Shown: in pieces, positions 1 to 64,000 of the stretch
How the letters are laid out: every line of letters begins with the position of its first letter
Position numbering within the stretch: position 1 is the stretch's first letter
Source: Candidatus Bathyarchaeota archaeon
GTDB taxonomy: Archaea > Thermoproteota > Bathyarchaeia > TCS64
Reading direction: 5' to 3'
DNA: 64,000 nt
Assembly: GCA_963769425.1 (NCBI GenBank)
Contig: CAVYLP010000006.1
Coordinates: 224,001-288,000 of the forward strand
Program-made: the position numbers and the translations under genes
The notes under the pieces: generated by a model
What the model saw: only the letters and a program-made list of their open reading frames with translations
What the model was told of the DNA's origin: nothing
The model's database searches: none

Positions 1-604
1 CCCTGATGAGTGTCGGGCTCTCACCCGCCACGCTCTGGGCGAGTGTGTACTGGAGGGTGAACGTAGGGCCCGCTATCCTTGACACTAAGGCAAGGTCCTC
101 GCCGCCTAGGACCCGAGCAAGGGCGAGGTTCATTGCGTAAGGTAGGGAGAGGACTGCGGCCATGCAGCGATCGTGGCGCCCCGCATCTATTTTGACGAGG
201 TCCGCCCCCGGGAAGAGGAGCTCAGCCCTAACCAGTTCATTTGCTGGGTCGGCGACCGGGATCACGGCCACCACTCGCCCGTGTAGAGAAGTTGTCGAGG
301 GACCGAACATCGGGTGGATGCAGAGGGGGGATACGCCGAGGCGACTCGCCTCAAGGAGCGCCGCGTGGCTCTCCGTCTTGAGGCTTGCTATCTCTGCGAG
401 AACAGCTCCCCTCCTCATTCGGGGGGCAACTTCACGGATAACGGTGGGCGTCGCGCCTATCGGCACCGAGACGAAGACGAGGTCAAGTGCCTCGAGCTCC
501 TCGGGACACGCGTCTATGGGCTCCACTTTGTAGCCAATGCCTCTGAGGTGCTGGGTGAGCCAGCCGCCCATCCTGCCACCGGCACCTACGACGCCCGCCC
601 TCAA
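1..604 (-). CDS. tyrA: prephenate dehydrogenase (runs off the window edge)
   Basis: Manual translation from TTG 604: LRAGVVGAGGRMGGWL (Rossmann motif), VSVPI, EIASLK, HPMFGP. An in-frame ATG also lies at 670. Not in the ORF track. Confidence 0.85.
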   Translation of the reverse strand, partial: MRAGVVGAGGRMGGWLTQHLRGIGYKVEPIDACPEELEALDLVFVSVPIGATPTVIREVAPRMRRGAVLAEIASLKTESHAALLEASRLGVSPLCIHPMFGPSTTSLHGRVVAVIPVADPANELVRAELLFPGADLVKIDAGRHDRCMAAVLSLPYAMNLALARVLGGEDLALVSRIAGPTFTLQYTLAQSVAGESPTLIR

Positions 605-670
605 GCCTGAGCCCCCACCATACCCTTGGCGGAGCATATTTCTGCCTTGAGGACAGGCTGCGCTGCCCAT

Positions 671-1480
671 CTAGGCCCTTGGGTAGGAGCCGAGGACCTT
701 CAGGCTCTTCGCGTGGGCCTCCATCTCACGGAGGGCCTCGGCGGAGACGGGTTCATCCCTGTGCCCCTCGAAGTCCACGAAGAAGACGTACTCCCACGGG
801 CGACCCAGGTATGGGCGTGACTCTATCTTCGTGAGGTTCAGGCGGCGGTCCGCGAGGGCGCATAGGGCGGCTATTAGGGTCCCGGGCTTGTGGTCGACGG
901 TGAAGGCGATGCTCGTTTTGTCCCTTCCTGTCGCCGGCGCGGCGCTGCGCCCGATGGCGAGGAAGCGGGTGTAGTTCGCCCTGTCAGTCTCTATCCCCAG
1001 GTCGAGAACGTTCATGCCGTATATCTCGGCCGCCCGCTCGCTAGCTACGGCCGCGGCGTCGAGGAGTTCCCCGTCCCTGATCATCTTCACTGCCCCCGCG
1101 GTGTCGTAGTAGTTGACGGGCTCATAGCCGTGGGCGACGAGGTAGGCGCGTGTCTGGCCTAGGGCCTGTGGGTGGGAGTAGACCCTCTTGATGTCCCCGA
1201 GGCTCACGCCGGGGTTGGCTATGAGGCAGTGGATTACCCGGAAGACGGTCTCCCCCATTACCGTGAGGCTCCTCTCGTTAAGAAGATCATAGGTCCGCGT
1301 TATGCTCCCCTCGATGGTGTTCTCAACGGGGACGAGGCCTGCCTCGGCCTCCCCCGACTCTATGGAGTCGAAGATGTCCTCAAGGTAGGGCTTCGGGGCC
1401 GGTTCGGCCGCGTCCCCCCAGTGCTGGACGACGGCGGCCTCGCTGTAGGCCCCGGGCATCCCTTGGTAGGCTACTCTCAT
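671..1480 (-). CDS. pheA: prephenate dehydratase with C-terminal ACT domain
   Basis: VAYQGMPGAYSE, VPVENTIEG, SHPQALGQ, NYTRF and LTKIESRP motifs. Confidence 0.95.
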   Translation of the reverse strand: MRVAYQGMPGAYSEAAVVQHWGDAAEPAPKPYLEDIFDSIESGEAEAGLVPVENTIEGSITRTYDLLNERSLTVMGETVFRVIHCLIANPGVSLGDIKRVYSHPQALGQTRAYLVAHGYEPVNYYDTAGAVKMIRDGELLDAAAVASERAAEIYGMNVLDLGIETDRANYTRFLAIGRSAAPATGRDKTSIAFTVDHKPGTLIAALCALADRRLNLTKIESRPYLGRPWEYVFFVDFEGHRDEPVSAEALREMEAHAKSLKVLGSYPRA

Positions 1481-1752
1481 GGGTTCTCCTCCGCCTCGAC
1501 GCACAGGTCGATTATTGCCCGGTATATTCTCTCGACGCCGTCGGGGTCGAGGCCCAGCTCGGCTGCTTGCGCCCTTACCTGGTCGAGGACGACGCGCTCC
1601 CTAGTCGCATCCACGATGGGCTTACCGTGGCGCTTCTTCACATCCGCGATCGCTCTAGCGACGCCGACGCGCTCCGCAAGCCTGTCCAGAATCTCAACGT
1701 TGAGCCTGTTGATCTCCTTCCTGAGCCCAGCCATCTCCTCATCGTAGGTCAT
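1477..1752 (-). CDS. chorismate mutase (AroQ type)
   Basis: LRKEI...LAERV...K...IVDATRE pattern; overlaps pheA and aroC by 4 nt. Confidence 0.9.
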   Translation of the reverse strand: MTYDEEMAGLRKEINRLNVEILDRLAERVGVARAIADVKKRHGKPIVDATRERVVLDQVRAQAAELGLDPDGVERIYRAIIDLCVEAEENP

Positions 1753-2847
1753 CGTCTTTCACCTAGCACCTGTGGGATGAGTCCCCTCCTGATGGCGTGG
1801 TCTGCGAGGGTGGCGGCGACCATCGCCTCGACGACTGGGACGGCTCTTGGGACTATGCATGGGTCGTGTCTGCCGCCTATGCTGATCTTGGCCTCGCTCA
1901 ACGTCGCGAGGTCGACGGTTCTCTGCGTCTTGGCGATGCTGGGGGTTGGCTTGAAGACGGCGCGGACAACAATTGGTGCCCCGGTCGTGATGCCGCCGAG
2001 GACGCCGCCCGAGTTGTTCGTAGCGGTTCCTATCGCGCCGCCCTCGGCTGTGTAGGGGTCGTTCGCCTCCGAGCCCCGCATGGATGCTAGCCTGATCCCC
2101 GCCCCGAACTCCACCGCCTTGACGGCGGGGACCGCGAAGAGCGCCTTGGCGACGTCACCCTCGATGGTGTCGAAGATGGGCTGCCCGACCCCAGCTGGGA
2201 GGCCGAGTGCCACGCACTCAACTACGCCCCCGACGCTATCACCCACCTTTCTTCGCCTCCTCGATGACTCGCACCATCTTCTCAGATGCAGACGGGTCTA
2301 GGCAGCCGACGATGCTCGTGGCCGCTTTTTTTATCTGGGCGAGGGTCGGCTCCGAAGCCTCCACGCCCCCGATGGCGCGCGTATAGGCGTGCACCTCGAC
2401 CCCGATAGTAGATAGTAGCTGCTCGGCGACGGCGCCCGCCATGACGAAGCCCGCGGTGACGCGGCCGGACGCCCTACCACCGCCCAAGTGGTCGTTGAAG
2501 CCACCGTAACGGGCCCAAGCGGTGTAATCGGCGTGCCCGGGCCTGGGCTTGCCTTTAATCTGATCGTAACTCGACGAGTCGTGGTCCCGGTTCCACGTGA
2601 GCATCAGGATCGGCGCGCCGGTCGTGTGCCCCTCGTGGACCCCGGATAGAATCTCGACCTCGTCGGTCTCGCTTCTAGCTGTCGTGACTGCGCTGGTGCC
2701 GGGGCGTCTCCTCTCCATCATACGGTGGAGCGCTTCCCCGTCTAAGGCGAGCCCCGCGGGGCACCCGTCGATCAAGACGCCGATACACTTGCCGTGGCTC
2801 TCGCCGAAACTAGTTACTCTGAACTCTGTTCCTATGCTGTTGCTCAT
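1749..2847 (-). CDS. aroC: chorismate synthase, split by one extra base near 2248-2250
   Basis: N-half has FGESHG, RPGHAD and GGGRASGR; C-half has GDSVGG, TNNSGGVLGG and GRHDPC. Total span is 3n+1. Confidence 0.9.
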
Positions 2848-4103
2848 ATCTTCTCCAACCTCCCACCGATCGCCGCGAGGTCGTCCCAGAAGCCCGGATA
2901 GGACTTCGAGACGCAGCCGGCGTCGTTGATCTTCGTCTCCCCCTCGGCTGTGAGGGCGAGTACTGCTAGTGACATGGCTATCCTGTGGTCCCCCCAGGAG
3001 TCGACATCGGCGCCCCTCGGTGTACCGCCCGTGATCTTCGCCGAATCAGGGTCACACCTCACCTTGATGCCCATGCGGGTAAGTCCCTCCACCATTGCTG
3101 CGACCCTGTCAGACTCCTTCAGCCTCAGCCTCCCGAGGCCGGTGAGGGTGCTCTCCCCCTCCGCCGCGGCGCAGAGGGCTGAGACAACGGGGAAGAGGTC
3201 GGGGCAGTCACTCATGTCGGCGCTGATCCCCCTCAGCGGGGACTTAGAGACTTTAACAGCTCCTCCAGCCGAAACATCGGCGCCCATCCGAGACAATACG
3301 CCAACGATCGCCCTATCCGCCTGTGAACTTGTTCGGTTTAGTCCCTGGAGCGTCGCGCCCCCGGTGAGGGCGCCGGCTGCGAGGACGTAGGCCGCGGAGG
3401 ACCAGTCACCCTCCACCTCCACCGCCGAGGCCCTGTAGGGTCCCAGCGGGGCCGTGAGCCGCCTCATATCAGGCGAGGCTCGCGCCTCGACGCCAAAGGC
3501 CCTCATCGCGTCCATTGTCATGGCGACGTACGGCCTCGATTCGAGTTGGGTCGTGAGGTTGATCTCGATTGGTGCGTCGGCGAGTGGGGCGACGGCGAGG
3601 AGGGCGGAGACGAACTGACTGCTGATGTCTCCGGGGAGCCTCGCCTCGCCACCCCTGATTCTCCCGTTGCCCATTATGGTGACGGGGGGGAGGCCGCCTC
3701 GGCTCGTGCAATTCACGCCGATCTGAGTTAGGGCGTCGAGGAGTGGCCCCACGGGACGCGCCGAGAGCGACTTCCCGCCTATGAGTCTGCACTCGCCGTC
3801 GACGAGGGCGCAGACGGCCGCCATGAACCTGAGGGTCGTGCCCGACTCTCCGCAGTGGAGATCATCTTTCGGTGCCTTGAGGCCTCCGCCCTCCACCGTC
3901 CACTTCTCGCCGCGGACGAGGTCGACGCCCAGCTTTCCGAGTACCGAGGCGGTCGCCTCCGTGTCGTCGGCGGTCAGCGGGTTCGCTATGGTGCTCTTCC
4001 CGTCGGCGAGGGCGGAGAGGACAAGGGCGCGGTGGGTCATGCTCTTCGAAGGTGGAGCTGTGAGCGTACCCTCGACCTCCGAGCGCCTTACGGTGACATT
4101 CAT
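2844..4103 (-). CDS. aroA: EPSP synthase
   Basis: PPSKSMTHR, CGESGTTLRF, SSQFVSA, KESDR, DHRIAM, VSKSYP. Confidence 0.97.
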   Translation of the reverse strand: MNVTVRRSEVEGTLTAPPSKSMTHRALVLSALADGKSTIANPLTADDTEATASVLGKLGVDLVRGEKWTVEGGGLKAPKDDLHCGESGTTLRFMAAVCALVDGECRLIGGKSLSARPVGPLLDALTQIGVNCTSRGGLPPVTIMGNGRIRGGEARLPGDISSQFVSALLAVAPLADAPIEINLTTQLESRPYVAMTMDAMRAFGVEARASPDMRRLTAPLGPYRASAVEVEGDWSSAAYVLAAGALTGGATLQGLNRTSSQADRAIVGVLSRMGADVSAGGAVKVSKSPLRGISADMSDCPDLFPVVSALCAAAEGESTLTGLGRLRLKESDRVAAMVEGLTRMGIKVRCDPDSAKITGGTPRGADVDSWGDHRIAMSLAVLALTAEGETKINDAGCVSKSYPGFWDDLAAIGGRLEKI

Positions 4104-4609
4104 TGCACGGCCTCCAACCGCCCCTTGATCGCCTCGGCGACCCGGATCGGTGGAACGCCATTCGTGTCCACAACCATGTCCGCGGCCGCCAGGTACCGCT
4201 CGCGCCTCTCGTCGAGGAGCCTTCTGATCCGACCGAGCCTGTCCTCCCCCTCGAGCAGGGGGCGGGTCGTGTCCAGCCTCGTGCGGAGGCTTATCTCCTC
4301 GGGGCTCGCCGTGAGGAGGACCATCCTGCTTGAGCAGCGGAGGCGCTCAATGTTGAGGGGGTCGAGGACAGCTCCGCCGCCGAGGGCGATAACCTGCTCG
4401 TCCTCCGCGCTGAGGCGCTGTACCACCCCGCGCTCCAGCGCGCGGAACGCCGGCTCGCCGAGGCTTGCGAAGACCTCGCCGATCCTCATCCCCGCCTCCT
4501 TCTCCGCCTCGGCGTCGGAGTCGACGAAGGTGTACTCCAGGCGAGTGGCGAGTAGCCTGCCTACGGTGGTCTTGCCCACGCCCATGAACCCGAACAGGGC
4601 CACGTTCAA
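4100..4609 (-). CDS. aroK: shikimate kinase, bacterial NMP-kinase type
   Basis: GFMGVGKTTVG P-loop, GEPAFR, ALGGG, RPLL. Likely TTG start at 4609 overlapping the aroE stop. Confidence 0.92.
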   Translation of the reverse strand: MNVALFGFMGVGKTTVGRLLATRLEYTFVDSDAEAEKEAGMRIGEVFASLGEPAFRALERGVVQRLSAEDEQVIALGGGAVLDPLNIERLRCSSRMVLLTASPEEISLRTRLDTTRPLLEGEDRLGRIRRLLDERRERYLAAADMVVDTNGVPPIRVAEAIKGRLEAVQ

Positions 4610-5445
4610 TGCGTGCCACCCCCGAGGGCTCGCCTCGCGGCGCCCATCATCACATCCTCCGGCGCCAGCCTTCCCGTCCACAGTCTCAGAGCCTCCGCCC
4701 CCTGGTAGACGAGCATCGTCAGTCCCCCCAGCGTCTCCGCACCAGCGGCCTCGGCGTCAAGGAGGAGTCGGGTCCGTTCGGGGCTGTAGATGAGGTCGAA
4801 GACGAGGAGACCGGGGTGGAGGATGCCTGCGTCGACGGGGCTGTGGCCTGCGTTTGGTGACATGCCCACTGGGGTCGCGTTGACAAGGATGTCTGCCGCG
4901 CCGACGCTGCTCCGAGCCTCCCCGAGACCCGCCCCGAGCACATCGACTTCGTGCTGCTTATCTATCTCACCCGCGAGAGTCTCCGCCTTCGCGGCGTCGC
5001 GGGCGAGTATCCTGATCCACCTCGCCTTCGGAGCCAGTCCGGATGCGACGGCGCGGGCCGCCCCGCCAGCCCCGAGGATCACGACCCGGCAGCCGTCGAG
5101 GTTGCCGTAGGCTTCGCCAATCGCCCTAACGGCGGCGGGGGAGTCGGTATTGTAGCCCTTCAGGCGCCCATCCTCGTTCACGACGGTGTTTACTGCGCCA
5201 ACCGCCCTGGCGGTGGCGTCGACCTCGTCTAGTAGGGGGAGGATAGCGACCTTGTGGGGGATGGTGACGTTGAAACCAGCGACGGAGGGCTCCCTGAGCC
5301 CAGCGACGGCCCTGCCCAGACCCTCGGGGGGCACAGGCATCGCCTCGTATCTATAGTCTAAGCCGAGGGCCTCGATTGCCGCCTCTTGCATCTGCGGGCT
5401 AATGGAGTGGGCCACGGGGTAGCCGATGAGGTAGAGGTGCCTCAA
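4606..5445 (-). CDS. aroE: shikimate dehydrogenase
   Basis: IGYPVAHSISP, NVTIPHK, GAVNT, NTD, GAGGAAR, NATPVGM, MLVYQG. TTG start at 5445. Confidence 0.95.
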   Translation of the reverse strand: MRHLYLIGYPVAHSISPQMQEAAIEALGLDYRYEAMPVPPEGLGRAVAGLREPSVAGFNVTIPHKVAILPLLDEVDATARAVGAVNTVVNEDGRLKGYNTDSPAAVRAIGEAYGNLDGCRVVILGAGGAARAVASGLAPKARWIRILARDAAKAETLAGEIDKQHEVDVLGAGLGEARSSVGAADILVNATPVGMSPNAGHSPVDAGILHPGLLVFDLIYSPERTRLLLDAEAAGAETLGGLTMLVYQGAEALRLWTGRLAPEDVMMGAARRALGGGTH

Positions 5446-6120
5446 CTGAAGACCCCCATGAGGCGGTACGCCTCCTTCAATGCTTCGATGGTTAGCTGAC
5501 CAGGCGCGACCCGCCCGGTGTCGCTCGCTGAGGCGTAGGTCCAGCACCCGCCCATCAGCGGCGAGAGGACACGCGACGGCACGCCGAGGAGACCCATGTT
5601 GAAGCACACGTTCCCGGGCTCCCTCCCGAGGTACTCGAGGCAGGGCAGGTTATCGGCGGGGCACGCCGCTGAGCCGACGACCTTGACGACGTCAGCGCCC
5701 ACGCCCCTGGCCTCACCGTGCGTCGCCATGATCTCGCTGAGACCCGGCGCATGGTCGAGGTAGTGGCGTGAAATGATCAGTTTGGCTCCAGACAGCGTGG
5801 ACCTCGGCAGGCAAGTTCGCTGATGGAGGGTGAATCGATCTCCGCGTCGACGTAGTCGAAGCCCTCTTGCGCAGCTGAGGCGGAGAAGGGCCCATCTCTC
5901 GTCCTCACTCTTGACCCATCTCCCGCCGTGGCTGGGAAGGCGCGCCGTCGCGATCAGAGTGAACATCGGTTGATTTTCGGAGGACTTTCAGGTTCAGTGC
6001 CTCGGCGGCGTAGTCGAGCCTCAGCTCAACGAGGTCGGGCTCCTTCAGGCGGTGGATCGTCTCCAGGACGTCCGCCGTGGTTGTGGCGGGGACGGCGACG
6101 CATATCCTCGGGCCCACCAT
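5442..6120 (-). CDS. aroD: type I 3-dehydroquinate dehydratase, interrupted by about 4 single-base insertions
   Basis: Fragments DLVELRLD, LIATAR..HGG, FDYVDAE, LIISRH, ADVVKVV, FNMG...SRVL..LMGG..TYA, APGQ lie in different frames. Confidence 0.8.
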
Positions 6121-6121
6121 C

Positions 6122-7207
6122 CTATCCCCCCAGGGCTCCCCGGAGATCGGCCTCCGAGACCCCCCTGACGACTGGCTCCGAGCCTATCCCGGTGGGTAGG
6201 ACGAGGCGGATCGAGCCGGCCTCGGCCTTCTTGTCCCGCCTCATGAGTGGGATGACCTCGTCGAGCCCGTAGGGGACCTCGACGGGGAGCCCCAATCGCT
6301 GAAGCAGACTGATCTGTCTTGCGAGGTCGGTCTGTTTGAGCAGGTCGAGGCTGTTGGCGACGCGGGAGGCAGCCACCATCCCGATTGCGACCGCCTCGCC
6401 GTGGCGGATCGTGTGGCCCGAGAGCGTCTCGACGGCGTGGCCGACGGTGTGGCCGTAGTTGAGAGCGGCCCGTATCCCGCCGTCGTCCCTCTCGTCCGCC
6501 TCCACGTAGCGAGCCTTCGAGGCGACACAGCGGCCCACCATCCAGCGGAGCCTCTCGGCGTCCCCGGATAGGATGCCCTCCGCTTCGACCTCCAGCCCCT
6601 TGTAGAGGATGGCGTCGGAGATGACACCGTACTTCGTCACCTCGGCGAAGCCGCTGCGCAGCTCCCGTGGGGGGAGCGTCGCGAGCAGGGCGGGGTCGCA
6701 GGCGACGAGGCTCGGCTGGTGGAAGCTCCCGATCAGGTTCTTCCCCGACGGGTGGTTCACCGCGGTCTTGCCGCCGATGCCGCTGTCCACCTGCCCGAGC
6801 AGGGTCGTTGGGACCTGGACCACGCGTACCCCACGCATGTAGACGGAGGCGGCGAATCCTGCGGAGTCGCCGACTGAGCCCCCGCCGAGGGCGACGACGA
6901 CGCCTCTCCGGTCCAACCCGTGCTCGATGAGTCCGCCGAGCAGCTTCTCGGCTGCGCCCCATGTCTTCGCCTCCTCCCCCTCGGGCACGATTACTTTCCC
7001 CGGGTTCAGCCCATCAAGTGAAGTCATAACCTGCCTCCCGTATAGAGCGTCCACGGAGGGCGATGTGACCACGACACACCCAGTTACGCCTGGAATGTAC
7101 TCGGAGATCGCCTCACCGAGCCGCCCAAGGAGCCCACCCCCGACGAGAATCGGGTAGCTCCTCGCCCCGAGGTGGACCGAGGCGACCCTCAAGGAATCGA
7201 GGCTCAT
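6122..7207 (-). CDS. aroB: 3-dehydroquinate synthase
   Basis: GEEAKT, GGGSVGD, VPTTLLGQVDSGIGGKT, KNLIG.F, NYGHT.GHA.E, HGEAVAIG, DKK. Confidence 0.97.
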   Translation of the reverse strand: MSLDSLRVASVHLGARSYPILVGGGLLGRLGEAISEYIPGVTGCVVVTSPSVDALYGRQVMTSLDGLNPGKVIVPEGEEAKTWGAAEKLLGGLIEHGLDRRGVVVALGGGSVGDSAGFAASVYMRGVRVVQVPTTLLGQVDSGIGGKTAVNHPSGKNLIGSFHQPSLVACDPALLATLPPRELRSGFAEVTKYGVISDAILYKGLEVEAEGILSGDAERLRWMVGRCVASKARYVEADERDDGGIRAALNYGHTVGHAVETLSGHTIRHGEAVAIGMVAASRVANSLDLLKQTDLARQISLLQRLGLPVEVPYGLDEVIPLMRRDKKAEAGSIRLVLPTGIGSEPVVRGVSEADLRGALGG

Positions 7208-7211
7208 GGCG

Positions 7212-8045
7212 CTACAGCCTTTTCCCCACTGCCGCCGCGATTGGGGTTATCTCACGCATGAGCGCCTCGAACTCGGGCGGGTGGAGGCTCTGGTCTCCGT
7301 CGCTGAGCGCCTTCTCGGGGTGTGGGTGGACCTCGATTATGAGGCCGTCCGCGCCGGCGGCGACTCCGGCCTTCGCCATCGGGGCGACGAGGCTCCTGAT
7401 CCCCGTCCCATGGCTCGGGTCGACGACCACCGGCAGGTCGCTGAGCTGCTTGATCACCGGCACCGCTGAGACGTCAAGGGTGTTCCTCGTTATGGTCTCG
7501 TATGTGCGTATGCCGCGCTCGCAGAGTATGACGTTGGGGTTGCCCTCGTTGAGTATGTACTCGGCGCAGCCGAGCCACTCCTCGATGGTGGCGGACATGC
7601 CCCTCTTGAGCATCACCGGCTTCGCGGCGCGCCCCACCCGCTTGAGGAGGGTGAAGTTCTGCATGTTCCTGGCCCCGATCTGGAGGATGTCCGCATAGCT
7701 CTCCACGAGCTCCACGTCCTCGGGCGCCATCACCTCGGTGACTATCGGGAGACCCGTCTCGCCCCTGGCCTCGGCTAGTATCTTGAGCCCCTCCTCGCCG
7801 AGTCCCTGGAAGCTGTAGGGGAGGGTCCGCGGCTTGAAGGCGCCGCCCCTGAGGATGTGCCCCCCCGCGGCCTTGACTATGCGCGCAGTCTCGAGGACCT
7901 GTTCGCGGCTCTCTACGCTGCAGGGCCCCGCCATGACGGCGAGTTGGTCGCTACCGATGGTCACGTCCCCGACCCTGATCTTGACGCCGCCGTGCCCGTT
8001 CTTCACGGCGAGCTTGATCTTCTGAGATACCACTAGCTTCGACAT
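7212..8045 (-). CDS. aroF: DAHP synthase, class I-beta, with no N-terminal regulatory domain
   Basis: [48 protein letters not shown] 8045 preceded by GGAGG. Confidence 0.95.
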
Positions 8046-8068
8046 GCCTGTGCCTCCGAGTCTCCCCT

Positions 8069-8137
8069 TCAGCACAGGCTGAGGGAGTAAAACCCGTGGA
8101 AGCCGAACGCGTGTGCGTCGCTCAGGGTTTCATTCAT
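8069..8137 (-). CDS. putative Phe/Tyr-rich leader peptide [22 protein letters not shown]
   Basis: 22-codon ORF with 3 Phe and 1 Tyr within 7 codons, stopping 23 nt before the aroF ATG. No clear SD. Confidence 0.45.
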
Positions 8138-8190
8138 CCGGGCGTCGACCCGGCTGTTGGATAGAACTAGGTTTGGAGCTTGGCTCCTGC

Positions 8191-8214
8191 TTAGACGAGG
8201 ATAAATTGGCGCAT
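8191..8214 (-). CDS. putative 7-codon uORF MRQFILV
   Basis: ATG 8214 lies 6 nt after a strong SD, GAGGTG (8226-8221). Confidence 0.35.
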   Translation of the reverse strand: MRQFILV

Positions 8215-8258
8215 TGATCGCACCTCTAGACTTACCAGCGAATTGAGTCTGATCACGG

Positions 8259-8265
8259 TATTTAA
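8259..8265 (-). promoter_or_regulatory. putative TATA box for the aro operon
   Basis: TTAAATA on the minus strand in the divergent intergenic region. Confidence 0.5.
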
Positions 8266-8339
8266 CCGATTCGGGCAGGTGCGGCTGGCGAGGAAGCGGC
8301 GGGTGACTCTTTATAGCCGGTTGAAGGGTAGTCCACATC

Positions 8340-9038
8340 ATGGGCGAAGAGAAGTCCCCACTCGACCGCCTCCTGGCGCGCCAGGACTTCAAGCCTTTCT
8401 CGGGTCCGCACGCCTTCCGCGTCCTCGGGCTTTCGAGGAAGAGGCTCAAGATGCCTCCGATCAGGGAGGAGGACGTCCTCAAGGCGGTGAGCAGCCTCGG
8501 CGTTGTCCTGGAGACGGAGGTCGCGATGATCGTGGCGCTCCAGCAGGTCCTATGCATGCGCTGCGGGAACTGCTGCAGGGGGAGAGGCTCGATAAGGCTC
8601 AGGAAGGATGAGCTTCAGGGCGTCGCCGACTACCTGCACGTCGAGTATAAGCGGTTAAAGGATCGGATGAGGGCGGCGCCGATGGGGGACGGAACCTTCA
8701 TCGTCTCCCAGCCCTGCCCGCTGCTAAGGGGCAACCTCTGCGCTGCGTACCCGGCACGCCCGGGGACGTGCCGAGGCTATCCAGCCGGCGACTTACTAGC
8801 AAATATAGGGCGTGGGAAGCAGTTCGAGGACTGTCCAATAGCGGACGAGTTGCTCGCCGAGGTCGTCGTGAAGCGGGTCCTAGAGGAGCAGATGTGGAGG
8901 GAGCACCCCGAGGAGCTGAAGGCACTCGCGGAGCAGAAGAGGGGCGAACTAGCGAAGCTCAGCGAGCTGCCGCAGAGCGAGAGGATGAAGCGCCTCGTAG
9001 AGGGCTACTCCCGTAGCATAGCCCGTGGGCAGGGTTAG
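8340..9038 (+). CDS. YkgJ-family cysteine-cluster (CxxCxxCC) protein
   Basis: CMRCGNCC, CPLL...C..Y..RP..CR.YP. TTTATA about 25 nt upstream suggests a leaderless transcript. Confidence 0.85.
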   Translation: MGEEKSPLDRLLARQDFKPFSGPHAFRVLGLSRKRLKMPPIREEDVLKAVSSLGVVLETEVAMIVALQQVLCMRCGNCCRGRGSIRLRKDELQGVADYLHVEYKRLKDRMRAAPMGDGTFIVSQPCPLLRGNLCAAYPARPGTCRGYPAGDLLANIGRGKQFEDCPIADELLAEVVVKRVLEEQMWREHPEELKALAEQKRGELAKLSELPQSERMKRLVEGYSRSIARGQG

Positions 9039-9043
9039 TAGGC

Positions 9044-9418
9044 TCACTTCTTCTTCGCCTTCGCTGGCAGCGATGCTACAAAAGAGTAGGATTTATCGAT
9101 CCACTGCGCCAGAAGCGTGTCGTCGCTTAAAACCGCGTGCGGTAGGAGGAGATACTCCTTCATCACACCCCCCTTCATCGGCTCGAAGGGCTTCGCCCCT
9201 AGCCTCCTCATCTCAGCCTGGTCCGTGGGGGTGAGCCGAAGAAAGATGTCGTCCCCGAAGACGCCTGCGAACATGTTCCCGCCCACAAACCACGTAGGGG
9301 CTCCAAAGAGGACCCTTCGCTCGCCCTTACCAGTGAGGGCGTGCTCAAGCAGCGTAGTCTTCTCCGCTGAGGGCTTCGGCCACGGCATAGCAATCAATGT
9401 ACCTTGGTTCGGCGCCAT
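9044..9418 (-). CDS. TfoX/Sxy N-terminal-domain protein
   Basis: RRVLFGAP.WFVGGNMFA, PFEP...MKEY...W...S..FV.SLP.K. Alternative start at 9388. Confidence 0.8.
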   Translation of the reverse strand: MAPNQGTLIAMPWPKPSAEKTTLLEHALTGKGERRVLFGAPTWFVGGNMFAGVFGDDIFLRLTPTDQAEMRRLGAKPFEPMKGGVMKEYLLLPHAVLSDDTLLAQWIDKSYSFVASLPAKAKKK

Positions 9419-9491
9419 TTTAAGCAGGTGACCCCACCGGTAAAGCTCATTAACCCTAGCGGCTCATCGGTCTATCAACCGGTGATTTTGC

Positions 9492-10433
9492 TTGAAGCGC
9501 ATACTCCTCGACACCGACCCGGGCGTCGACGACGCCCTCGCATTCCTCCTCGCCTTCGCGAGCCCCGAGATAAAGGTCGAAGCCGTCACGACCGTCGACG
9601 GTAACGTCGATGTTGAGAAGGGAACCCGTAACGCTCGGCAACTGCTCGAGTTCCTCGGGAGAGATGACGTCCCCGTAGCGCGCGGCGCCTCGCACCCGAT
9701 GCTGAGGCCGATGGGGAACGCGGAGAGCTTCCACGGGAAGACGGGGCTAATGGACGCGGTGCTCCCCGAGCCGAGGATGAAGGTGGAGAAGAGGGCCGCG
9801 GCCCAGCTCATCATCGACGAGGCGAACAGGCTCGGGAAGGAGCTGACCCTCGTCGCCATCGGGCCGCTGACAAACATCGCCGCGGCGATCCTCACCGACC
9901 CGACGATCCCCGAGAAGGTGGGGGGCCTCGTCATCATGGGCGGCGCCTTCGCCCTCACCCCATACGGCTCCGGGAACGCGAACGCCGTCGCCGAGTTCAA
10001 CGTTTGGCACGACCCAGACGCGGCGAAGCTCGTCTTCGACAGCGGCATACCCATGGTCTGCGCAGGCCTCGACACCACGATGCACCCCGACTACAGGATG
10101 AGCAAGGCCATGTACGGGGAGATGGTGGCGAAGAAGTGGAGGCGCTCCGAGCTCATCAAGGGACTCTGCGGCGCCCTCGTGGAGAGGTTCAACGGCTTCA
10201 GCCTCCACGACCCGATGGCGATGGCCTACGTCGCCGACCCCACCATGTTCAAGACGGAGAAGTACAAGGTCGAGGTCGAGACGACGGGCACACACACGAT
10301 GGGGATGACGGTCGTAGACCGGCGCAGATACCACCGCGAGGAGAACCTGAAGGCGAACCACGATGTGATCGTCGAGGTGGACGCCCCCAGGTTCCACAGG
10401 ATGGTCTCCGAAAGGGTCGGCAAGGGTGGCTAG
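9492..10433 (+). CDS. nucleoside hydrolase (IU-NH family)
   Basis: DTDPGVDDA, GNV, IGPLTN, AEFN.W.DP.AA, LHDP. Confidence 0.95.
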   Translation: MKRILLDTDPGVDDALAFLLAFASPEIKVEAVTTVDGNVDVEKGTRNARQLLEFLGRDDVPVARGASHPMLRPMGNAESFHGKTGLMDAVLPEPRMKVEKRAAAQLIIDEANRLGKELTLVAIGPLTNIAAAILTDPTIPEKVGGLVIMGGAFALTPYGSGNANAVAEFNVWHDPDAAKLVFDSGIPMVCAGLDTTMHPDYRMSKAMYGEMVAKKWRRSELIKGLCGALVERFNGFSLHDPMAMAYVADPTMFKTEKYKVEVETTGTHTMGMTVVDRRRYHREENLKANHDVIVEVDAPRFHRMVSERVGKGG

Positions 10434-11390
10434 TGGTGGCGGACCTCATCACCTGCGGCGCCATAAACTGGGACATCAATCTCTTCATGGACAGGCTCCC
10501 CCGGGCGGGGGAGGAGGTCCCAGTGAGGGAGATACAGCGCGTCAGCGGGGGGACGGCGGCGAACGTCGCCGTGGCGTCAGCCCGGCTCCTCGGCAAGAAG
10601 CGCGTCGCCTTCATAGGCGCCCTCGGGAAGGACGAGATCGCCGACAAGCAGAGGGGCATCCTCTGGGAGGAGGGCGTCGACGACTCGGGCCTCCTCTTCG
10701 TCCAGGGTGAGGAGTCGGGTCAGGCATACATCAGCATAGGCGGCGACGGTGAGAACGAGATACACACCTACTTCGGCGCCAACCTGAAGCTGGACGGCGT
10801 CTGCCTGCGCGACCCTGAGAGGCTCAAGTTGATCGGGGGTTCGAAGGTCTGCGTCATCATGGACCCGCCGCTTGAGACGGCGAGGTGCCTAGCGGAGCTC
10901 TGCAGGGAGCACGGCGTCACCGTCATCTGGGACCCCGGCGTCTACGCGGGGCTCGGCCTCGACGCCCTAGCGCCAACCCTCGCGAACACCGACTACTTCA
11001 TACTCAACCACCTCGAGTACGAGAACCTCCTCGGCACCAGCTCCGCCCACGAGATCGCGAGGATGATGCACGAGAGGTTCAGGGGGCGTCAAGTGCATAA
11101 TCAAGCACGGAGCGGAGGGGTGCACCCTCACGCAGGACAGCGTCGGCGCGATGATACACGTCGACGCGGTTCCCATTGAGAAGTTTGGGATGACCGTTGT
11201 GAACCGGGTCGGGTGCGGAGACGCCTTCATCGGCGGCTTCGCCTCGGCGAAGGTCGAGGGGCTGGAGGACACGGAGGCACTCCGCTGGGGGAACGCGGCG
11301 GGCAGCTTCAAGGCGACGAAGAAGGAGACGCGCGGCGGCCCCACGAAGGCACAGCTCCTAGACCTCATCGAGAAGTGGAGGCGCCTATAA
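10433..11390 (+). CDS. PfkB-family sugar kinase (ribokinase-like), frameshift in the G run near 11082-11086
   Basis: SGGTAANVA, WDPG, LNHLE, then KHGAEG and VGCGDAFIGGF in the shifted frame. Confidence 0.85.
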
Positions 11391-11861
11391 GTGTCAAACA
11401 ACCTCCGCGGCTCTAAGCGGGTCTCAGCCTACCTAGACGAGAGGGAAATCAAGGCAAGAGTCGTCACCCTCGACGAGTCGACGCGGACAAGCCAGCTCGC
11501 AGCAGACGCCCTCGGGTGCACAGTCGCTGAGATTGCGAAGAGCATAGTCTTCAAGGCGGGGGAGGGCGCCGTGGTCGTCGTCATCAGCGGCGACAGGCGC
11601 GTGGACGCGAAGAAGGTCTCCGCCCACCTCGGCGTCAAGGTGGGGAACGCCGACGCCGACGCGGTGAAGGCCCTCACAGGCTACCCGATTGGCGGCGTCC
11701 CACCCTTCCCACACGACGCGGGGGTCAAGGTCCTCCTCGACGGAAGCCTCACACGCTTCGAGAAGGTATGGGCCGCGGCGGGGACCCCGAACTCGGTCAT
11801 GAACCTCGCCGTCGAGCAGCTCAGGGGAATAGTCGGCGGCTTCGTCGACGTCGCCCAGTGA
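11391..11861 (+). CDS. YbaK/EbsC-family aminoacyl-tRNA deacylase
   Basis: IAKSIVF, TGYPIGGVPPF, WAAAGT. Confidence 0.9.
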   Translation: MSNNLRGSKRVSAYLDEREIKARVVTLDESTRTSQLAADALGCTVAEIAKSIVFKAGEGAVVVVISGDRRVDAKKVSAHLGVKVGNADADAVKALTGYPIGGVPPFPHDAGVKVLLDGSLTRFEKVWAAAGTPNSVMNLAVEQLRGIVGGFVDVAQ

Positions 11862-11901
11862 GCCGCACCTATCTTATACACGTTTGTACATCTCTCGATC
11901 C

Positions 11902-12597
11902 ATGTACAAGCGCATAGGCATCCTCGGCGGGCTCACCCCCGAGTCGACGGTCCCATACTACATGCATATCATCCACCGCTACGAGGAGCTGTTCCACAAC
12001 CAAGCCTACCCTGAGGTGGTCGTCTTCAGCGTCAGCTTCCAGCGCTTCGAGGACTGGATGGCGGTGGAGGACTGGGAGAGCATGGAGCTTGAGCTCACGA
12101 AAGGGCTGCACGCCCTACACGATGCTGGGGCGGACTTCGCCGTCATCGCCACCAACACGATGCACAACCTCTACGAGAAGCTCGACAGGAGGAACATCAT
12201 ACCGATGCTCAGCCTCGTCGACGCGACTGGGGCCGAGGTTAAGAAGGCGGGGATAAAGAAGGTCGGCCTCATAGGCACCAAGTTCGCGATGAACAAGCCC
12301 TACTACCGCGAGGGGCTCGCGAAGTACGGGATCAAGGTGGTGGTCCCCGACGAGGAGGACCAGAAGGAGGTCGGCAGGGTCATCTTCGAGGAGCTCGCCT
12401 ACGGTATCCTCAAGGACGAGAGCAGGAAGGGCTACCTCGCGATCATGGATCGGCTCAAGGCGAAGGGTGCCCAGGGAGTCATCCTCGGGTGCACCGAGAT
12501 ACCCCTACTCATCAAGCAGAGTGACACGAAGATCCCAGTCTTCGACACGACGACGATCCACGCCGAGGCGGCTCTCCAGTTCGCCCTCAAGGGCTAG
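11902..12597 (+). CDS. aspartate/glutamate racemase family (YgeA-like)
   Basis: IGILGGL.PEST..YY, ATNTMH, LGCTEIPL, FDTT. Confidence 0.92.
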   Translation: MYKRIGILGGLTPESTVPYYMHIIHRYEELFHNQAYPEVVVFSVSFQRFEDWMAVEDWESMELELTKGLHALHDAGADFAVIATNTMHNLYEKLDRRNIIPMLSLVDATGAEVKKAGIKKVGLIGTKFAMNKPYYREGLAKYGIKVVVPDEEDQKEVGRVIFEELAYGILKDESRKGYLAIMDRLKAKGAQGVILGCTEIPLLIKQSDTKIPVFDTTTIHAEAALQFALKG

Positions 12598-13250
12598 CGG
12601 CCTATCAGCTTCGTCAGCTCGGCTAGGCCGTCGATTATGTAGTCGGGGTGAAGCGTCGCAAGTTTATCCATGCTGTGGGTGCCGGTGGTGACGCCTACGG
12701 TGTGGACCCCCGCCCGGACCCCGGACTCCAACCCGATTGTGGTGTCCTCGACGAAGACGGCCTCCCACGGCTTCACGCCGAGGCGTTCGAGGGTGAGGTT
12801 GATGATGTCGGGGGCTGGCTTCGGGTGTGCGACGTCGTTTATGCCGAGGATGAGGTCGAAGTAGTCGCCGAGGCCGAGCTTGCGCAGTAGGCGGGTTGCC
12901 ACGTCGCCTCGCTTCGTTGTGGCGACGCTCTGGAGGTAACCAGCCGTCTTGAAGTGGGCGAGGGTCTCCTGGACGCCGGGGAGTATGTGGGTCTTACTTG
13001 GCCCGATGTCGGCGTATATCTCGATGAACCTGTCCCAGCAGGCCTGGACGCCGCCGTGCTTCGCCTCGGGGAGGACGCGCCTAAACATGTCGGTTAGCGG
13101 TAGGCCTATCATCTCCTCGATCTGTTCCCGGGGGCAGGCGACTTCACCCTGCTCCTCGACGACGCGGTTGAAGGTCTCGACTATCGCCTCGGTGGAGTCG
13201 ATGAGGGTGCCGTCGAGGTCGTAGATGACTAGGCGTATCCCGTTGAGCAC
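12594..13250 (-). CDS. HAD-family phosphatase (phosphoglycolate phosphatase-like)
   Basis: DLDGTLIDS motif I; KPAPD. Confidence 0.9.
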   Translation of the reverse strand: MLNGIRLVIYDLDGTLIDSTEAIVETFNRVVEEQGEVACPREQIEEMIGLPLTDMFRRVLPEAKHGGVQACWDRFIEIYADIGPSKTHILPGVQETLAHFKTAGYLQSVATTKRGDVATRLLRKLGLGDYFDLILGINDVAHPKPAPDIINLTLERLGVKPWEAVFVEDTTIGLESGVRAGVHTVGVTTGTHSMDKLATLHPDYIIDGLAELTKLIGR

Positions 13251-13326
13251 GGCTGGGATAGGGGCGCCCGGCGTTTAAACGGTTCCTAGCACCAAGCTTT
13301 TTCCGCGTCCCTTCCATCGGATACCC

Positions 13327-13680
13327 ATGAAACACTTTTACTACGCCGAGGCCCCGCTCGAGGACATCGTCTCCCCAGCCGTCGAGGCGAGGAGGAGGTG
13401 GCTCGTCGACGCAGCGACTGGAGCGCCTAACTTTACGGTTGCCGAGGTCGAGGTCAAGCCCGGGGGCAGCACCCTCCACCACTCCCACCCCTACGAGCAC
13501 GCCATGTTCGTCCTCGAGGGCACAGGGGAAGTAGTCGAGTCAACGGGAACAAGCCCGATCACCCCCTGGGAGGTACTGTACATCGCCCCCAACGAGCTGC
13601 ACCAGATAAGGAACACGGGGGGCAAGATGCTAAGGTTCCTGTCCATAGAGCCAGTGATGAAAGAGGAGAAGAAGCCCTAG
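13327..13680 (+). CDS. cupin-domain protein
   Basis: PGG...HSHPYEH.MFVLEG.G...PNELH..RNTG. Confidence 0.9.
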   Translation: MKHFYYAEAPLEDIVSPAVEARRRWLVDAATGAPNFTVAEVEVKPGGSTLHHSHPYEHAMFVLEGTGEVVESTGTSPITPWEVLYIAPNELHQIRNTGGKMLRFLSIEPVMKEEKKP

Positions 13681-14201
13681 AGGTCTAGGGGCTTCCCGTA
13701 GGTCTCCGCGTGGAAGACCTCCTTGAGTGCCCTACGTGACTTCGGTTCCGGTGTCTCCGCTGGGACGCCGATTGGGAGGAGGCAGATGACCTTCTTGTCC
13801 TCGGGTATGCCGAGGAGGGCCTTCACCTTCGCCTCGTCGAAGGCGCCTATCCAGCAGGTGCCGTAGCCGAGGCTCCACGCGGCGAGTATCATGCTCTCGA
13901 CGGCGATCATCGGGTCCCGCTCGACCCACTTGTTGTAGCCCCCGGGGGAGCTGGCGGGGTCGCCGAGGACGGCGAGGAAAGCGCCAGCTTCTGCGGTCCA
14001 CATCTGGTTACTCGCCGCGGCGGCGAGCTTCTTCCTCCGATCCGCGTCGCGGACTACTACGAAGCCCCAGGGCTGCTTGTTCCCCGCCGAGGGGGCGAGT
14101 CTACCTGCCTCGAGTATCTTCTTCAGGTCGCCGTCCGGCACCGGGACGGGCTTGTACTTCCTGACGCTCCTGCGCGTCTCTATGGCTTTGAGAACGTCCA
14201 T
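13677..14201 (-). CDS. nitroreductase family protein
   Basis: MDVLKAIETRRSVRKY, APSAGNKQPW, GYGTCWIG. True start probably ATG 14201. Confidence 0.92.
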   Translation of the reverse strand: MDVLKAIETRRSVRKYKPVPVPDGDLKKILEAGRLAPSAGNKQPWGFVVVRDADRRKKLAAAASNQMWTAEAGAFLAVLGDPASSPGGYNKWVERDPMIAVESMILAAWSLGYGTCWIGAFDEAKVKALLGIPEDKKVICLLPIGVPAETPEPKSRRALKEVFHAETYGKPLDL

Positions 14202-14332
14202 ACTGACGGGAGAGGCAGCTCGTCTTATATTAACTATTCTCGATTTGATACAGGTGTCACGAGGCCGAGAGCCACCAAACTCATGAAATGAAAAAATCGT
14301 TATACATAGTAGCATGCAGTGAGGGAAGATGA

Positions 14333-14357
14333 GAGAAAAGGCCCCGGCGACCGGGGC
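14333..14357 (-). terminator. hairpin plus pyrimidine tract after the uL10 gene
   Basis: Minus strand reads GCCCCGG-TCG-CCGGGGC followed by CTTTTCTC, 11 nt after the stop. Confidence 0.55.
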
Positions 14358-14368
14358 GACTACTCGGC

Positions 14369-15226
14369 CTACTGGGCGGGTTTCTTCGCGTCGACCTTCT
14401 CCTGCAGGCTCTTCGCCTGGGCGTTGGCCTTCGCGATTATCTCCGCGGCCGTGTCCGGGGTGATGTACCCTGCCTCGACTGCGACCCTCTTCGCGTTCTG
14501 GAGGGCCATCGTGACGAGCGTCGGGGCCGTCGCGGCCGTGACGTACTCGCCGGCGAGGGCGACCTGGAACGCTCCGCCAGCAGCCTCCATGAGCTGCTTC
14601 CTGTAGCTGGGAACGTTCAGCACCAGCTCGGAGCCGGGGATGATCATGCCCCTCTCGTAGACGCACTTGAGGCTGAGGCCGCTCTGCGCGGCCTTTATGC
14701 CGAGTCTCTGGAGGAGGTCCGCCATGTCCGCCGTGATCTCGTCGCCCCTCTCGGCGATGACCGTGTCGGCGATGACCCAGATGTTACCCGCCTCGATGCG
14801 GGTCTTGATGCCGAGTCCGCCGAACTTGCTGATCATGGGGCCCGGGCTGATCCCGGTGTTGCCCGCGGGGATGGTTAGCTCCTTGAGCGCCTTGTCCCCC
14901 GCCTTCGCGAAGCTCTCCACCTTGCTCTTCTCGAGGTTAAGCGCCAGCTTGAAGGGGTTCCCGTTGGTGAAGAGGAACATGTTCTGCCCCGCCACCGCCT
15001 TGATGAACTCCTCCGTCGCCGGCTTCTCCGCCTTCTCCATGCTGATCCTCATCAGCGTGTTCTTGACGGTCTTGATCTCGAGCTGCCCCCTCAGGCTCTT
15101 CCTGAGGTCCATCAGCATACCGCTCTGCACCTTGTTGAGGTCCGCCACCGCGATGACGTCGTACTTCGCCAGTAGCTTCATCGTCTGCTCGACGACTGCT
15201 GCCTTCTGCTCAGATACCTGCGACAT
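14369..15226 (-). CDS. rpl10: 50S ribosomal protein uL10 (P0)
   Basis: VKNTLMR, TNGNPFKL, PAGNTG..PGP; position after uL1. Confidence 0.95.
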   Translation of the reverse strand: MSQVSEQKAAVVEQTMKLLAKYDVIAVADLNKVQSGMLMDLRKSLRGQLEIKTVKNTLMRISMEKAEKPATEEFIKAVAGQNMFLFTNGNPFKLALNLEKSKVESFAKAGDKALKELTIPAGNTGISPGPMISKFGGLGIKTRIEAGNIWVIADTVIAERGDEITADMADLLQRLGIKAAQSGLSLKCVYERGMIIPGSELVLNVPSYRKQLMEAAGGAFQVALAGEYVTAATAPTLVTMALQNAKRVAVEAGYITPDTAAEIIAKANAQAKSLQEKVDAKKPAQ

Positions 15227-15236
15227 TCATGCCACC

Positions 15237-15881
15237 TCAGAACAGCCTGACGGCCTCTCCCATGGTCGTCTTAAGGTAGATGCTCTTGACGTTCGCGTAG
15301 CCCCTCTTCGTCGCTGCGACGAGGTTGTTGAGGATGGCCTCGATGTTCTGGGCGACCTGCTCGTCGGTCATGTTCTCCCTCCCCACCATGCAGTGGCAGA
15401 ACATCTTGTCCCTCGTCCTAAGCACGACGGCCCTGCGCTCGCGCTCGATGACGTTGTCGACGGGAGCCTGAGGCGGAACCGGGGTAGGCATCTTGCCGCG
15501 CGGACCCAGAATGGGACCTGCGACGCGACCCACCGTCGGCATCAACGGCGCCTCACTGATGAATATGTCGAAGCCCTTGAGCCTCTTCTTCGCAGCCTTC
15601 TTGTCCTTAGCCAGCTCAGCCAGCTCCGCCGGCTCGATGACCTCGTCGGCCCCGCTCCTGCGGGCCCTCAGTGCGAGGTCGCCGCCCGCGAAGACGAGGA
15701 CCTTCTGCCCGCCGATCCCGTTGGGGAGCTGGACGCGCAGGTTGACCCTGTTCTCGGGGCGCTTCATGTCGAGCTCGCGTAGGTTGATTGCCAGCTCGAA
15801 GGTCTGCTCGAAGCGGCGCTTCTTCGACGCCTGCCTCGCCTTCGTGATGGCCTCGTTTATGTCCTTGCGTTGGAGTGACAT
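15237..15881 (-). CDS. rpl1: 50S ribosomal protein uL1
   Basis: KRRFEQT.EL.INL, LGPRGKMP.P, KTTMG. Start ATG 15881. Confidence 0.96.
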   Translation of the reverse strand: MSLQRKDINEAITKARQASKKRRFEQTFELAINLRELDMKRPENRVNLRVQLPNGIGGQKVLVFAGGDLALRARRSGADEVIEPAELAELAKDKKAAKKRLKGFDIFISEAPLMPTVGRVAGPILGPRGKMPTPVPPQAPVDNVIERERRAVVLRTRDKMFCHCMVGRENMTDEQVAQNIEAILNNLVAATKRGYANVKSIYLKTTMGEAVRLF

Positions 15882-15883
15882 GC

Positions 15884-16369
15884 TTAATCCTCCTTGAGCT
15901 GGGCGTCGTAGGCCCCGCTCTTTATGAGGTCCTGGACCTCCTTGGCGGGTTTGCCGTCGACGGTGACGCCCATGCTGTGGCACGTGCCGAGGACCTCGCG
16001 GACTGCCGCCTTGATGTTAGCAGCGTAGAGGCCCGCCCTCTTCTTCTTGGCGACGCTCACGAGCTGGTCGAAGGGCAGGTCACCCACCTTCGCTGAGTGT
16101 GGCGTGCCCGAGCCCTTCGTGATGCCGACCGCCTGCGTGAGCAGGGCGAATGTACTCAGCATCCCGACCTTGACCGTGAACTCCCTCGTGTCCGTGTCTA
16201 TGAACACGTCCACTGGGACTGGGGTCCCCTTGTACTCGCCGGTCTGCTTGTTGATATCGGCGACGATACTCATGATGTTGACACCCATCGGACCCAGCGC
16301 TGGGCCGATCGGCGGACCACCTGTCGCCCCGCCACCCGGGACGATGAAGTTGAACTTCTTTTCCACCAA
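15884..16369 (-). CDS. rpl11: 50S ribosomal protein uL11
   Basis: GG.A..GPPIGPALGP.GVN, GTC.SMGV. Confidence 0.96.
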   Translation of the reverse strand: MVEKKFNFIVPGGGATGGPPIGPALGPMGVNIMSIVADINKQTGEYKGTPVPVDVFIDTDTREFTVKVGMLSTFALLTQAVGITKGSGTPHSAKVGDLPFDQLVSVAKKKRAGLYAANIKAAVREVLGTCHSMGVTVDGKPAKEVQDLIKSGAYDAQLKED

Positions 16370-16372
16370 TTT

Positions 16373-16843
16373 CTAGTTAGCTCCTTTAACCTCCCGGACA
16401 TAGTCGGCGTGGACGGTTATCGGCAGGCTAAAAGCCGCCTCCAGGATCTCGATCGTTACTTCCTCCTTGGAGGTATCCACGCGCACCACCCTCGCCTGCA
16501 TCCCCTTGAAGGGCCCAGCTACGACGTCCACCAGGGTGCCCTCAGCCAGGCCCTCGATGGCCGGCTTCGTCTCAAGGTAGTGCTCAACCTCTTCGGGTGA
16601 GACAGTCCCCTGGACGCGCTCCCTGGCATAACGGACGCCCCTTATGAGCTCGTCGACCATGTGAGGGTTGGCGCTCTCAATGATTATGTAGCCCTTCAGC
16701 TCCGACGGCGCCAGTATCGCCAGGACTGAAATGTGCTCGATCTTCGCCTTATCGGCGAGCATATCGGCTACAGTCCTTTCCTGGCCGTTTGTAACCTTCA
16801 CCGCGAAGAGCTGGGTCTGAGGCTTGTCTGGCACATCTGCCAC
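16373..16843 (-). CDS. spt5: transcription elongation factor Spt5 (NusG)
   Basis: FAVKVT.GQE, LKGYI.IE, KOW motif GPFKG. Start approximate. Confidence 0.93.
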   Translation of the reverse strand: MADVPDKPQTQLFAVKVTNGQERTVADMLADKAKIEHISVLAILAPSELKGYIIIESANPHMVDELIRGVRYARERVQGTVSPEEVEHYLETKPAIEGLAEGTLVDVVAGPFKGMQARVVRVDTSKEEVTIEILEAAFSLPITVHADYVREVKGAN

Positions 16844-16922
16844 GTCCGGTTGCACCGTAAGCGTAAGCAGATGGCTAATATTAATATTGCTAAGTTGGGG
16901 AAAATTGCGCCGTTTGGGACGG

Positions 16923-17102
16923 CTAGCCTCCACCGACTGGCTGAAGCACGACGGCGACGAGGCGTATGATGTAGCCGATGACCCCGAGAACGCCGACGCC
17001 GAGGAGCACGATCTTCAGGCTTAGGCTGAACGTCTTCCAGTCGGGCCTGTTGATGGTGACCAGAAGCCTCCTCGCGCTCTCGATGAATTCCTTGATGCCC
17101 AT
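16923..17102 (-). CDS. secE: protein translocase SecE/Sec61-gamma
   Basis: Manual translation MGIKEFIESARRLLVTINRPDWKTFSLSLKIVLLGVGVLGVIGYII... (59 aa); ftsY-secE-spt5 synteny. Confidence 0.88.
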   Translation of the reverse strand: MGIKEFIESARRLLVTINRPDWKTFSLSLKIVLLGVGVLGVIGYIIRLVAVVLQPVGGG

Positions 17103-17142
17103 CGGTTACCGCCCTCTCAGGCGCGTAGTGCCCTTAAATCCT

Positions 17143-18054
17143 TTACGAATCCCCGAGGAGCTTATCCGCGAACCACCCCGCGTCGAAGGGCTGGAGGTCG
17201 TCGTACCCCTGCCCGACGCCGACGTAGATGATGGGCTTCCCCGTGAGGAAGCTGACACTCAGGCTCGACCCCCCCTTCGCGTCGGCGTCCACCTTCGTGA
17301 GTATCGCGGCGTCGAAGCCCACCGTCTTGTTGAAGCTGAGGGCCTGCTCCGTCGCGTCGTTGCCGATGAGGGAGTCGATGATCATTATCGTGAGGTCGGG
17401 CTGGACGACGCGCTTGATCTTCGTCAGCTCATCCATGAGGTTGCGGTTCGTCTGCATGCGCCCCGCGGTGTCTATGAGGACTGCGTCGATGCCCCTCGCC
17501 TTCGCGTACTGGACGGTGTCGTAGCCCACGGCGGCGGCGTCGCTCCCGTATTGGTGCCTGATGATCTTCACGTCGAGGCGCCTCGCGTGCTCCTCCAGTT
17601 GCTCGATGGCCCCCGCCCTGTAGGTGTCTCCGGAGGCGAGGACGACGGTGAAGCCGCTCTTCTGGAGGAGGTGTGTGACCTTGGCGATGCTGGTGGTCTT
17701 CCCGGTGCCGTTGATTCCGACGAACATCATGACGTAGGGGCGGCCCTGCTTCTTCGCCTCGGCGACGGCCTTGACGAGGTCCACGGCCTTACCCGTCTGC
17801 ATCACCGATTCGATTGACTCCTTTAACGCCTTCTTGACGACGTCGGATTTGCTCCCGAAGCGGTTGGCCTCCTCCCCCATGAGGCGTGTCTTCAGCTCCT
17901 CGCAGACCTTCTCGGCGACCTGCACGGAGACGTCTGCGCCTATGAGCTGCATCTGTAAATCCCAGACCAGGGGCTCGAGGTTCTTCTCGGTTAGGCCCGT
18001 CTTAGAAATCTTCTCGACTATGCCCTTTAGGCCCTGCTTGAGCCTATCGAACAT
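17143..18054 (-). CDS. ftsY: SRP receptor FtsY
   Basis: GINGTGKTT, DTYRAGA.EQL, DTAGR, TKVD.DAKGG, GVGQ.Y.DL. Confidence 0.97.
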   Translation of the reverse strand: MFDRLKQGLKGIVEKISKTGLTEKNLEPLVWDLQMQLIGADVSVQVAEKVCEELKTRLMGEEANRFGSKSDVVKKALKESIESVMQTGKAVDLVKAVAEAKKQGRPYVMMFVGINGTGKTTSIAKVTHLLQKSGFTVVLASGDTYRAGAIEQLEEHARRLDVKIIRHQYGSDAAAVGYDTVQYAKARGIDAVLIDTAGRMQTNRNLMDELTKIKRVVQPDLTIMIIDSLIGNDATEQALSFNKTVGFDAAILTKVDADAKGGSSLSVSFLTGKPIIYVGVGQGYDDLQPFDAGWFADKLLGDS

Positions 18055-18490
18055 TGGGGGCCCCACCCTGAAGCTCGGCTGAGAGCCGGTTCCCTACTTC
18101 CTGGTGGCTCTGCATCTGGGCTAGGACCTGTCCCAGCTGCTCCTCGACCGAGGCGAGCGTCTTCTCGACCTCCTCGAGGCGCTTATTCACGTCCTCTAGG
18201 GCCTTTGGGAACTCCATCTCGACGGAGACGTCGGCTCCTATGCCGACTATGACCTTGTCGAGGGGGTCCGTCTTGGCGTGTATGAAGGCGGCGCCGCCGA
18301 TGGGGACGAGCATCGGGGTCTCTGGCTTGAGTTCCTTCATGTCGTTGAGGCTCTGCTGGCTCACCCGCAGCTCCTGCTGGGCGCTGGTGAGTATCTGGAG
18401 CCTCTGCTGGAGGACCTGAGCGGTGCCCTCCATCATCTGTAGCTCGTATAAAATCCTGCGTAGCTGGTCCTCTTTGTTCGGGGAGGCCAT
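18044..18490 (-). CDS. pfdA: prefoldin alpha subunit
   Basis: Coiled coils flanking LVPIGG and V.IGA.V.VE hairpins. Confidence 0.93.
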   Translation of the reverse strand: MASPNKEDQLRRILYELQMMEGTAQVLQQRLQILTSAQQELRVSQQSLNDMKELKPETPMLVPIGGAAFIHAKTDPLDKVIVGIGADVSVEMEFPKALEDVNKRLEEVEKTLASVEEQLGQVLAQMQSHQEVGNRLSAELQGGAPNVR

Positions 18491-18495
18491 GGGGG

Positions 18496-18705
18496 TTAAC
18501 CCGCCTTCTCCGGCTGGACTTCTTCTACGCTTAAGATCGTTATCTGGTTGCGCTTGGCGCGGTGGCGGCTACCCATCTCGGCGTAGATGCGCTCGACGGC
18601 GTGCTCCATCTTGGCCGCCCTTATCTCCTTGCTGAAGGCCATGGGGATGAAGAACTTCTGCTTGTTTATCTCGCCCGTGACCCGGAAAATCTTTACTTCG
18701 CTCAT
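18496..18705 (-). CDS. rpl18a: 50S ribosomal protein LX (eL20/L18Ae)
   Basis: F.KEIRA....A.E.IY..MGSRH..KR.QI.I. Confidence 0.93.
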   Translation of the reverse strand: MSEVKIFRVTGEINKQKFFIPMAFSKEIRAAKMEHAVERIYAEMGSRHRAKRNQITILSVEEVQPEKAG

Positions 18706-19101
18706 TCCTTCTTCTCAGCCTCTACCTTGGGTTCTTCCTCGGCTTCCGCCTTCGCTTCGACCTTCGGCTCTTCCTCAGCCTTCGCCTTTGACTTGGACTC
18801 CTTCTGGATCCTTCTTGGGCTCTTCCTTCGCCTCGGTCTCGGCCTCAACCTCGGCCATCGTGATCGTGACTTTGCCGTCGTCGTCCTTGGTCATCTTGAC
18901 CCTGATCTTATGGGGCGGGCTCTTTATTCCGCGTGCCCAGATGGCCTCGTTGACGGTTGTGTCGACTGTTATGGTCTCCGCCTTCATGTGGCGCTTGGCG
19001 AACGCCTTGAGGACCATCATGGCCCTCTCGCTCCGCCTGTAGCGCTGGGCGTTCCAAGCCTCCTTGAGAGGGACCGTGTATATTCGCTCGGTTTCAGACA
19101 T
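18702..19101 (-). CDS. rpl31e: 50S ribosomal protein eL31 with acidic repeat tail, one extra base near 18805
   Basis: ERIYTVPL, NEAIWARGI..PP.KIRV. The K/E/A tail continues in the shifted frame to TGA 18702-18704, overlapping the LX ATG; span 400 = 3n+1. Confidence 0.88.
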
Positions 19102-19107
19102 GTTCTA

Positions 19108-19266
19108 TCAGTCCTTGAGTTTCCTTGTGCGCCATGCGCGTACGCTCTTGGGGCTCCAGCGTACCTTGCCGTTGGTCTTGGCTATGATCCACGCTGGGAC
19201 CGATCTGCTGGACTTCCCCGCCTTGATGAGGCGGAGCTTGTACGCGAGCGGCTTGTTTCTTGCCAT
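19108..19266 (-). CDS. rpl39e: 50S ribosomal protein eL39
   Basis: Manual translation [52 protein letters not shown]. Confidence 0.93.
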
Positions 19267-19268
19267 CG

Positions 19269-19607
19269 TTATACTCTCCTTATGCTTATGTCCCTCTTCT
19301 TCTGCTGCCCCTCTAACTGGATGAGGAGCCTCTTCAGCTGCTCATCCGTGATTGGGAGGGGTACCCTTCCACCCTGAGCGATCTGGACGAGCTCGAGTTC
19401 GAGCTGCTGGCCGAACTCGGGGCGCACCATCTTGATGTTGGCGAGCCGGAGCCGCGCCTCGGGTGTAAGGAGCCTTCGCATGAGGTTCTGCTTCTGAGCC
19501 TCGGCTTCAGCTGCGGCGCGCTGCTGTTCAGCACCCTGTTGCTGCTTAGCCTGAAGCTCAGCCATGCGCTGGGCCTTAAGCCTCTGTAGCTCTTCGTCAC
19601 CCGACAT
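19269..19607 (-). CDS. PDCD5-like DNA-binding protein
   Basis: LTPEAR.RL.NI.MVRPE...ITDEQLK; canonical position after eS19. Confidence 0.93.
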
Positions 19608-19619
19608 AGGCGACCACGA

Positions 19620-20075
19620 CTAGACTGCCTTTATCTCGGACCTTTCCCTGTCCAGGTCCTTCTTTATCTGGGTCGACATGGCGTCGAGGAGGCTTCGCCC
19701 CTTCTTGCTGACGACGCGGCCGGATTTATCGACCTTATCGACGAGGCCCGCCTTCTCGAGCTGCTGTAGTGAGATGCGTATGATGCTGCCGCCCGCTTTC
19801 GCGTGGTGACCCGGTGAGTTACCGACCCTCTTGCGTCCGCCGTACTCCCCCCTCAGCCTCTGGACCCCTACGGGGCCGTTCATGTAGAGCTTCCTGAGTA
19901 TGGAGGCGGTCCTGACGTACCACCAGTCGGGCATCTCTGGCACCCTCTCGACGTGTGCGCCCGTCTTGACGTGGGCTGCCCATTCGGGTGGGGTGACTTC
20001 CTTGATGTTCTCCTTGATGTAGCTGCTTAGTTTCCCTATGAGCACTTCCGCTGGCACGTCGTAAGCTGTCGTCAT
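19620..20075 (-). CDS. rps19e: 30S ribosomal protein eS19
   Basis: PEWA.HVKTG...ER.P...DWWY.R.AS.LRK, GGSIIR..LQQLE. Confidence 0.97.
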   Translation of the reverse strand: MTTAYDVPAEVLIGKLSSYIKENIKEVTPPEWAAHVKTGAHVERVPEMPDWWYVRTASILRKLYMNGPVGVQRLRGEYGGRKRVGNSPGHHAKAGGSIIRISLQQLEKAGLVDKVDKSGRVVSKKGRSLLDAMSTQIKKDLDRERSEIKAV

Positions 20076-20394
20076 CTCGTTCCCTTTTCCCAGATGCTAC
20101 TCTATCCGAGCAGGGAGTGGCATATATAGATGTGCCTTTCCCCGCTTTTTAGCAACTGTTAACCACACCCTCCAAATTTAAAGGTTTAGCCGATGCATCC
20201 GGATCGCCCCAAGCGGCTAACGGAGGGGTACATTTAAAAAAATGGGCGCACACGTGCCTGACACGGGAGAGGGCAGCTCGTCGTCATATTCACCGAGGGG
20301 GATCTAGCAACTACACGCACCTGATCGCGAGCTTCAACACGGAACTCGGGAGCTCCAAGACAAGAAGTTTGAAGGTGGCATCCTCGGGTCAGGG

Positions 20395-20688
20395 CTAGCG
20401 CTCTTCCCGCTTGTCGTAGGCGTAGATCTCGATGTACCCGCAGAGGGTGCACCTGTACGCCTTGATCTTGAGGGCCTTCTTCTCGTCGCTCTTTATGAGG
20501 AAGCCCGTCTTGCGCCCCGTCTTCTCCTCCCAGTAGGGGCGGCTGGTCGAGGACTGGTAGACGCTCGGGACGGGGCCGCCGGGTAGGCCGCTCATGTAGG
20601 AGTTCATCTGGCTGGGCATCACGGAGTCGGTGTCGAACCTGATCTCGCCCTCCGTCATGACTCCGCCGCACTTGGGGCACTTGTCCAT
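20395..20688 (-). CDS. small zinc-ribbon protein
   Basis: CPKCGG.M.EG at the N-terminus and AYRC..CGYIE.YA at the C-terminus. Confidence 0.8.
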   Translation of the reverse strand: MDKCPKCGGVMTEGEIRFDTDSVMPSQMNSYMSGLPGGPVPSVYQSSTSRPYWEEKTGRKTGFLIKSDEKKALKIKAYRCTLCGYIEIYAYDKREER

Positions 20689-20692
20689 GGCA

Positions 20693-21625
20693 TCACGCCT
20701 TGAGGTACTTCTTCGGCATCTTGGCGACCACTGTGTAGAGGGGGTCGACTATCTGGGCTATCCTCGATTTCGCCGCGATGCTCTGGAACATGTAGGCGTC
20801 GTCCCTGGCCCAGCCGTAGTCGGCGACCATCCAGTTGACGAGCTCGCGGTGGGCGAGGCGCGCCGCGTCCTCGAGGGGCTTGGCGCTACAGACGGTCATG
20901 ATCTCCTCAGGGGACTCGACGCGGGGCCAGGCTATGGTGTAGCGCTTCTTGACGCCGAACCTGAGCTTGACGACGGCGGGTATCTCTATGGCTGAGCCGC
21001 CGACCTCGCCGTCTCCCTGTACGGCGTGGACGTCGCCGAGGCCGAAGAGGGCACCGGGCTGGTTCACGGGGAGTATGAGGGTGTTGCCGGGCTTAATGTC
21101 GGGGCAGTCCATGTTGCCGCCGTGGGGGCCGGGTGTGAGTGTGTTTATCGCCTCGTAGACGGGGGAGTTGCCGATGGTCCCGATGAATGGCTCCGCGGGG
21201 ACCTCGACGATTCTCCCGCCGTCGGTCTTGTAGAGGACCTTGCCTGCTCTGATCTCGCTGATTTTCGTCCGGGGGGTCATGAGGTTGAGCCATCCCTCTA
21301 GGGAGCCGAACCCGGGGCTGATGGTCGTCGCCCCACTCTTGGGGAGCTCGATCCCTAGAATCTCAACCGTGAGGCTGTCGCCGGGCTCTGCGCCTTCGAC
21401 GTAGACTGGTCCGGTGACTGGGTTGACGGGGACCTTTACCCCCTTCTCAAGCGCCTGCGCTCGGGTCTGCTCCGTTTTGACGCAGCCGCCGAAGGCGTCC
21501 CAGGTCTCTATCTCGACCTCCTCGCCGGGCTTCACGGTGGCGATGGGCTTGTTGAAGGGACTGAGGGTCGACGTCCCGGAGGGTGTAAGCTTCTCGAAGG
21601 GTATCTTGGGTATCCTCTTGACCAT
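20693..21625 (-). CDS. acetamidase/formamidase family protein
   Basis: NPVTGPVYVEGAEPGD.L, PGPHGGNMD, GDVHA.QGDGE. Confidence 0.93.
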   Translation of the reverse strand: MVKRIPKIPFEKLTPSGTSTLSPFNKPIATVKPGEEVEIETWDAFGGCVKTEQTRAQALEKGVKVPVNPVTGPVYVEGAEPGDSLTVEILGIELPKSGATTISPGFGSLEGWLNLMTPRTKISEIRAGKVLYKTDGGRIVEVPAEPFIGTIGNSPVYEAINTLTPGPHGGNMDCPDIKPGNTLILPVNQPGALFGLGDVHAVQGDGEVGGSAIEIPAVVKLRFGVKKRYTIAWPRVESPEEIMTVCSAKPLEDAARLAHRELVNWMVADYGWARDDAYMFQSIAAKSRIAQIVDPLYTVVAKMPKKYLKA

Positions 21626-21675
21626 CGGAATCAATTCAAGAGGCGCCTAAGCCCCTTTAACGGTTGCCACGGGGG

Positions 21676-22464
21676 CTACTTGCCCTTGAAGACGGTCTTC
21701 TTGCCCTTGACGACGTTGGCGAGGCCGAGCTTCGCGTCCTCGGTCTGCCAGACGACGTCGGCGGCCTCCGCCTCCTTGGCCTTGGCCTCGGCCTGGGTGC
21801 CCCAGGTGGCCTCGCGGACGCAGTCCTTGAACCACTTTACGGCGACGGGTGCGGCGGTCGCCATCTTCCTGGCGATGCTGAGCCCGACCTCGTCGAGTAC
21901 GTCGTCGGGGACGACCCTGCTGGCGAGGCCCATCTCGTAGGCCTGGCGGCCGGTGAAGCCCTCGTTCAGGAACATGTAGTCGTAGACCCGGTTCCTGCCG
22001 ATCCATCGGGGTAGGCGCTGGCTGCACATGCCCCAGCTTCCGACTATGCCGTAGTAGATGTCACCGTCGTGTATGTTGAAGGTCTCGCCGACGATGCGTA
22101 TGTCGAAGGCGCTGAAGATCGAGGTTGATCCGCCGAAGCATATGCCTTTGGCGGCGACGAGGGTGGGCTTCGGGTACATGTCGATGCGCTCGACGAGTGC
22201 GCCGCCCTGGTCGCTGAAGGGCGTCGTGTCGGCCCCCGCCTCGATGGTCTCCGTGATGTCCTCGAAGCCGGCGCCGCCAGAGAAGTTGGGGCCGACGCTG
22301 TTCAGCATGACGCAGCGGATGTCGTCGTCTCCCTCGAACCTGTCGAGGGCGTCGAGTATCTCGGCGATGACGCGCTGGGTCATCTGGTTGTCGTTCTTGG
22401 GATCGTTTATCGTCATTACGGCGACCTGGCCGTCCTTCCTGACCTTGAGCCTCTTATAATCCAA
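21676..22464 (-). CDS. crotonase/enoyl-CoA hydratase superfamily, copy 1
   Basis: PKP.L.A..G.C.GG, DIR, EDAK.G......K..F.GK. Confidence 0.9.
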   Translation of the reverse strand: MDYKRLKVRKDGQVAVMTINDPKNDNQMTQRVIAEILDALDRFEGDDDIRCVMLNSVGPNFSGGAGFEDITETIEAGADTTPFSDQGGALVERIDMYPKPTLVAAKGICFGGSTSIFSAFDIRIVGETFNIHDGDIYYGIVGSWGMCSQRLPRWIGRNRVYDYMFLNEGFTGRQAYEMGLASRVVPDDVLDEVGLSIARKMATAAPVAVKWFKDCVREATWGTQAEAKAKEAEAADVVWQTEDAKLGLANVVKGKKTVFKGK

Positions 22465-22522
22465 AACTCTGCACCGCTACGATTGCGGTGTTTTGTTCTT
22501 TAATAACTTCTGATGGGGCGGG

Positions 22523-23314
22523 CTACTTGCCCTTGAAGGTGAACTTCTTGCCCTTGACTACGTTGGCTAGGCCGACCTTGGCGTCCTCGGTCTTCCAGAC
22601 CTCGTCGGCGGCCTCCGCCTCCTTGGCCTTGGCCTGCTTGAGCGTGCCCCAAGTGGCTTCCCTGACGCAGTCCTTGAACCACTTGACGGCGACTGGAGCC
22701 GCCGTGGACATCTTCTTGGCTATGGCGAGGCCGACGTCGTTCACGACCTCGTCGGCGACGACCTTGCTGGCTATGCCGAGCTCGTAGGCCTGCCTTCCGG
22801 TGAAGCCCTCGTTCAGGAACATGTAGTCGTAGACCCTGTTCCGCCCTATCCAGCGGGGGAGGCGGAGGCTGCACATGCCCCAGGAGCCGACGATGCCGTA
22901 GTAGATGTCCCCGTCGTGGATGTTGAAGGTCTCGCCAACTATCCTGATGTCGAAGGCGCTGAAGACGGCGGTCGAGCCGCCGAAGCACATGCCCTTGGCG
23001 GCGACGAGGGTGGGCTTCGGGTACATGTCGATGCGCTCCACGAGGGCGCCGCCCTGATCACTGAAGGGAGTCGTCTCGGCGCCGGACTCTATCGTCTCGG
23101 TTATGTCCTCCGCTCCGGCGCCGCAGCTGAAGTTGTCGCCGGTGCTGCGAAGCATCACGGCTCGTACGCCGTCGTCCTTCTCGAACCCGTCGAGCGCATC
23201 CAACATCTCCCCGACGACGACCTGCGTGATCTGGTTATTGTTATTCGGGTCGTTCAGGGTGATTATCCCGACCATCCCGTCCTTGCTAGTCTTGATCTTC
23301 TTATACGCCAACAA
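22523..23314 (-). CDS. crotonase/enoyl-CoA hydratase superfamily, copy 2
   Basis: Tandem paralog, nearly identical to copy 1 over the C-terminal two-thirds. Confidence 0.9.
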   Translation of the reverse strand: MLAYKKIKTSKDGMVGIITLNDPNNNNQITQVVVGEMLDALDGFEKDDGVRAVMLRSTGDNFSCGAGAEDITETIESGAETTPFSDQGGALVERIDMYPKPTLVAAKGMCFGGSTAVFSAFDIRIVGETFNIHDGDIYYGIVGSWGMCSLRLPRWIGRNRVYDYMFLNEGFTGRQAYELGIASKVVADEVVNDVGLAIAKKMSTAAPVAVKWFKDCVREATWGTLKQAKAKEAEAADEVWKTEDAKVGLANVVKGKKFTFKGK

Positions 23315-23443
23315 CGGACACCGGATCAGAGTCGATGTTTCACCCTTAAATAACTTCTAAACGTGGGCGCGGCGCTCATAGGAAAGATTAAATGCAGGAT
23401 ATATTGTTCCTTTCATAGCAGTTCAAGGAATAGGTGCATTAAA

Positions 23444-23746
23444 ATGGAGTACATGTACGCCGCTATGCTTCTCCACAGCGCGAAGAAGCCAATCACAGAG
23501 GAGGCGGTCACCGCCATACTCGCAGCCGCCGGTGTAGCCGCCGACGGTGTACGCGTCAAGGCCCTCGTCGCCGCCCTCGCGGAGGTCAACATCGACGAGG
23601 CGTTGAAGGCGCCGGTCTTCGCAGCCGCCGCAGCCCCAGCCGCCGCGCCAGCTGAGGCGAAGGAGGAGAAGAAGGCAGCCGCCAAGCCAAAGGTTGAAGA
23701 GAAGAAGGAAGAGGACCTCCAGGGTCTGGGCGCCCTCTTCGGTTAA
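23444..23746 (+). CDS. rpl12: 50S ribosomal stalk protein P1 (L12)
   Basis: [11 protein letters not shown], Ala-rich hinge, C-terminal GLGALFG. Confidence 0.96.
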
Positions 23747-23909
23747 CCTCACAACCTTCAGTTTCTTAGCACTTTTCAATTTCCAAAGTTCTCTTCATTT
23801 TTCGATTACCCAGATAGGGGTTTGATCCTTCATTCTTTGAGAGGAATGGGTGCTGGGACCGATGTATAATTCAAAAAGATTTTCAGTGGAGCCCAATCAT
23901 TCTCTTGGG

Positions 23910-25805
23910 ATGCTCACCTCCGACGAAATCCGCAGCCGGTTCCTCGCCTACTACACGCAGAGGGGACACACACTGATCCCGTCGGCCTCGCTGCTGCCCG
24001 AAGGCGACGTGACGACCCTCTTCACCGGGTCGGGGATGCAGCCGCTGATCAAGTTCCTGCTCGGCGAGCCTCACCCCAGCGGGGCGCGCATCGTGGACTC
24101 GCAGAAGTGCTTCAGGTCGGAGGACATAGACGAGGTCGGGGACAATAGGCACACCACCTTCTTCGAGATGCTGGGGAACTGGTCGCTGGGCGACTACTTC
24201 AAGGCGGAGCAGCTCCCGTGGGTTTTCGACTTCCTCGTGGGGGAGCTGGGGATAGACCCGAAACGGCTCTACGTCACCGTCTTCGCTGGGGAGGAGAAGT
24301 ACAGCATCCCGAGGGACGACGAGTCCGTCGGCATCTGGCAGAAAATATTCAAGAAGGCGAACATAGATGCGAAGGCCGTCCTCATCGGGGACCCCGACCG
24401 GGGGGGCGAGGTGGGGATGCAGGGCGGCAGGATATTCTACTACAGCTCGAAGAAGAACTGGTGGAGCCGCGCGGGTCCGCCGGAGAAGATGCCAGCCCGC
24501 GAGCCGGGTGGGCCCGACTCGGAGATATTCTACGACTTCGGCACCCCACACGACACCAAGTATGGGCCTCACTGCCACCCGAACTGCGAGTGCGGCAGGT
24601 TCATGGAGATCGGGAACTCGGTCTTCATGGAGTACACGAAGACGGACGACGGCAGGTTCGAGAAGCTGCCTCAGAGGAACGTCGACTTCGGCGGCGGGCT
24701 GGAGAGGATAGGGGCCGCGGTCACGGGCAACTCGGACATGTTCGCCATAGACCTGCTCAAGAGCCTGGTGGATGCCCTGCCGGGGTCGGAGATGAGGTCG
24801 AAGAGGATCGTGGCGGACCACGTGCGCGCCGCGGCGTTCCTCATCACAGACGGCGTCGAGCCGTCGAATAAGGACAGGGGCTACATGCTGCGCAAGGTGC
24901 TGAGGAGGTCGATGGTGCACGTCGGGATGCTGGCTAGGGGCGTGGACCCGACCTGCGACCTCGGCACGGTCTACTGCGACACGATGGAGAGGCTCTTCGG
25001 CATAGTCTGCGACGAGTACGCGGGAGCGTATGCGCTTAACCGGGAGAGGATCATCGCCGTCTACCGCGCAGAGTCGGACAAGTTCAGCAAGACCTTCGTC
25101 AACGGCATGCGCCGCCTCGAGCGGCTCGAGGCCGTGGACACGGAGACCGCCTTCACCCTCTACGAGAGCTTCGGGCTGCCCTACGAGGTGATAAAGGAGT
25201 TCGGCGGCGCCAAGACGGCTCAGCTGACGCGCGAGGCGTTCGAGGAGAAGCTTGAGGCGCACAGGCAGGCGAGCCGCGTCGGGGCGGAGAAGAAGTTCGG
25301 CGGCCACGGGCTTGTGCTCGACACGGGTGAGTTGAAGGCGAAGGATCAGGCGGAGGTGGAGAAGGTGATTCGGCTGCACACGGCGACGCACCTGCTCCAC
25401 GCGGCGCTGCGCGAGGTGTTAGGGAGCGAAGTCCATCAGTCGGGCTCCGACATCACGCCGGAGCGCGCCCGCTTCGACTTTACCTTCCCCCGCAAGCTTA
25501 CGGAGGAGGAGATAGGGCGCGTCGAGGAGATCGCCAACGGCATCGTTGCGCAGGACCTCAGGGTCGAGTGCAAGGAGATGCCCAAGGCGGAGGCGGAGAA
25601 GACCGGCGCCCTCAGCTTCTTCAAGGCGAAGTACGGCGACAAGGTCAAAGTATACTACGTCGGAAAGAGCCTCGAGGCAGCCGTCAGCAAGGAGTTCTGC
25701 GGCGGACCACATGTGCAGCGGACCGGACTAATCGGAAAGATCAAGATCACGAAGGAGGAGGCGGTCGCCGCGGGGGTCCGTAGAATCAGGGCCACAGTCG
25801 AGTGA
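23910..25805 (+). CDS. alaS: alanyl-tRNA synthetase, short form lacking the C-Ala domain
   Basis: LFTGSGMQP, H.TFFEMLGNWS.GDYFK, DFGGGLER, ADHVR, editing motifs HTATHLLH and EFCGGPH. Ends at GVRRIRATVE. Confidence 0.95.
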   Translation: MLTSDEIRSRFLAYYTQRGHTLIPSASLLPEGDVTTLFTGSGMQPLIKFLLGEPHPSGARIVDSQKCFRSEDIDEVGDNRHTTFFEMLGNWSLGDYFKAEQLPWVFDFLVGELGIDPKRLYVTVFAGEEKYSIPRDDESVGIWQKIFKKANIDAKAVLIGDPDRGGEVGMQGGRIFYYSSKKNWWSRAGPPEKMPAREPGGPDSEIFYDFGTPHDTKYGPHCHPNCECGRFMEIGNSVFMEYTKTDDGRFEKLPQRNVDFGGGLERIGAAVTGNSDMFAIDLLKSLVDALPGSEMRSKRIVADHVRAAAFLITDGVEPSNKDRGYMLRKVLRRSMVHVGMLARGVDPTCDLGTVYCDTMERLFGIVCDEYAGAYALNRERIIAVYRAESDKFSKTFVNGMRRLERLEAVDTETAFTLYESFGLPYEVIKEFGGAKTAQLTREAFEEKLEAHRQASRVGAEKKFGGHGLVLDTGELKAKDQAEVEKVIRLHTATHLLHAALREVLGSEVHQSGSDITPERARFDFTFPRKLTEEEIGRVEEIANGIVAQDLRVECKEMPKAEAEKTGALSFFKAKYGDKVKVYYVGKSLEAAVSKEFCGGPHVQRTGLIGKIKITKEEAVAAGVRRIRATVE

Positions 25806-25885
25806 TGCAGTCTCCGTATTTGGATGACCGACTCACGCCCACCTATTCGCTCAGATTAATCAATCGCCATCAAATACAACTCAAC

Positions 25886-26173
25886 ATGTACGTCTCCATC
25901 ACTACGAGTCGGGTTAACGGGAAAGACGCGGTTGAGTTTGAAAAATTCCTGGCTGATTTTCTGCCAAAGGTGAAGGAACAGCCGGGTGCCGAGGTCATCT
26001 ACCACTACTCGAGACCAGGCAAGAGCGACGAATGCAGCGTAGTCATCTGGAGGGACGAGGAGTCGTTCACAGCCTATGATGAAGGCGAATTGGCCATGGA
26101 GATGCTTTCCTTCGAATTAAGTCACGGGATAAAGAGCGTTCGCGAAGCCTATCCGACATTGTTTTTCCTGTAA
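25886..26173 (+). CDS. ABM (antibiotic biosynthesis monooxygenase)-like ferredoxin-fold protein
   Basis: Size about 95 aa; PG....W.DEESF.AY pattern. Confidence 0.65.
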   Translation: MYVSITTSRVNGKDAVEFEKFLADFLPKVKEQPGAEVIYHYSRPGKSDECSVVIWRDEESFTAYDEGELAMEMLSFELSHGIKSVREAYPTLFFL

Positions 26174-26226
26174 GATGACGACCATCCGAGTCAGTTTCAT
26201 AATCTAGGGTTACATTCAGCCACCTG

Positions 26227-27663
26227 ATGTCGGACCGAGGTACACCCCCAAAATTATCACTGTTTGACGTAACCAACCTCGTCGTTGGTGCCATAATCGG
26301 GGCTGATATCTACGTCGCCTCGAGCTTCGGGGCGGCCTACCTCGGACCTTCATCCCTGATTGTCTGGGTGGTCGCCGGGGTGATCGCCATCGTGATAGCG
26401 CTATGTTTCGCCCAATGCGCCGCCTACCTCCCAAGGGTTGGTGGACCATACGCCTATGCGAGGGATGCCTGGGGCCCGTTTCCGGGGTTCATAGTCGGCT
26501 GGTCTCTCTGGCTGGCGGAGTGGATAAGCCTGGCAGTCTTCCCGGTGGCATTTGTCAGGTACCTCACGTTCTTCCTGCCAAACCTCGATCCCCTCTCTCA
26601 GGTTCTAGTCAAGGCGTGCTTTGTGGCATTCCTTATTGTGACGAATGTTCTTGGCGTGAAGGCGGCGGGGAGGACCAATGACATTCTAACGATCGTCAAG
26701 CTCGCTCCGCTGATTCTCTTCGTTGTGGCGGGTACCGGCTACGCGCTTCTCAACACGGCTACGGTGGCGAGTAACCTCGCCCCGTTTTCTCCGTTTGGTT
26801 ACGGTAGCTTCGGCTTAACCCTCGTGCTCGTCTTCTGGGCGTACGCGGGGTTCGAGATCTCGACGATACCCGCCGACGTGGTTGAGGACCCGGGCAAGGT
26901 CATACCCAGGGCGATAGTTCTGGGCATGACAATCGTGACGGTCTTCTACCTCGCCACGAATGTGGTCCTCTTCGCGATTAGGCCTTCGCCTCAGCTGGCG
27001 ACGGATTTGGCGCCGCTTGCCTCGGCGACTGTGAGCATACTAGGCACGGGATCGATCCTCGCCATTCTGGGTGGGCTGGTTGTCAGTGTTGGAGCCTTGA
27101 TATCGGTGACGGGGTCCGATGAGTCGGGGATGATCGGCACGTCGAGGCTCGGGTACGCCCTCGCGGTCGACGGCCTGTTCCCCAAGATATTCGCCAAGGT
27201 GCATCCGAGGTACAAGACGCCCTACTTCGCCATCATCGTGCAGGGGGCAACGGCACTCGTTGCCTCGCTCTTAGGCAATCTGGGGACGCTTGTCGCGGTG
27301 TCGGTCTTCTTCCTCGCCGTCGCGTACGCAGCGACCTGTGCATCGATCCTCTCATTCCGCAGACGCGATCCGGAGCCCGCTTTCCGCCTCAGAGGGGGAA
27401 TCGCCCTACCGGTGGTTGGGGTTGTTTTCTCCATTTACCTCATCACCCAGTGCACGCTGTCCCAGATCACCATAGGATTGCTGCTCCTCGGAATCGGCGT
27501 GCCAATGTATCTGGCTTTTACCCCCAAGAAGGAACTCACCATCCTCAAGGAGGAACTGCTTGCTCCGGGAACTCTGCAGGAGGAGACGAAAAGAGTGAGG
27601 GAGAGGTTCCTGGCACATGCACTACTACACTTGAAGAATCTGTTTGAGAAAAAGCGTGAATAA
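26227..27663 (+). CDS. APC-family amino acid permease
   Basis: GAIIGA.IY, P.VGGPYAY, FWAYAGFE, P..FAKVHPRYKTP; about 12 hydrophobic segments. Confidence 0.93.
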   Translation: MSDRGTPPKLSLFDVTNLVVGAIIGADIYVASSFGAAYLGPSSLIVWVVAGVIAIVIALCFAQCAAYLPRVGGPYAYARDAWGPFPGFIVGWSLWLAEWISLAVFPVAFVRYLTFFLPNLDPLSQVLVKACFVAFLIVTNVLGVKAAGRTNDILTIVKLAPLILFVVAGTGYALLNTATVASNLAPFSPFGYGSFGLTLVLVFWAYAGFEISTIPADVVEDPGKVIPRAIVLGMTIVTVFYLATNVVLFAIRPSPQLATDLAPLASATVSILGTGSILAILGGLVVSVGALISVTGSDESGMIGTSRLGYALAVDGLFPKIFAKVHPRYKTPYFAIIVQGATALVASLLGNLGTLVAVSVFFLAVAYAATCASILSFRRRDPEPAFRLRGGIALPVVGVVFSIYLITQCTLSQITIGLLLLGIGVPMYLAFTPKKELTILKEELLAPGTLQEETKRVRERFLAHALLHLKNLFEKKRE

Positions 27664-27787
27664 TGACCCACAACTGTGACAAGGTGAAGGTCTACACCTT
27701 GTATCAAGTCATGCGTGAGAGAATATTTCTATACAGAACTAAAGATAATTTGATAAGTAATACTAAGCACTAAATTCTGTTAACAAA

Positions 27788-28312
27788 ATGCCATTAATTG
27801 ATAAAGTCACGCGTAAGCAAATATCAAGAAGAGATTTTAGTTTTCTATTTGGGCTGCTAATAATAATTTTAACCATATTTTTATCAGCAGGAGTCTATTT
27901 TCATTTATTTCAATTTCGATTCCTAGTAGGTCCACTCTTCCTCTCTCACTGGCTTAGCTGGATAGGAACCGCGTTTATCGCATTTTTTACTCCAACCTAT
28001 TATCTTCTGAAGTTACGCTACCCAAAAAATATACGAAGGCTACTCAGGTTCCACTGCCTAGGTTACTTGCTCGCATTCATGTTTATATCGATTCATTTCT
28101 TCAGTGAAATTCCACGTGGAACCGGCGAGGCATTGTACTTAACGACTTTAATCTTGGTGGTGTCCGGCTTCATTTTCAGATTTCGATTATTGCGCATGAG
28201 CATCGGAAGTTATAACATATCTCATATCATAAGATATATACATCTAAGTGTAGTTATGACATTCTATATTGTCATAGTTATACACGTAATCCAACACATA
28301 GGTGCACCATAA
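27788..28312 (+). CDS. membrane protein with His-bearing TM helices (cytochrome b/ferric reductase-like)
   Basis: About 5 hydrophobic helices with H in SHWLSWIG, RFHC, SIHF, YIHL and VIHV. Confidence 0.6.
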   Translation: MPLIDKVTRKQISRRDFSFLFGLLIIILTIFLSAGVYFHLFQFRFLVGPLFLSHWLSWIGTAFIAFFTPTYYLLKLRYPKNIRRLLRFHCLGYLLAFMFISIHFFSEIPRGTGEALYLTTLILVVSGFIFRFRLLRMSIGSYNISHIIRYIHLSVVMTFYIVIVIHVIQHIGAP

Positions 28313-28581
28313 GCAATTTAATGAGTTATTATCTGCGTGATGCATTTTATTTGTTTGGGTTTGAGGGATAAAATTCTATCACCTCGGATCAGGGACCCAC
28401 TTGTAACCACATTCTTCGTGAGAACATTTAACGGACAATCTGGGGGTCTTTGTTTTAATCATAACTAAATACTCTAAAATTGACTTAATCCTAACCTTTT
28501 TAACACTTCCGACAGGCGATTTTAGCTCATTTTAGGCTACAATTCCTAATCCTAGACCCCCAAGTTATATACTGCTAGTAA

Positions 28582-28770
28582 ATGTATGACACACCTCATC
28601 GAGGTGTTATCGGCATGTCCACTCCTCATAGTGATAAGAAAGTTAACTGGGGCGATGATTGTCCGGTGTGTGGAACCGAGAAATCGATTATTGCAGGAGT
28701 CGATATGGCTGACCATAGGAGACTAATCTTCAGATGTCTTAAATGCCATACGATTTTTCCTCATATTTAA
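28582..28770 (+). CDS. small zinc-finger protein
   Basis: CPVC...CLKC pairs; SD GAGGTG before an internal ATG near 28615. Confidence 0.5.
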   Translation: MYDTPHRGVIGMSTPHSDKKVNWGDDCPVCGTEKSIIAGVDMADHRRLIFRCLKCHTIFPHI

Positions 28771-28850
28771 CCCGACGACACTCATATGACTATGTTCAAC
28801 CTATTTGAAATTACTTCAGGTTTATAAAAAAAGCTTATTAATTATATTTC

Positions 28851-29102
28851 ATGGAGTCGGGCTCGATTAGAACTATAGCACATTTCATCGATAATCCAAA
28901 TAGCAAATTTATGATGGTACGCGATGGCTATCATGCTTTAGATTGGGATAATACGATGATGGTCTGCGTGAAGTGCAAGCACAATGTAGACCAAAGGCTA
29001 ACCCGAGATTACATCCAGATTTCATGTTCAAATAAAATAGAGTACAAAACGATGTTACAGACAAATTGGTGTAATCTCTGGGGACCGAAGACTAATTTCT
29101 GA
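28851..29102 (+). CDS. small Cys-rich hypothetical protein
   Basis: CVKCKH...C...WC.LW; TTTATAAA upstream. Confidence 0.45.
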   Translation: MESGSIRTIAHFIDNPNSKFMMVRDGYHALDWDNTMMVCVKCKHNVDQRLTRDYIQISCSNKIEYKTMLQTNWCNLWGPKTNF

Positions 29103-29312
29103 ATCTATTGGTCAAGAATTATCAATTCTATGAATTAATTCTTCTCATATATGTTAAACGTCAATAATTTGCTCTGATTTTAGTCGTTTTTCGAGGAGGG
29201 GTAAATTTTATCCCCATTGCAAGCAGACGTTGTTAAGCTGCGCAACTCTTTTTGCTCATAACCTTTAATCACCGAGCTACCCAAGAAGACACAAGGACAG
29301 AGGCTACACTGA

Positions 29313-32229
29313 ATGGTTGACTGGAAACAACTCGAACAGAAGTGGCAGGGACGCTGGGCGGAGGCCGCAGCCTTCGAGACCGACCCCGACCGGGAGAAGC
29401 CCAAGTACTACCTCACCGTCGCCTACCCCTACCCCAACTCGCCACAACATATCGGTCACGGCCGAACCTACACACTCACAGACGTACACGCCAGATACAT
29501 GAGGATGCGGGGCTACAACGTCCTCTTCCCAATGGCCTGGCACTACACCGGCACACCCCTCTTCGCAATGGTCGAGCGACTCAAGGAACGAGACCCCGCC
29601 CTAGTCGATACATTCCTCAACCTCTACGGCATACCCGAGTCGAAGCTGAAGGAGCTGGAAACACCCGTCTCCATGGCCAACTACTTTGTCAGCGAGATCA
29701 AGGGGGGCATGAAGAAGATCGGCTTCAGCATCGACTGGCGCCGAACCTTCACAACAGTCGACGATTACTACCACAAGTTCATCGAGTGGCAGTTCGCCAA
29801 GCTCCGCCAGAAGGGCTACATCACGCAGGGAAGCCACCCAGTCGGATGGTGTCCAAGCTGCGGCAACCCCGTCGGCCAACACGACACAATCGGCGACAAG
29901 GAGCCAGAGATCGAGGAGTTCACCCTAATCAAGTTCAGGAAGGGGGACACCGTCTTCCCCGCGGCCACCCTCCGCCCAGAGACCATCTACGGAGTCACAA
30001 ACATGTGGCTCAACCCCGACGCCGTCTACGTAGAGGCCACCGTCGATGGCGAGACATGGATCGTCAGCGCCGAGGCGGCCAGGAAGCTGGATATGCTGGG
30101 ACACAAGGTCAAGGTCGAGACCGAGTTCCAGGGCGCCCGCCTGATAGGGCAGACCCTGACAAATCCAGCGACAGGCAAGGAGATTATAATCCTACCAGCC
30201 CCATTCGTCGACCCTAAGAACGCCACAGGAGTAGTCATGAGCGTCCCTGCAGTTGCCCCATTCGACTATGTAGCACTGGAGCAACTAAAACGGGAAGTCC
30301 ACACAAACCCAGACGCCTACACAATCAAGCACGGCGACATCGCCAACATAAATCTGATCAGCGTCGTTGAAATTCCCGGATACAGCGAATTCCCTGCTGT
30401 CGACGTCATCAAGAGGATGAACATAACAGACCAGAATAGCCCAGACCTCGAGAAAGCAACGAAGGAACTCTACAGCGCAGAGTTCCACGCTGGTAAGATG
30501 ATGGGTATAGCCAAGCAGTACGTCGGGCTAGCCGTACAGGTCGCCAAGCCGGCCGTTAAGAACGACCTCATCGCAAACAACAACGCCGCCACCATGTACG
30601 AGATGATCGAACCAGTCCAGTGCCGCTGCGGAACCGAGGTCGTCGTCAAGATATTCGAGAACCAGTGGTTCATCAACTACGGCGACGAGGCGTGGAAGAA
30701 GCTCGCACGCGAGAACATCGACCAGATGGAGATCGTGCCCCGCGAGCTGAAGCAGGAGTTCTTCAACGTCGTCGACTGGCTCAAGGCGAAGGCATGCGCC
30801 CGCAAGGCTGGGATGGGCACCCGCCTGCCCTGGGAGCCCGACTGGATAATCGAGTCGCTCTCAGACTCCACCATCTACATGGCTTACTACACCGTCATCA
30901 AGGGGCTAAACGAGGTCAAGCCCAAGCCGGAGCAGCTTAACGAGGCGTTCTGGGACTACGTCTTCCTCGGCATAGGGACCCCCGTCAAGGTGGAGACAGC
31001 CACTGGCATCCCCATGGAGAAGATCGAGGAGCTGCACAACGAATTCAGCTACTTCTACCCAATGGATGCCCGCCACAGTGGAAGGGACCTAATCCCCAAC
31101 CACCTGACCTTCATGATCTTCATACACGACGCCATCTGGGGGCGCGAGTACTGGCCACAGGGCATCTTCGTCAACGGCTCCGTCCTCATGGAGGGGGCGA
31201 AGATGAGCAAGAGCATGAACAACATCATCCCGCTCGTCAACGCCATCGACCGCTTCGGCGCAGACCCACTGAGGATAAGCCTCATGATCACCGCCGAGCC
31301 ACTCAAGGACGCGGACTTCAGCCCAGACCTCGCAAAGAGCATGATGGGGCTACTCGAGGGCTTCTACGCGCGCGCACAGAGGATCATCTCGCGAGAAGCA
31401 GGAGGGCTCCTACGAGCTGCAGGAGATAGACCTCTGGATGCTCAGCAGGCTGCAGAGCCACATCGCCGACGCGAACGAGGCTATGCACGAGCTAAAGGTC
31501 AGGAAGACCATCCACGCCGCCACATACGACCTGGAGGGCGACCTCGACTGGTACCTGAAGAGGGTCGCCTACGACAGGGACCACGAGGAACGCCGCAAGG
31601 CCATCAGCCACGTCGAGTGGACCGTGCTGGACACGCAGGTCCGCCTGCTCGCACCCTTCACCCCCCACCTCTGCGAGGAGATCTGGGAGCAGATGGGCGG
31701 GGAGGGCTTCGTCGCCTTCGCCCCTTGGCCGGAGGTCGACGGCTCACAGATCAGGGAGGACGCAGAGGAGCTCGAGACCATCGTCAAGACATGCACCGAG
31801 GACGTCACCAACATCACCAGGGTGACGGGCATCAAGCCCGCGACCATCCACTTCTACACCGCGGACAACTGGAAGTGGAAGATGCTGGAGAAGGCGATGG
31901 AGATGCAGACGAAGGGAAACGTCGACATCGGCACCATGATCAGGGAGTCCTTCAAGGATGAGGAGATGAGGACGAAGCAGAAGGAGGTCCCCGCCTACGC
32001 CCGGACCCTCGTCGACGAGGTAAAGAAGATGCCCGAGGCGACCCTCAAGCTCCGCCGGGGGATGGGCCACGTCAACGAGACGACGCTCCTCCAGGACGCG
32101 GAGAGGTTCCTCAAGGCCGAGTTCGGCTGCGACGTCACAGTCTCGGGGGAGAGCGACCCTTGGATCGAGGACCCGGCGAAGAGGGCGAGCCGCGCAAAGC
32201 CATACAGACCCGCCATCTACGTCGCCTAA
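29313..32229 (+). CDS. leuS: leucyl-tRNA synthetase (archaeal type), one extra base near 31391
   Basis: YPYPN...HIGH, ATLRPET, SLSDSTIYMA, KMSKS; C-terminal LLAPF.PH..EEIW and A.P.RPAIY in the shifted frame. Span is 3n+1. Confidence 0.95.
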
Positions 32230-32253
32230 ACCCAAAGAATTAAAAACTGATCA

Positions 32254-32316
32254 GGTATTACACTTATTATTTCTCCTACGCAAGGAATAAGTAATACCAT
32301 TTATCCTAGTAATACT
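32254..32316 (+). promoter_or_regulatory. inverted repeat upstream of vapBC, putative autoregulatory operator
   Basis: GGTATTAC(ACTTATT)...(AATAA)GTAATACC plus a further AGTAATAC at 32308. Confidence 0.45.
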
Positions 32317-32319
32317 GAT

Positions 32320-32586
32320 ATGGCCGGTATCTACGTGGTCACCGTTACTAGTAAGGGACAAGCGACTATTCCCAAGGAGTTAAGGGATGAGTTCGGTATC
32401 GAGCGTAAGGTGATATTCGAGGGAGGGGAAGGGGTCATACTATTGAAGCCCGCCCCCGAGCCCCTCAAAGACGTCGGGATGTTCCGCCACCTCGCCAAAG
32501 GAAGGACCGCTGCACAACTTCTAAAAGCGGATGATAAAGAGGAAACCGACAGAGAACAGCGATTGACGAGGTCGCGCAGTCGATGA
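32320..32586 (+). CDS. vapB: AbrB/MazE-type antitoxin (VapB)
   Basis: VTSKGQ.TIPKELR..FGI; overlaps the PIN gene by ATGA. Confidence 0.88.
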   Translation: MAGIYVVTVTSKGQATIPKELRDEFGIERKVIFEGGEGVILLKPAPEPLKDVGMFRHLAKGRTAAQLLKADDKEETDREQRLTRSRSR

Positions 32587-32978
32587 GTTACGTTTTCGAT
32601 GCGGAGCCACTCCTAGCCTACTTCCTAGGTGAGAACGGGGCCTTCAAGGTAGCTGAACTTCTACATCAGGTGAGCAAAGGCGACATAAAGGCTTCAATCA
32701 GTCTAGTCAACCTGACAGATTTCTACTACGCCTTGTATCGACTCGACGAAAAAGCACCTGAGGTCGCAGTCCAGAGGCTACGCGCATATGGGATGGGTTT
32801 CATCCCAGTGGACGAAGGAGACATCTGGAGGGTAGCCGCCGAGATAAAGGCGACCCATAGATTGTCTCTTGGTGACGCATTTGCCGCCTCAACAGCCAAG
32901 GTGAGAGGCGCTATATTGGTTGCAGGAAGTGATCCCGAGTTGGAAGACCTCGGGATAGAACTGCTAAGAATAAGGTAG
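32583..32978 (+). CDS. vapC: PIN-domain toxin (VapC)
   Basis: YVFDA...AY..GE, LSLGDAFA..TA, GSDPE. Confidence 0.9.
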   Translation: MSYVFDAEPLLAYFLGENGAFKVAELLHQVSKGDIKASISLVNLTDFYYALYRLDEKAPEVAVQRLRAYGMGFIPVDEGDIWRVAAEIKATHRLSLGDAFAASTAKVRGAILVAGSDPELEDLGIELLRIR

Positions 32979-32982
32979 AGTG

Positions 32983-33605
32983 TTAAGCCGTCTCTGCAAC
33001 TACTTCGACCGGTGCCGGGACCGCCCCAGCGATTGGTGCTGCGAGTGAGCTGAGCTCTTCCTGACGCCTACGTGGCGGAGCGCCGTCACGTTCTTCGCCT
33101 GGTTGTAGACGTCGCTGGCGAGCTTGCCGAGGACCATCTCGTGGGCGATCTGGTCGAAGGTGAGGGTCTTCGCCTTCTCGTTGACTATCGCCGTCATGAT
33201 GACGCGGATCTCGTGCTCCTGGCTCGACTTGATCCTCACCTGCGTCAGCGCGGTGACGATGATCTTTAACTTGTAGCCGTCGGTGGTGGTTATGCGGTAT
33301 ATCCCGTCGACCTTGGTGCTCCTGCGGCGGACGAGGCTGCGGAGGTAGTCGCGCAGGTACTCGTGCCCCTTGAAGATGGTGGTTGCCTTGTGGTCTTCGA
33401 CGCCGGTGACCTGGAAGTACATCTTGATGTACTCCTGGCTGAAGTCTCCGGTTATCTGTGCGAGCGTCGTCTCGAAGACGCGGCCGTTGAGGAGTGCATC
33501 TTCCTCGGCGGGTGTCTCGCCGACCTTGGTCTCGCCGAAGTAGCGGGGGAGGATGATGTCGTACCAGTCCTTCCTACGCCATTTATCCTTGACGGCCTTA
33601 GACAA
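32983..33605 (-). CDS. rps3ae: 30S ribosomal protein eS1 (S3Ae), two extra bases near 33045-33053
   Basis: DKW..K.WY.I..P..F, DYLRSLVRR.STKVD. Corrected C-terminus RKSQLLAAPIAG...ETA* at 32983. Confidence 0.93.
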
Positions 33606-33682
33606 ACTTTCGAATCTCTCCTATTTTCAGCACCATGGAACTGCCCGGCGCTCATTTATACCTTTCTCTAAAACGGGTGGGG

Positions 33683-33941
33683 CTAGTCGAGTCCTTTGAG
33701 TGCCTTCTCCGCCGCGGCGAGGCAGCTGAGCAGGTCATCGAGGGTCGAGATGAGGCTCCCCACCCCCTTAGGGCAGCGCACCCTGATGGAAAATCTCGGA
33801 GTTCTTCTGCTCAACGTCGATTTTGAGGCCCTCAGGGGCCTGGAAGTTGTCGGGGCTCACGGCCTCGGCTACGGCCCTCGCGGTCTCCTCGTCGGGGTAT
33901 CGTAGGGTTAGCTCAGCTTCCGCTCCACTGTTTGGCGACAA
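33683..33941 (-). CDS. pcc1: KEOPS subunit Pcc1, one extra base near 33790
   Basis: Manual translation AEAELTLRYPDEETARAVAEAVSPDN...SLISTLDDLLSCLAAAEKAL; canonical rps15-DHH-pcc1-rps3ae order. Confidence 0.8.
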
Positions 33942-35340
33942 GCTCGTCGACCCTCCTCATGAACTCGTCCTCCGCCCCCTGGGGTATGAATGCTCCGGCG
34001 GCGTTGTCGTGCCCCCCGCCGGCGCCCTTGACACCGCCTGCGGCCTCCTGCATGATCTTGCCGAGGTGGATGCCCATGTAGGCCGTGCCCTCCGCGATCC
34101 TTGATGAAATCTTGACTGTGCCGTCGTCGCTGTTGGCGGCGGAGACGATCGGCTTGGTGCTCTTGAGTATGCCCTGGCCGAGGAGTATGCTGGAGACGAC
34201 GCCGATTATGTTCTCGTCGATGTCGTTGCCCGCGCTGAGGACGTAGATGGCGCTCAGCTCCTTGATCCTGTCGCCGGTCCTGACCCAGTCGAGGTAGCCG
34301 CCTATCTTTCGGCGGTAATCGTCTACCGTCTGCTCCGCGTCCTTCATGGCCTCGCCGCGGTCTCCGAGGCAGATGCCTATACCTAGGCTGGGTCGCCTCA
34401 TGCGGGCGCATGCGTTGAGGAGACTTGAGTACTCTCGCCCGTCGCGGAGGGGCGTCGTCGCCTCCTCCTTCTTGAAGGTGTAGACCGTGCCGATGAGGTT
34501 GTGGACGGTCTTGGCGTCGCAGCCCTGGGCGACCATGTGGCTGCTGAGGGCTGAGAAGAGCTTCCTCTTCTCCTCCTCGTCTAGGTCGCTTAGGCTCCTC
34601 ATCCGGTCCCCCGTCTTTAGGGGGATTCCTATGTGGTCGAGGAAGGCGACGCAGCTGTCCTCCCTGCCGCTGAGGCCAGGGATAAATGGAGTCGTCGTGT
34701 TGGCGATGGCGCGTGCTATTGGGCGGGTCTCGTGGCCGTAGAAGATGAGGTCCACGTCCTTTGAGAGGAGCCCCGCCGCTGTTGCCTCCTCCTCGATGAG
34801 GGTGTTGACCCCCTTGAGGCTCTTCTTCTCACCCTTGTCCTGCTGGTCGCCGAGGGCGCCGACGAGGCCGAGGGGGGAGAGGTCGACGTTCCTGGGGTCG
34901 AGTTCCTTCGCGAATAGGTAGCAGACGCCGGAGGCGGCGATGTCCCGCGAGCCGTCGATGCCGTGCAGGTGGGGGTTGACCTGTATGACCCGAGCGGGTT
35001 GATCCCCCATCGGCATGTGGTGGTCGAGGATGATGACGTCGATGTTCGGCAGTGCCTTGCCCACAAGCTCGAGGTATCCTGAGCCGAAGTCGGTGAGCAC
35101 GACGAGTGAGGGCTTCTCCTCCGCGACGCCCCTGAGTATCTGCTCGTCGAGGCGCTTCTCGACGGTTGTCTTGAAGGGAGCGCCCACTCTCTTACAGGCA
35201 TTGCTCAGAATGCCACCTGAGGCAACGCCGTCAGCGTCGTTGTGGGTTAGAATACGGATGACTGCGCCCTCGTCGGAGTGTGTTTTGAAGAGATCGATTG
35301 CTGGCTTGAAGGAGGATAAAAACTCCTTTGGGGGCTCCAA
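33913..35340 (-). CDS. DHH/DHHA1 RecJ/Cdc45-like nuclease
   Basis: H.DADG, TDFGSG, LDHH, GA.GD.Q, GGGH..AAG. Confidence 0.93.
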   Translation of the reverse strand: MEPPKEFLSSFKPAIDLFKTHSDEGAVIRILTHNDADGVASGGILSNACKRVGAPFKTTVEKRLDEQILRGVAEEKPSLVVLTDFGSGYLELVGKALPNIDVIILDHHMPMGDQPARVIQVNPHLHGIDGSRDIAASGVCYLFAKELDPRNVDLSPLGLVGALGDQQDKGEKKSLKGVNTLIEEEATAAGLLSKDVDLIFYGHETRPIARAIANTTTPFIPGLSGREDSCVAFLDHIGIPLKTGDRMRSLSDLDEEEKRKLFSALSSHMVAQGCDAKTVHNLIGTVYTFKKEEATTPLRDGREYSSLLNACARMRRPSLGIGICLGDRGEAMKDAEQTVDDYRRKIGGYLDWVRTGDRIKELSAIYVLSAGNDIDENIIGVVSSILLGQGILKSTKPIVSAANSDDGTVKISSRIAEGTAYMGIHLGKIMQEAAGGVKGAGGGHDNAAGAFIPQGAEDEFMRRVDELVAKQWSGS

Positions 35341-35351
35341 TTCGGGTCAGA

Positions 35352-35795
35352 CTAGATGGTGACGATCTCGTCCCTGTAGTTCCAGTCCTTGGGTAGGATG
35401 CCCTTGCTCTTGTAATACTTCGTGACCCTGTAGATCATGGACTCGGTTAGGTGTAGGCCCCTCTTGTTCCCGTAGTCCTTTGCGTTACGCTCCATGTGGC
35501 GCTTCATCCTCGTGGCGCGTATCATGAGGTTGTATAGGTCCTCGGGGATGGTCGGCGCGATGCCTGCCTCGGTTAGTACCTTGCGTATGCCGTAGCCGAC
35601 TATCGGCTTCACGAGCGGGATGCCGTGCTCGTCGCGGAGGGTGTTGCCGATCTCGCTCTCCTTGCGCCCCTCTCTCGCTAGGTTGATTATGAGCGCCTTG
35701 ACCTCGTCTGGCTGGTAGACCACCCAGGTTGGGGGCCTCTTGGAGACGGGTCTCTGTGAGAGTGAGCGCCCCTGCATGCTTGATAGCTTGACCAT
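35352..35795 (-). CDS. rps15: 30S ribosomal protein uS15
   Basis: S.IG..LRD.HGIP, PEDL..L...A....H...N.KD..NKRGL...ES.I.R..KYY. Confidence 0.96.
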   Translation of the reverse strand: MVKLSSMQGRSLSQRPVSKRPPTWVVYQPDEVKALIINLAREGRKESEIGNTLRDEHGIPLVKPIVGYGIRKVLTEAGIAPTIPEDLYNLMIRATRMKRHMERNAKDYGNKRGLHLTESMIYRVTKYYKSKGILPKDWNYRDEIVTI

Positions 35796-36084
35796 TTGTT
35801 TTTCGCCTTGCCCGGGTGACCCGGAATGCGTCAGTGATAGACCCGGGGTTGTTTAAAAAACTTTACTGAAAAAAAACGTTGGGATAACAAAATAATACCC
35901 TAATTTTGAGGCAAAAACCATCTCTAAGCTAAAACTCGGAAAATTAGGGGCCCCCAACCTTAGATACTATATACCCCATGCCCCATCCTGTTTCGATCGA
36001 GTAGACCTCACCTGTCGATGGATCAACTTTAGCTATACTCAACCTAAAGGAAAAACCACTGATGCGTGGAAAAAACGTTATCCT

Positions 36085-36575
36085 AGCGTAGCCGGAACAA
36101 GTTCAACCCTACTAGGAACAATTTGTGCCACCCTACACGGAACACGTTCCACCTACCCCGGAACACATCACCCCGATCAGAGGGCTGCGTGTTCCACCCT
36201 AGAGGGAACAATTCGTTCCAGGCATCACGGAACATGTACCACCGTACATGGAACACTGAACCCATGCCTCTACGACAGGGTAGATAGGGATCGGCGACTT
36301 GAGTTACGGGTCTCGATGTACCGCTGCATGGAATCCGTATGGCGGAAAAACGTTATACCATGCTACCAGGAACCCGATTCCTAGCCACATGGAATTAAGT
36401 CGCTGCTACCAGGAACAATGTACCTGCTACTAGGAATAAGTTGTACCAGCTACAAGGAATTGGTATACCAGCTACTAGGAATTGAGTTCCTGTTACTAGG
36501 AATACGATGTACCCGCTGCTAGGAACAATGTTCCAGCTACTAGGAATAAGGTCGTTATAAGGAACACCAATTCCC
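36085..36575. repeat. array of about 18 degenerate palindromic units GT(T/A)CC-N8/9-GGAA(C/T), period mostly 21-24 bp
   Basis: GGAA(C/T) cores start at 36094, 36115, 36139, 36160, 36205, 36229, 36250, 36330, 36369, 36391, 36412, 36433, 36456, 36478, 36499, 36522, 36543 and 36561. Confidence 0.9.
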
Positions 36576-36763
36576 TCCGACTGATTACCAAGTTGCACGA
36601 TTCTGTGTGCGTTTACCCTTCAAGTGGCTACAAGGTTCACGTTTATTGAGGATAACTATTTGCGATGTAGTTGCTTCATGTCGTATCCTCATCAATGTTG
36701 AGAATAAGGGCCTAGAAATCTATTGCTAAGTGCTAGAAGAATGAGCGACTATTGATGAATCAG

Positions 36764-37321
36764 TCAAGCTTTTATCAGCCACTCGGCGAGTGCCCGGAAG
36801 GCTCTGGCACGGTGGCTGATTCTATTCTTTGCATCGGGCTCCATCTCCCCGAATGTTTGCCCCTTGCCCTCAGAGGGAATAAATATTGGGTCATAGCCGA
36901 ATCCGTTTGTGCCGCGGATGCTGCGAGCTAGCTCACCGTCGACGGCGCCGCGGAAGATGTGAACACCAGATTCGTCACGGTATGCGATAGCGGAGACGTA
37001 GTTAGCGCTCCTATCCCTCTCGCCGTCCATGAGCTTGAGTATGCCGGGGTTGCCGAGGCGTTCGAGGACGTAGCTGCTGTAGGGGCCGGGGAATCCTCCC
37101 CAGCGGTCGATGGAGACGCCGGCGTCCTCGACGCATAGGGGTCTATCATCTTTAACCTGTGCAAGGCTGTATGCTGCGATATCTGCTGGGTCGTCAGCCT
37201 GTATCTCGACGCGTTCGAGGGGGTAATGTTCAAGGGTGATGCCGTAGGGGGCTAGGACCTCCGCCGCCTCCTTGAGCTTGTGCTTGTTTCCGGTGGCGAA
37301 CCAGATCTTACTCTTTGTCAA
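36764..37321 (-). CDS. rdgB: non-canonical purine NTP pyrophosphatase (RdgB/HAM1)
   Basis: FATGN.HK..E, VEDAG, GFPGPYS, GFGYDPIF.P, KN.ISHR.RA. Confidence 0.95.
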   Translation of the reverse strand: MTKSKIWFATGNKHKLKEAAEVLAPYGITLEHYPLERVEIQADDPADIAAYSLAQVKDDRPLCVEDAGVSIDRWGGFPGPYSSYVLERLGNPGILKLMDGERDRSANYVSAIAYRDESGVHIFRGAVDGELARSIRGTNGFGYDPIFIPSEGKGQTFGEMEPDAKNRISHRARAFRALAEWLIKA

Positions 37322-37946
37322 TGTAGCGTCCCCTTCGCCTGATCTCGTCTGCGCGCTGGAATACCTCCTCGGCCTCCGGACCCATAGTGGCCCTGTAGCC
37401 CTCCTTGAATGATTCGAGGAGTGGCTCCATGATGGTGTAGTGGGTACTGGCGAGCATCCTGACCATGAGGTTGAAGTCTACGCCGCGCTTCTCGACTTCC
37501 TTGCTGATCTCGCCTAGGCCGAAGTCTATGAAGACGATGCGTTCCCCGGACTTGATCATGTTGCTTGTCGTGAGGTCGCCGTGTATGAGGGCGGCGCGGT
37601 GGAGCCTGCCGGATTCCTCGCCGATGAGGCGGAAGAGGGCGCGGTTCTCCTCGAGGCTCAGCTTGGGTACGGCATCCCTGACCTTCGTGCCCTCGATGAA
37701 CTCCATGACTATGGTTGCGTCATCGGGGTCGAGCTGATAGATGAGGGGGGTGGGTACGCCGGCCTCCTTGGCGCGGTGAATGAGGTCGGCCTCGTGGAGG
37801 GTTCGGTACCTGCGTATTTCCCGGTCTATCTGGGGGTGGCGGTACTTCTTGACACCTCGGCGCTTGAGGAGCGCCTTTCTCCCGTTCCAGTCCGGGTCTA
37901 GGAGGAGATCCGCCTCGGCACCCTTCGCTATGAGTGTCAGCGCCAT
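37308..37946 (-). CDS. bud32: KEOPS kinase Bud32
   Basis: GAEA, K.YRHP..D, IHGDLTTSN, IDFGL, C-terminal RGRY. Start ATG 37946. Confidence 0.95.
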   Translation of the reverse strand: MALTLIAKGAEADLLLDPDWNGRKALLKRRGVKKYRHPQIDREIRRYRTLHEADLIHRAKEAGVPTPLIYQLDPDDATIVMEFIEGTKVRDAVPKLSLEENRALFRLIGEESGRLHRAALIHGDLTTSNMIKSGERIVFIDFGLGEISKEVEKRGVDFNLMVRMLASTHYTIMEPLLESFKEGYRATMGPEAEEVFQRADEIRRRGRYIDKE

Positions 37947-38938
37947 GGTATCTCCACCTCGTCGAGCCTCCACCTGGGGTCGACGTAGCTCGTCTCTATC
38001 GGGGTCCTGACGCCGTGGGTGTAGGCAAGTATCCCGGTCCACGCTATCATAGCGCCGTTGTCCGTAGCGAGACTGATGGGGACGTAGTAGGGCTTGGCGC
38101 CCTGCTCCTCCGCGATCTCCTTGATGACACTTCTGAGCCTCTTGTTTGCGCCGACGCCCCCCGTGAGCAGCAGCTCTGGCTTCTTCGTGTGGGCTAGAGC
38201 CCGCTCCGTGACTTCCCCGAGCATCGCGTATCCTGTCTCCTGCAGACTGTAGCAGAGGTCGGGGATGCTGTGCTTGCCTGATCTGAACTCGTTGCTGACG
38301 GCAGTGAGCAGGCCGCTGAAGCTCATGTCCATGCCCTTTACGGCGTAGGGGAGGGGGATGAGCTTCGAGCCCTGGGCCGCGAATTTTTCTATGGCGGGTC
38401 CGCCGGGGTACTCAAGCCCTGCTAGGCGGGCGAAGGTATCTAGGCAGTTCCCGATGGCGATGTCGAGGGTTTCCCCGAAGACGCGGTAACGCCCCGACTC
38501 GAAGCCCGAGACGATCGTGTTACCCCCGCTGACGTAGAGTGTGAGTGGGTCCTTAGCCCCCGTGGCTAGGCGCCCGACCTCGATGTGGCTTATACAGTGA
38601 TTGACGCCGACGAGTGGGACCTTGAGGTAGCTGGCGAGCGCGCGCGCCCCGGTTGCACCAGTGCGTAGGCAAGGGCCGAGACCTGGGCCCTGCGCAAACG
38701 ATACGAAGTCTATGTCCTTCGCGGTTATGTGCGCCTTACCCAACGCGGCGGTGATGACCGCGCCGATGTTCTCCGAGTGGTGGCGCGCCGCCTCGCGGGG
38801 GTGGATGCCACCGAGATCCGGCACATGAACCTTAACCTCATTGGCCAGAATCTTGCCGTCGCTTGATGCTATGCCCACCCCTAGGTTGTCCGCAGTGGAC
38901 TCGATGCCCAGGCAGATGAGTGGATCTATCCCCGCCAC
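37937..38938 (-). CDS. kae1: t6A threonylcarbamoyltransferase Kae1
   Basis: LGIESTA, GGIHPRE, GPGLGPCL, NHC.SH.E, YVSGGNT, DNGAMIA. Start approximate. Confidence 0.96.
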   Translation of the reverse strand: MAGIDPLICLGIESTADNLGVGIASSDGKILANEVKVHVPDLGGIHPREAARHHSENIGAVITAALGKAHITAKDIDFVSFAQGPGLGPCLRTGATGARALASYLKVPLVGVNHCISHIEVGRLATGAKDPLTLYVSGGNTIVSGFESGRYRVFGETLDIAIGNCLDTFARLAGLEYPGGPAIEKFAAQGSKLIPLPYAVKGMDMSFSGLLTAVSNEFRSGKHSIPDLCYSLQETGYAMLGEVTERALAHTKKPELLLTGGVGANKRLRSVIKEIAEEQGAKPYYVPISLATDNGAMIAWTGILAYTHGVRTPIETSYVDPRWRLDEVEIPWR

Positions 38939-39020
38939 CTTCAACAGCAACGCGAAGAGAACCGATAAAAACCTTTAGAAAAAGTGGACTTAGCATCCCA
39001 GAGCCCAAATGTCGACTGAG

Positions 39021-40244
39021 CTACCTCACCTTTCGCTTGCTCTCTTGTATGAAGAGGAGGAGGGCGACTGAGACGAGAGCGGAGGCGGTGAGGAACCACC
39101 AGCCGACGGAGTATGAGCCCGTCGCGTCGGCCATCCAGCCGAATATTGGCGGCCCTAGGAGGTTCCCGACGAGGGAGATCATGGCGGCATACCCGACGGC
39201 GAGGCCCGCGTTCTCCCTCCCCGCGAACTCGGAGGCGAGGACGAGGTTCATCCCGCCCCAACCGATCGCAGTGAAGCCGAAGAGCACTATGACCCCGATA
39301 AGGAGCGGGTAGGGCGTCGATGCGCCGATCATCTGCATGAGGATGGAGAGCACGAAGATGGAGGCCCCAACGATGATGAGGGGCTTCCTCCGGCTCCCCC
39401 CGAAGACCCTGTCACTGAGGGCACCGAATATGGGCTTCCCGAAGACGCCCCCAAAATTCGCGAGGGCGAGGTACCCGCCAGCTAAGGCAACAGAGACCCC
39501 CACGGCCTCGGTCAGATAGATGACAAGGTAGCCCGTGAAGCTAAACTCGCAGACGCAGAGCCCCATGCACGCCAGGGCGACGAGTAGGATGTTCCTGTCG
39601 AGCACAACGCCTTTGACGCTGTTCCAGTTCGTGGGCCCACGCTTCGGCGCCTCGACCTCCTTCGCCTTGTGGGGCTCTCTGTAGAAGGTGTAGGAGAGTA
39701 TAGCGGCCGTGATTGGTATAATCCCCATGGAGGCTATTGCGACGCGCCAGCCGAAGTTGAGGGCAAGCGTGGGGAGCAGGGATGCGGTGATTATCCCGGC
39801 GACGTTGAGACTCGTCTGATTGATGCCGATCGCCGTCGCCCTCTCCCGGAGGGGGAACCAGTTGAGCACCGCCTTCGTCGCCACCGTGGGGAAGCAGCCG
39901 CAGCCGAACCCCGCCAGAACGAGGACCCCCATCGCCCCGACGAAGCCCCCGACCGCGTACATCCCGAGGATGAAACCCCCGGCGACGACAGGACCTATGA
40001 AGAGCATCTTCCTCACCCCGATCCTATCAACGAGCCAGCCGGCGGGCATCTGGAAGGCCATGTAACCGAAGGCGGAGGCGGAGACGAGCAGCCCCACCTC
40101 GAACTTGCTCAGGCTCAGGCCCTCGATGAGGAAGGGCGTGAGGGGCGCCACCGCCGTCCTGACTAGGTAGGCGCTCATGTACGCCATCCAAGTGATGCCG
40201 AGAACAACCCACCGGAACCTGCCGGAGCCCACGGAATCGCCCAT
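39021..40244 (-). CDS. MFS transporter
   Basis: G.LVDRIG.RK motif A, WFP.RERATA.G; about 12 TM segments. Confidence 0.93.
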   Translation of the reverse strand: MGDSVGSGRFRWVVLGITWMAYMSAYLVRTAVAPLTPFLIEGLSLSKFEVGLLVSASAFGYMAFQMPAGWLVDRIGVRKMLFIGPVVAGGFILGMYAVGGFVGAMGVLVLAGFGCGCFPTVATKAVLNWFPLRERATAIGINQTSLNVAGIITASLLPTLALNFGWRVAIASMGIIPITAAILSYTFYREPHKAKEVEAPKRGPTNWNSVKGVVLDRNILLVALACMGLCVCEFSFTGYLVIYLTEAVGVSVALAGGYLALANFGGVFGKPIFGALSDRVFGGSRRKPLIIVGASIFVLSILMQMIGASTPYPLLIGVIVLFGFTAIGWGGMNLVLASEFAGRENAGLAVGYAAMISLVGNLLGPPIFGWMADATGSYSVGWWFLTASALVSVALLLFIQESKRKVR

Positions 40245-40281
40245 TTCCCAAGCGATGAGACTCGCAACTATATACCTTTAT

Positions 40282-41152
40282 CTAGCTATCTGCTAATCGG
40301 TGGATGACCACCTCGTCGCCGACGATGAACTCGGTGAGGTCGCCTGGCACAACGAGTCTGCCGCGGTAGGTCTTCTCGACGCGCTCTACGGAGGAAGCGT
40401 CCGTGCTGGAGTGGATTAGCGCGGCGACCCTGCACTTCGACCGGGTGAAGGTGTCCGCGGCCTCCTCGGGCGTCGCCATGAGGCTCGACCACGCCCTCCG
40501 CTTCGCACCGAGGTCGCTCTCCTCGCTCAACTCCTCCGCGGTCCAACCATACATTGCGTGGAAGAGAATATCTGCCCCAGCAGAGGCCCGTATCACGTCC
40601 TCCGAGTGTTTATCGTCCCCAGAGAAGACGACGGAGCGCCCGGCGAAGTCGACTCGGTAGGCGATCGAGGACCCGGCGGGGCCATGCTCAGCGTTGATGG
40701 CTGTGACCTTTAAGCCGCCGCTCCGGTAGACGACAGCCGGCGCCGACGTCCACGCCCGTGAAAGCGGCCGTGCTATGGAGGAGAGACTCGGGAGGACCAA
40801 CCCGCGTCTCGACGTCTACGGAGAACGCGGCTCGAAGATTCTCGACCATCGCACGCGTCCCTATAGGTCCTCGTGCCTCGAGAGGCGACGCTCTTCCGCG
40901 GAAGAAGCCACTGAGCCAGAGGTCGGGGATGTCGGTGACGTGGTCCGAGTGTAGATGGGTGAGGAAGATCTCGGTAATCCCCTCCGGCATGATGCCGATC
41001 TGAGCCATTCGCGTGACGACGCTGCGCCCACAGTCAAAGAGGAGACGCTCACCGTCCGCCTCAACGAGCATCCCTGGTCCGGCTACACCCGAAACGGGTG
41101 TCGGCCCTCCCCCCGATCCAAGGAGCACTACCCTCAAAGATGAATCGATCAT
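40282..41152 (-). CDS. metallo-beta-lactamase fold hydrolase (RNase Z/AtsA-like), one extra base near 40737
   Basis: LLGSGG, LFDCG, THLHSDH; then H.P...AYRV...SVVFSGD, AD.L.H in the shifted frame. Confidence 0.85.
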
Positions 41153-41172
41153 GAACTAAACCCCATCTTTGA

Positions 41173-41787
41173 TCATTCTTCAACCAGTCCGAGCCTCGAC
41201 AGAAGCCTACTGAGTGTCCCCGACTTCTCCGCCTTCAACAGCATGCCGCTCTTCAGCTCGGCCCTGAGGGTCTCCGAGTATATCTTGATGAGCAGGTTCT
41301 CGCGGTCCAGCTTCGAGTCAGATAGAGAGTAGGTATCTGCTATCTTCGAGATTCGCTGCGCCGTAAGCTCAGCCATCGCCTCGATCTCAGCGCCGTCGAA
41401 GTCGAGCCTCTCGGCGTCGCCCTCCATGAGTTGAAAAACACTGAACATCCCCCGGAGGCGCTCCATGTGTGCGTGTATGAAGTACCTGCGCAGTTCAGGG
41501 GGTGTTGAGTCCCAGTCCTCGATGAAGAGCCTCGCCGTCGGCTCGTAATACTTCTGGAGGATACCGTACGGGCCCACCTCAGAATGGCTGACCTGGATCA
41601 ATCGCGCCTCGGATAGGCGGACGAGGTGGTGTGAGACCGAGGGCTCCTTCAGGCTCATCCTCTCGGCGAGCTGCTTCTGCGTCATAGGTTTCTCGGAGAC
41701 AAGTCGGAGTATCTGACGGCGGACAAGGTCCCCGAGTAATTTTATTGTCTCGGGGTCACGCACAACGAGGATTTCCCTCGACTCCAT
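41173..41787 (-). CDS. ArsR-type wHTH transcriptional regulator
   Basis: L.D..R.QIL.L....MT...LA......S.SHHL..L; heads the MBL-MFS unit. Confidence 0.88.
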   Translation of the reverse strand: MESREILVVRDPETIKLLGDLVRRQILRLVSEKPMTQKQLAERMSLKEPSVSHHLVRLSEARLIQVSHSEVGPYGILQKYYEPTARLFIEDWDSTPPELRRYFIHAHMERLRGMFSVFQLMEGDAERLDFDGAEIEAMAELTAQRISKIADTYSLSDSKLDRENLLIKIYSETLRAELKSGMLLKAEKSGTLSRLLSRLGLVEE

Positions 41788-41885
41788 TCACCATTTTAAA
41801 GTATCTCAGAGCATGGTATAAATATATATCTAACCGATTAGACATATCTTAGTACACAGTGTTATAAAAATAGAGGGCAAGGCAC

Positions 41886-44279
41886 GTGACTAACGAGGAC
41901 ATGAAGGAGAACGAGCCGACGAGCCTAGAGGGACTGACCTTCGACGAGGCGAAGCGTAGACTCGACGAGTACGGCGCTAACGAGGTACCCGAGAGAAAGG
42001 CAAACCCCCTCAAGAAGTTCGGTAAGAAGTTCTGGGGTATCACCCCCTGGATGCTCGAACTCACCGTGGCGATGGAGTTCATCCTTGGCAAGAACCTCGA
42101 GGCATATTTCATCGCCGCCCTTCTCTGCTTCAACGCCGTCGTCGGCTACCTGCAGGAGGAGAAGGCAAACAACGCCGTCGCCCTCCTCCGGAAGAGGTTG
42201 CTCGTGAACGCCCGGGTAAAGCGGGGCGGTGAGTGGGTGCTCCTACCAGCCCGTGAACTCGTCCCCGGGGACATCATCCGGCTCAGGGCCGGGGACATGA
42301 CACCAGCCGACGCGAAGCTCCTAGAGGGCCACCTAGACGTCGACCAATCCGCTCTAACCGGCGAGTCCCTGACGGTCGAGAGGAACGCGAGCGATACGCT
42401 CTTCTCGGGCTCAACCGTGAAGTCAGGGGAGGCCACCGGGGAGGTCACTGCAACCGGGCTCAAGACGTTCTTCGGGAAGACCGCCGAACTCGTCCAGATC
42501 GCTCGCCCGAAGCTCCACATCGAGGAGATGATCTCGAAGGTCGTCCGCTGGCTCCTCATCATGGTCGTCGCTGCCGTCGCTGCGGGGATGGGCCTCGCCC
42601 TGCTCAGAGGCATCGACCCCGCCGAGATAGCGCCCCTCGCAGTAATCCTCCTCGTCTCCGCCATCCCCGTCGCGATGCCCACCATGTTCACAATAAGCAT
42701 GGCCCTCGGCTCATTCGAGCTCTCCAAGAAGGGGGCAATCGTCACCCGCCTCGACGCCATAGAGGACGCCGCCACCATGGACGTACTCTGCGCCGACAAG
42801 ACCGGCACCATAACAATGAACCGGCTCGCCGTCGCCGACGTCCTCCCCGTTGGGCTCCACAAGAAGGAGGAGGTAGTCCTCTACGGCGCCCTCGCCGCGA
42901 ACGAGGCGAACCAGGACCCCATAGACCTCGCTTTTATAGAGAAAGCTAGGGAGCTCAAGCAACCCCTGGGGGAGTACAAGCAGCTAAGGTTCACCCCATT
43001 CGACCCGTCGACGCGTAGGACGGAGGCCCTAGTCGAGAAGGGAGACGTGAAGCTCGAGGTCTACAAGGGTGCCGTGAACACCGTCATCCACCTCTGCAAG
43101 GACTGCCACGACGACGTCGCCACCCTACACGAGAGCGTAGATGCCCTCGCCGCCAAGGGTTACAGGGTCCTAGCCGTCGCCGAGGGGCCCACACCCGAGG
43201 AGGCGGAACTCGTCGGCTTCGCCGCCCTCTACGACAGGCCCAGAGAGGACTCCCCCAAGCTCATCTCCGAGCTCAGGCGCCTCGGCGTCCGCGTGAAGAT
43301 GCTAACGGGGGACGCCCTACCAATAGCCCGGGAGGTCGCTGGCCAGGCGGGCATAGGCCAGAACATCACGGGGGTCAAGGACCTGAAAGAGCACTGGGGG
43401 GAAGCTGAGACCCTCAAGATGATGGAGGGGAGCGACGGCTTCGCCGAGATCTATCCCGAGGACAAGTACCTCATAGTCAAGGGACTCCAAGCCGGAGGGC
43501 ACCTCGTCGGGATGACGGGGGACGGCGTAAACGACGCCCCCGCGCTCCGCCAAGCCGAGGTGGGGATCGCCGTCAGCAACGCCACCGACATTGCGAAGCA
43601 GGCGTCGAGCGTCGTCCTCACCGACGAGGGCTTCGAGGGCATCCTCGACATGGTCATCATCGGGAGGATGGTCTACCAGAGGATAACCTCGTGGACCATA
43701 AACAAGATAATACGCACATTCAAGCGCGTCGTCTTCATAGTCCTCGCCTTCATACTCACGGGCCAGTTCGTCGTCTCCACCCTCAACATGATACTACTCC
43801 TCTTCCTAAGCGACTACGTCACCCTCAGCATCTCCACGGACCGCGTCCGCCCCTCCCGGACCCCGGAGAGGTGGAAGTCGACCTCCCTAGTGAAGCTCGG
43901 GGTACTGTACGCCTCCATGATCGTAGTGGAGAGCCTCGTGATCCTCTACATCGCGATGTACTACTTCGGCCTGAGCGGGAATCTAGCGACGCTACAGACC
44001 TTCGTCTTCGTCTGGCTCACACTCTCCGGCTACTACACGGTGCTCAGCATAAGGGAGAGGCGCCACTTCTGGGACTCCCGGCCGAGCGGGTGGCTGGGCC
44101 TCGCCCTAGTGTTGAACTCGATAATAGTGTTCGTGATATCCACGATCGGGCTGCCCGACCTCGCCCCGATAACCCCCGCCATGTACCTATTCATCGCGGC
44201 TTACGGCTTCGTGACCTGCTTGCTACTGAACGACTTCGTCAAGGTGCCGCTGGCGAAGGACCTGGACGTCTCACTGTGA
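41886..44279 (+). CDS. plasma-membrane proton-efflux P-type ATPase (P3A)
   Basis: LTGES, IPVAMP, DKTGT, DPID, PFDP, KGA, MLTGD, TGDGVNDAPAL, M6 Asp in FLSDY. Confidence 0.93.
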   Translation: MTNEDMKENEPTSLEGLTFDEAKRRLDEYGANEVPERKANPLKKFGKKFWGITPWMLELTVAMEFILGKNLEAYFIAALLCFNAVVGYLQEEKANNAVALLRKRLLVNARVKRGGEWVLLPARELVPGDIIRLRAGDMTPADAKLLEGHLDVDQSALTGESLTVERNASDTLFSGSTVKSGEATGEVTATGLKTFFGKTAELVQIARPKLHIEEMISKVVRWLLIMVVAAVAAGMGLALLRGIDPAEIAPLAVILLVSAIPVAMPTMFTISMALGSFELSKKGAIVTRLDAIEDAATMDVLCADKTGTITMNRLAVADVLPVGLHKKEEVVLYGALAANEANQDPIDLAFIEKARELKQPLGEYKQLRFTPFDPSTRRTEALVEKGDVKLEVYKGAVNTVIHLCKDCHDDVATLHESVDALAAKGYRVLAVAEGPTPEEAELVGFAALYDRPREDSPKLISELRRLGVRVKMLTGDALPIAREVAGQAGIGQNITGVKDLKEHWGEAETLKMMEGSDGFAEIYPEDKYLIVKGLQAGGHLVGMTGDGVNDAPALRQAEVGIAVSNATDIAKQASSVVLTDEGFEGILDMVIIGRMVYQRITSWTINKIIRTFKRVVFIVLAFILTGQFVVSTLNMILLLFLSDYVTLSISTDRVRPSRTPERWKSTSLVKLGVLYASMIVVESLVILYIAMYYFGLSGNLATLQTFVFVWLTLSGYYTVLSIRERRHFWDSRPSGWLGLALVLNSIIVFVISTIGLPDLAPITPAMYLFIAAYGFVTCLLLNDFVKVPLAKDLDVSL

Positions 44280-44843
44280 GGGCGGCGGAGACCCGCCCGA
44301 GTGCCTCTTCACGATCGCCTCTATCTCCGCCTGCATCCCCGGGTTCTCCTCTATTATCTCGTTGAGCTTGGCGACGTTGCTCCGCCACATCTCCTCGGAG
44401 GCTGAGTCCCACGCCCAGGCGAAGTCGAATAGCTCGGTGAGGCTCCGGATTGACGCCTTCATCGAGTCGAGGGCGGGGTCGAGGTTCCTCGCGATCTCCC
44501 GGTCCTGTATGAGCATCTCTAGTATGGGGAAGTAGGCTATCCTCGCGTCGCCCTCGATGGTTACCTCGACGCCGGCGTCGAGGGGCTTGATCTTCTCCTT
44601 GGGGATCCCCATGCCTGATAGGAACTCGACGGCGTTACCCATCGCGAGCTCCATAACCTCGGGGGGCAGGTATGTGAAGAACTCGCGGTAGACGAGAGAG
44701 CATGTCCCCGAGGGGGCGCGCTCCAGCTTCATCTCGAGCCTATCCGGTACGAAGCCGACTCCCCTCCCGACGCCGTACCTCTTGAAGACCTCGTTAATCT
44801 CCTTGAATAGTGAGCCGGCGTCCACTCGCCCGGATATGTCCAT
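44271..44843 (-). CDS. hypothetical protein
   Basis: About 190-aa ORF with host-like codon usage; no motif recognised. Confidence 0.7.
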   Translation of the reverse strand: MDISGRVDAGSLFKEINEVFKRYGVGRGVGFVPDRLEMKLERAPSGTCSLVYREFFTYLPPEVMELAMGNAVEFLSGMGIPKEKIKPLDAGVEVTIEGDARIAYFPILEMLIQDREIARNLDPALDSMKASIRSLTELFDFAWAWDSASEEMWRSNVAKLNEIIEENPGMQAEIEAIVKRHSGGSPPPSQ

Positions 44844-44879
44844 TGACACGCATACGCAGCGGACGCGATATAAACGAAA

Positions 44880-45149
44880 CTACTTGGGTAGCGCCATCGT
44901 GGCCTTTCGGAAGTACTTTAGGACGTTCATCCCCGACTCTGTTATCTGGTATCTCTTAACGTCCCTGTCTCTCTCCGCGAGTTCCTCATTCTCGTTGATG
45001 AGTCCCTGTGTTATGAGATTGTTGAGGACGTTCTGAAATACCTTCCAGGAGAGGTTCGCGCTATACATAATCCTCGTGGGCTTGGCCTCTCCCTTCATAA
45101 TAATCTCGAGGACCTCTATGTATATCTCAACTTTACCTCTCCGAGGCAT
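44880..45149 (-). CDS. small archaeal winged-helix transcription factor
   Basis: RR.K.EI..E.L......PTRIMY.ANLS...Y.ITE.G. Confidence 0.88.
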   Translation of the reverse strand: MPRRGKVEIYIEVLEIIMKGEAKPTRIMYSANLSWKVFQNVLNNLITQGLINENEELAERDRDVKRYQITESGMNVLKYFRKATMALPK

Positions 45150-45496
45150 ATTGAACACATGCTTACTGTGGCGGAGACATAAGGTTTTCTCAACTTATTC
45201 CTAATATTTGTTTTCGCTTTCGACTCACTCTTCGGGTTGGTAACTCTTGAAACAAGTTTGGAATCATCTGCAATATTTTTTTAATAAATCGAGGAGCGAC
45301 GTAACTCTGTAACCCGTTGTTGAGGTTTCCTGATGGCCTCAACTTGGGCGAAGACACTCATCGGTGATCCAGTCCCTTCTGCCTCAGAAAACACATGAAA
45401 GACGCTGAGAACTGCTAAAACCTTTATAAAATTTATGAATCATGGAACCACAATTGCTTTTATTGTCGACACCGGGATAGTTCTCGATCCCAAGTA

Positions 45497-46054
45497 ATGT
45501 CTCTAAAGGAGAAAATAGATGTCTTAGATTTTCTAATTAGTATACTCAAGGAGCACGAGGAGAGCCTGTACGAGATCACGCAGAGGCTCGAAAAACTCTC
45601 CGAGCGCCTCGAGTCAGGGGAAGTCAAGCCGGAGGACAAGAGGCTAATCGAGGAGGCGAAGAGGGAGGCCGAGGAGATGGTCTCAGGCAAGTCGAGCATC
45701 CTCATCGTCGACGACGACGAGTTCCTCACCGAGACATTCAAGGTAATACTCGAGACCGTGGGCTACCAGGTCGAAATAGCCGCTTCCGGCATGCAGGCAA
45801 TACACATGACGAAGGACAAGAACTTCGACCTGATTATCCTGGACATAAAGCTCCCCGACATCAACGGGGACGAGGTCGCCCGCATAATGAAGAAGCAGGG
45901 CAAGAAGACCAAGATCGTGATGATCACCGGCTACGAGAAGCTCGCCGAGGGGCTCAAGGGGGAGCAAGTAGACGTCAAGGAGGTCCTCATGAAGCCGGTT
46001 AGCCCGAATAGCCTCCTGACGGTCACGAAGAAGGTCCTCCAGGACAACAAGTAG
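45497..46054 (+). CDS. response regulator: N-terminal coiled coil plus C-terminal receiver
   Basis: ILIVDDD, DLIILD..LPD..G, ITG, KP. Confidence 0.9.
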   Translation: MSLKEKIDVLDFLISILKEHEESLYEITQRLEKLSERLESGEVKPEDKRLIEEAKREAEEMVSGKSSILIVDDDEFLTETFKVILETVGYQVEIAASGMQAIHMTKDKNFDLIILDIKLPDINGDEVARIMKKQGKKTKIVMITGYEKLAEGLKGEQVDVKEVLMKPVSPNSLLTVTKKVLQDNK

Positions 46055-46098
46055 ACCGATTTTCAATCCCCCGATAGTAGGGGTTTAATCCCCCAGAC

Positions 46099-46710
46099 TT
46101 GATTCTGTTACTTGAATTGGGCGAGAGATCAAGCGTCGCCAGGGAGGCGGCGAGGCTCCTCTACAGCGGCGCGGCGGAGGAGTACATACAGGCCAAGGAG
46201 ATGGCCGCCGCGAGCCTCGACGTGAGGGCCACGCCGAGCAACTACGAGGTAGCTGTCGAGCTTGACCGCCTCGCAGACGAGATGGAGGGCGGTGAGAGGC
46301 AGAGGCGCCTCGCAAAGATGAGGGGGACCGCCCTCTTCGTTATGAAGAAACTCGCATCGTTCTCCCCCCGCCTCATCGGCAGCGTCTGGAGAGGAACTGC
46401 AAGAATGGGGAGCGACGTAGACATCGTCGCCCTAGCTAGTAGCCCCTTGGAGGTCGAGAAAGTCCTCATGGAGTACAAGATTGGGGAGAAGGGAGAAGTC
46501 AACTTCAAGGGCGGGGTCCGCGCCTACCACTTCAAGCTAGAGGTCGGCGGGGACGAGATCGAGGTCGTCGTCAGGAACCCCTCTGAGTACACCGAGGATC
46601 GATGCGACATCTACGGCGATGTGAAGCGTGGCATCACCCTACCGGAGCTGGAAAGGCTTTTGAGGGTTGACCCACTACGCAGATTCGTCCCCCGGAGGCG
46701 TTCTAGGTGA
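46099..46710 (+). CDS. Pol-beta-type nucleotidyltransferase domain protein
   Basis: GSVWRG.....SDVD. Start uncertain. Confidence 0.82.
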   Translation: MILLLELGERSSVAREAARLLYSGAAEEYIQAKEMAAASLDVRATPSNYEVAVELDRLADEMEGGERQRRLAKMRGTALFVMKKLASFSPRLIGSVWRGTARMGSDVDIVALASSPLEVEKVLMEYKIGEKGEVNFKGGVRAYHFKLEVGGDEIEVVVRNPSEYTEDRCDIYGDVKRGITLPELERLLRVDPLRRFVPRRRSR

Positions 46711-48047
46711 AACTATTCGGCTCATCAGGAATACGCGGCGTCGCGAACACGGAGATCACCCCCATCCTAGCCCAGAGGCTTGGCTCGGCTCTCGCCACCA
46801 TCCACGAGGGGGGTGAATTCATCGTGGGGAGGGACGCACGTGTCACCGGCCCAATGCTCGAGGCTGCGCTGTCCGCAGGGATAACGGCCTGCGGGGGAGA
46901 CGTGAAACTCGTCGGCCTCCTACCGACACCCGTCATCGCGTGGCTCACGCGTGAACTCGAAGCCGACGCGGGTGTCGCCATCTCGGCGAGCCACAACCCA
47001 CCCCAGTACAACGGCCTCAAGGTCTTCAACGCCCGGGGGATGAGCCTAACCGAGAAGGAGCAGGGCCCCGTAGAGTCTCTCATGCAGGGAGGGGAGCTCG
47101 ACTACGCCCCCTGGGATGGTGTCGGTTCAGCCGACGCCACCGAGGCTGCTTGGATGTACCTCGACGCCCTACAGGAGGGGGTCGAGCTTGGTAAGGATTG
47201 GAAGATCGCCTGTGACCTATTCTGTGGGGCGACTGGCACGATTGCTGCTGATGCCTTCGAGGCGGTCGGGCTTCGCGCGACACTAATCAATGGTAACCCC
47301 GACGGCCATTTCCCAGCCGGTGACCCTGAACCTACCACCGAGAACCTACGCAGGCTCGGCGCCTACATGAAGGCGACCGGGGCTGAGGTCGGATTCGGGT
47401 TCGACGGCGACGGCGACAGGATGATGGCTGTCGACGAGACGGGGACCCCCGTCGGCGGGGATAGGCTTCTCGCCGCCTACGCTGGCCATGTCGTCGGGCG
47501 TGAGGGAAAGGGTGTCGTCGTGACTCACGTCGGCGCCTCGATGTGCGTAGAGGATATGGTCGAGGCGGCCGGAGGTAAGGTTGTCCGCGTCAGGGTCGGG
47601 GACACCTACATTACGGAGGAGATGGAGAGGCGGAGGGCCGTCTTCGGCGGCGAACCGATTGGCGCCTGGGTCCTCCCCGAGGTCCACATGTGCCCGGATG
47701 GCATCCTGAGCGCACTCAAGCTCCTAGAGGCACTCGAGGAGAGCGAGATGACACTCTCACAGTTCGCATCAGAGGCACCAGAGTATCCAACTAAGAGTGC
47801 CAAGGTCGAAGTGAGCGACAAGGCTCGGGTCATGAAGGGGGTCGAGGGAGGATATCGGCGCGCCTTCGGGGAGGCGGAGGTGAACCGCGTCGACGGCGTC
47901 CGTCTCCAGCTACCCGAGGGGTGGATACTCATACGCGCCTCAGGCACCGAGCCCCTCATAAGGATCACAGCCGAGGGAAGGGATGAGAAAGCGACCACTT
48001 CCCTCCTAGAACGCGGGAGGGAACTCGTCAGGGAGGCATCAAGGTGA
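46707..48047 (+). CDS. glmM: phosphoglucosamine mutase
   Basis: FGSSGIRG, SASHNP, DGDGDR, GGE, RASGTEP; adjacent to glmU. Confidence 0.9.
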   Translation: MKLFGSSGIRGVANTEITPILAQRLGSALATIHEGGEFIVGRDARVTGPMLEAALSAGITACGGDVKLVGLLPTPVIAWLTRELEADAGVAISASHNPPQYNGLKVFNARGMSLTEKEQGPVESLMQGGELDYAPWDGVGSADATEAAWMYLDALQEGVELGKDWKIACDLFCGATGTIAADAFEAVGLRATLINGNPDGHFPAGDPEPTTENLRRLGAYMKATGAEVGFGFDGDGDRMMAVDETGTPVGGDRLLAAYAGHVVGREGKGVVVTHVGASMCVEDMVEAAGGKVVRVRVGDTYITEEMERRRAVFGGEPIGAWVLPEVHMCPDGILSALKLLEALEESEMTLSQFASEAPEYPTKSAKVEVSDKARVMKGVEGGYRRAFGEAEVNRVDGVRLQLPEGWILIRASGTEPLIRITAEGRDEKATTSLLERGRELVREASR

Positions 48048-49312
48048 AGGCAGTAATCATAGCAGCGGGGAAAGCGGAGAGGCTCAGACCTCTCACCTCG
48101 ACGAAACCTAAGCAACTCATACCTATAGCGGGGAGGCCACAGTTAGAGTGGCTTCTCAAAGGGATCGCCGATGCAGGTATCGAGGAGACCCTCATAATCA
48201 CCCACTACATGGAGGACAAGATCAAGCAAAGGTTTGGCAATGGCTCCGAACTCGGCCTCAAGCTGAGTTACGCCACCCAGAAGGAGATGAGGGGGACCGC
48301 GGACGCCTTCAGGTACGCCGAAACATTCGCCTCGGATGAGGACTTCGTAGGCATGAACGGGGACCTCTACCTCAGCCCCGGTATAATTAGGGAGGTAGTA
48401 AACGCCCACAAGAGGGGCGAGCTGACAGTTACCGGATTGGAGAGGGACCCCTACCTCTACGGCGCCCTCAAGCTACAGGGAGACAAGGTCCAAGGGATCG
48501 TGGAGAAACCCGCCCCCGGAACCGCGCCTAGCAACGTCACAAATGCAGGCATCTACATCTTCCCGCCTAAGACATTCGACTCGATAAAGGCGACCAAGCT
48601 CAGCCCGCGTGGCGAGTACGAGGTCACCGACTCCGTGAACCACTTAATCGCATCAGGTGTTTCGGCGCGTGTCCACATGCTGGACGACGGTGACTGGCTA
48701 GACATCGGTCACCCGTGGCACGTCCTCGAGGCAAATACGAGGGCCCTATCACGGCTAGAGTCGAGAATGGAGGGTAAGGTCGAGGAGGGGGCACATATTC
48801 AGGGGCCTGTCTACGTCGCCTCGACCGCGAGGGTAAGGAGCGGAGTCTACATCGAGGGCCCAGTCTACATCGGCCCAGACTGCGACGTCGGCCCGAACAA
48901 CTACATACGCGCGGGCACAACCCTCGTTGGCGGTAACCGCGTAGGAGCGAGCTGTGAGATCAAGAACACTATCCTCATGGAGAAGGCCGCGGTCCCCCAC
49001 TTAAGCTACGTCGGCGACTCCATAATCGGGGAGCGCTGCAACCTCGGCGCTGGCACCATAACGGCGAACCTCCGATTCGACCATAAAAACGTAAAGATGA
49101 CCATAAAGGGTGTGCGTGTCGATACGGGCCTTCGGAAGATCGGCACCGTCATGGGGGACGACTGCCAGACAGGTGTCAACGTGAGTTTCCACCCCGGAGT
49201 CATCGTAGGTGCAGGCGCGTGGATAGCCCCCGGCGTCACCGTCGAGAAGGACGTCCCCGAGGGAATTCTACTCACCTCCGAGGGCACACGCGAGAAGCCG
49301 AAGACAAACTAA
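48044..49312 (+). CDS. glmU: bifunctional sugar-1-phosphate nucleotidyltransferase/acetyltransferase (GlmU-like)
   Basis: AAG...RLRPLT..KPK, EKP, SPRGEYE, hexapeptide repeats, HLSYVGDS, GAGTITANLR. Confidence 0.9.
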   Translation: MKAVIIAAGKAERLRPLTSTKPKQLIPIAGRPQLEWLLKGIADAGIEETLIITHYMEDKIKQRFGNGSELGLKLSYATQKEMRGTADAFRYAETFASDEDFVGMNGDLYLSPGIIREVVNAHKRGELTVTGLERDPYLYGALKLQGDKVQGIVEKPAPGTAPSNVTNAGIYIFPPKTFDSIKATKLSPRGEYEVTDSVNHLIASGVSARVHMLDDGDWLDIGHPWHVLEANTRALSRLESRMEGKVEEGAHIQGPVYVASTARVRSGVYIEGPVYIGPDCDVGPNNYIRAGTTLVGGNRVGASCEIKNTILMEKAAVPHLSYVGDSIIGERCNLGAGTITANLRFDHKNVKMTIKGVRVDTGLRKIGTVMGDDCQTGVNVSFHPGVIVGAGAWIAPGVTVEKDVPEGILLTSEGTREKPKTN

Positions 49313-49340
49313 TTAAAGAGGTTTACAGCGTCTTAGCCCG

Positions 49341-49679
49341 ATGGAGAAGAAGGACTTCAAGAGGCTCTTCCCGAACCTCGCTGACGAGATGGACTCGGGG
49401 ACCTCCAAGGTCGACCTCAACAAGGCGATCGAGCCGCCGCCCTCCACGGAGCCAAGTTATAAGGAGGACAGGAGATACGCCGGTTACCAACCCGGCGTCA
49501 TCGACTTCATCCGCAGATGCAAGAAGCCCCAGGAGGCCGATGAGATCATAACCTACCTCGAGAAGAGGAGCGAAGTCTCAGGCGACGAGGCGAAGACGCT
49601 CCGAAAGCAGCTCAAGGAAGGCGGTCTTCGGAGCTTCGGTCCCCCGAAGAAGATTGGCGACTACGAGAGATCGAGCTAA
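49341..49679 (+). CDS. conserved archaeal protein (DUF2095-like)
   Basis: FP.LA.E, GY.P.VIDFIRRC, GLRSFG; recognised from memory of the family. Confidence 0.75.
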   Translation: MEKKDFKRLFPNLADEMDSGTSKVDLNKAIEPPPSTEPSYKEDRRYAGYQPGVIDFIRRCKKPQEADEIITYLEKRSEVSGDEAKTLRKQLKEGGLRSFGPPKKIGDYERSS

Positions 49680-49744
49680 AAACATACCAACACCATTCAG
49701 TCGGGAATTTAAAAGACCTATAAGCGTCCGCCATACAGTATATA

Positions 49745-50074
49745 GTGATGTCTTTCTCAGAGCGCAGAGCGATTCTACTTAGAATACTCGAGATCGAGAC
49801 CAACATTAAGGACATCGAGCACAGCAAGGACTACCTAGTCACGAGGCGGGATCTCAAGGCACTCGAACACTTCGGGAGCGGCGGTGGAAGGATAACGATC
49901 TCCTCGCTCGAGGACCTAGACAGGACGGTTGAGGTCAGGAAGAACAGCCCCGAGCTCGGGGAGTATATTGCCCGATACAAGGAGAGAATGAGGGGTGATC
50001 TGGAGCGCCTCCACAGCCTCAACTCCGAGAAGACGAAGCTCAGGGCGGAACTCATGAGCACAGTGGTCCACTGA
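49745..50074 (+). CDS. hypothetical coiled-coil protein
   Basis: 109-aa ORF with AT-rich promoter-like upstream region. Confidence 0.6.
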   Translation: MMSFSERRAILLRILEIETNIKDIEHSKDYLVTRRDLKALEHFGSGGGRITISSLEDLDRTVEVRKNSPELGEYIARYKERMRGDLERLHSLNSEKTKLRAELMSTVVH

Positions 50075-50187
50075 CCATCATAACCACTTTTAACGTCAGA
50101 AAAGCCCGAAAAATGCCCTTATAGGGGTGTTATTCATCGACCTCTTTTTAAGCGGCGGAGCCTGCTCACTGCTGAGAAGGTCGGTAT

Positions 50188-50496
50188 TTGGGAAAGAAGA
50201 AAGTGCTGAGCGAGAAGAACCTCCACACGATGGTCCTTCCATCGAAGAACGACGTACTGGGGATAGCCCAGAAGATGCTCGGCTTCGACAGGGTCAGCGT
50301 AAAGTGTCAAGACGGTAACGTGCGCATCTGCCGCATCAGGGGCAAGATGAAGCGCCGCACGTGGATACGCGAGGGCGACATCGTCCTCGTAAGCCCCTGG
50401 GACTTCCAGACGAACGAGCGCGGAGAGATATTCTGGCGCTACACGCAGGGGCAGGTAGAGGAACTCAGGCAGAAGGGCATCCTCCTCGTAGAGTAG
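50188..50496 (+). CDS. eif1a: translation initiation factor aIF-1A
   Basis: C.DG..R.CRI.GKMKRR.WI..GD.VLV.PW, WRY. Confidence 0.96.
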   Translation: MGKKKVLSEKNLHTMVLPSKNDVLGIAQKMLGFDRVSVKCQDGNVRICRIRGKMKRRTWIREGDIVLVSPWDFQTNERGEIFWRYTQGQVEELRQKGILLVE

Positions 50497-50622
50497 CCGG
50501 CGCCTAGAGCCAGAGATTCTGAATTAGCCATCAAGCTAAATATTTTTTTCGTTATTTACAGTAGCGTATGATAGCGGGCCGAAAAGGGTTTTAGACCCGC
50601 ACCCCAAGCAATAACGATACTC

Positions 50623-51831
50623 ATGCCGCCTCTCGTAGGACTCGTAGGCAAGGCAAACGTAGGCAAGAGCACGTTCTTCGCAGCCGCTACACTCAAACCC
50701 GTCGAGATAGCAAACTTCCCCTTCACCACCATCAAGGCCAACAGGGGGGTCGGCTATCTCCGCACCCCATGCGTCTGCAAAGAGTTCCACGTCCAGGACC
50801 AGCCGAACAACAGCGCCTGCATCGACGGCATCCGACTCGTCCCCATCGACCTCATAGACACCCCCGGCCTCATCCGCGGCGCCCACGAGGGAAAGGGACT
50901 CGGCAACCAGTTCCTAGACGAGGTCCGCCGAGCAGACGCCCTCATAGTCGTCTGCGACGCCGCTGGATGCACAGACGAGGCGGGGCAGAGCTGCGCCCCT
51001 GGCGCCCACGACCCCATAGATGACATCAAGCTCTTCGAGGAGGAGTTCGACGCCTGGCTCTACGGCATAGTAGTCAAGGATTGGGAGCGCCTCGCCCGCA
51101 CAGCCGAGATGAAGCACGAGGAGATATGGAAGCACCTCGACGAGAAGATAAACGGCCTCGGCATAACCCGCAACCACATACAGAGCGCCTGCGAGAGGGC
51201 GAAGCTCAACCCGTTCAAGGCCGCCCAGTGGACGAAGGCCGAGCTACGGGGCTTCTGCACCGAGCTCAGGAAAGTCTCGAAGCCCCTCATCGTCGCCGCT
51301 AACAAGGCGGACAAGGACCCGGCCTCGGAGAACATCGAGAAGATCAGGGCAGCTGGCTATAGGGTCGTCCCCACCTGTGCTGAGGCGGAGCTCGCCCTGC
51401 GCCGAGCCGCCGAGGCGGGCCTCGTCAAGTACACCCCCGGCGACAAAGACTTCACGATCCTTCAACCCGAAAAGCTCAACCCAAACCAGATCAAGGCCCT
51501 TGAGAGCATCCGCGAGAGGGTATTCAAGAAGTGGGGCAGTACTGGCCTGCAGGACGCAATAAATGAGGCGTTCTACAGCCTCCTAGACATGATAGTCGTC
51601 TTCCCCGTCGAGGACGCGGAGAAGCTCACCGACAGCAAGGGCAGGATCCTCCCCGACTGCTTCCTCGTCCCGAAGGGTACAACCGCCCGCCAATTCGCCG
51701 GCGTCATCCACACCGACCTCGCCAAGAGCTTCCTATTCGCCGTCGATGCACGCACAAAGAGGCGACTTGGAGAAGCTCAAGTACTCAAGGATAAAGACGT
51801 TATACAGATAGTATCAGCGAAGAAAGGGTGA
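50623..51831 (+). CDS. ychF: OBG-family ATPase YchF (archaeal type)
   Basis: GKANVGKST, NFPFTTI, D.PGL..GAH.G.GLGN.FL, ANK.D, TGS domain IHTD. Confidence 0.93.
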   Translation: MPPLVGLVGKANVGKSTFFAAATLKPVEIANFPFTTIKANRGVGYLRTPCVCKEFHVQDQPNNSACIDGIRLVPIDLIDTPGLIRGAHEGKGLGNQFLDEVRRADALIVVCDAAGCTDEAGQSCAPGAHDPIDDIKLFEEEFDAWLYGIVVKDWERLARTAEMKHEEIWKHLDEKINGLGITRNHIQSACERAKLNPFKAAQWTKAELRGFCTELRKVSKPLIVAANKADKDPASENIEKIRAAGYRVVPTCAEAELALRRAAEAGLVKYTPGDKDFTILQPEKLNPNQIKALESIRERVFKKWGSTGLQDAINEAFYSLLDMIVVFPVEDAEKLTDSKGRILPDCFLVPKGTTARQFAGVIHTDLAKSFLFAVDARTKRRLGEAQVLKDKDVIQIVSAKKG

Positions 51832-51833
51832 TC

Positions 51834-52763
51834 ATGATGAAGGACGTTAAGGTTCTGGTTTGCGACCCCATCGACGAGGTGGGGGTTAAACTGCTCAAGG
51901 AGGCCGGCTACCACGTTGACCTTAAGACGGAGATAACTGCCCCCGACCTCGTGAAGGTCGCCGGCACCTACGACGCCCTGGTTGTGAGGAGCCGCACGAA
52001 GGTCACGAAGGAGGTCCTGCAGGCGGGGAAGCCGAAGCTCAAGATAGTCGCCCGCAGCGGAGTCGGTCTCGACAATGTCGACATTGAGGCAGCGAAGGAC
52101 CTCGGCATCCAGGTGGTCAACAGCGCCGAGGCACCCAGCAACGCCGTCGCCGAGCTGGTCCTCGGCTACATGCTCAGCCTCAGCCGTAACATCTCCCGGG
52201 GCGACGCCTCGATGAAGCGGGGCGAGTGGGCGAAGAACAAGCTCACAGGCTTCGAGCTGAGTGGCAAGACGATGGGCATCGTCGGTTTCGGCCGAATAGG
52301 CTTCCTCGTCGGGAAGAAGACGAAGGCACTCGGGATGCGCGTCCTCTGCTATGACGTTCTCATCGACAAGATGATGAACTTCGTACAGGAGGCCGGCGCC
52401 GAGTCCGTGCCACTCGACAAGCTCCTCGCCGAGTCCGACTTCGTCACTGTACACGTCCCACTCCTACCCCAGACGAAGCACATGTTCAACGCCGCCACTA
52501 TCGCCAAGATGAAAAAGGGCGCCTACATCATCAACGCCGCCCGCGGAGGCATCATTGAGGAGAAAGCACTCGTCGACGCCCTCAAGAGCGGCCACCTTTC
52601 CGGTGCTGCCCTCGACGTCTACGAAGAGGAGCCAACGAAGAACATGGAACTCGTCAAGTTGGAGAGCGTCGTTTGCACCCCCCACATCGGCGCCGAGTCT
52701 AAGGAGGCGCAGCTCGGGAACAGCACAATCGTCGCCGAGAAGCTCGTCAAAACCCTCGGCTGA
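51834..52763 (+). CDS. D-2-hydroxyacid dehydrogenase (SerA-like, no ACT domain)
   Basis: R.GVG.DN.D, G.VGFGRIG, HVPL, IN.ARG, LDVY.EEP, TPHIGA. Confidence 0.9.
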   Translation: MMKDVKVLVCDPIDEVGVKLLKEAGYHVDLKTEITAPDLVKVAGTYDALVVRSRTKVTKEVLQAGKPKLKIVARSGVGLDNVDIEAAKDLGIQVVNSAEAPSNAVAELVLGYMLSLSRNISRGDASMKRGEWAKNKLTGFELSGKTMGIVGFGRIGFLVGKKTKALGMRVLCYDVLIDKMMNFVQEAGAESVPLDKLLAESDFVTVHVPLLPQTKHMFNAATIAKMKKGAYIINAARGGIIEEKALVDALKSGHLSGAALDVYEEEPTKNMELVKLESVVCTPHIGAESKEAQLGNSTIVAEKLVKTLG

Positions 52764-52815
52764 CCCACGCCAAGCTTAAGAGGACTCACGCCACCAATAA
52801 GGAACTCCACGCGAG

Positions 52816-54105
52816 TTGACTATAATGAAGGTCATAATCGGGGCGGGCCTATCTGGGCTCAGCGCCGCATACCACATGGGCAACGGCTACAAAGTCCTCG
52901 AGAGGGAAGGCGAGGTGGGTGGCCTCTGCCGCAGCGTTACCACGAGGGGCTACACATTCGACCTCGCACCGCACATCTTCTTCACGGGCAGCCAGTACGT
53001 GAACGGCCTCGTCAACGAGCTCCTCAACGGCGACCTCATCAAGCAAAGGCGCCGCGCATACATCTACCTCCGCGGCACCTACGTCGAGTACCCCTTCGAG
53101 GTAAACCTCCACGGCCTCCCTCAGAGTGTCATCGACGAGTGTATAGAGGGCGCCCGCAACAGACCCAACATCAAGCCCCGGAACTTCATGGAGTGGATCA
53201 AGACCACAATGGGGGAGGGCGTCGCCAAGCACTACATGATCCCCTACAACGAGAAGATCTGGAAGTACCCCCTCGAGGAGATGAACCTCGACTGGGTAGC
53301 GGGGAGGGTACCGGCACCGAGCGTGGAGGAGATGGTGAAGGGGGCTCAGGGTAAGGTGGAGAGGGAGTACGGCCCCAACGCCTACTTCCAATACCCAAGA
53401 GTAGGTGGCATAGGCGCAATCCCAACCGCCTTCGCCAAGAGGGTCACCGACATCTCACTCAACTCGAACGTCCACGAGATACGCCACAACGGGAAGCGCC
53501 TCGACGTGCTCTACACTCGAAACGGGGAGCCGAAGAGGCTCGAGGCGGACCGAGTGCTATCCTCGGTCCCCCTCCCCGAGCTCGTGAAGATGATAAAGTC
53601 AGCCCCTGAGGAGGTCGTCAAGGCTTCTGAGAGGCTCGTCTACAACAGCCTTGCCTGCTTCAACATCGGCGTGGACCGCGAGGCCATCAGCGACAAGCAC
53701 TGGTTGTACTTCCCAGAGAAGGAGTACATCTTCAACAGGATCAGCTTCCCCATGAACCTCTCGCCCGAGACAACCCCCAAGGGTAAGAGCAGCATAGTGG
53801 TCGAGGTCACATACAGGGGAGCCAAACCCGACCCAGGGGAGACGAAGGAGAGGGTAAGGGAGGGCCTCGTCCGCGCCCAGATACTCCGCGAAGACGACGA
53901 ACTCGAGGTATTTGACACCTTGGACTTCAAATACGCCTACGTAGTATACGATATGCAGCATCGGGGAAACGTTAATCTGATCCAGACCTACCTAGAATCT
54001 CTCAGAGTCTCCTCCATGGGGCGGTTCGGAGAGTGGGAATACCTCAACATGGACAAGGCCATCCTCTCGGGGAAGAGAGCGGCGGAGGAAGAAAAAAGAA
54101 AATGA
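52816..54105 (+). CDS. FAD-dependent oxidoreductase (HemY/UDP-galactopyranose mutase-like)
   Basis: IIGAGLSGL, GGLC.S, F.YP..GG, GRFGEWEY.NMD; coupled to a glycosyltransferase gene. Confidence 0.85.
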   Translation: MTIMKVIIGAGLSGLSAAYHMGNGYKVLEREGEVGGLCRSVTTRGYTFDLAPHIFFTGSQYVNGLVNELLNGDLIKQRRRAYIYLRGTYVEYPFEVNLHGLPQSVIDECIEGARNRPNIKPRNFMEWIKTTMGEGVAKHYMIPYNEKIWKYPLEEMNLDWVAGRVPAPSVEEMVKGAQGKVEREYGPNAYFQYPRVGGIGAIPTAFAKRVTDISLNSNVHEIRHNGKRLDVLYTRNGEPKRLEADRVLSSVPLPELVKMIKSAPEEVVKASERLVYNSLACFNIGVDREAISDKHWLYFPEKEYIFNRISFPMNLSPETTPKGKSSIVVEVTYRGAKPDPGETKERVREGLVRAQILREDDELEVFDTLDFKYAYVVYDMQHRGNVNLIQTYLESLRVSSMGRFGEWEYLNMDKAILSGKRAAEEEKRK

Positions 54106-54830
54106 TTACTGTAGTCGTGCCAACATACAACGAGGAGAAGAACATAGAGCGCTGCCTCCGAGCCCTGAACAATCAGAACATCCCGAGGGAATCGTACGAG
54201 ATCATAGTAGTCGACGGCGACAGCAAGGACAGGACGAGGGAGATCGCCTCGAAGTACGCGGACAAAGTTATCCAGCAGGTGAGCTCCGGGGTCGGCGGAG
54301 CCCGAAACGACGGCGCGATGGCCGCGAGCGGGCAGATAGTCGCGACGACCGACGCCGACTGCATCCCAGACGAGGACTGGCTGCACACGATTCTCGAGGA
54401 CTTTAGCGATGACGAGGTAGTCGCGGTCACCGGATACCTCGACCCGATGATCCCGGAGGAGATGGCGTGGATGAGGGGTGGGACCTACTACTACGCCTTC
54501 AAGGTCGCCAACGGCCTACGCTGGGCCGGCTCGAAGGTTGGCTACCACCACCTCTGCGGGGCGAACACGGCCTTCCGCAGGGACGCCTTCCTCAAGGTGG
54601 AGGGCTACAGGGACCTCGCCTACTCGGACGACGTAGAGATAGGCAGGAGGCTGAGGGCACACGGAAAGATGGCGATGGATGACCGCATACAGGTCGACTA
54701 CTCCATCCGCCGCATCCAGAAGCTAGGCATCGCTAAGTACACCTGGATGATTATGAAGAACGACTTTAACGTCATAATCCTCGGCAACAAGCCCACGAAG
54801 GGCAGCTATGCCAAGCAGAATTATAACTAA
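54102..54830 (+). CDS. glycosyltransferase family 2
   Basis: VVVPTYNEE, VVD.DS.D.T, ARN.G, TDAD, G.N.AFRR. Confidence 0.93.
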   Translation: MITVVVPTYNEEKNIERCLRALNNQNIPRESYEIIVVDGDSKDRTREIASKYADKVIQQVSSGVGGARNDGAMAASGQIVATTDADCIPDEDWLHTILEDFSDDEVVAVTGYLDPMIPEEMAWMRGGTYYYAFKVANGLRWAGSKVGYHHLCGANTAFRRDAFLKVEGYRDLAYSDDVEIGRRLRAHGKMAMDDRIQVDYSIRRIQKLGIAKYTWMIMKNDFNVIILGNKPTKGSYAKQNYN

Positions 54831-55084
54831 AAGCGTGCGCGTCAGGTTGGATTGAGACTGAGATGTTATTATTGACGCGTTCAACTGCTGTCGGATATCT
54901 GACCGCGTCAGCTTTATGACTGAACTGACCAATTGCTTCGTATTCGGAGCTGATCTTTGCTTGACTATGATGAGATAAAAAGAAAATAATTAAAAGTTAA
55001 TTCTAAAATCCTGCGCTTTGCCTAGTAAGAACAGAGACGGGGAGCATCCGACGATTGAGACTTTGATTAACGAGATGTCTCAGT

Positions 55085-55276
55085 CTAATCCGCATCATCG
55101 CGGATGTTGTTGGCTTTCTTTCGTGGGTTCCATACAATCCCAACTAGAGCTAATATTATTCCTACGACTGGTAGTCCAACGAGAGTCATAGAAAATCCTT
55201 TTAGAACAAGAAGGATGGCGCCTATCACGATGAGTATGCAACCCATTAAGATGAGTCTCAGTTTCATACTATTCAT
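55085..55276 (-). CDS. small two-TM membrane protein
   Basis: Strong SD GGAGGTGA before the ATG; two hydrophobic stretches. Confidence 0.7.
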   Translation of the reverse strand: MNSMKLRLILMGCILIVIGAILLVLKGFSMTLVGLPVVGIILALVGIVWNPRKKANNIRDDAD

Positions 55277-55309
55277 AATTTCACCTCCTCTCCCTATTCT
55301 ATTGAATCG

Positions 55310-56056
55310 TTACTTCCATTTTGTTAATATCTCCTCTCTGCGGAATGTAGCCTTTGCAGCGTAAAGGAGAAACAAGTCAATTATCAAAAGAATCCCAGCA
55401 ATGATGAGCAGGTTGCCAGCATCGCCGAGATTAATTAGACCAAGTTCACCAGCGACGTATATTCCTCCGAAGGGGAGCACCAACAGAAATCCAAACTGCT
55501 GCGCGACGCGAACATCGCTCACCCTCGCAGAGATGATGACATTCCATTCGACACTCATTACAGCTGCGAGAGGCACCATCAGAAAAAGGATGATGCCGGT
55601 ATTCCAGTTGGGGAAAAAGTAGTAGCCCAAGGTGGCATATGTCGTCAGATCCATGAGAACCATGAAGAGTGCGGCTCCTCCTAAGATGGATGCTATCGGA
55701 GGTAGGAACGCCGAGATTCCCTTCCCAAGCAATATCTCCTCATCGGTCGTTGGGGTGGCCAGAAGCGGCTCTAGGCTCTTCTCGACTTTCTCACCGACGA
55801 TGCTGTATGAGGCGAGAGTTGTCGGAATCATGCCTGCGAGGATGAGGTAGAAGAAAGAAAATGCTGGTAGAAGTATCGTAAGCACCGATGCTGGGATCCC
55901 GCTTGAACCGTTTCTATGTCCGGCAAGCTCGATCACAGCCGGGAAAAGTAATGAGACAATGAGGGGTATGATGAGGATTGAGTAGATTATGTTCTTCTTC
56001 TTGAAGAATACCTTGAAGTCCTTCGAAGCGATGATCCATGATTTTGAGAGTCTCAT
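55310..56056 (-). CDS. ABC-2 type permease
   Basis: SIVGEK..K.LEPLLATP....I..GK; about 6 TM segments. Confidence 0.9.
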   Translation of the reverse strand: MRLSKSWIIASKDFKVFFKKKNIIYSILIIPLIVSLLFPAVIELAGHRNGSSGIPASVLTILLPAFSFFYLILAGMIPTTLASYSIVGEKVEKSLEPLLATPTTDEEILLGKGISAFLPPIASILGGAALFMVLMDLTTYATLGYYFFPNWNTGIILFLMVPLAAVMSVEWNVIISARVSDVRVAQQFGFLLVLPFGGIYVAGELGLINLGDAGNLLIIAGILLIIDLFLLYAAKATFRREEILTKWK

Positions 56057-56973
56057 TTGGTCTGCCTCACTAGTTTCAGATAGGCGTCCTCCAGAGTTGA
56101 GCCAACTACAGTGACAGTTTGAATTTGGCCACCAGCTCGAACTAGTGTATCCACGATTATGGGATTCTCTTTTTCTGGATTTGTTACGTCGATGATCAGC
56201 TTGTTGCCGTCAGCGGCGATGTTCCCAATCGACAGCCCCTTCAATGCAGCAATAATTGCATCGTTTACCTGATCCAGCTGAATTTCGGTCTTCCTACCGC
56301 TTACCGACCGCTCGAGTTCCTCAGGGGTGCCCACAGCCATTAGTTTGGTGTTCAGTATCGCAATCCTGTCGCAGATCCTCTGGGCCTCATCGAGGTTGTG
56401 GGTGTTCAGAAATATTGTTCTTTTTTCCTTCTTGAGTTCGACTATGAAGTCTCTGACTGTTTTCGAGGCCTCTGGGTCTAGGTTCGCCGTCGGCTCGTCC
56501 ATGAAAAGGACCTGCGGATCGTGCACAAGAGAACGTGCTATAGCGAGTTTCTGGCTCATTCCTTTAGAAAACGTACCTGCTGCGACATCCTTTTTCTCCC
56601 AGAGACCCAGCATCGTGAGCAAACGTCTGATGTTTTCCTTCCTTTGCCCTTCAGTGCAATCGTAGAGTTTCCCATAGAAGTCTAAGTTATCATATGCGCT
56701 TAATTCATTGTAGAGACCAACGTTGTCTGGAACGATTCCAATTAGCTTCCTGATCTTTAAGGAATCCTCCTTATTACTCACGTCGTAATCTGAGATCCTT
56801 GCCTCTCCGCCGGTCTTTGATATGAGGCAGCTTAGGATTCTCACAGTGGTCGTCTTCCCTGCACCGTTGGGCCCGAGGAAACCAAATACCTCTCCCTCTT
56901 TAACATTGAAGGTGAGTCCATCTACCGCCGTTATTTCGCCGAACTTCTTAGTGAGATTCTTTGTCTCGATCAA
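56053..56973 (-). CDS. ABC transporter ATP-binding protein
   Basis: GPNGAGKTT, FSKGM, MDEPT, TH. Confidence 0.95.
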   Translation of the reverse strand: MIETKNLTKKFGEITAVDGLTFNVKEGEVFGFLGPNGAGKTTTVRILSCLISKTGGEARISDYDVSNKEDSLKIRKLIGIVPDNVGLYNELSAYDNLDFYGKLYDCTEGQRKENIRRLLTMLGLWEKKDVAAGTFSKGMSQKLAIARSLVHDPQVLFMDEPTANLDPEASKTVRDFIVELKKEKRTIFLNTHNLDEAQRICDRIAILNTKLMAVGTPEELERSVSGRKTEIQLDQVNDAIIAALKGLSIGNIAADGNKLIIDVTNPEKENPIIVDTLVRAGGQIQTVTVVGSTLEDAYLKLVRQTK

Positions 56974-57046
56974 TTAGTGTCATTCCTACGGGTGTGTCTA
57001 TTTAATTTGATAAAAGAGTCAAGGAACCATATAATCTTCATAGCAA

Positions 57047-57544
57047 TCATCTATCCCAAGGAAGTAAGTGCTTCCACTTTGTATCCTTGTAAACCAGCCA
57101 ATACCAGAGGTTAATCATAATCGGTACCATCGTCACAATAATGACCAATGAAACAAAATACCATGTCAGATCCTCTAGATGATTCATAATATGATGAAAT
57201 ACAATAATATCCGTTGCTGAAACCACTATGAAGATGATGATTACAAATCTCGCGAAGAGACCAGGCTTATGGGTTCCAGTTGCACTGATCCTTAGAGCTT
57301 CCTTTCCTTCATCAGTCAGTGTGTAAGCTCCATCCGAAGATTGGATTACTAAGCCCTGTAATTTACTTAGGTGAAACTGTAGGAGGCCGCTGCTCTCAAT
57401 ACCGAGGGCCTTCTTCATCTCAGAAAATTCTCGAGTGGAGTTGTTTAGCAGTTCAAGGATCCTGATTCTCGTGGGGTGACCTAATGCTTCGAAAAGCTCT
57501 GCCCTATCGACATTGAAGCTGTTCCCCGATCCTTCACTGCCCAT
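57047..57544 (-). CDS. membrane-anchored ArsR-type wHTH regulator
   Basis: FEALGHPTRIRIL...LQFHL.KL...Y.LT.EG followed by two hydrophobic helices. Confidence 0.85.
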   Translation of the reverse strand: MGSEGSGNSFNVDRAELFEALGHPTRIRILELLNNSTREFSEMKKALGIESSGLLQFHLSKLQGLVIQSSDGAYTLTDEGKEALRISATGTHKPGLFARFVIIIFIVVSATDIIVFHHIMNHLEDLTWYFVSLVIIVTMVPIMINLWYWLVYKDTKWKHLLPWDR

Positions 57545-57738
57545 GATTAGGAAGTTGCTCGGGCTGTTAATAATACCTCATTCATTGACCATATTAAAGA
57601 ATATTTGAATGTTTGAACTTCATGAAGTCAATGAAAGGCGATATCAAGTGAGACGCGCGCTATACACTCAATAAATAGAAAGAGAGAATCTCACCAATAA
57701 TAACTAGAAAAGACGGAGGGGCTAAGGACCTGGGGTTC

Positions 57739-58191
57739 TTACTTTCTGCAGACCCAGTTCAGGTCCTTGTCGGCCTTGATGTGTGGGCTCGCGGGGTCAA
57801 CCATTATGACCTCGTACCACTTGTTCACGCCGTCCTGCCAGACCCAGTAGCTGTTCAGCACTTCAAGGTTGATGAACTTCTTTGAAGCGCGCTGCTCGGC
57901 TATGAGTTGTATGCTCTTCGCGGGGGTGAACTTCGTCACACCCATCTTCTTTGGCCTGCGGCCTAGGATGGCTCTGAGCTTGTGTGCGCCACCGCGGCGG
58001 ACGCGTACGCGTACCACCACTATGCCTTTCTTGGCCTTGTAGCCAAGCCTGTGGGCGCGGTCTAGACGCGTCGGCTTATCGACCCTGTTGACGGCGGGCT
58101 GCCGCCTCCAGGCGACGACGCGCTGGCGCATGAGATCCTGCACGTAGCTCTTCGCCGGACGTTTCCAAGCCTCTTCGAGGTGCCGGTACAT
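57739..58191 (-). CDS. rpl15e: 50S ribosomal protein eL15 (short form)
   Basis: PTRLDRA.RLGYKAK.G, VRRGG, LEVLNSYWV..DG..KWYEVI.VDP. Confidence 0.96.
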   Translation of the reverse strand: MYRHLEEAWKRPAKSYVQDLMRQRVVAWRRQPAVNRVDKPTRLDRAHRLGYKAKKGIVVVRVRVRRGGAHKLRAILGRRPKKMGVTKFTPAKSIQLIAEQRASKKFINLEVLNSYWVWQDGVNKWYEVIMVDPASPHIKADKDLNWVCRK

Positions 58192-58257
58192 TGACGGATT
58201 CTCCTTTGCGAAGCCTTAGAGAAGTTCGCGGCCTAATAAATGTAATGGGGTACCGCT

Positions 58258-58674
58258 TCAACGGGTGATTAGTCCGTCGACGGCTAGGTGGCGTCTCTGG
58301 CGAAGATAGACAACAGGAATGCTCTTCTCCCTCAGCAGCCTCCTTAGCTCGGAGTCCGTCGTCGCCACAACACTGCCGCCACTGGCGGCGAGACGGATAA
58401 GGTGCTTATCCACCTCCTCCCCAGGCTTCAGTTTCTCGTCGAGGATGGTGATCCTCTCCGCAAAAGCCAATGCGAAATCTATCTCCTTCTCCTCACCCGG
58501 CTTCACCCGGGTCTTAAGCCACCTAAGTTCATCAACGATCGCTGTTGTTGTGGCCAGTTTGAAAGAGGACTCGATGATCCGGTTCAGCTCTGCCTCGACG
58601 TCGACGCCGAACCTTATGGATACCATCAGAAAGTTTGTGTCCAAAAGGACCAGGGTCGGCTCCCTAGTGGGCAT
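58258..58674 (-). CDS. PIN-domain protein (Fcf1/Utp24-like)
   Basis: LLDTNFL, EL, VD, VAT.D.EL, PV.YLR; canonical position after eif2g. Confidence 0.88.
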   Translation of the reverse strand: MPTREPTLVLLDTNFLMVSIRFGVDVEAELNRIIESSFKLATTTAIVDELRWLKTRVKPGEEKEIDFALAFAERITILDEKLKPGEEVDKHLIRLAASGGSVVATTDSELRRLLREKSIPVVYLRQRRHLAVDGLITR

Positions 58675-59918
58675 TAGCCGCTCAGGGCTCCGGCTCCGAT
58701 GAGTCGCCAGCGCCCGTCTATCCTTCTGCTAAGCGCCACGCGGTCCGTCTCCTCGCCGCAGATGGGTATGCTGAGTTTCGCCTCGAGGTAGTCCTTCTTT
58801 ACGAGTGTCACGTCCGCCATCGTCTTGGATGTGCCGACGTTGAGTAGAAGCTTCTCACCCTTGGCGATGCTCGCCACCTTCTCCTGCTCCTTGCTGCCGA
58901 CGACACTTCCGAAGAGCTTGACCTTCATGGACAACTCGTCCCTTACCGGGGGCAACGTCCCCGGCTTACCCAACATACTCCCTACTAGTCCGTCGCTCTT
59001 GCTTAGGCTTGGGTCGAGGAGGGTGCCGACGCCAACTAGACCGCCGGGTATAGCCTCCTCCACGGTTGTGCCGCCGATGTGGAGGCTCGTGATCTCGGTG
59101 ACCAGCTCCCTCATCTTGAGCTTGTTCTTGTCCCTGGTAGGGAGGCCGGGCTTTATCTCGACCTCGTCGCCAACCTTGAAGCTTCCCTGATAGATGCTTC
59201 CACCGAGAACGCCTCCACTCAGATCGTCAATGATCGTACCGGGGTTGTTTACGTCAAAGCTCCTGACTATGTGCATGCGCCCAGGCTTGTTGGGGTCCCT
59301 CTTCGGAGTGGGGAGGTATTCCTGTATCGCTTGGAGGAGCATGTCTATGTTGATGTTGTGTTGCGCGGAGACGGGGATTATGGGTGCCTCCTCCGCGACT
59401 GTGCCTTCGACGAACTTCGCTATGTCGTTATAACTCCGTATGGCGTCGTCGCGCTTAACGAGGTCGATCTTATTCTGTACAATGATTATGTTCCTGAGCC
59501 CCAGCGTATCGATGGCGGCGAGGTGCTCCCTCGTCTGCGGCTGTGGGCACTTCTCGTTAGCGGCGATGACGAGGATAGCCCCGTCCATGACTGCTGCACC
59601 GGAGAGCATTGTTGCCATCAGTATCTCGTGGCCGGGGGCGTCCACGAAGCTGATGGCGCGCTGGAACTCCGCCTTCTTACCGCATGCCACGCACTCCGTA
59701 GAGGTGCAGAAGCACTTTGGTTCCTCGCAGTCGGGGCACTTGAATATGGCGAAGTCAGCGTATCCGAGCTTGATGGTGATACCCCTCTTCAGCTCCTCGC
59801 TGTGCTTGGAAGCCCACTGCCCAGTGAGGGCCTGAACGAGCGTCGTCTTACCATGGTCAACGTGGCCGATCGTGCCTATGTTGACCTCGGGTTGCTTAGG
59901 TAGGCTAGGTATATCCAC
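58674..59918 (-). CDS. eif2g: translation initiation factor aIF2 gamma
   Basis: GHVDHGKTT, RGITI.LGYA, DAPGHE, QNKID, RSFD.N.PG, WRLIG. Confidence 0.98.
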   Translation of the reverse strand: MDIPSLPKQPEVNIGTIGHVDHGKTTLVQALTGQWASKHSEELKRGITIKLGYADFAIFKCPDCEEPKCFCTSTECVACGKKAEFQRAISFVDAPGHEILMATMLSGAAVMDGAILVIAANEKCPQPQTREHLAAIDTLGLRNIIIVQNKIDLVKRDDAIRSYNDIAKFVEGTVAEEAPIIPVSAQHNINIDMLLQAIQEYLPTPKRDPNKPGRMHIVRSFDVNNPGTIIDDLSGGVLGGSIYQGSFKVGDEVEIKPGLPTRDKNKLKMRELVTEITSLHIGGTTVEEAIPGGLVGVGTLLDPSLSKSDGLVGSMLGKPGTLPPVRDELSMKVKLFGSVVGSKEQEKVASIAKGEKLLLNVGTSKTMADVTLVKKDYLEAKLSIPICGEETDRVALSRRIDGRWRLIGAGALSG

Positions 59919-60077
59919 TTCCCCCGTGCAAACTCAAACAGTGATCCGCCTCCTCTTAAATACATTTATTGAACCTCACTGAGTCCCAAGACGCCTAGCG
60001 CAAAGGAACTTGCAGAAGAGGGGCGAACGAGAATGTTACAATTTTTTATAATAGCTATGCAGATCTAAAAGGAACTC

Positions 60078-61226
60078 TTGTTAGGTTTCTGGGAACTTGC
60101 GCCGAGGTTCGCAAACGCCTTCGTCACCATAGCGCTTGCTATACTACTCCTCAACATCTACAGAAAAGGTCGAAAAGACTTTTATCTGCTCTGGAGCCTC
60201 GGCTACCTCCTCTACGGGGCAAACATTTTCACGAGGACCTTCCTCCCCGAAGGGGGGGTAGTGCCGTTCATATTGCTAACGGGCGGCTTCACCCTGATCC
60301 TTGTAGGAATCGGCAGGCTCATAAACGGGGTAAAGAGGATGCTGATTCTCTCCGCCTCGATCCCGGTCGTCATGATCATTGTTTCCGTAACGACGGGATC
60401 CGAGAGGTTTGGCTGGCTGATATCAATCATACCATACCTGCTGGTTGGGGTCGGCCTGCTGATTATAAAGAATAGGCACCCAGTCGATTTTAATCTGCTC
60501 ATCGTGGGCTGGATGATTCTACTATTCATAAACTTGGCTCTCGCCTTCAACTGGATGAATGCGGGCTACGTCGATGTTATGGCAATCTTCGCTAAGCTGG
60601 TCATATTCTACGGGATGACAACGCCCCACTTCTCGTTCCTGGTAGACGACCTCAAGAGGTTCCTAATCATGGGGATGCCGACCAACTACAGCAATGGGCT
60701 CCAGTTCGATAGCTGCGTCCTGGTCACATCTACGAGGGGACAGAAGGCAAAGGAGATCAAGTGGATCGTTGACAGGGTGAACGACAACGTAAGACGTGGC
60801 GTAAGGAGTATTCTCGTGTCGACTTACGACCTCGTATCACCCACGGATGTGAAGACCGCAGGGATGGAGGGGGATAACATTTACCTGGTGCGAATGGTTA
60901 CTGGGAATCGCAGGGCTCCGAAGACGTTCGAGCAGCACGTGATGACCATCAACGACGACATCAATCAACTCGATCTACTCTTCACGGACGTAGTCAACTA
61001 CTCTATCGACAGGAAGATCTGCTGCGAAATAATAGTGTACTCGATTTCAAACCTCATACACACGCATGGCTGGAAGAGAGTCTACTCGTTTGCAATCTCA
61101 AAGATCCCGCAGATCAAGGGGAGCAGGGTCTCCCTGCTCTGCTTCTACTATCCCGAGACCCACGAGGACCCAACTGAGGCGTCGAAGTTCGAGAGGTTAG
61201 CGGACAGGATAGTGACGATCAGATAG
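60078..61226 (+). CDS. multi-TM membrane domain fused to a degenerate RecA/KaiC-like (DUF835-like) domain
   Basis: About 7 hydrophobic helices in the first 185 aa; soluble tail with .IIVYSIS.L and FERLAD.IV, no intact P-loop. Domain identity is inferred. Confidence 0.65.
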   Translation: MLGFWELAPRFANAFVTIALAILLLNIYRKGRKDFYLLWSLGYLLYGANIFTRTFLPEGGVVPFILLTGGFTLILVGIGRLINGVKRMLILSASIPVVMIIVSVTTGSERFGWLISIIPYLLVGVGLLIIKNRHPVDFNLLIVGWMILLFINLALAFNWMNAGYVDVMAIFAKLVIFYGMTTPHFSFLVDDLKRFLIMGMPTNYSNGLQFDSCVLVTSTRGQKAKEIKWIVDRVNDNVRRGVRSILVSTYDLVSPTDVKTAGMEGDNIYLVRMVTGNRRAPKTFEQHVMTINDDINQLDLLFTDVVNYSIDRKICCEIIVYSISNLIHTHGWKRVYSFAISKIPQIKGSRVSLLCFYYPETHEDPTEASKFERLADRIVTIR

Positions 61227-61237
61227 ACTACAACAGG

Positions 61238-62719
61238 ATGATTGAGATGTTCACCGAGTCGCTGTTGAGGGTCATGAAACCACTGCTTGAATCGAATGCA
61301 CTCGGTTTTCTGCGCGAGGCAGACATCGCGGGAAAGCAGAGGACCCTAATTGAGAGGAGAGCTAGGGAGTTCGCCTCGTGTAGGATCGGAAAAAAGCTTG
61401 GAATACACTCAGGTGTTGACTGGGGGAAGATGCCCCTAACCACCTACAGCTTCTACTACCCCTACTTCAAGAAGCCCAGTTCAGGCGATCTCTTGTACCC
61501 GCTTGAAAACTATGTTCGGGCACACACGAGCGGGACGATGGGGCGCCCGAAGAGCTTCCTCCTCCCGAAGACGGCCCTGCAGGATAATCTCCGGAAAACC
61601 GGTCTGACGTTCATGCTCCTCTGCACCCACGACGGGGAGCGGATACGCTTCGAGGTGGGGGACGTCATATACCGAAACGCCCCTGGAGGCACCTTCCTAT
61701 CCGGATTCATGCACCAAGAGGCGAACTCGATAGCCTCGAAATGGGTTAAGTCGGTACCCTCGGATGAGCTCTCCTTCAAAGACAAGGTGGAGTACTTCAT
61801 CCAGCACTACAAGGAGGTGGACGTTGCCTACATGAACGTCCCTACGCTCCTCGAGGAGGTTTACCCTCGGATCGGTGAGGAGCTGCATCTCAAGGGTTTC
61901 TACACCCAGGACAGGTCGGCGGCGATAATGAAGGAGAAGATCAGGAGGGTGACGGGGGGCTACCCGAAGGTCATCTATGGGTCGACGGAGACAATGTTCT
62001 CGGCTCTCCCCTCGATTGAGCACCCGGGCGGGTTCTTCTTCGACTGGAGGGTGATCTACCCGGAGTTCATCCCGGAGGAGAAGGCTATAGTTACAGACGC
62101 AGGGAGGATAGACGAGCCCCCAGAGATGGTCAAAATGACCGATGTCGAGGTCGGTCATCGGTACCAGCTTGTCGCGACGCCCCTGAGGAATGACCTCAAT
62201 AGGTACGTCATGCCGGACATAATGGTGTGCATTGATTCTGGAGATAGTGTACTCGGTTCCGAGGCGCCCATATTCACCTACTACGCCCGCTGCGACAAAT
62301 TAATAATGCTGCATAACTTCACCAGAATCGCTGAGGAGGAACTCGTACAGATCCTTAGGGATTCAGGAGTCCCCCTCGTTGACTTCACGGCGAGGAGGGA
62401 GATGGAGGGGACGCGGGACTACATGAAGATCTATATCGAACTGTCGAAGCCTATGGAGGAGAAAGCTGTGAAGAAACTCATAGATGAGCAGCTGGTAAGC
62501 TTCGACAAGGATTGGAGGGACTTGAAGAGTTACTTGAAGTATGACCCGTTGAAGGTCCAGATCATACCTAGGGGTTCGTTTAGTCGCTATCTCGACGCCC
62601 GCGGTGGGCTGCCGAAGGTTGAGAGAATCGAGATGCGTGACGAGAATCTCAACCTCTTACTTGAATCATCGCAGAAAAAGAGCCGTAGGAGGGTTAGACC
62701 AAGACCTTCTCCGTGTTGA
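61238..62719 (+). CDS. GH3 family/ANL-superfamily adenylating enzyme
   Basis: PLTTY..Y.PY, TSGTMG.PK, YGSTE, EFIP, Y.LV.T....L.RY...D. Confidence 0.85.
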   Translation: MIEMFTESLLRVMKPLLESNALGFLREADIAGKQRTLIERRAREFASCRIGKKLGIHSGVDWGKMPLTTYSFYYPYFKKPSSGDLLYPLENYVRAHTSGTMGRPKSFLLPKTALQDNLRKTGLTFMLLCTHDGERIRFEVGDVIYRNAPGGTFLSGFMHQEANSIASKWVKSVPSDELSFKDKVEYFIQHYKEVDVAYMNVPTLLEEVYPRIGEELHLKGFYTQDRSAAIMKEKIRRVTGGYPKVIYGSTETMFSALPSIEHPGGFFFDWRVIYPEFIPEEKAIVTDAGRIDEPPEMVKMTDVEVGHRYQLVATPLRNDLNRYVMPDIMVCIDSGDSVLGSEAPIFTYYARCDKLIMLHNFTRIAEEELVQILRDSGVPLVDFTARREMEGTRDYMKIYIELSKPMEEKAVKKLIDEQLVSFDKDWRDLKSYLKYDPLKVQIIPRGSFSRYLDARGGLPKVERIEMRDENLNLLLESSQKKSRRRVRPRPSPC

Positions 62720-63410
62720 AGACTTGGATGCCCCTCGTCGTGATTGTGTAGCTTCTAGGCTGTTCATCGAACTGCACGCCTCTCATTTTATCAATCCTAA
62801 TCGTCTTGATGAGGTTGTAGTCTCTCAGGTCTTTTGTTAGGAGGATTACGCCGTCGGCGAGGAACTGCTCCATGTAGAAGTCACCCTCCTGTGGGGCAGC
62901 CTCCGAAGTCACAATCGAGCTGCAGCCGAGTTTTCGTAGCGACTCGAAGAGTTCACCGATGACGTAGCGCTTCCGCCCGGATCTCGGTTCGTGGATGACG
63001 AGGCTAGTAAGAGGGTCGATGAAGACCCACTTTGCCTTCAGCGAATTGGCGGCATCGATTACGGTCTTGATTGTGAATAGCTCGGTGTCGCCCGTTTCAC
63101 GGTCCCGGGCGTTCACCATGTTTGCTCCCGGGATCATGAAGAGGTCGAGGGTCTTCAGCAGCCCCTTCTTCTCCCACTCGTCGAGGTTCCAGCCGAAGTT
63201 CAGCATGTTCTCCTTGATGTTGGTTAGGGGCTCCTCGAGGGTCGCGAATACACATGGTTCCCCGCGGCTGAGGGCCTGCATCATGCATTGGATTGTGAGG
63301 ATGGTCTTGCCTGCCCCAGGGCCACCGCATGCGAGGACCACCCTACCTTCCTGTAGGCCCCCACCGAGCATCTCGTCGAAGCCACTAATGCCGGTCGCTA
63401 GGAGTTTCAT
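62694..63410 (-). CDS. single-domain KaiC/RAD55-family ATPase
   Basis: TGI.GFD.ML.GG, GGPGAGKT, TLEE, FGW, FID, ADG.I.L, KMRG. Confidence 0.92.
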   Translation of the reverse strand: MKLLATGISGFDEMLGGGLQEGRVVLACGGPGAGKTILTIQCMMQALSRGEPCVFATLEEPLTNIKENMLNFGWNLDEWEKKGLLKTLDLFMIPGANMVNARDRETGDTELFTIKTVIDAANSLKAKWVFIDPLTSLVIHEPRSGRKRYVIGELFESLRKLGCSSIVTSEAAPQEGDFYMEQFLADGVILLTKDLRDYNLIKTIRIDKMRGVQFDEQPRSYTITTRGIQVFNTEKVLV

Positions 63411-63511
63411 CAGCGCTCCTCCTTGATGATAAATAGGGAGATGTGGACTTAAGCTTATGATCCGATAAATTGAAAGTTAATTATTTTAGCTGATGAAGAA
63501 GGGGAGTAGGG

Positions 63512-63925
63512 TTACTCTTTTTTCTCTTCCACGGGTTTCTCGGCGGCGGTCTCGGTTGCCTTCTCCGTCTTCTTCTTGCCCTTGGGCTGGCCCGCTATTG
63601 AGAGGTTGATGAATTTGGAGTCCAGGCTTATTGTGTTGCCGCGGATTACCTTCCTCCTCCTCTCCCCCTCAGCCTTTGGATGGAAGCCGACGCCGCCACT
63701 CAGAATGATGTGAGACTTCGCCGTGCCGTGTATGTCGGGGCGCATAGGTATGCCGTCCTTGTCGGTTCCCCCGGTGATCTTGAGCTTGTATCCTGCCATG
63801 TTGGCGACGGAGCCGTCGACTACCTCGCCTATCTTCTTGCCGATGAGCGGTGACATCCTGGCGTCCTCTAACTCGACCTTCTGGCTCTTCCCTGTCGAAG
63901 GGTCGGACACGATCAGCAGTGGCAT
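63512..63925 (-). CDS. rps6e: 30S ribosomal protein eS6
   Basis: SDP.TG, ITGG.DKDG.PMR.D, GER.RK..RGN. Confidence 0.96.
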   Translation of the reverse strand: MPLLIVSDPSTGKSQKVELEDARMSPLIGKKIGEVVDGSVANMAGYKLKITGGTDKDGIPMRPDIHGTAKSHIILSGGVGFHPKAEGERRRKVIRGNTISLDSKFINLSIAGQPKGKKKTEKATETAAEKPVEEKKE

Positions 63926-64000
63926 TGTTCTTCTTCTCCTATACGGCCCAGAGTGGGTCCTTCTTTCTCTTTACTTCTATGAGTTCCGAGAGGGCCTTGT

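Follow-up and report, generated by a model that had tools for sequence, protein, structure and literature searches.

A putatively translated leader, probable remnant of a Tar-like/transketolase gene, upstream of aroF in a Bathyarchaeota archaeon

Control of amino-acid operons by a leader ORF is textbook knowledge for bacteria, and a literature search for such control in Archaea found no case among the papers listed. Whether an archaeal operon might be governed in this way is a question raised by a 64,000-nt stretch of DNA from the uncultured Candidatus Bathyarchaeota archaeon (assembly GCA_963769425.1, contig CAVYLP010000006.1, positions 224,001-288,000), here called the window and numbered along its forward strand. 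Its minus strand encodes aroF (7212..8045; ATG 8045-8043), a DAHP synthase gene without a regulatory extension (Pfam DAHP_synth_1, E=1.5e-84; NCBIfam PRK08673, 451 bits), in an operon with the gene order aroF-aroB-aroD-aroE-aroK-aroA-aroC-pheA-tyrA. Anthranilate synthase (PF00425) was not found in the 91%-complete genome, which fits an operon supplying Phe and Tyr. Of the region upstream of aroF, 8046-8291, with all of the elements described below on the minus strand, the part 8046-8265 had been interpreted in a sequence-only reading as a long leader that begins behind a TATA box at 8265-8259 and carries a 22-codon uORF with clustered Phe and Tyr codons and no Trp, followed by two mutually exclusive hairpins. 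Each of these elements is present where that reading placed it; the extent that it gave to the uORF did not stand.

The long leader itself is borne out by its conservation in 26 distinct leaders from one genus of Bathyarchaeia, all of them upstream of aroF, in which the TATA box, the Phe/Tyr-rich end of an ORF, and two hairpins, A and B, are conserved. The TATA box (TTAAATA, 8259..8265), a predicted promoter element behind which transcription would presumably start, is unchanged in 11/11 upstream regions of alignment A1, and a metagenome leader (L049) has TTATATA in its place. Positioned 6 nt upstream of the TATA box is a putative regulator-binding site, TCGCCA-N8-TGCCCG (8272..8291), which was recovered with a regular expression for Tar-box-like elements (N6-N8-TG[CT]CC[AG], placed 3-10 nt before TATA). 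The left half of the element is weak; as a whole it resembles TGGACA-N8-TGTCCA, the sequence bound by the Thermococcus regulator Tar according to the available text of PMC6737238. The same expression matches 16/26 genus leaders, 8 of the 11 fused genes of other genera that are introduced below, 16 of 21 stand-alone paralogs, and only 4/28 sequences in the sister genus. The strict form of the Tar box, TGGNCA-N8-TG[CT]CCA, has just 2 hits in the organism's own genome, 0 of them at promoters. Two further identities for the leader, a C/D-box sRNA and a T-box, were judged by eye and dropped because their motifs are not kept in alignment A1. A His-type leader was also considered before hisG: the upstream region there is long and holds a small ORF, but no His run.

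The question of whether the leader is translated turns on the frame in which the uORF had been read. In the window this frame comprises about 47 codons (8069..8209, 46 residues, and open back to 8224) and stops with UGA 8071-8069, leaving a gap of 23 nt to aroF; as the sequence-only reading had it, the frame is kept open and ends just before the aroF ribosome-binding site. Among 25 relatives, 23 keep it open from a block aligned with 8224-8203 as far as a stop that precedes aroF by 21-27 nt, a span of 48-66 codons that lacks any conserved in-frame start; the frame is broken in L004 and L007. With the exception of these two leaders, indels within the frame are of 3 or 6 nt, and those outside it of 1-5 nt. 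The chance of such openness, estimated by shuffling in three AT-rich lineages, is 0.032, 0.033, and 0.017. By these marks the leader appears to be translated, and the amino-acid sequence of the ORF is under no constraint; no third-position excess was found in it (70/65/74).

It is very unlikely that the leader is a classical leader-peptide attenuator built on a 22-codon uORF from ATG 8137 (8135..8137). The window does hold the ATG, the Phe/Tyr cluster, and both hairpins, but the ATG recurs at the aligned position in 8/25 relatives only (a GTG in 1), 9/25 have no in-frame ATG, GTG, or TTG at all, the frame upstream of ATG 8137 is itself open and marked by 3n indels, no SD precedes this ATG, and no terminator-like U run follows hairpin B. 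The conserved unit is the longer frame. A leader that is not translated, conserved instead as a structured RNA or as DNA or RNA sites for a regulator, is highly improbable. Such a leader would accommodate the substitutions without codon periodicity, the fixed distance of the block from the TATA box, and the several conserved hairpins that appear in folds (P1, P2, P3, P4, and B), yet structure alone fails on the 3n indels, on the stop-free frame in AT-rich lineages, and on the placement of the stop 21-27 nt before aroF, and real proteins of 380 aa are encoded behind the same 5' end. A search against Rfam at a permissive threshold returned 0 matches inside the leader and 5 weak matches elsewhere. 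A long-range pairing, CUAGUU/AGCUAG, was suggested by RNAalifold and rejected, being absent by eye from L012 and L009.

If ribosomes do translate a frame without a start of its own, where do they enter? The block 8224-8203 is invariant across the genus leaders and contains an SD and an ATG (8214). The earlier remark that the uORF has no clear SD holds for ATG 8137, but a good SD, GAGGTG (8221..8226), complementary to the 3' end of the genome's 16S rRNA (GGATCACCTCCT), serves the ATG at 8214-8212. This ATG lies in the +1 frame relative to the leader ORF; it is taken here as the 0 frame and the leader ORF as the -1 frame. It opens a mini-ORF, ATG CGC CAA TTT ATC CTC GTC TAA (MRQFILV*, 8191..8214, stop 8193-8191), of which every one of the 26 genus leaders has a version consisting of MRQF, 1-4 further codons, and a stop; in relatives, ATG, TTG, and GTG interchange at the start and TTT and TTC at the Phe codon. 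The SD would also be part of a hairpin predicted by the consensus fold, P1 (GGUGC-GAUCAAU-GCGCC, 8208..8224), in which it pairs with an anti-SD-like CGCC just past the ATG. Within the genus the P1 stem is invariant and so yields no evidence from covariation; across genera the U of its 5' arm pairs with G or A. The invariant block was found nowhere else in the organism's own genome at up to 3 mismatches, and hence is not a regulon-wide motif in exactly that form.

The block does occur in related genera, where it heads a protein of 380-382 aa in which a TK0271/Tar-like domain is fused to a transketolase N subunit (Transketolase_N). The fused N-terminal domain matches the NCBIfam profile TK0271 with E=1.4e-16 and 60.4 bits, and a stand-alone paralog from genome G000 does so with E=1.5e-23 and 82.8 bits, both under the cut-off of 130; Pfam and PDB sequences gave no match to the N-terminal domain. 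Because the block is common to this gene and to the leader, the window leader is most probably a truncated remnant of the Tar-like/transketolase gene, which would have been the ancestral first gene of the operon. The leader peptide of one relative (L012) is still homologous to the Tar-like/TktN N terminus (E=2e-8). That of the window gave 0 matches to the TK0271 profile and no BLASTP alignment with the N-terminal domain, and with only about 50 diverged codons left, no Tar-like protein would be made from the window locus. The fused gene is followed by the gene for the tkt C subunit, aroF lies 3' of tktC in G021 and G026, and in G021 the fused gene is about 2 kb upstream of aroF. TK0271-family genes are thus found inside aro operons, the window keeping the 5' remnant only. 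The likeness of the family to Tar (TK0271 of Thermococcus kodakarensis) extends over the profile match, the position of the genes inside aro operons, and the Tar-box-like palindrome before the TATA box; unlike Tar, the family scores below the profile's cut-off and has the domain fused to a transketolase N subunit. The organism's own genome also holds two stand-alone Tar-like genes. Gene callers mis-start or truncate genes of this family, and the starts of the corresponding database proteins are scattered over various codons, upstream or internal.

The full-length homologues share the peculiarity of the leader, in that they too have no in-frame start, and a third-position excess sets in right after the block's C-CAA-T[AT][CT] motif (23/19/48, then 98/67/221). 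This motif is invariant in 86/86 family members and in the window reads C CAA UUU in the 0 frame and CCA AUU in the -1 frame (8203..8209); its CCA stands 41-51 nt from the TATA box in most of the 86. In all but one of them an SD-led start codon lies in the 0 frame 2-4 codons before C-CAA-U(A/U)Y, and the sole exception has an in-frame ATG instead. Among 75 distinct family sequences, 47 have an aligned spacing of 8 nt between SD and start and 13 have one of 11 nt, values that fit initiation in the 0 frame. The 0-frame codon after CAA is Phe or Tyr in every member of the family and never Leu or a stop. With 85/86 starts in the +1 frame relative to the product, the implication is that ribosomes either shift by -1 at the Phe/Tyr codon or start there without an AUG.

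The second of these possibilities, in which the leader ORF and the full-length homologues begin at AUU 8206-8204 (AUA in the paralogs) and the SD-led AUG mini-ORF acts as an overlapping regulatory uORF, is unlikely. The AUU/AUA is as invariant as the rest of the motif (86/86), and swapping AUU for AUA leaves the residue in the protein frame unchanged; the match to the TK0271 profile sets in only 8-10 residues past it, which makes an N terminus there plausible; and the alternative requires a slip site that is non-canonical. Yet 14-15 nt separate the SD from the AUU, too many for a start there, and neither the invariance of CAA nor the constant placement of an upstream start in the CAA frame, at 2, 3, or 4 codons, would be explained. 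Nor is termination-reinitiation at the AUU likely, given how widely the position of the 0-frame stop ranges, from codon 5 to past codon 30.

The -1 shift at C-CAA-UUU, which we favor, would place the family beside the programmed frameshifting of E. coli dnaX and of IS elements, with which it shares a 0-frame ORF with a start that overlaps a startless -1-frame product ORF (in 85/86). Those systems also have an upstream SD, which stimulates -1 shifting at a distance of 9-14 nt according to the available text of the review by Atkins et al. (PMC5009743); the review further describes one IS element whose single SD serves as both initiator and stimulator. The window SD lies 11-13 nt before the proposed shift site; as a conserved stimulator, this distance was rejected, since it is 15-19 nt in the stand-alone paralogs. 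A stimulatory hairpin usually stands 5-9 nt downstream of a shift site. In 18 of the 21 stand-alone paralogs a hairpin is found 5-7 nt 3' of the site, and in the window the consensus fold places P2 (GGAGC-CAA-GCUCC, 8175..8187) 15 nt past UUU, outside the usual range; both arms of P2 are changed in L009 (GGAGU..ACUCC). Unlike dnaX and the IS elements, the family has C-CAA-U(A/U)Y rather than a canonical X-XXY-YYZ slippery heptamer (86/86), re-pairing of tRNA-Gln on CCA would carry a central mismatch, and the shift would come only 2-4 codons past initiation. For -1 frameshifting in Archaea, the available text of PMC8211752 gives fucA1 as the one case shown.

At its other end the leader carries the codons and the pairing through which aroF might be controlled. 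The Phe/Tyr cluster, TTC GGC TTC CAC GGG TTT TAC (8087..8107), is conserved in the genus, and no Trp is. Over 21 distinct genus peptides, F and Y account for 80/315 of the last 15 codons vs 9/629 elsewhere, a comparison between kin in which P overstates the difference; at least 2 F/Y occur in the last 15 codons of all 21 peptides and at least 3 in 20 of them, and Phe is the last sense codon in L010, L047, L012, and L039. The short leaders of other genera have F or Y at 2/210 positions, and the lack of a cluster in those of the sister genus makes it specific to the window's genus. Downstream, hairpins A and B exclude each other as had been described. Hairpin A (8062..8087) pairs CUCCCUCAGC (8087-8078) with GCUGAAGGGGAG (8073-8062), at -14.1 kcal/mol when folded alone, and hairpin B (8046..8079) pairs GCCUGUGCU (8079-8071) with GGCACAGGC (8054-8046), at -22.0 kcal/mol. 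The 5' arm of B consists of the last leader codons and the U of the stop, and its 3' arm of the final two G in the SD of aroF (GGAGG, 8053..8057, read from the sequence and conserved in alignment A2) and the whole spacer to the AUG. Hairpin B is conserved, being paired in 96.5% of cells across 19 sequences vs at most 47% in slid registers, and is the more stable of the two in 24/25; 6 of its 9 pairs never vary, and neither B nor P4 showed covariation or double changes. The lineage of L010 and L047 has another hairpin in its place, of different sequence and the same topology. An A-like hairpin is present in the GC-rich relatives in varying register, and its covariation is not significant, 99/500 shuffles equalling it. 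The z-score of the whole-leader fold is only -1.99. B is followed by AUGUCGAAG, in which there is no terminator-like U run. In the window, 8 nt separate the last Tyr codon from the 5' arm of B, and a ribosome that stalls on this codon would occupy A, not B.

To the reading that best accommodates these features, namely that 8046-8291 comprises a promoter and a translated 5' leader, that the leader is a gene remnant, and that its translation controls aroF via hairpin B, we would give an even chance. The remnant would retain the promoter, SD, start codon, and unusual start architecture of the ancestral gene. Ribosomes would load at the SD GAGGUG and AUG 8214 and read CGC CAA; at the Phe codon UUU they would either go on into the dead-end mini-ORF or shift to -1 at C-CAA-UUU. 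Ribosomes in the -1 frame would then translate the roughly 47 leader codons, with their unconstrained amino acids, up to the UGA, which lies within the 5' arm of hairpin B. This hairpin would otherwise hide the edge of the aroF SD and the spacer, so that leader translation would free the ribosome-binding site in a form of translational coupling. Its opening may depend on charged tRNA-Phe and tRNA-Tyr, through the Phe codon of the shift site and the cluster at 8107-8087 that precedes A and B, and sensing of Phe and Tyr by the leader is plausible.

This arrangement would be closest to the translational attenuation of bacterial ermC and cat genes. There, too, an upstream ORF ends beside a hairpin in which the regulated gene's SD is sequestered, and this SD is free or not according to where in the leader a ribosome stands; in the window it is the aroF SD region that is paired, in hairpin B, with the last part of the leader ORF. 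The differences are that ermC and cat respond to an antibiotic and the window presumably to charged tRNA-Phe or tRNA-Tyr, and that the window is archaeal with a leader ORF lacking an in-frame start. With the bacterial pheL and trpL leaders the window shares a cluster of end-product codons in a short leader followed by mutually exclusive hairpins. Unlike these leaders, it lacks a conserved start and SD of its own, and an intrinsic terminator with its U run, in place of which hairpin B covers the ribosome-binding site; the leaders of the window type are also longer, at 48-66 codons, and stem from a truncated gene.

A quite possible, if on balance doubtful, alternative is that the leader is a constitutive relic, the ORF delivering ribosomes to aroF or opening its RBS without any sensing, while transcription is regulated by a Tar-like activator acting on the element 5' of the TATA box. 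The Tar-box-like element, the two stand-alone Tar-like genes in the genome, and the activation of aro operons by Tar in Thermococcus (reported in the available text of PMC6737238) agree with this, as do the short leaders of the sister genus, which lack a Phe/Tyr cluster and couple to aroF through an overlapping stop and start. The start architecture, moreover, is common to paralogs that are not beside aromatic genes (inspection of ORF starts by eye showed no obviously aromatic gene on either side of the two G000 paralogs) and thus may characterize the family in general and not act as a sensor. A relic without sensing sits less well with a Phe/Tyr cluster kept in all lineages of the genus though the rest of the peptide has diverged past recognition, with a 0-frame codon after CAA that is always Phe or Tyr, and with the retention of two mutually exclusive hairpins.

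Returning to the regulated leader, it is tempting to go one step further, to a scheme that we regard as rather unlikely, and suppose that starvation is sensed on the ribosome itself. The first aro cistron and the Tar-like activators would start in a dead-end frame, and ribosomes would slip by -1 at C-CAA when the A site with its Phe or Tyr codon is empty; low charged tRNA-Phe or tRNA-Tyr would then switch on the activator as well as DAHP synthase, the latter by way of the leader ORF and hairpin B. The apparent frame change 2-4 codons past the start, at a Phe/Tyr codon, is conserved in about 85 Tar-like family genes and in the aro leader. For Tar, the available text of PMC6737238 reports that Trp, Tyr, and Phe have no effect on binding, and its authors consider it an interesting question how a cell detects that these amino acids are lacking. 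A ribosomal starvation sensor, if true, would answer this question and make it directly testable with simple reporters.

Finally, the leader invites comparison with termination-reinitiation coupling, with which it shares a leader stop near the aroF start. The window differs in its 23-nt gap, with a strong hairpin and a separate SD in between. In the sister genus the two codons overlap: in the three leaders whose junctions were read (L080, L081, and L084) the leader stop and the aroF start form AUGGUGA or AUGGUAG, and 11 of 14 short-leader peptides end in W, which fits this stop/start overlap with aroF.

The aro operon of the window lies on the minus strand and comprises aroF (7212-8045), aroB, aroD, aroE, aroK (SKI-type), aroA, aroC, pheA (PDT+ACT) and tyrA; a gap of 294 nt separates aroF from a divergent gene for a CxxCxxCC-domain protein (start 8340), which has its own TATA-like box ~24 nt upstream. 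The TATA box of the operon (TTAAATA, 8265-8259), the aroF Shine-Dalgarno sequence (SD; GGAGG, 8057-8053), the aroF ATG (8045-8043) and two mutually exclusive hairpins, A and B, all lie where a sequence-only reading had placed them. That reading had also proposed a 22-codon, Phe/Tyr-rich uORF, and its ATG (8137-8135) and stop (8071-8069) are indeed present in the window. As a unit, however, the uORF is not upheld among relatives: of 25 leaders, 8 keep the ATG where it aligns with that of the window and 1 more has GTG there; 9 lack ATG, GTG and TTG throughout this frame.

The relatives were all MAGs or metagenome contigs and, because they are kin, pooled statistics overstate. Eleven genomes of the same genus have an aroF with an identity of 79% or more. 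A 22-nt pattern drawn from the most conserved block of the leader matched 13 stretches in genome contigs (10 from Bathyarchaeota, identical to loci already in the set, and 3 chance bacterial matches) and 18 in metagenome contigs (15 real, 3 chance). Distinct leaders of the genus number 26, of which 25 extend to aroF and one (L054) is cut short. Searched across 401 genomes of the class with at most one mismatch, the block occurs in 60, including 40 of the other 70 in the same family, and by genus in 11 of 17 genomes of the window's own and 26 of 32 of a sister genus. Two other genera have aroF after the transketolase C subunit gene, without a leader.

What is conserved is a longer open frame, hereafter the leader ORF. 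In 23 of 25 leaders it spans 48-66 codons, from an invariant block, GGTGCGATCAATGCGCCAATTT (8224-8203), up to a stop codon placed 21-27 nt ahead of the aroF start. The two broken frames, L004 and L007, carry single-base indels; the frame is intact in L041, which is closely related to L004. Within the frame, gaps measure 3 or 6 nt; upstream of the block and past the stop they measure 1-5 nt. In three AT-rich lineages, alignable only in the block, the other two frames hold 1-8 stops, and dinucleotide shuffling gives chance probabilities of 0.032, 0.033 and 0.017 for the open frame, for which a factor of 3 should be allowed as the frame was picked post hoc. Substitutions fall evenly over the three codon positions (70/65/74, as against 20/16/46 in aroF). 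The open frame, the gaps in multiples of three and the lack of a third-position excess together point to selection on an open frame with a fixed end and not on a specific peptide.

Loci outside the genus suggest where this frame came from. In 14 of 28 real loci it runs for 380-382 codons (two of these ORFs are cut short) and encodes a ~115-aa N-terminal domain followed by Transketolase_N, and the next gene encodes the transketolase C subunit; the other 14 have a 50-60-codon ORF and then aroF (a pheA-like gene in L077). The ORF stop and the aroF start overlap in L080, L081 and L084 (AUGGUGA or AUGGUAG). The N-terminal domain has no Pfam match and resembles the NCBIfam family of TK0271, the Tar activator of Thermococcus aro operons (PMC6737238), with E=1.4e-16 and 60 bits, under the cut-off of 130. 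One leader peptide of the set, L012, shares 19 of 38 residues with the N terminus of the fused protein (E=2e-8), to which the window's own peptide gives no alignment, and an ordinary TktN is encoded elsewhere in the window's genome. On this evidence the leader of the window is what is left of the 5′ end of an ancestral first cistron, a Tar-like/TktN fusion. Tar-like genes also exist in stand-alone form (n=21; about 115-140 aa), two of them in the window's genome and outside the window: one on the minus strand of contig C2 (31451-31849; ATG TCC CAC CAA TTC), the other on the plus strand of C6 (about 464100-464520; E=1.5e-23 to TK0271; ATG ACG CAC CTC CAA TAT), both with the start in the +1 frame relative to the protein.

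This out-of-frame start recurs across the family. In the window, a leader SD (GAGGTG, 8226-8221), complementary to the 16S 3′ end of the same genome (GGATCACCTCCT), precedes by 6 nt an ATG (8214-8212) that lies within the block and whose frame is +1 to that of the leader ORF. The mini-ORF starting there reads MRQFILV and a stop (8214-8191, minus strand), and all 26 genus leaders encode MRQF, 1-4 further codons and a stop. We compared 86 family members: the 26 leaders of the genus, 28 other loci of the family (14 with short leaders, 14 with fused genes), fused genes from five further genera (n=11) and the 21 stand-alone genes. All share an invariant C-CAA-T(A/T)(C/T), the site (C CAA UUU at 8209-8203 in the window), and 85 have an ATG, GTG or TTG 2-4 codons before it in the +1 frame, the choice of start codon at one same position depending on lineage; the sole exception, L111, has lost this start, an in-frame ATG taking its place. 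Without exception, CAA is followed in the +1 frame by a Phe (TTT/TTC) or Tyr (TAT/TAC) codon; Leu codons and stops do not occur there. Among 75 distinct sequences, the aligned spacing from SD to start is 8 nt in 47 and 11 nt in 13. The protein frame contains no canonical start between the previous stop and the site in 54 of 86 members, many of the starts in the remainder lie at or before the TATA box, and gene callers assign assorted starts to these proteins. A tandem copy of the start and site was seen in L136 (G075:C12, another family of the class), as ATG AAG CGC CAA TAC ... ATG AAA CGC CAA TTT.

Codon-position substitutions in the fused genes are even before the site (31/32/29) and periodic right after it (23/19/48, then 98/67/221). 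From these features, the productive frame would be reached from the SD-led start (whose frame is the 0 frame) by a −1 change made in the first 3-5 codons, the alternative being initiation at the invariant AUU/AUA. In four fused genes of two other genera (L113, L115, L116 and L114), a TGA in the protein frame sits 2-3 codons ahead of the site's CCA and excludes entry from upstream; L113 and L116 have an additional +1-frame ATG near the predicted transcription start. A −1 shift would explain why start and CAA share a frame throughout although the distance between them varies, and the window SD lies 11-13 nt before the site, within the 9-14 nt over which an SD stimulates −1 shifts according to the review by Atkins et al., which also includes an IS element whose single SD serves both jobs (PMC5009743). 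In 18 of 21 stand-alone paralogs a hairpin starts 5-7 nt after the site, and in L129 its arms differ at synonymous sites with pairing kept. Against a shift, the site is not of the X-XXY-YYZ type, the SD of the paralogs lies 15-19 nt away, and, in the protein frame, the changes in one alanine codon upstream of the site are all synonymous; the varying base also pairs with the SD in a hairpin, P1, which could also account for the pattern. A limited literature search returned no report of frameshifting in Bathyarchaeia.

At the other end of the leader, hairpin A (8087-8078 with 8073-8062; −14.1 kcal/mol) is less stable than hairpin B (8079-8071 with 8054-8046; −22.0 kcal/mol), as in 24 of 25 leaders overall. 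The 5′ arm of B consists of the last two leader codons and the first stop base, its 3′ arm of the last two G of the aroF SD and the spacer. It is paired in 96.5% of cells with 6 of 9 pairs invariant, so covariation cannot test it; L010 and L047 form a different hairpin (UUUCUGAAA/UUUCAGAGG) of the same topology. An A-like hairpin recurs in GC-rich relatives, but its register varies and a fixed-register covariation test was not significant. Of the long stem proposed across the uORF, the outer 7 bp (8131-8125 with 8095-8089) are 87% paired, with no double changes. The minimum-energy fold of 8240-8030 reaches −77.4 kcal/mol, a modest z-score of −1.99 against shuffles, and the leader has no Rfam match. 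The clustering of Phe/Tyr codons noticed earlier holds in every lineage of the genus, within the last 15 leader codons (three or more in 20 of 21 peptides); in other genera the short leaders have 2 in 210 and no concentration.

Modelled on this conservation, the frames, the homology and the predicted pairing, the most likely mechanism would have ribosomes load at AUG 8214 and a fraction of them enter the −1 frame at C-CAA-UUU and translate the leader; on arrival at UGA 8071 these would melt hairpins A and B and expose the aroF SD, coupling the two cistrons. Ribosomes that stay in the 0 frame would stop at 8193-8191, ~110 nt short of hairpin B, and aroF would stay closed. Dependence on Phe/Tyr could enter at two points, the first being the Phe codon of the site and the second the cluster just before hairpins A and B, where the direction of the effect cannot be fixed since hairpin A, but just 3 bases of B, would lie under a ribosome stalled at the last Tyr codon. 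Neither of the genome's two stand-alone paralogs has neighbours with an obvious aromatic role, which weakens the sensor reading. A simpler alternative is constitutive coupling with regulation by a Tar-like activator at a Tar-box-like element, TCGCCA-N8-TGCCCG (8291-8272), 6 nt before the TATA box. Clearer palindromes occur in promoters of relatives and paralogs, such as TGGGCA-N8-TGCCCA (L118) and TGGTCA-N8-TGTCCA (L124). Reports of archaeal leader-ORF attenuation were not found in a limited literature search, whose listed results were bacterial or off-topic.

The genome of the window, a Bathyarchaeia MAG of 6 contigs and 2.55 Mb, is 91% complete; anthranilate synthase (PF00425) was not found in it, and its shikimate pathway may serve Phe and Tyr only. 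The ~400 nt before its hisG (C6:711788) contain a pair of TATA-like boxes and a small ORF led by an SD (MRDRLHQRRSPSRSVKPT, then a stop), which has no His run. Archaea mostly have a shikimate kinase of the GHMP type; Pfam assigns that of the window (4100-4681) to the SKI, or bacterial, type. The chorismate synthase gene, aroC, is split into two minus-strand ORFs (2239-2847 and 1749-2246), with the break at 2239-2247, where the window has one extra base relative to its closest relative, G008 (locus L138; AAGAAAGGTGGGTGAT versus AAGACCGAGGGTGAC), and the split may reflect an error of assembly, a pseudogene or another site of recoding.
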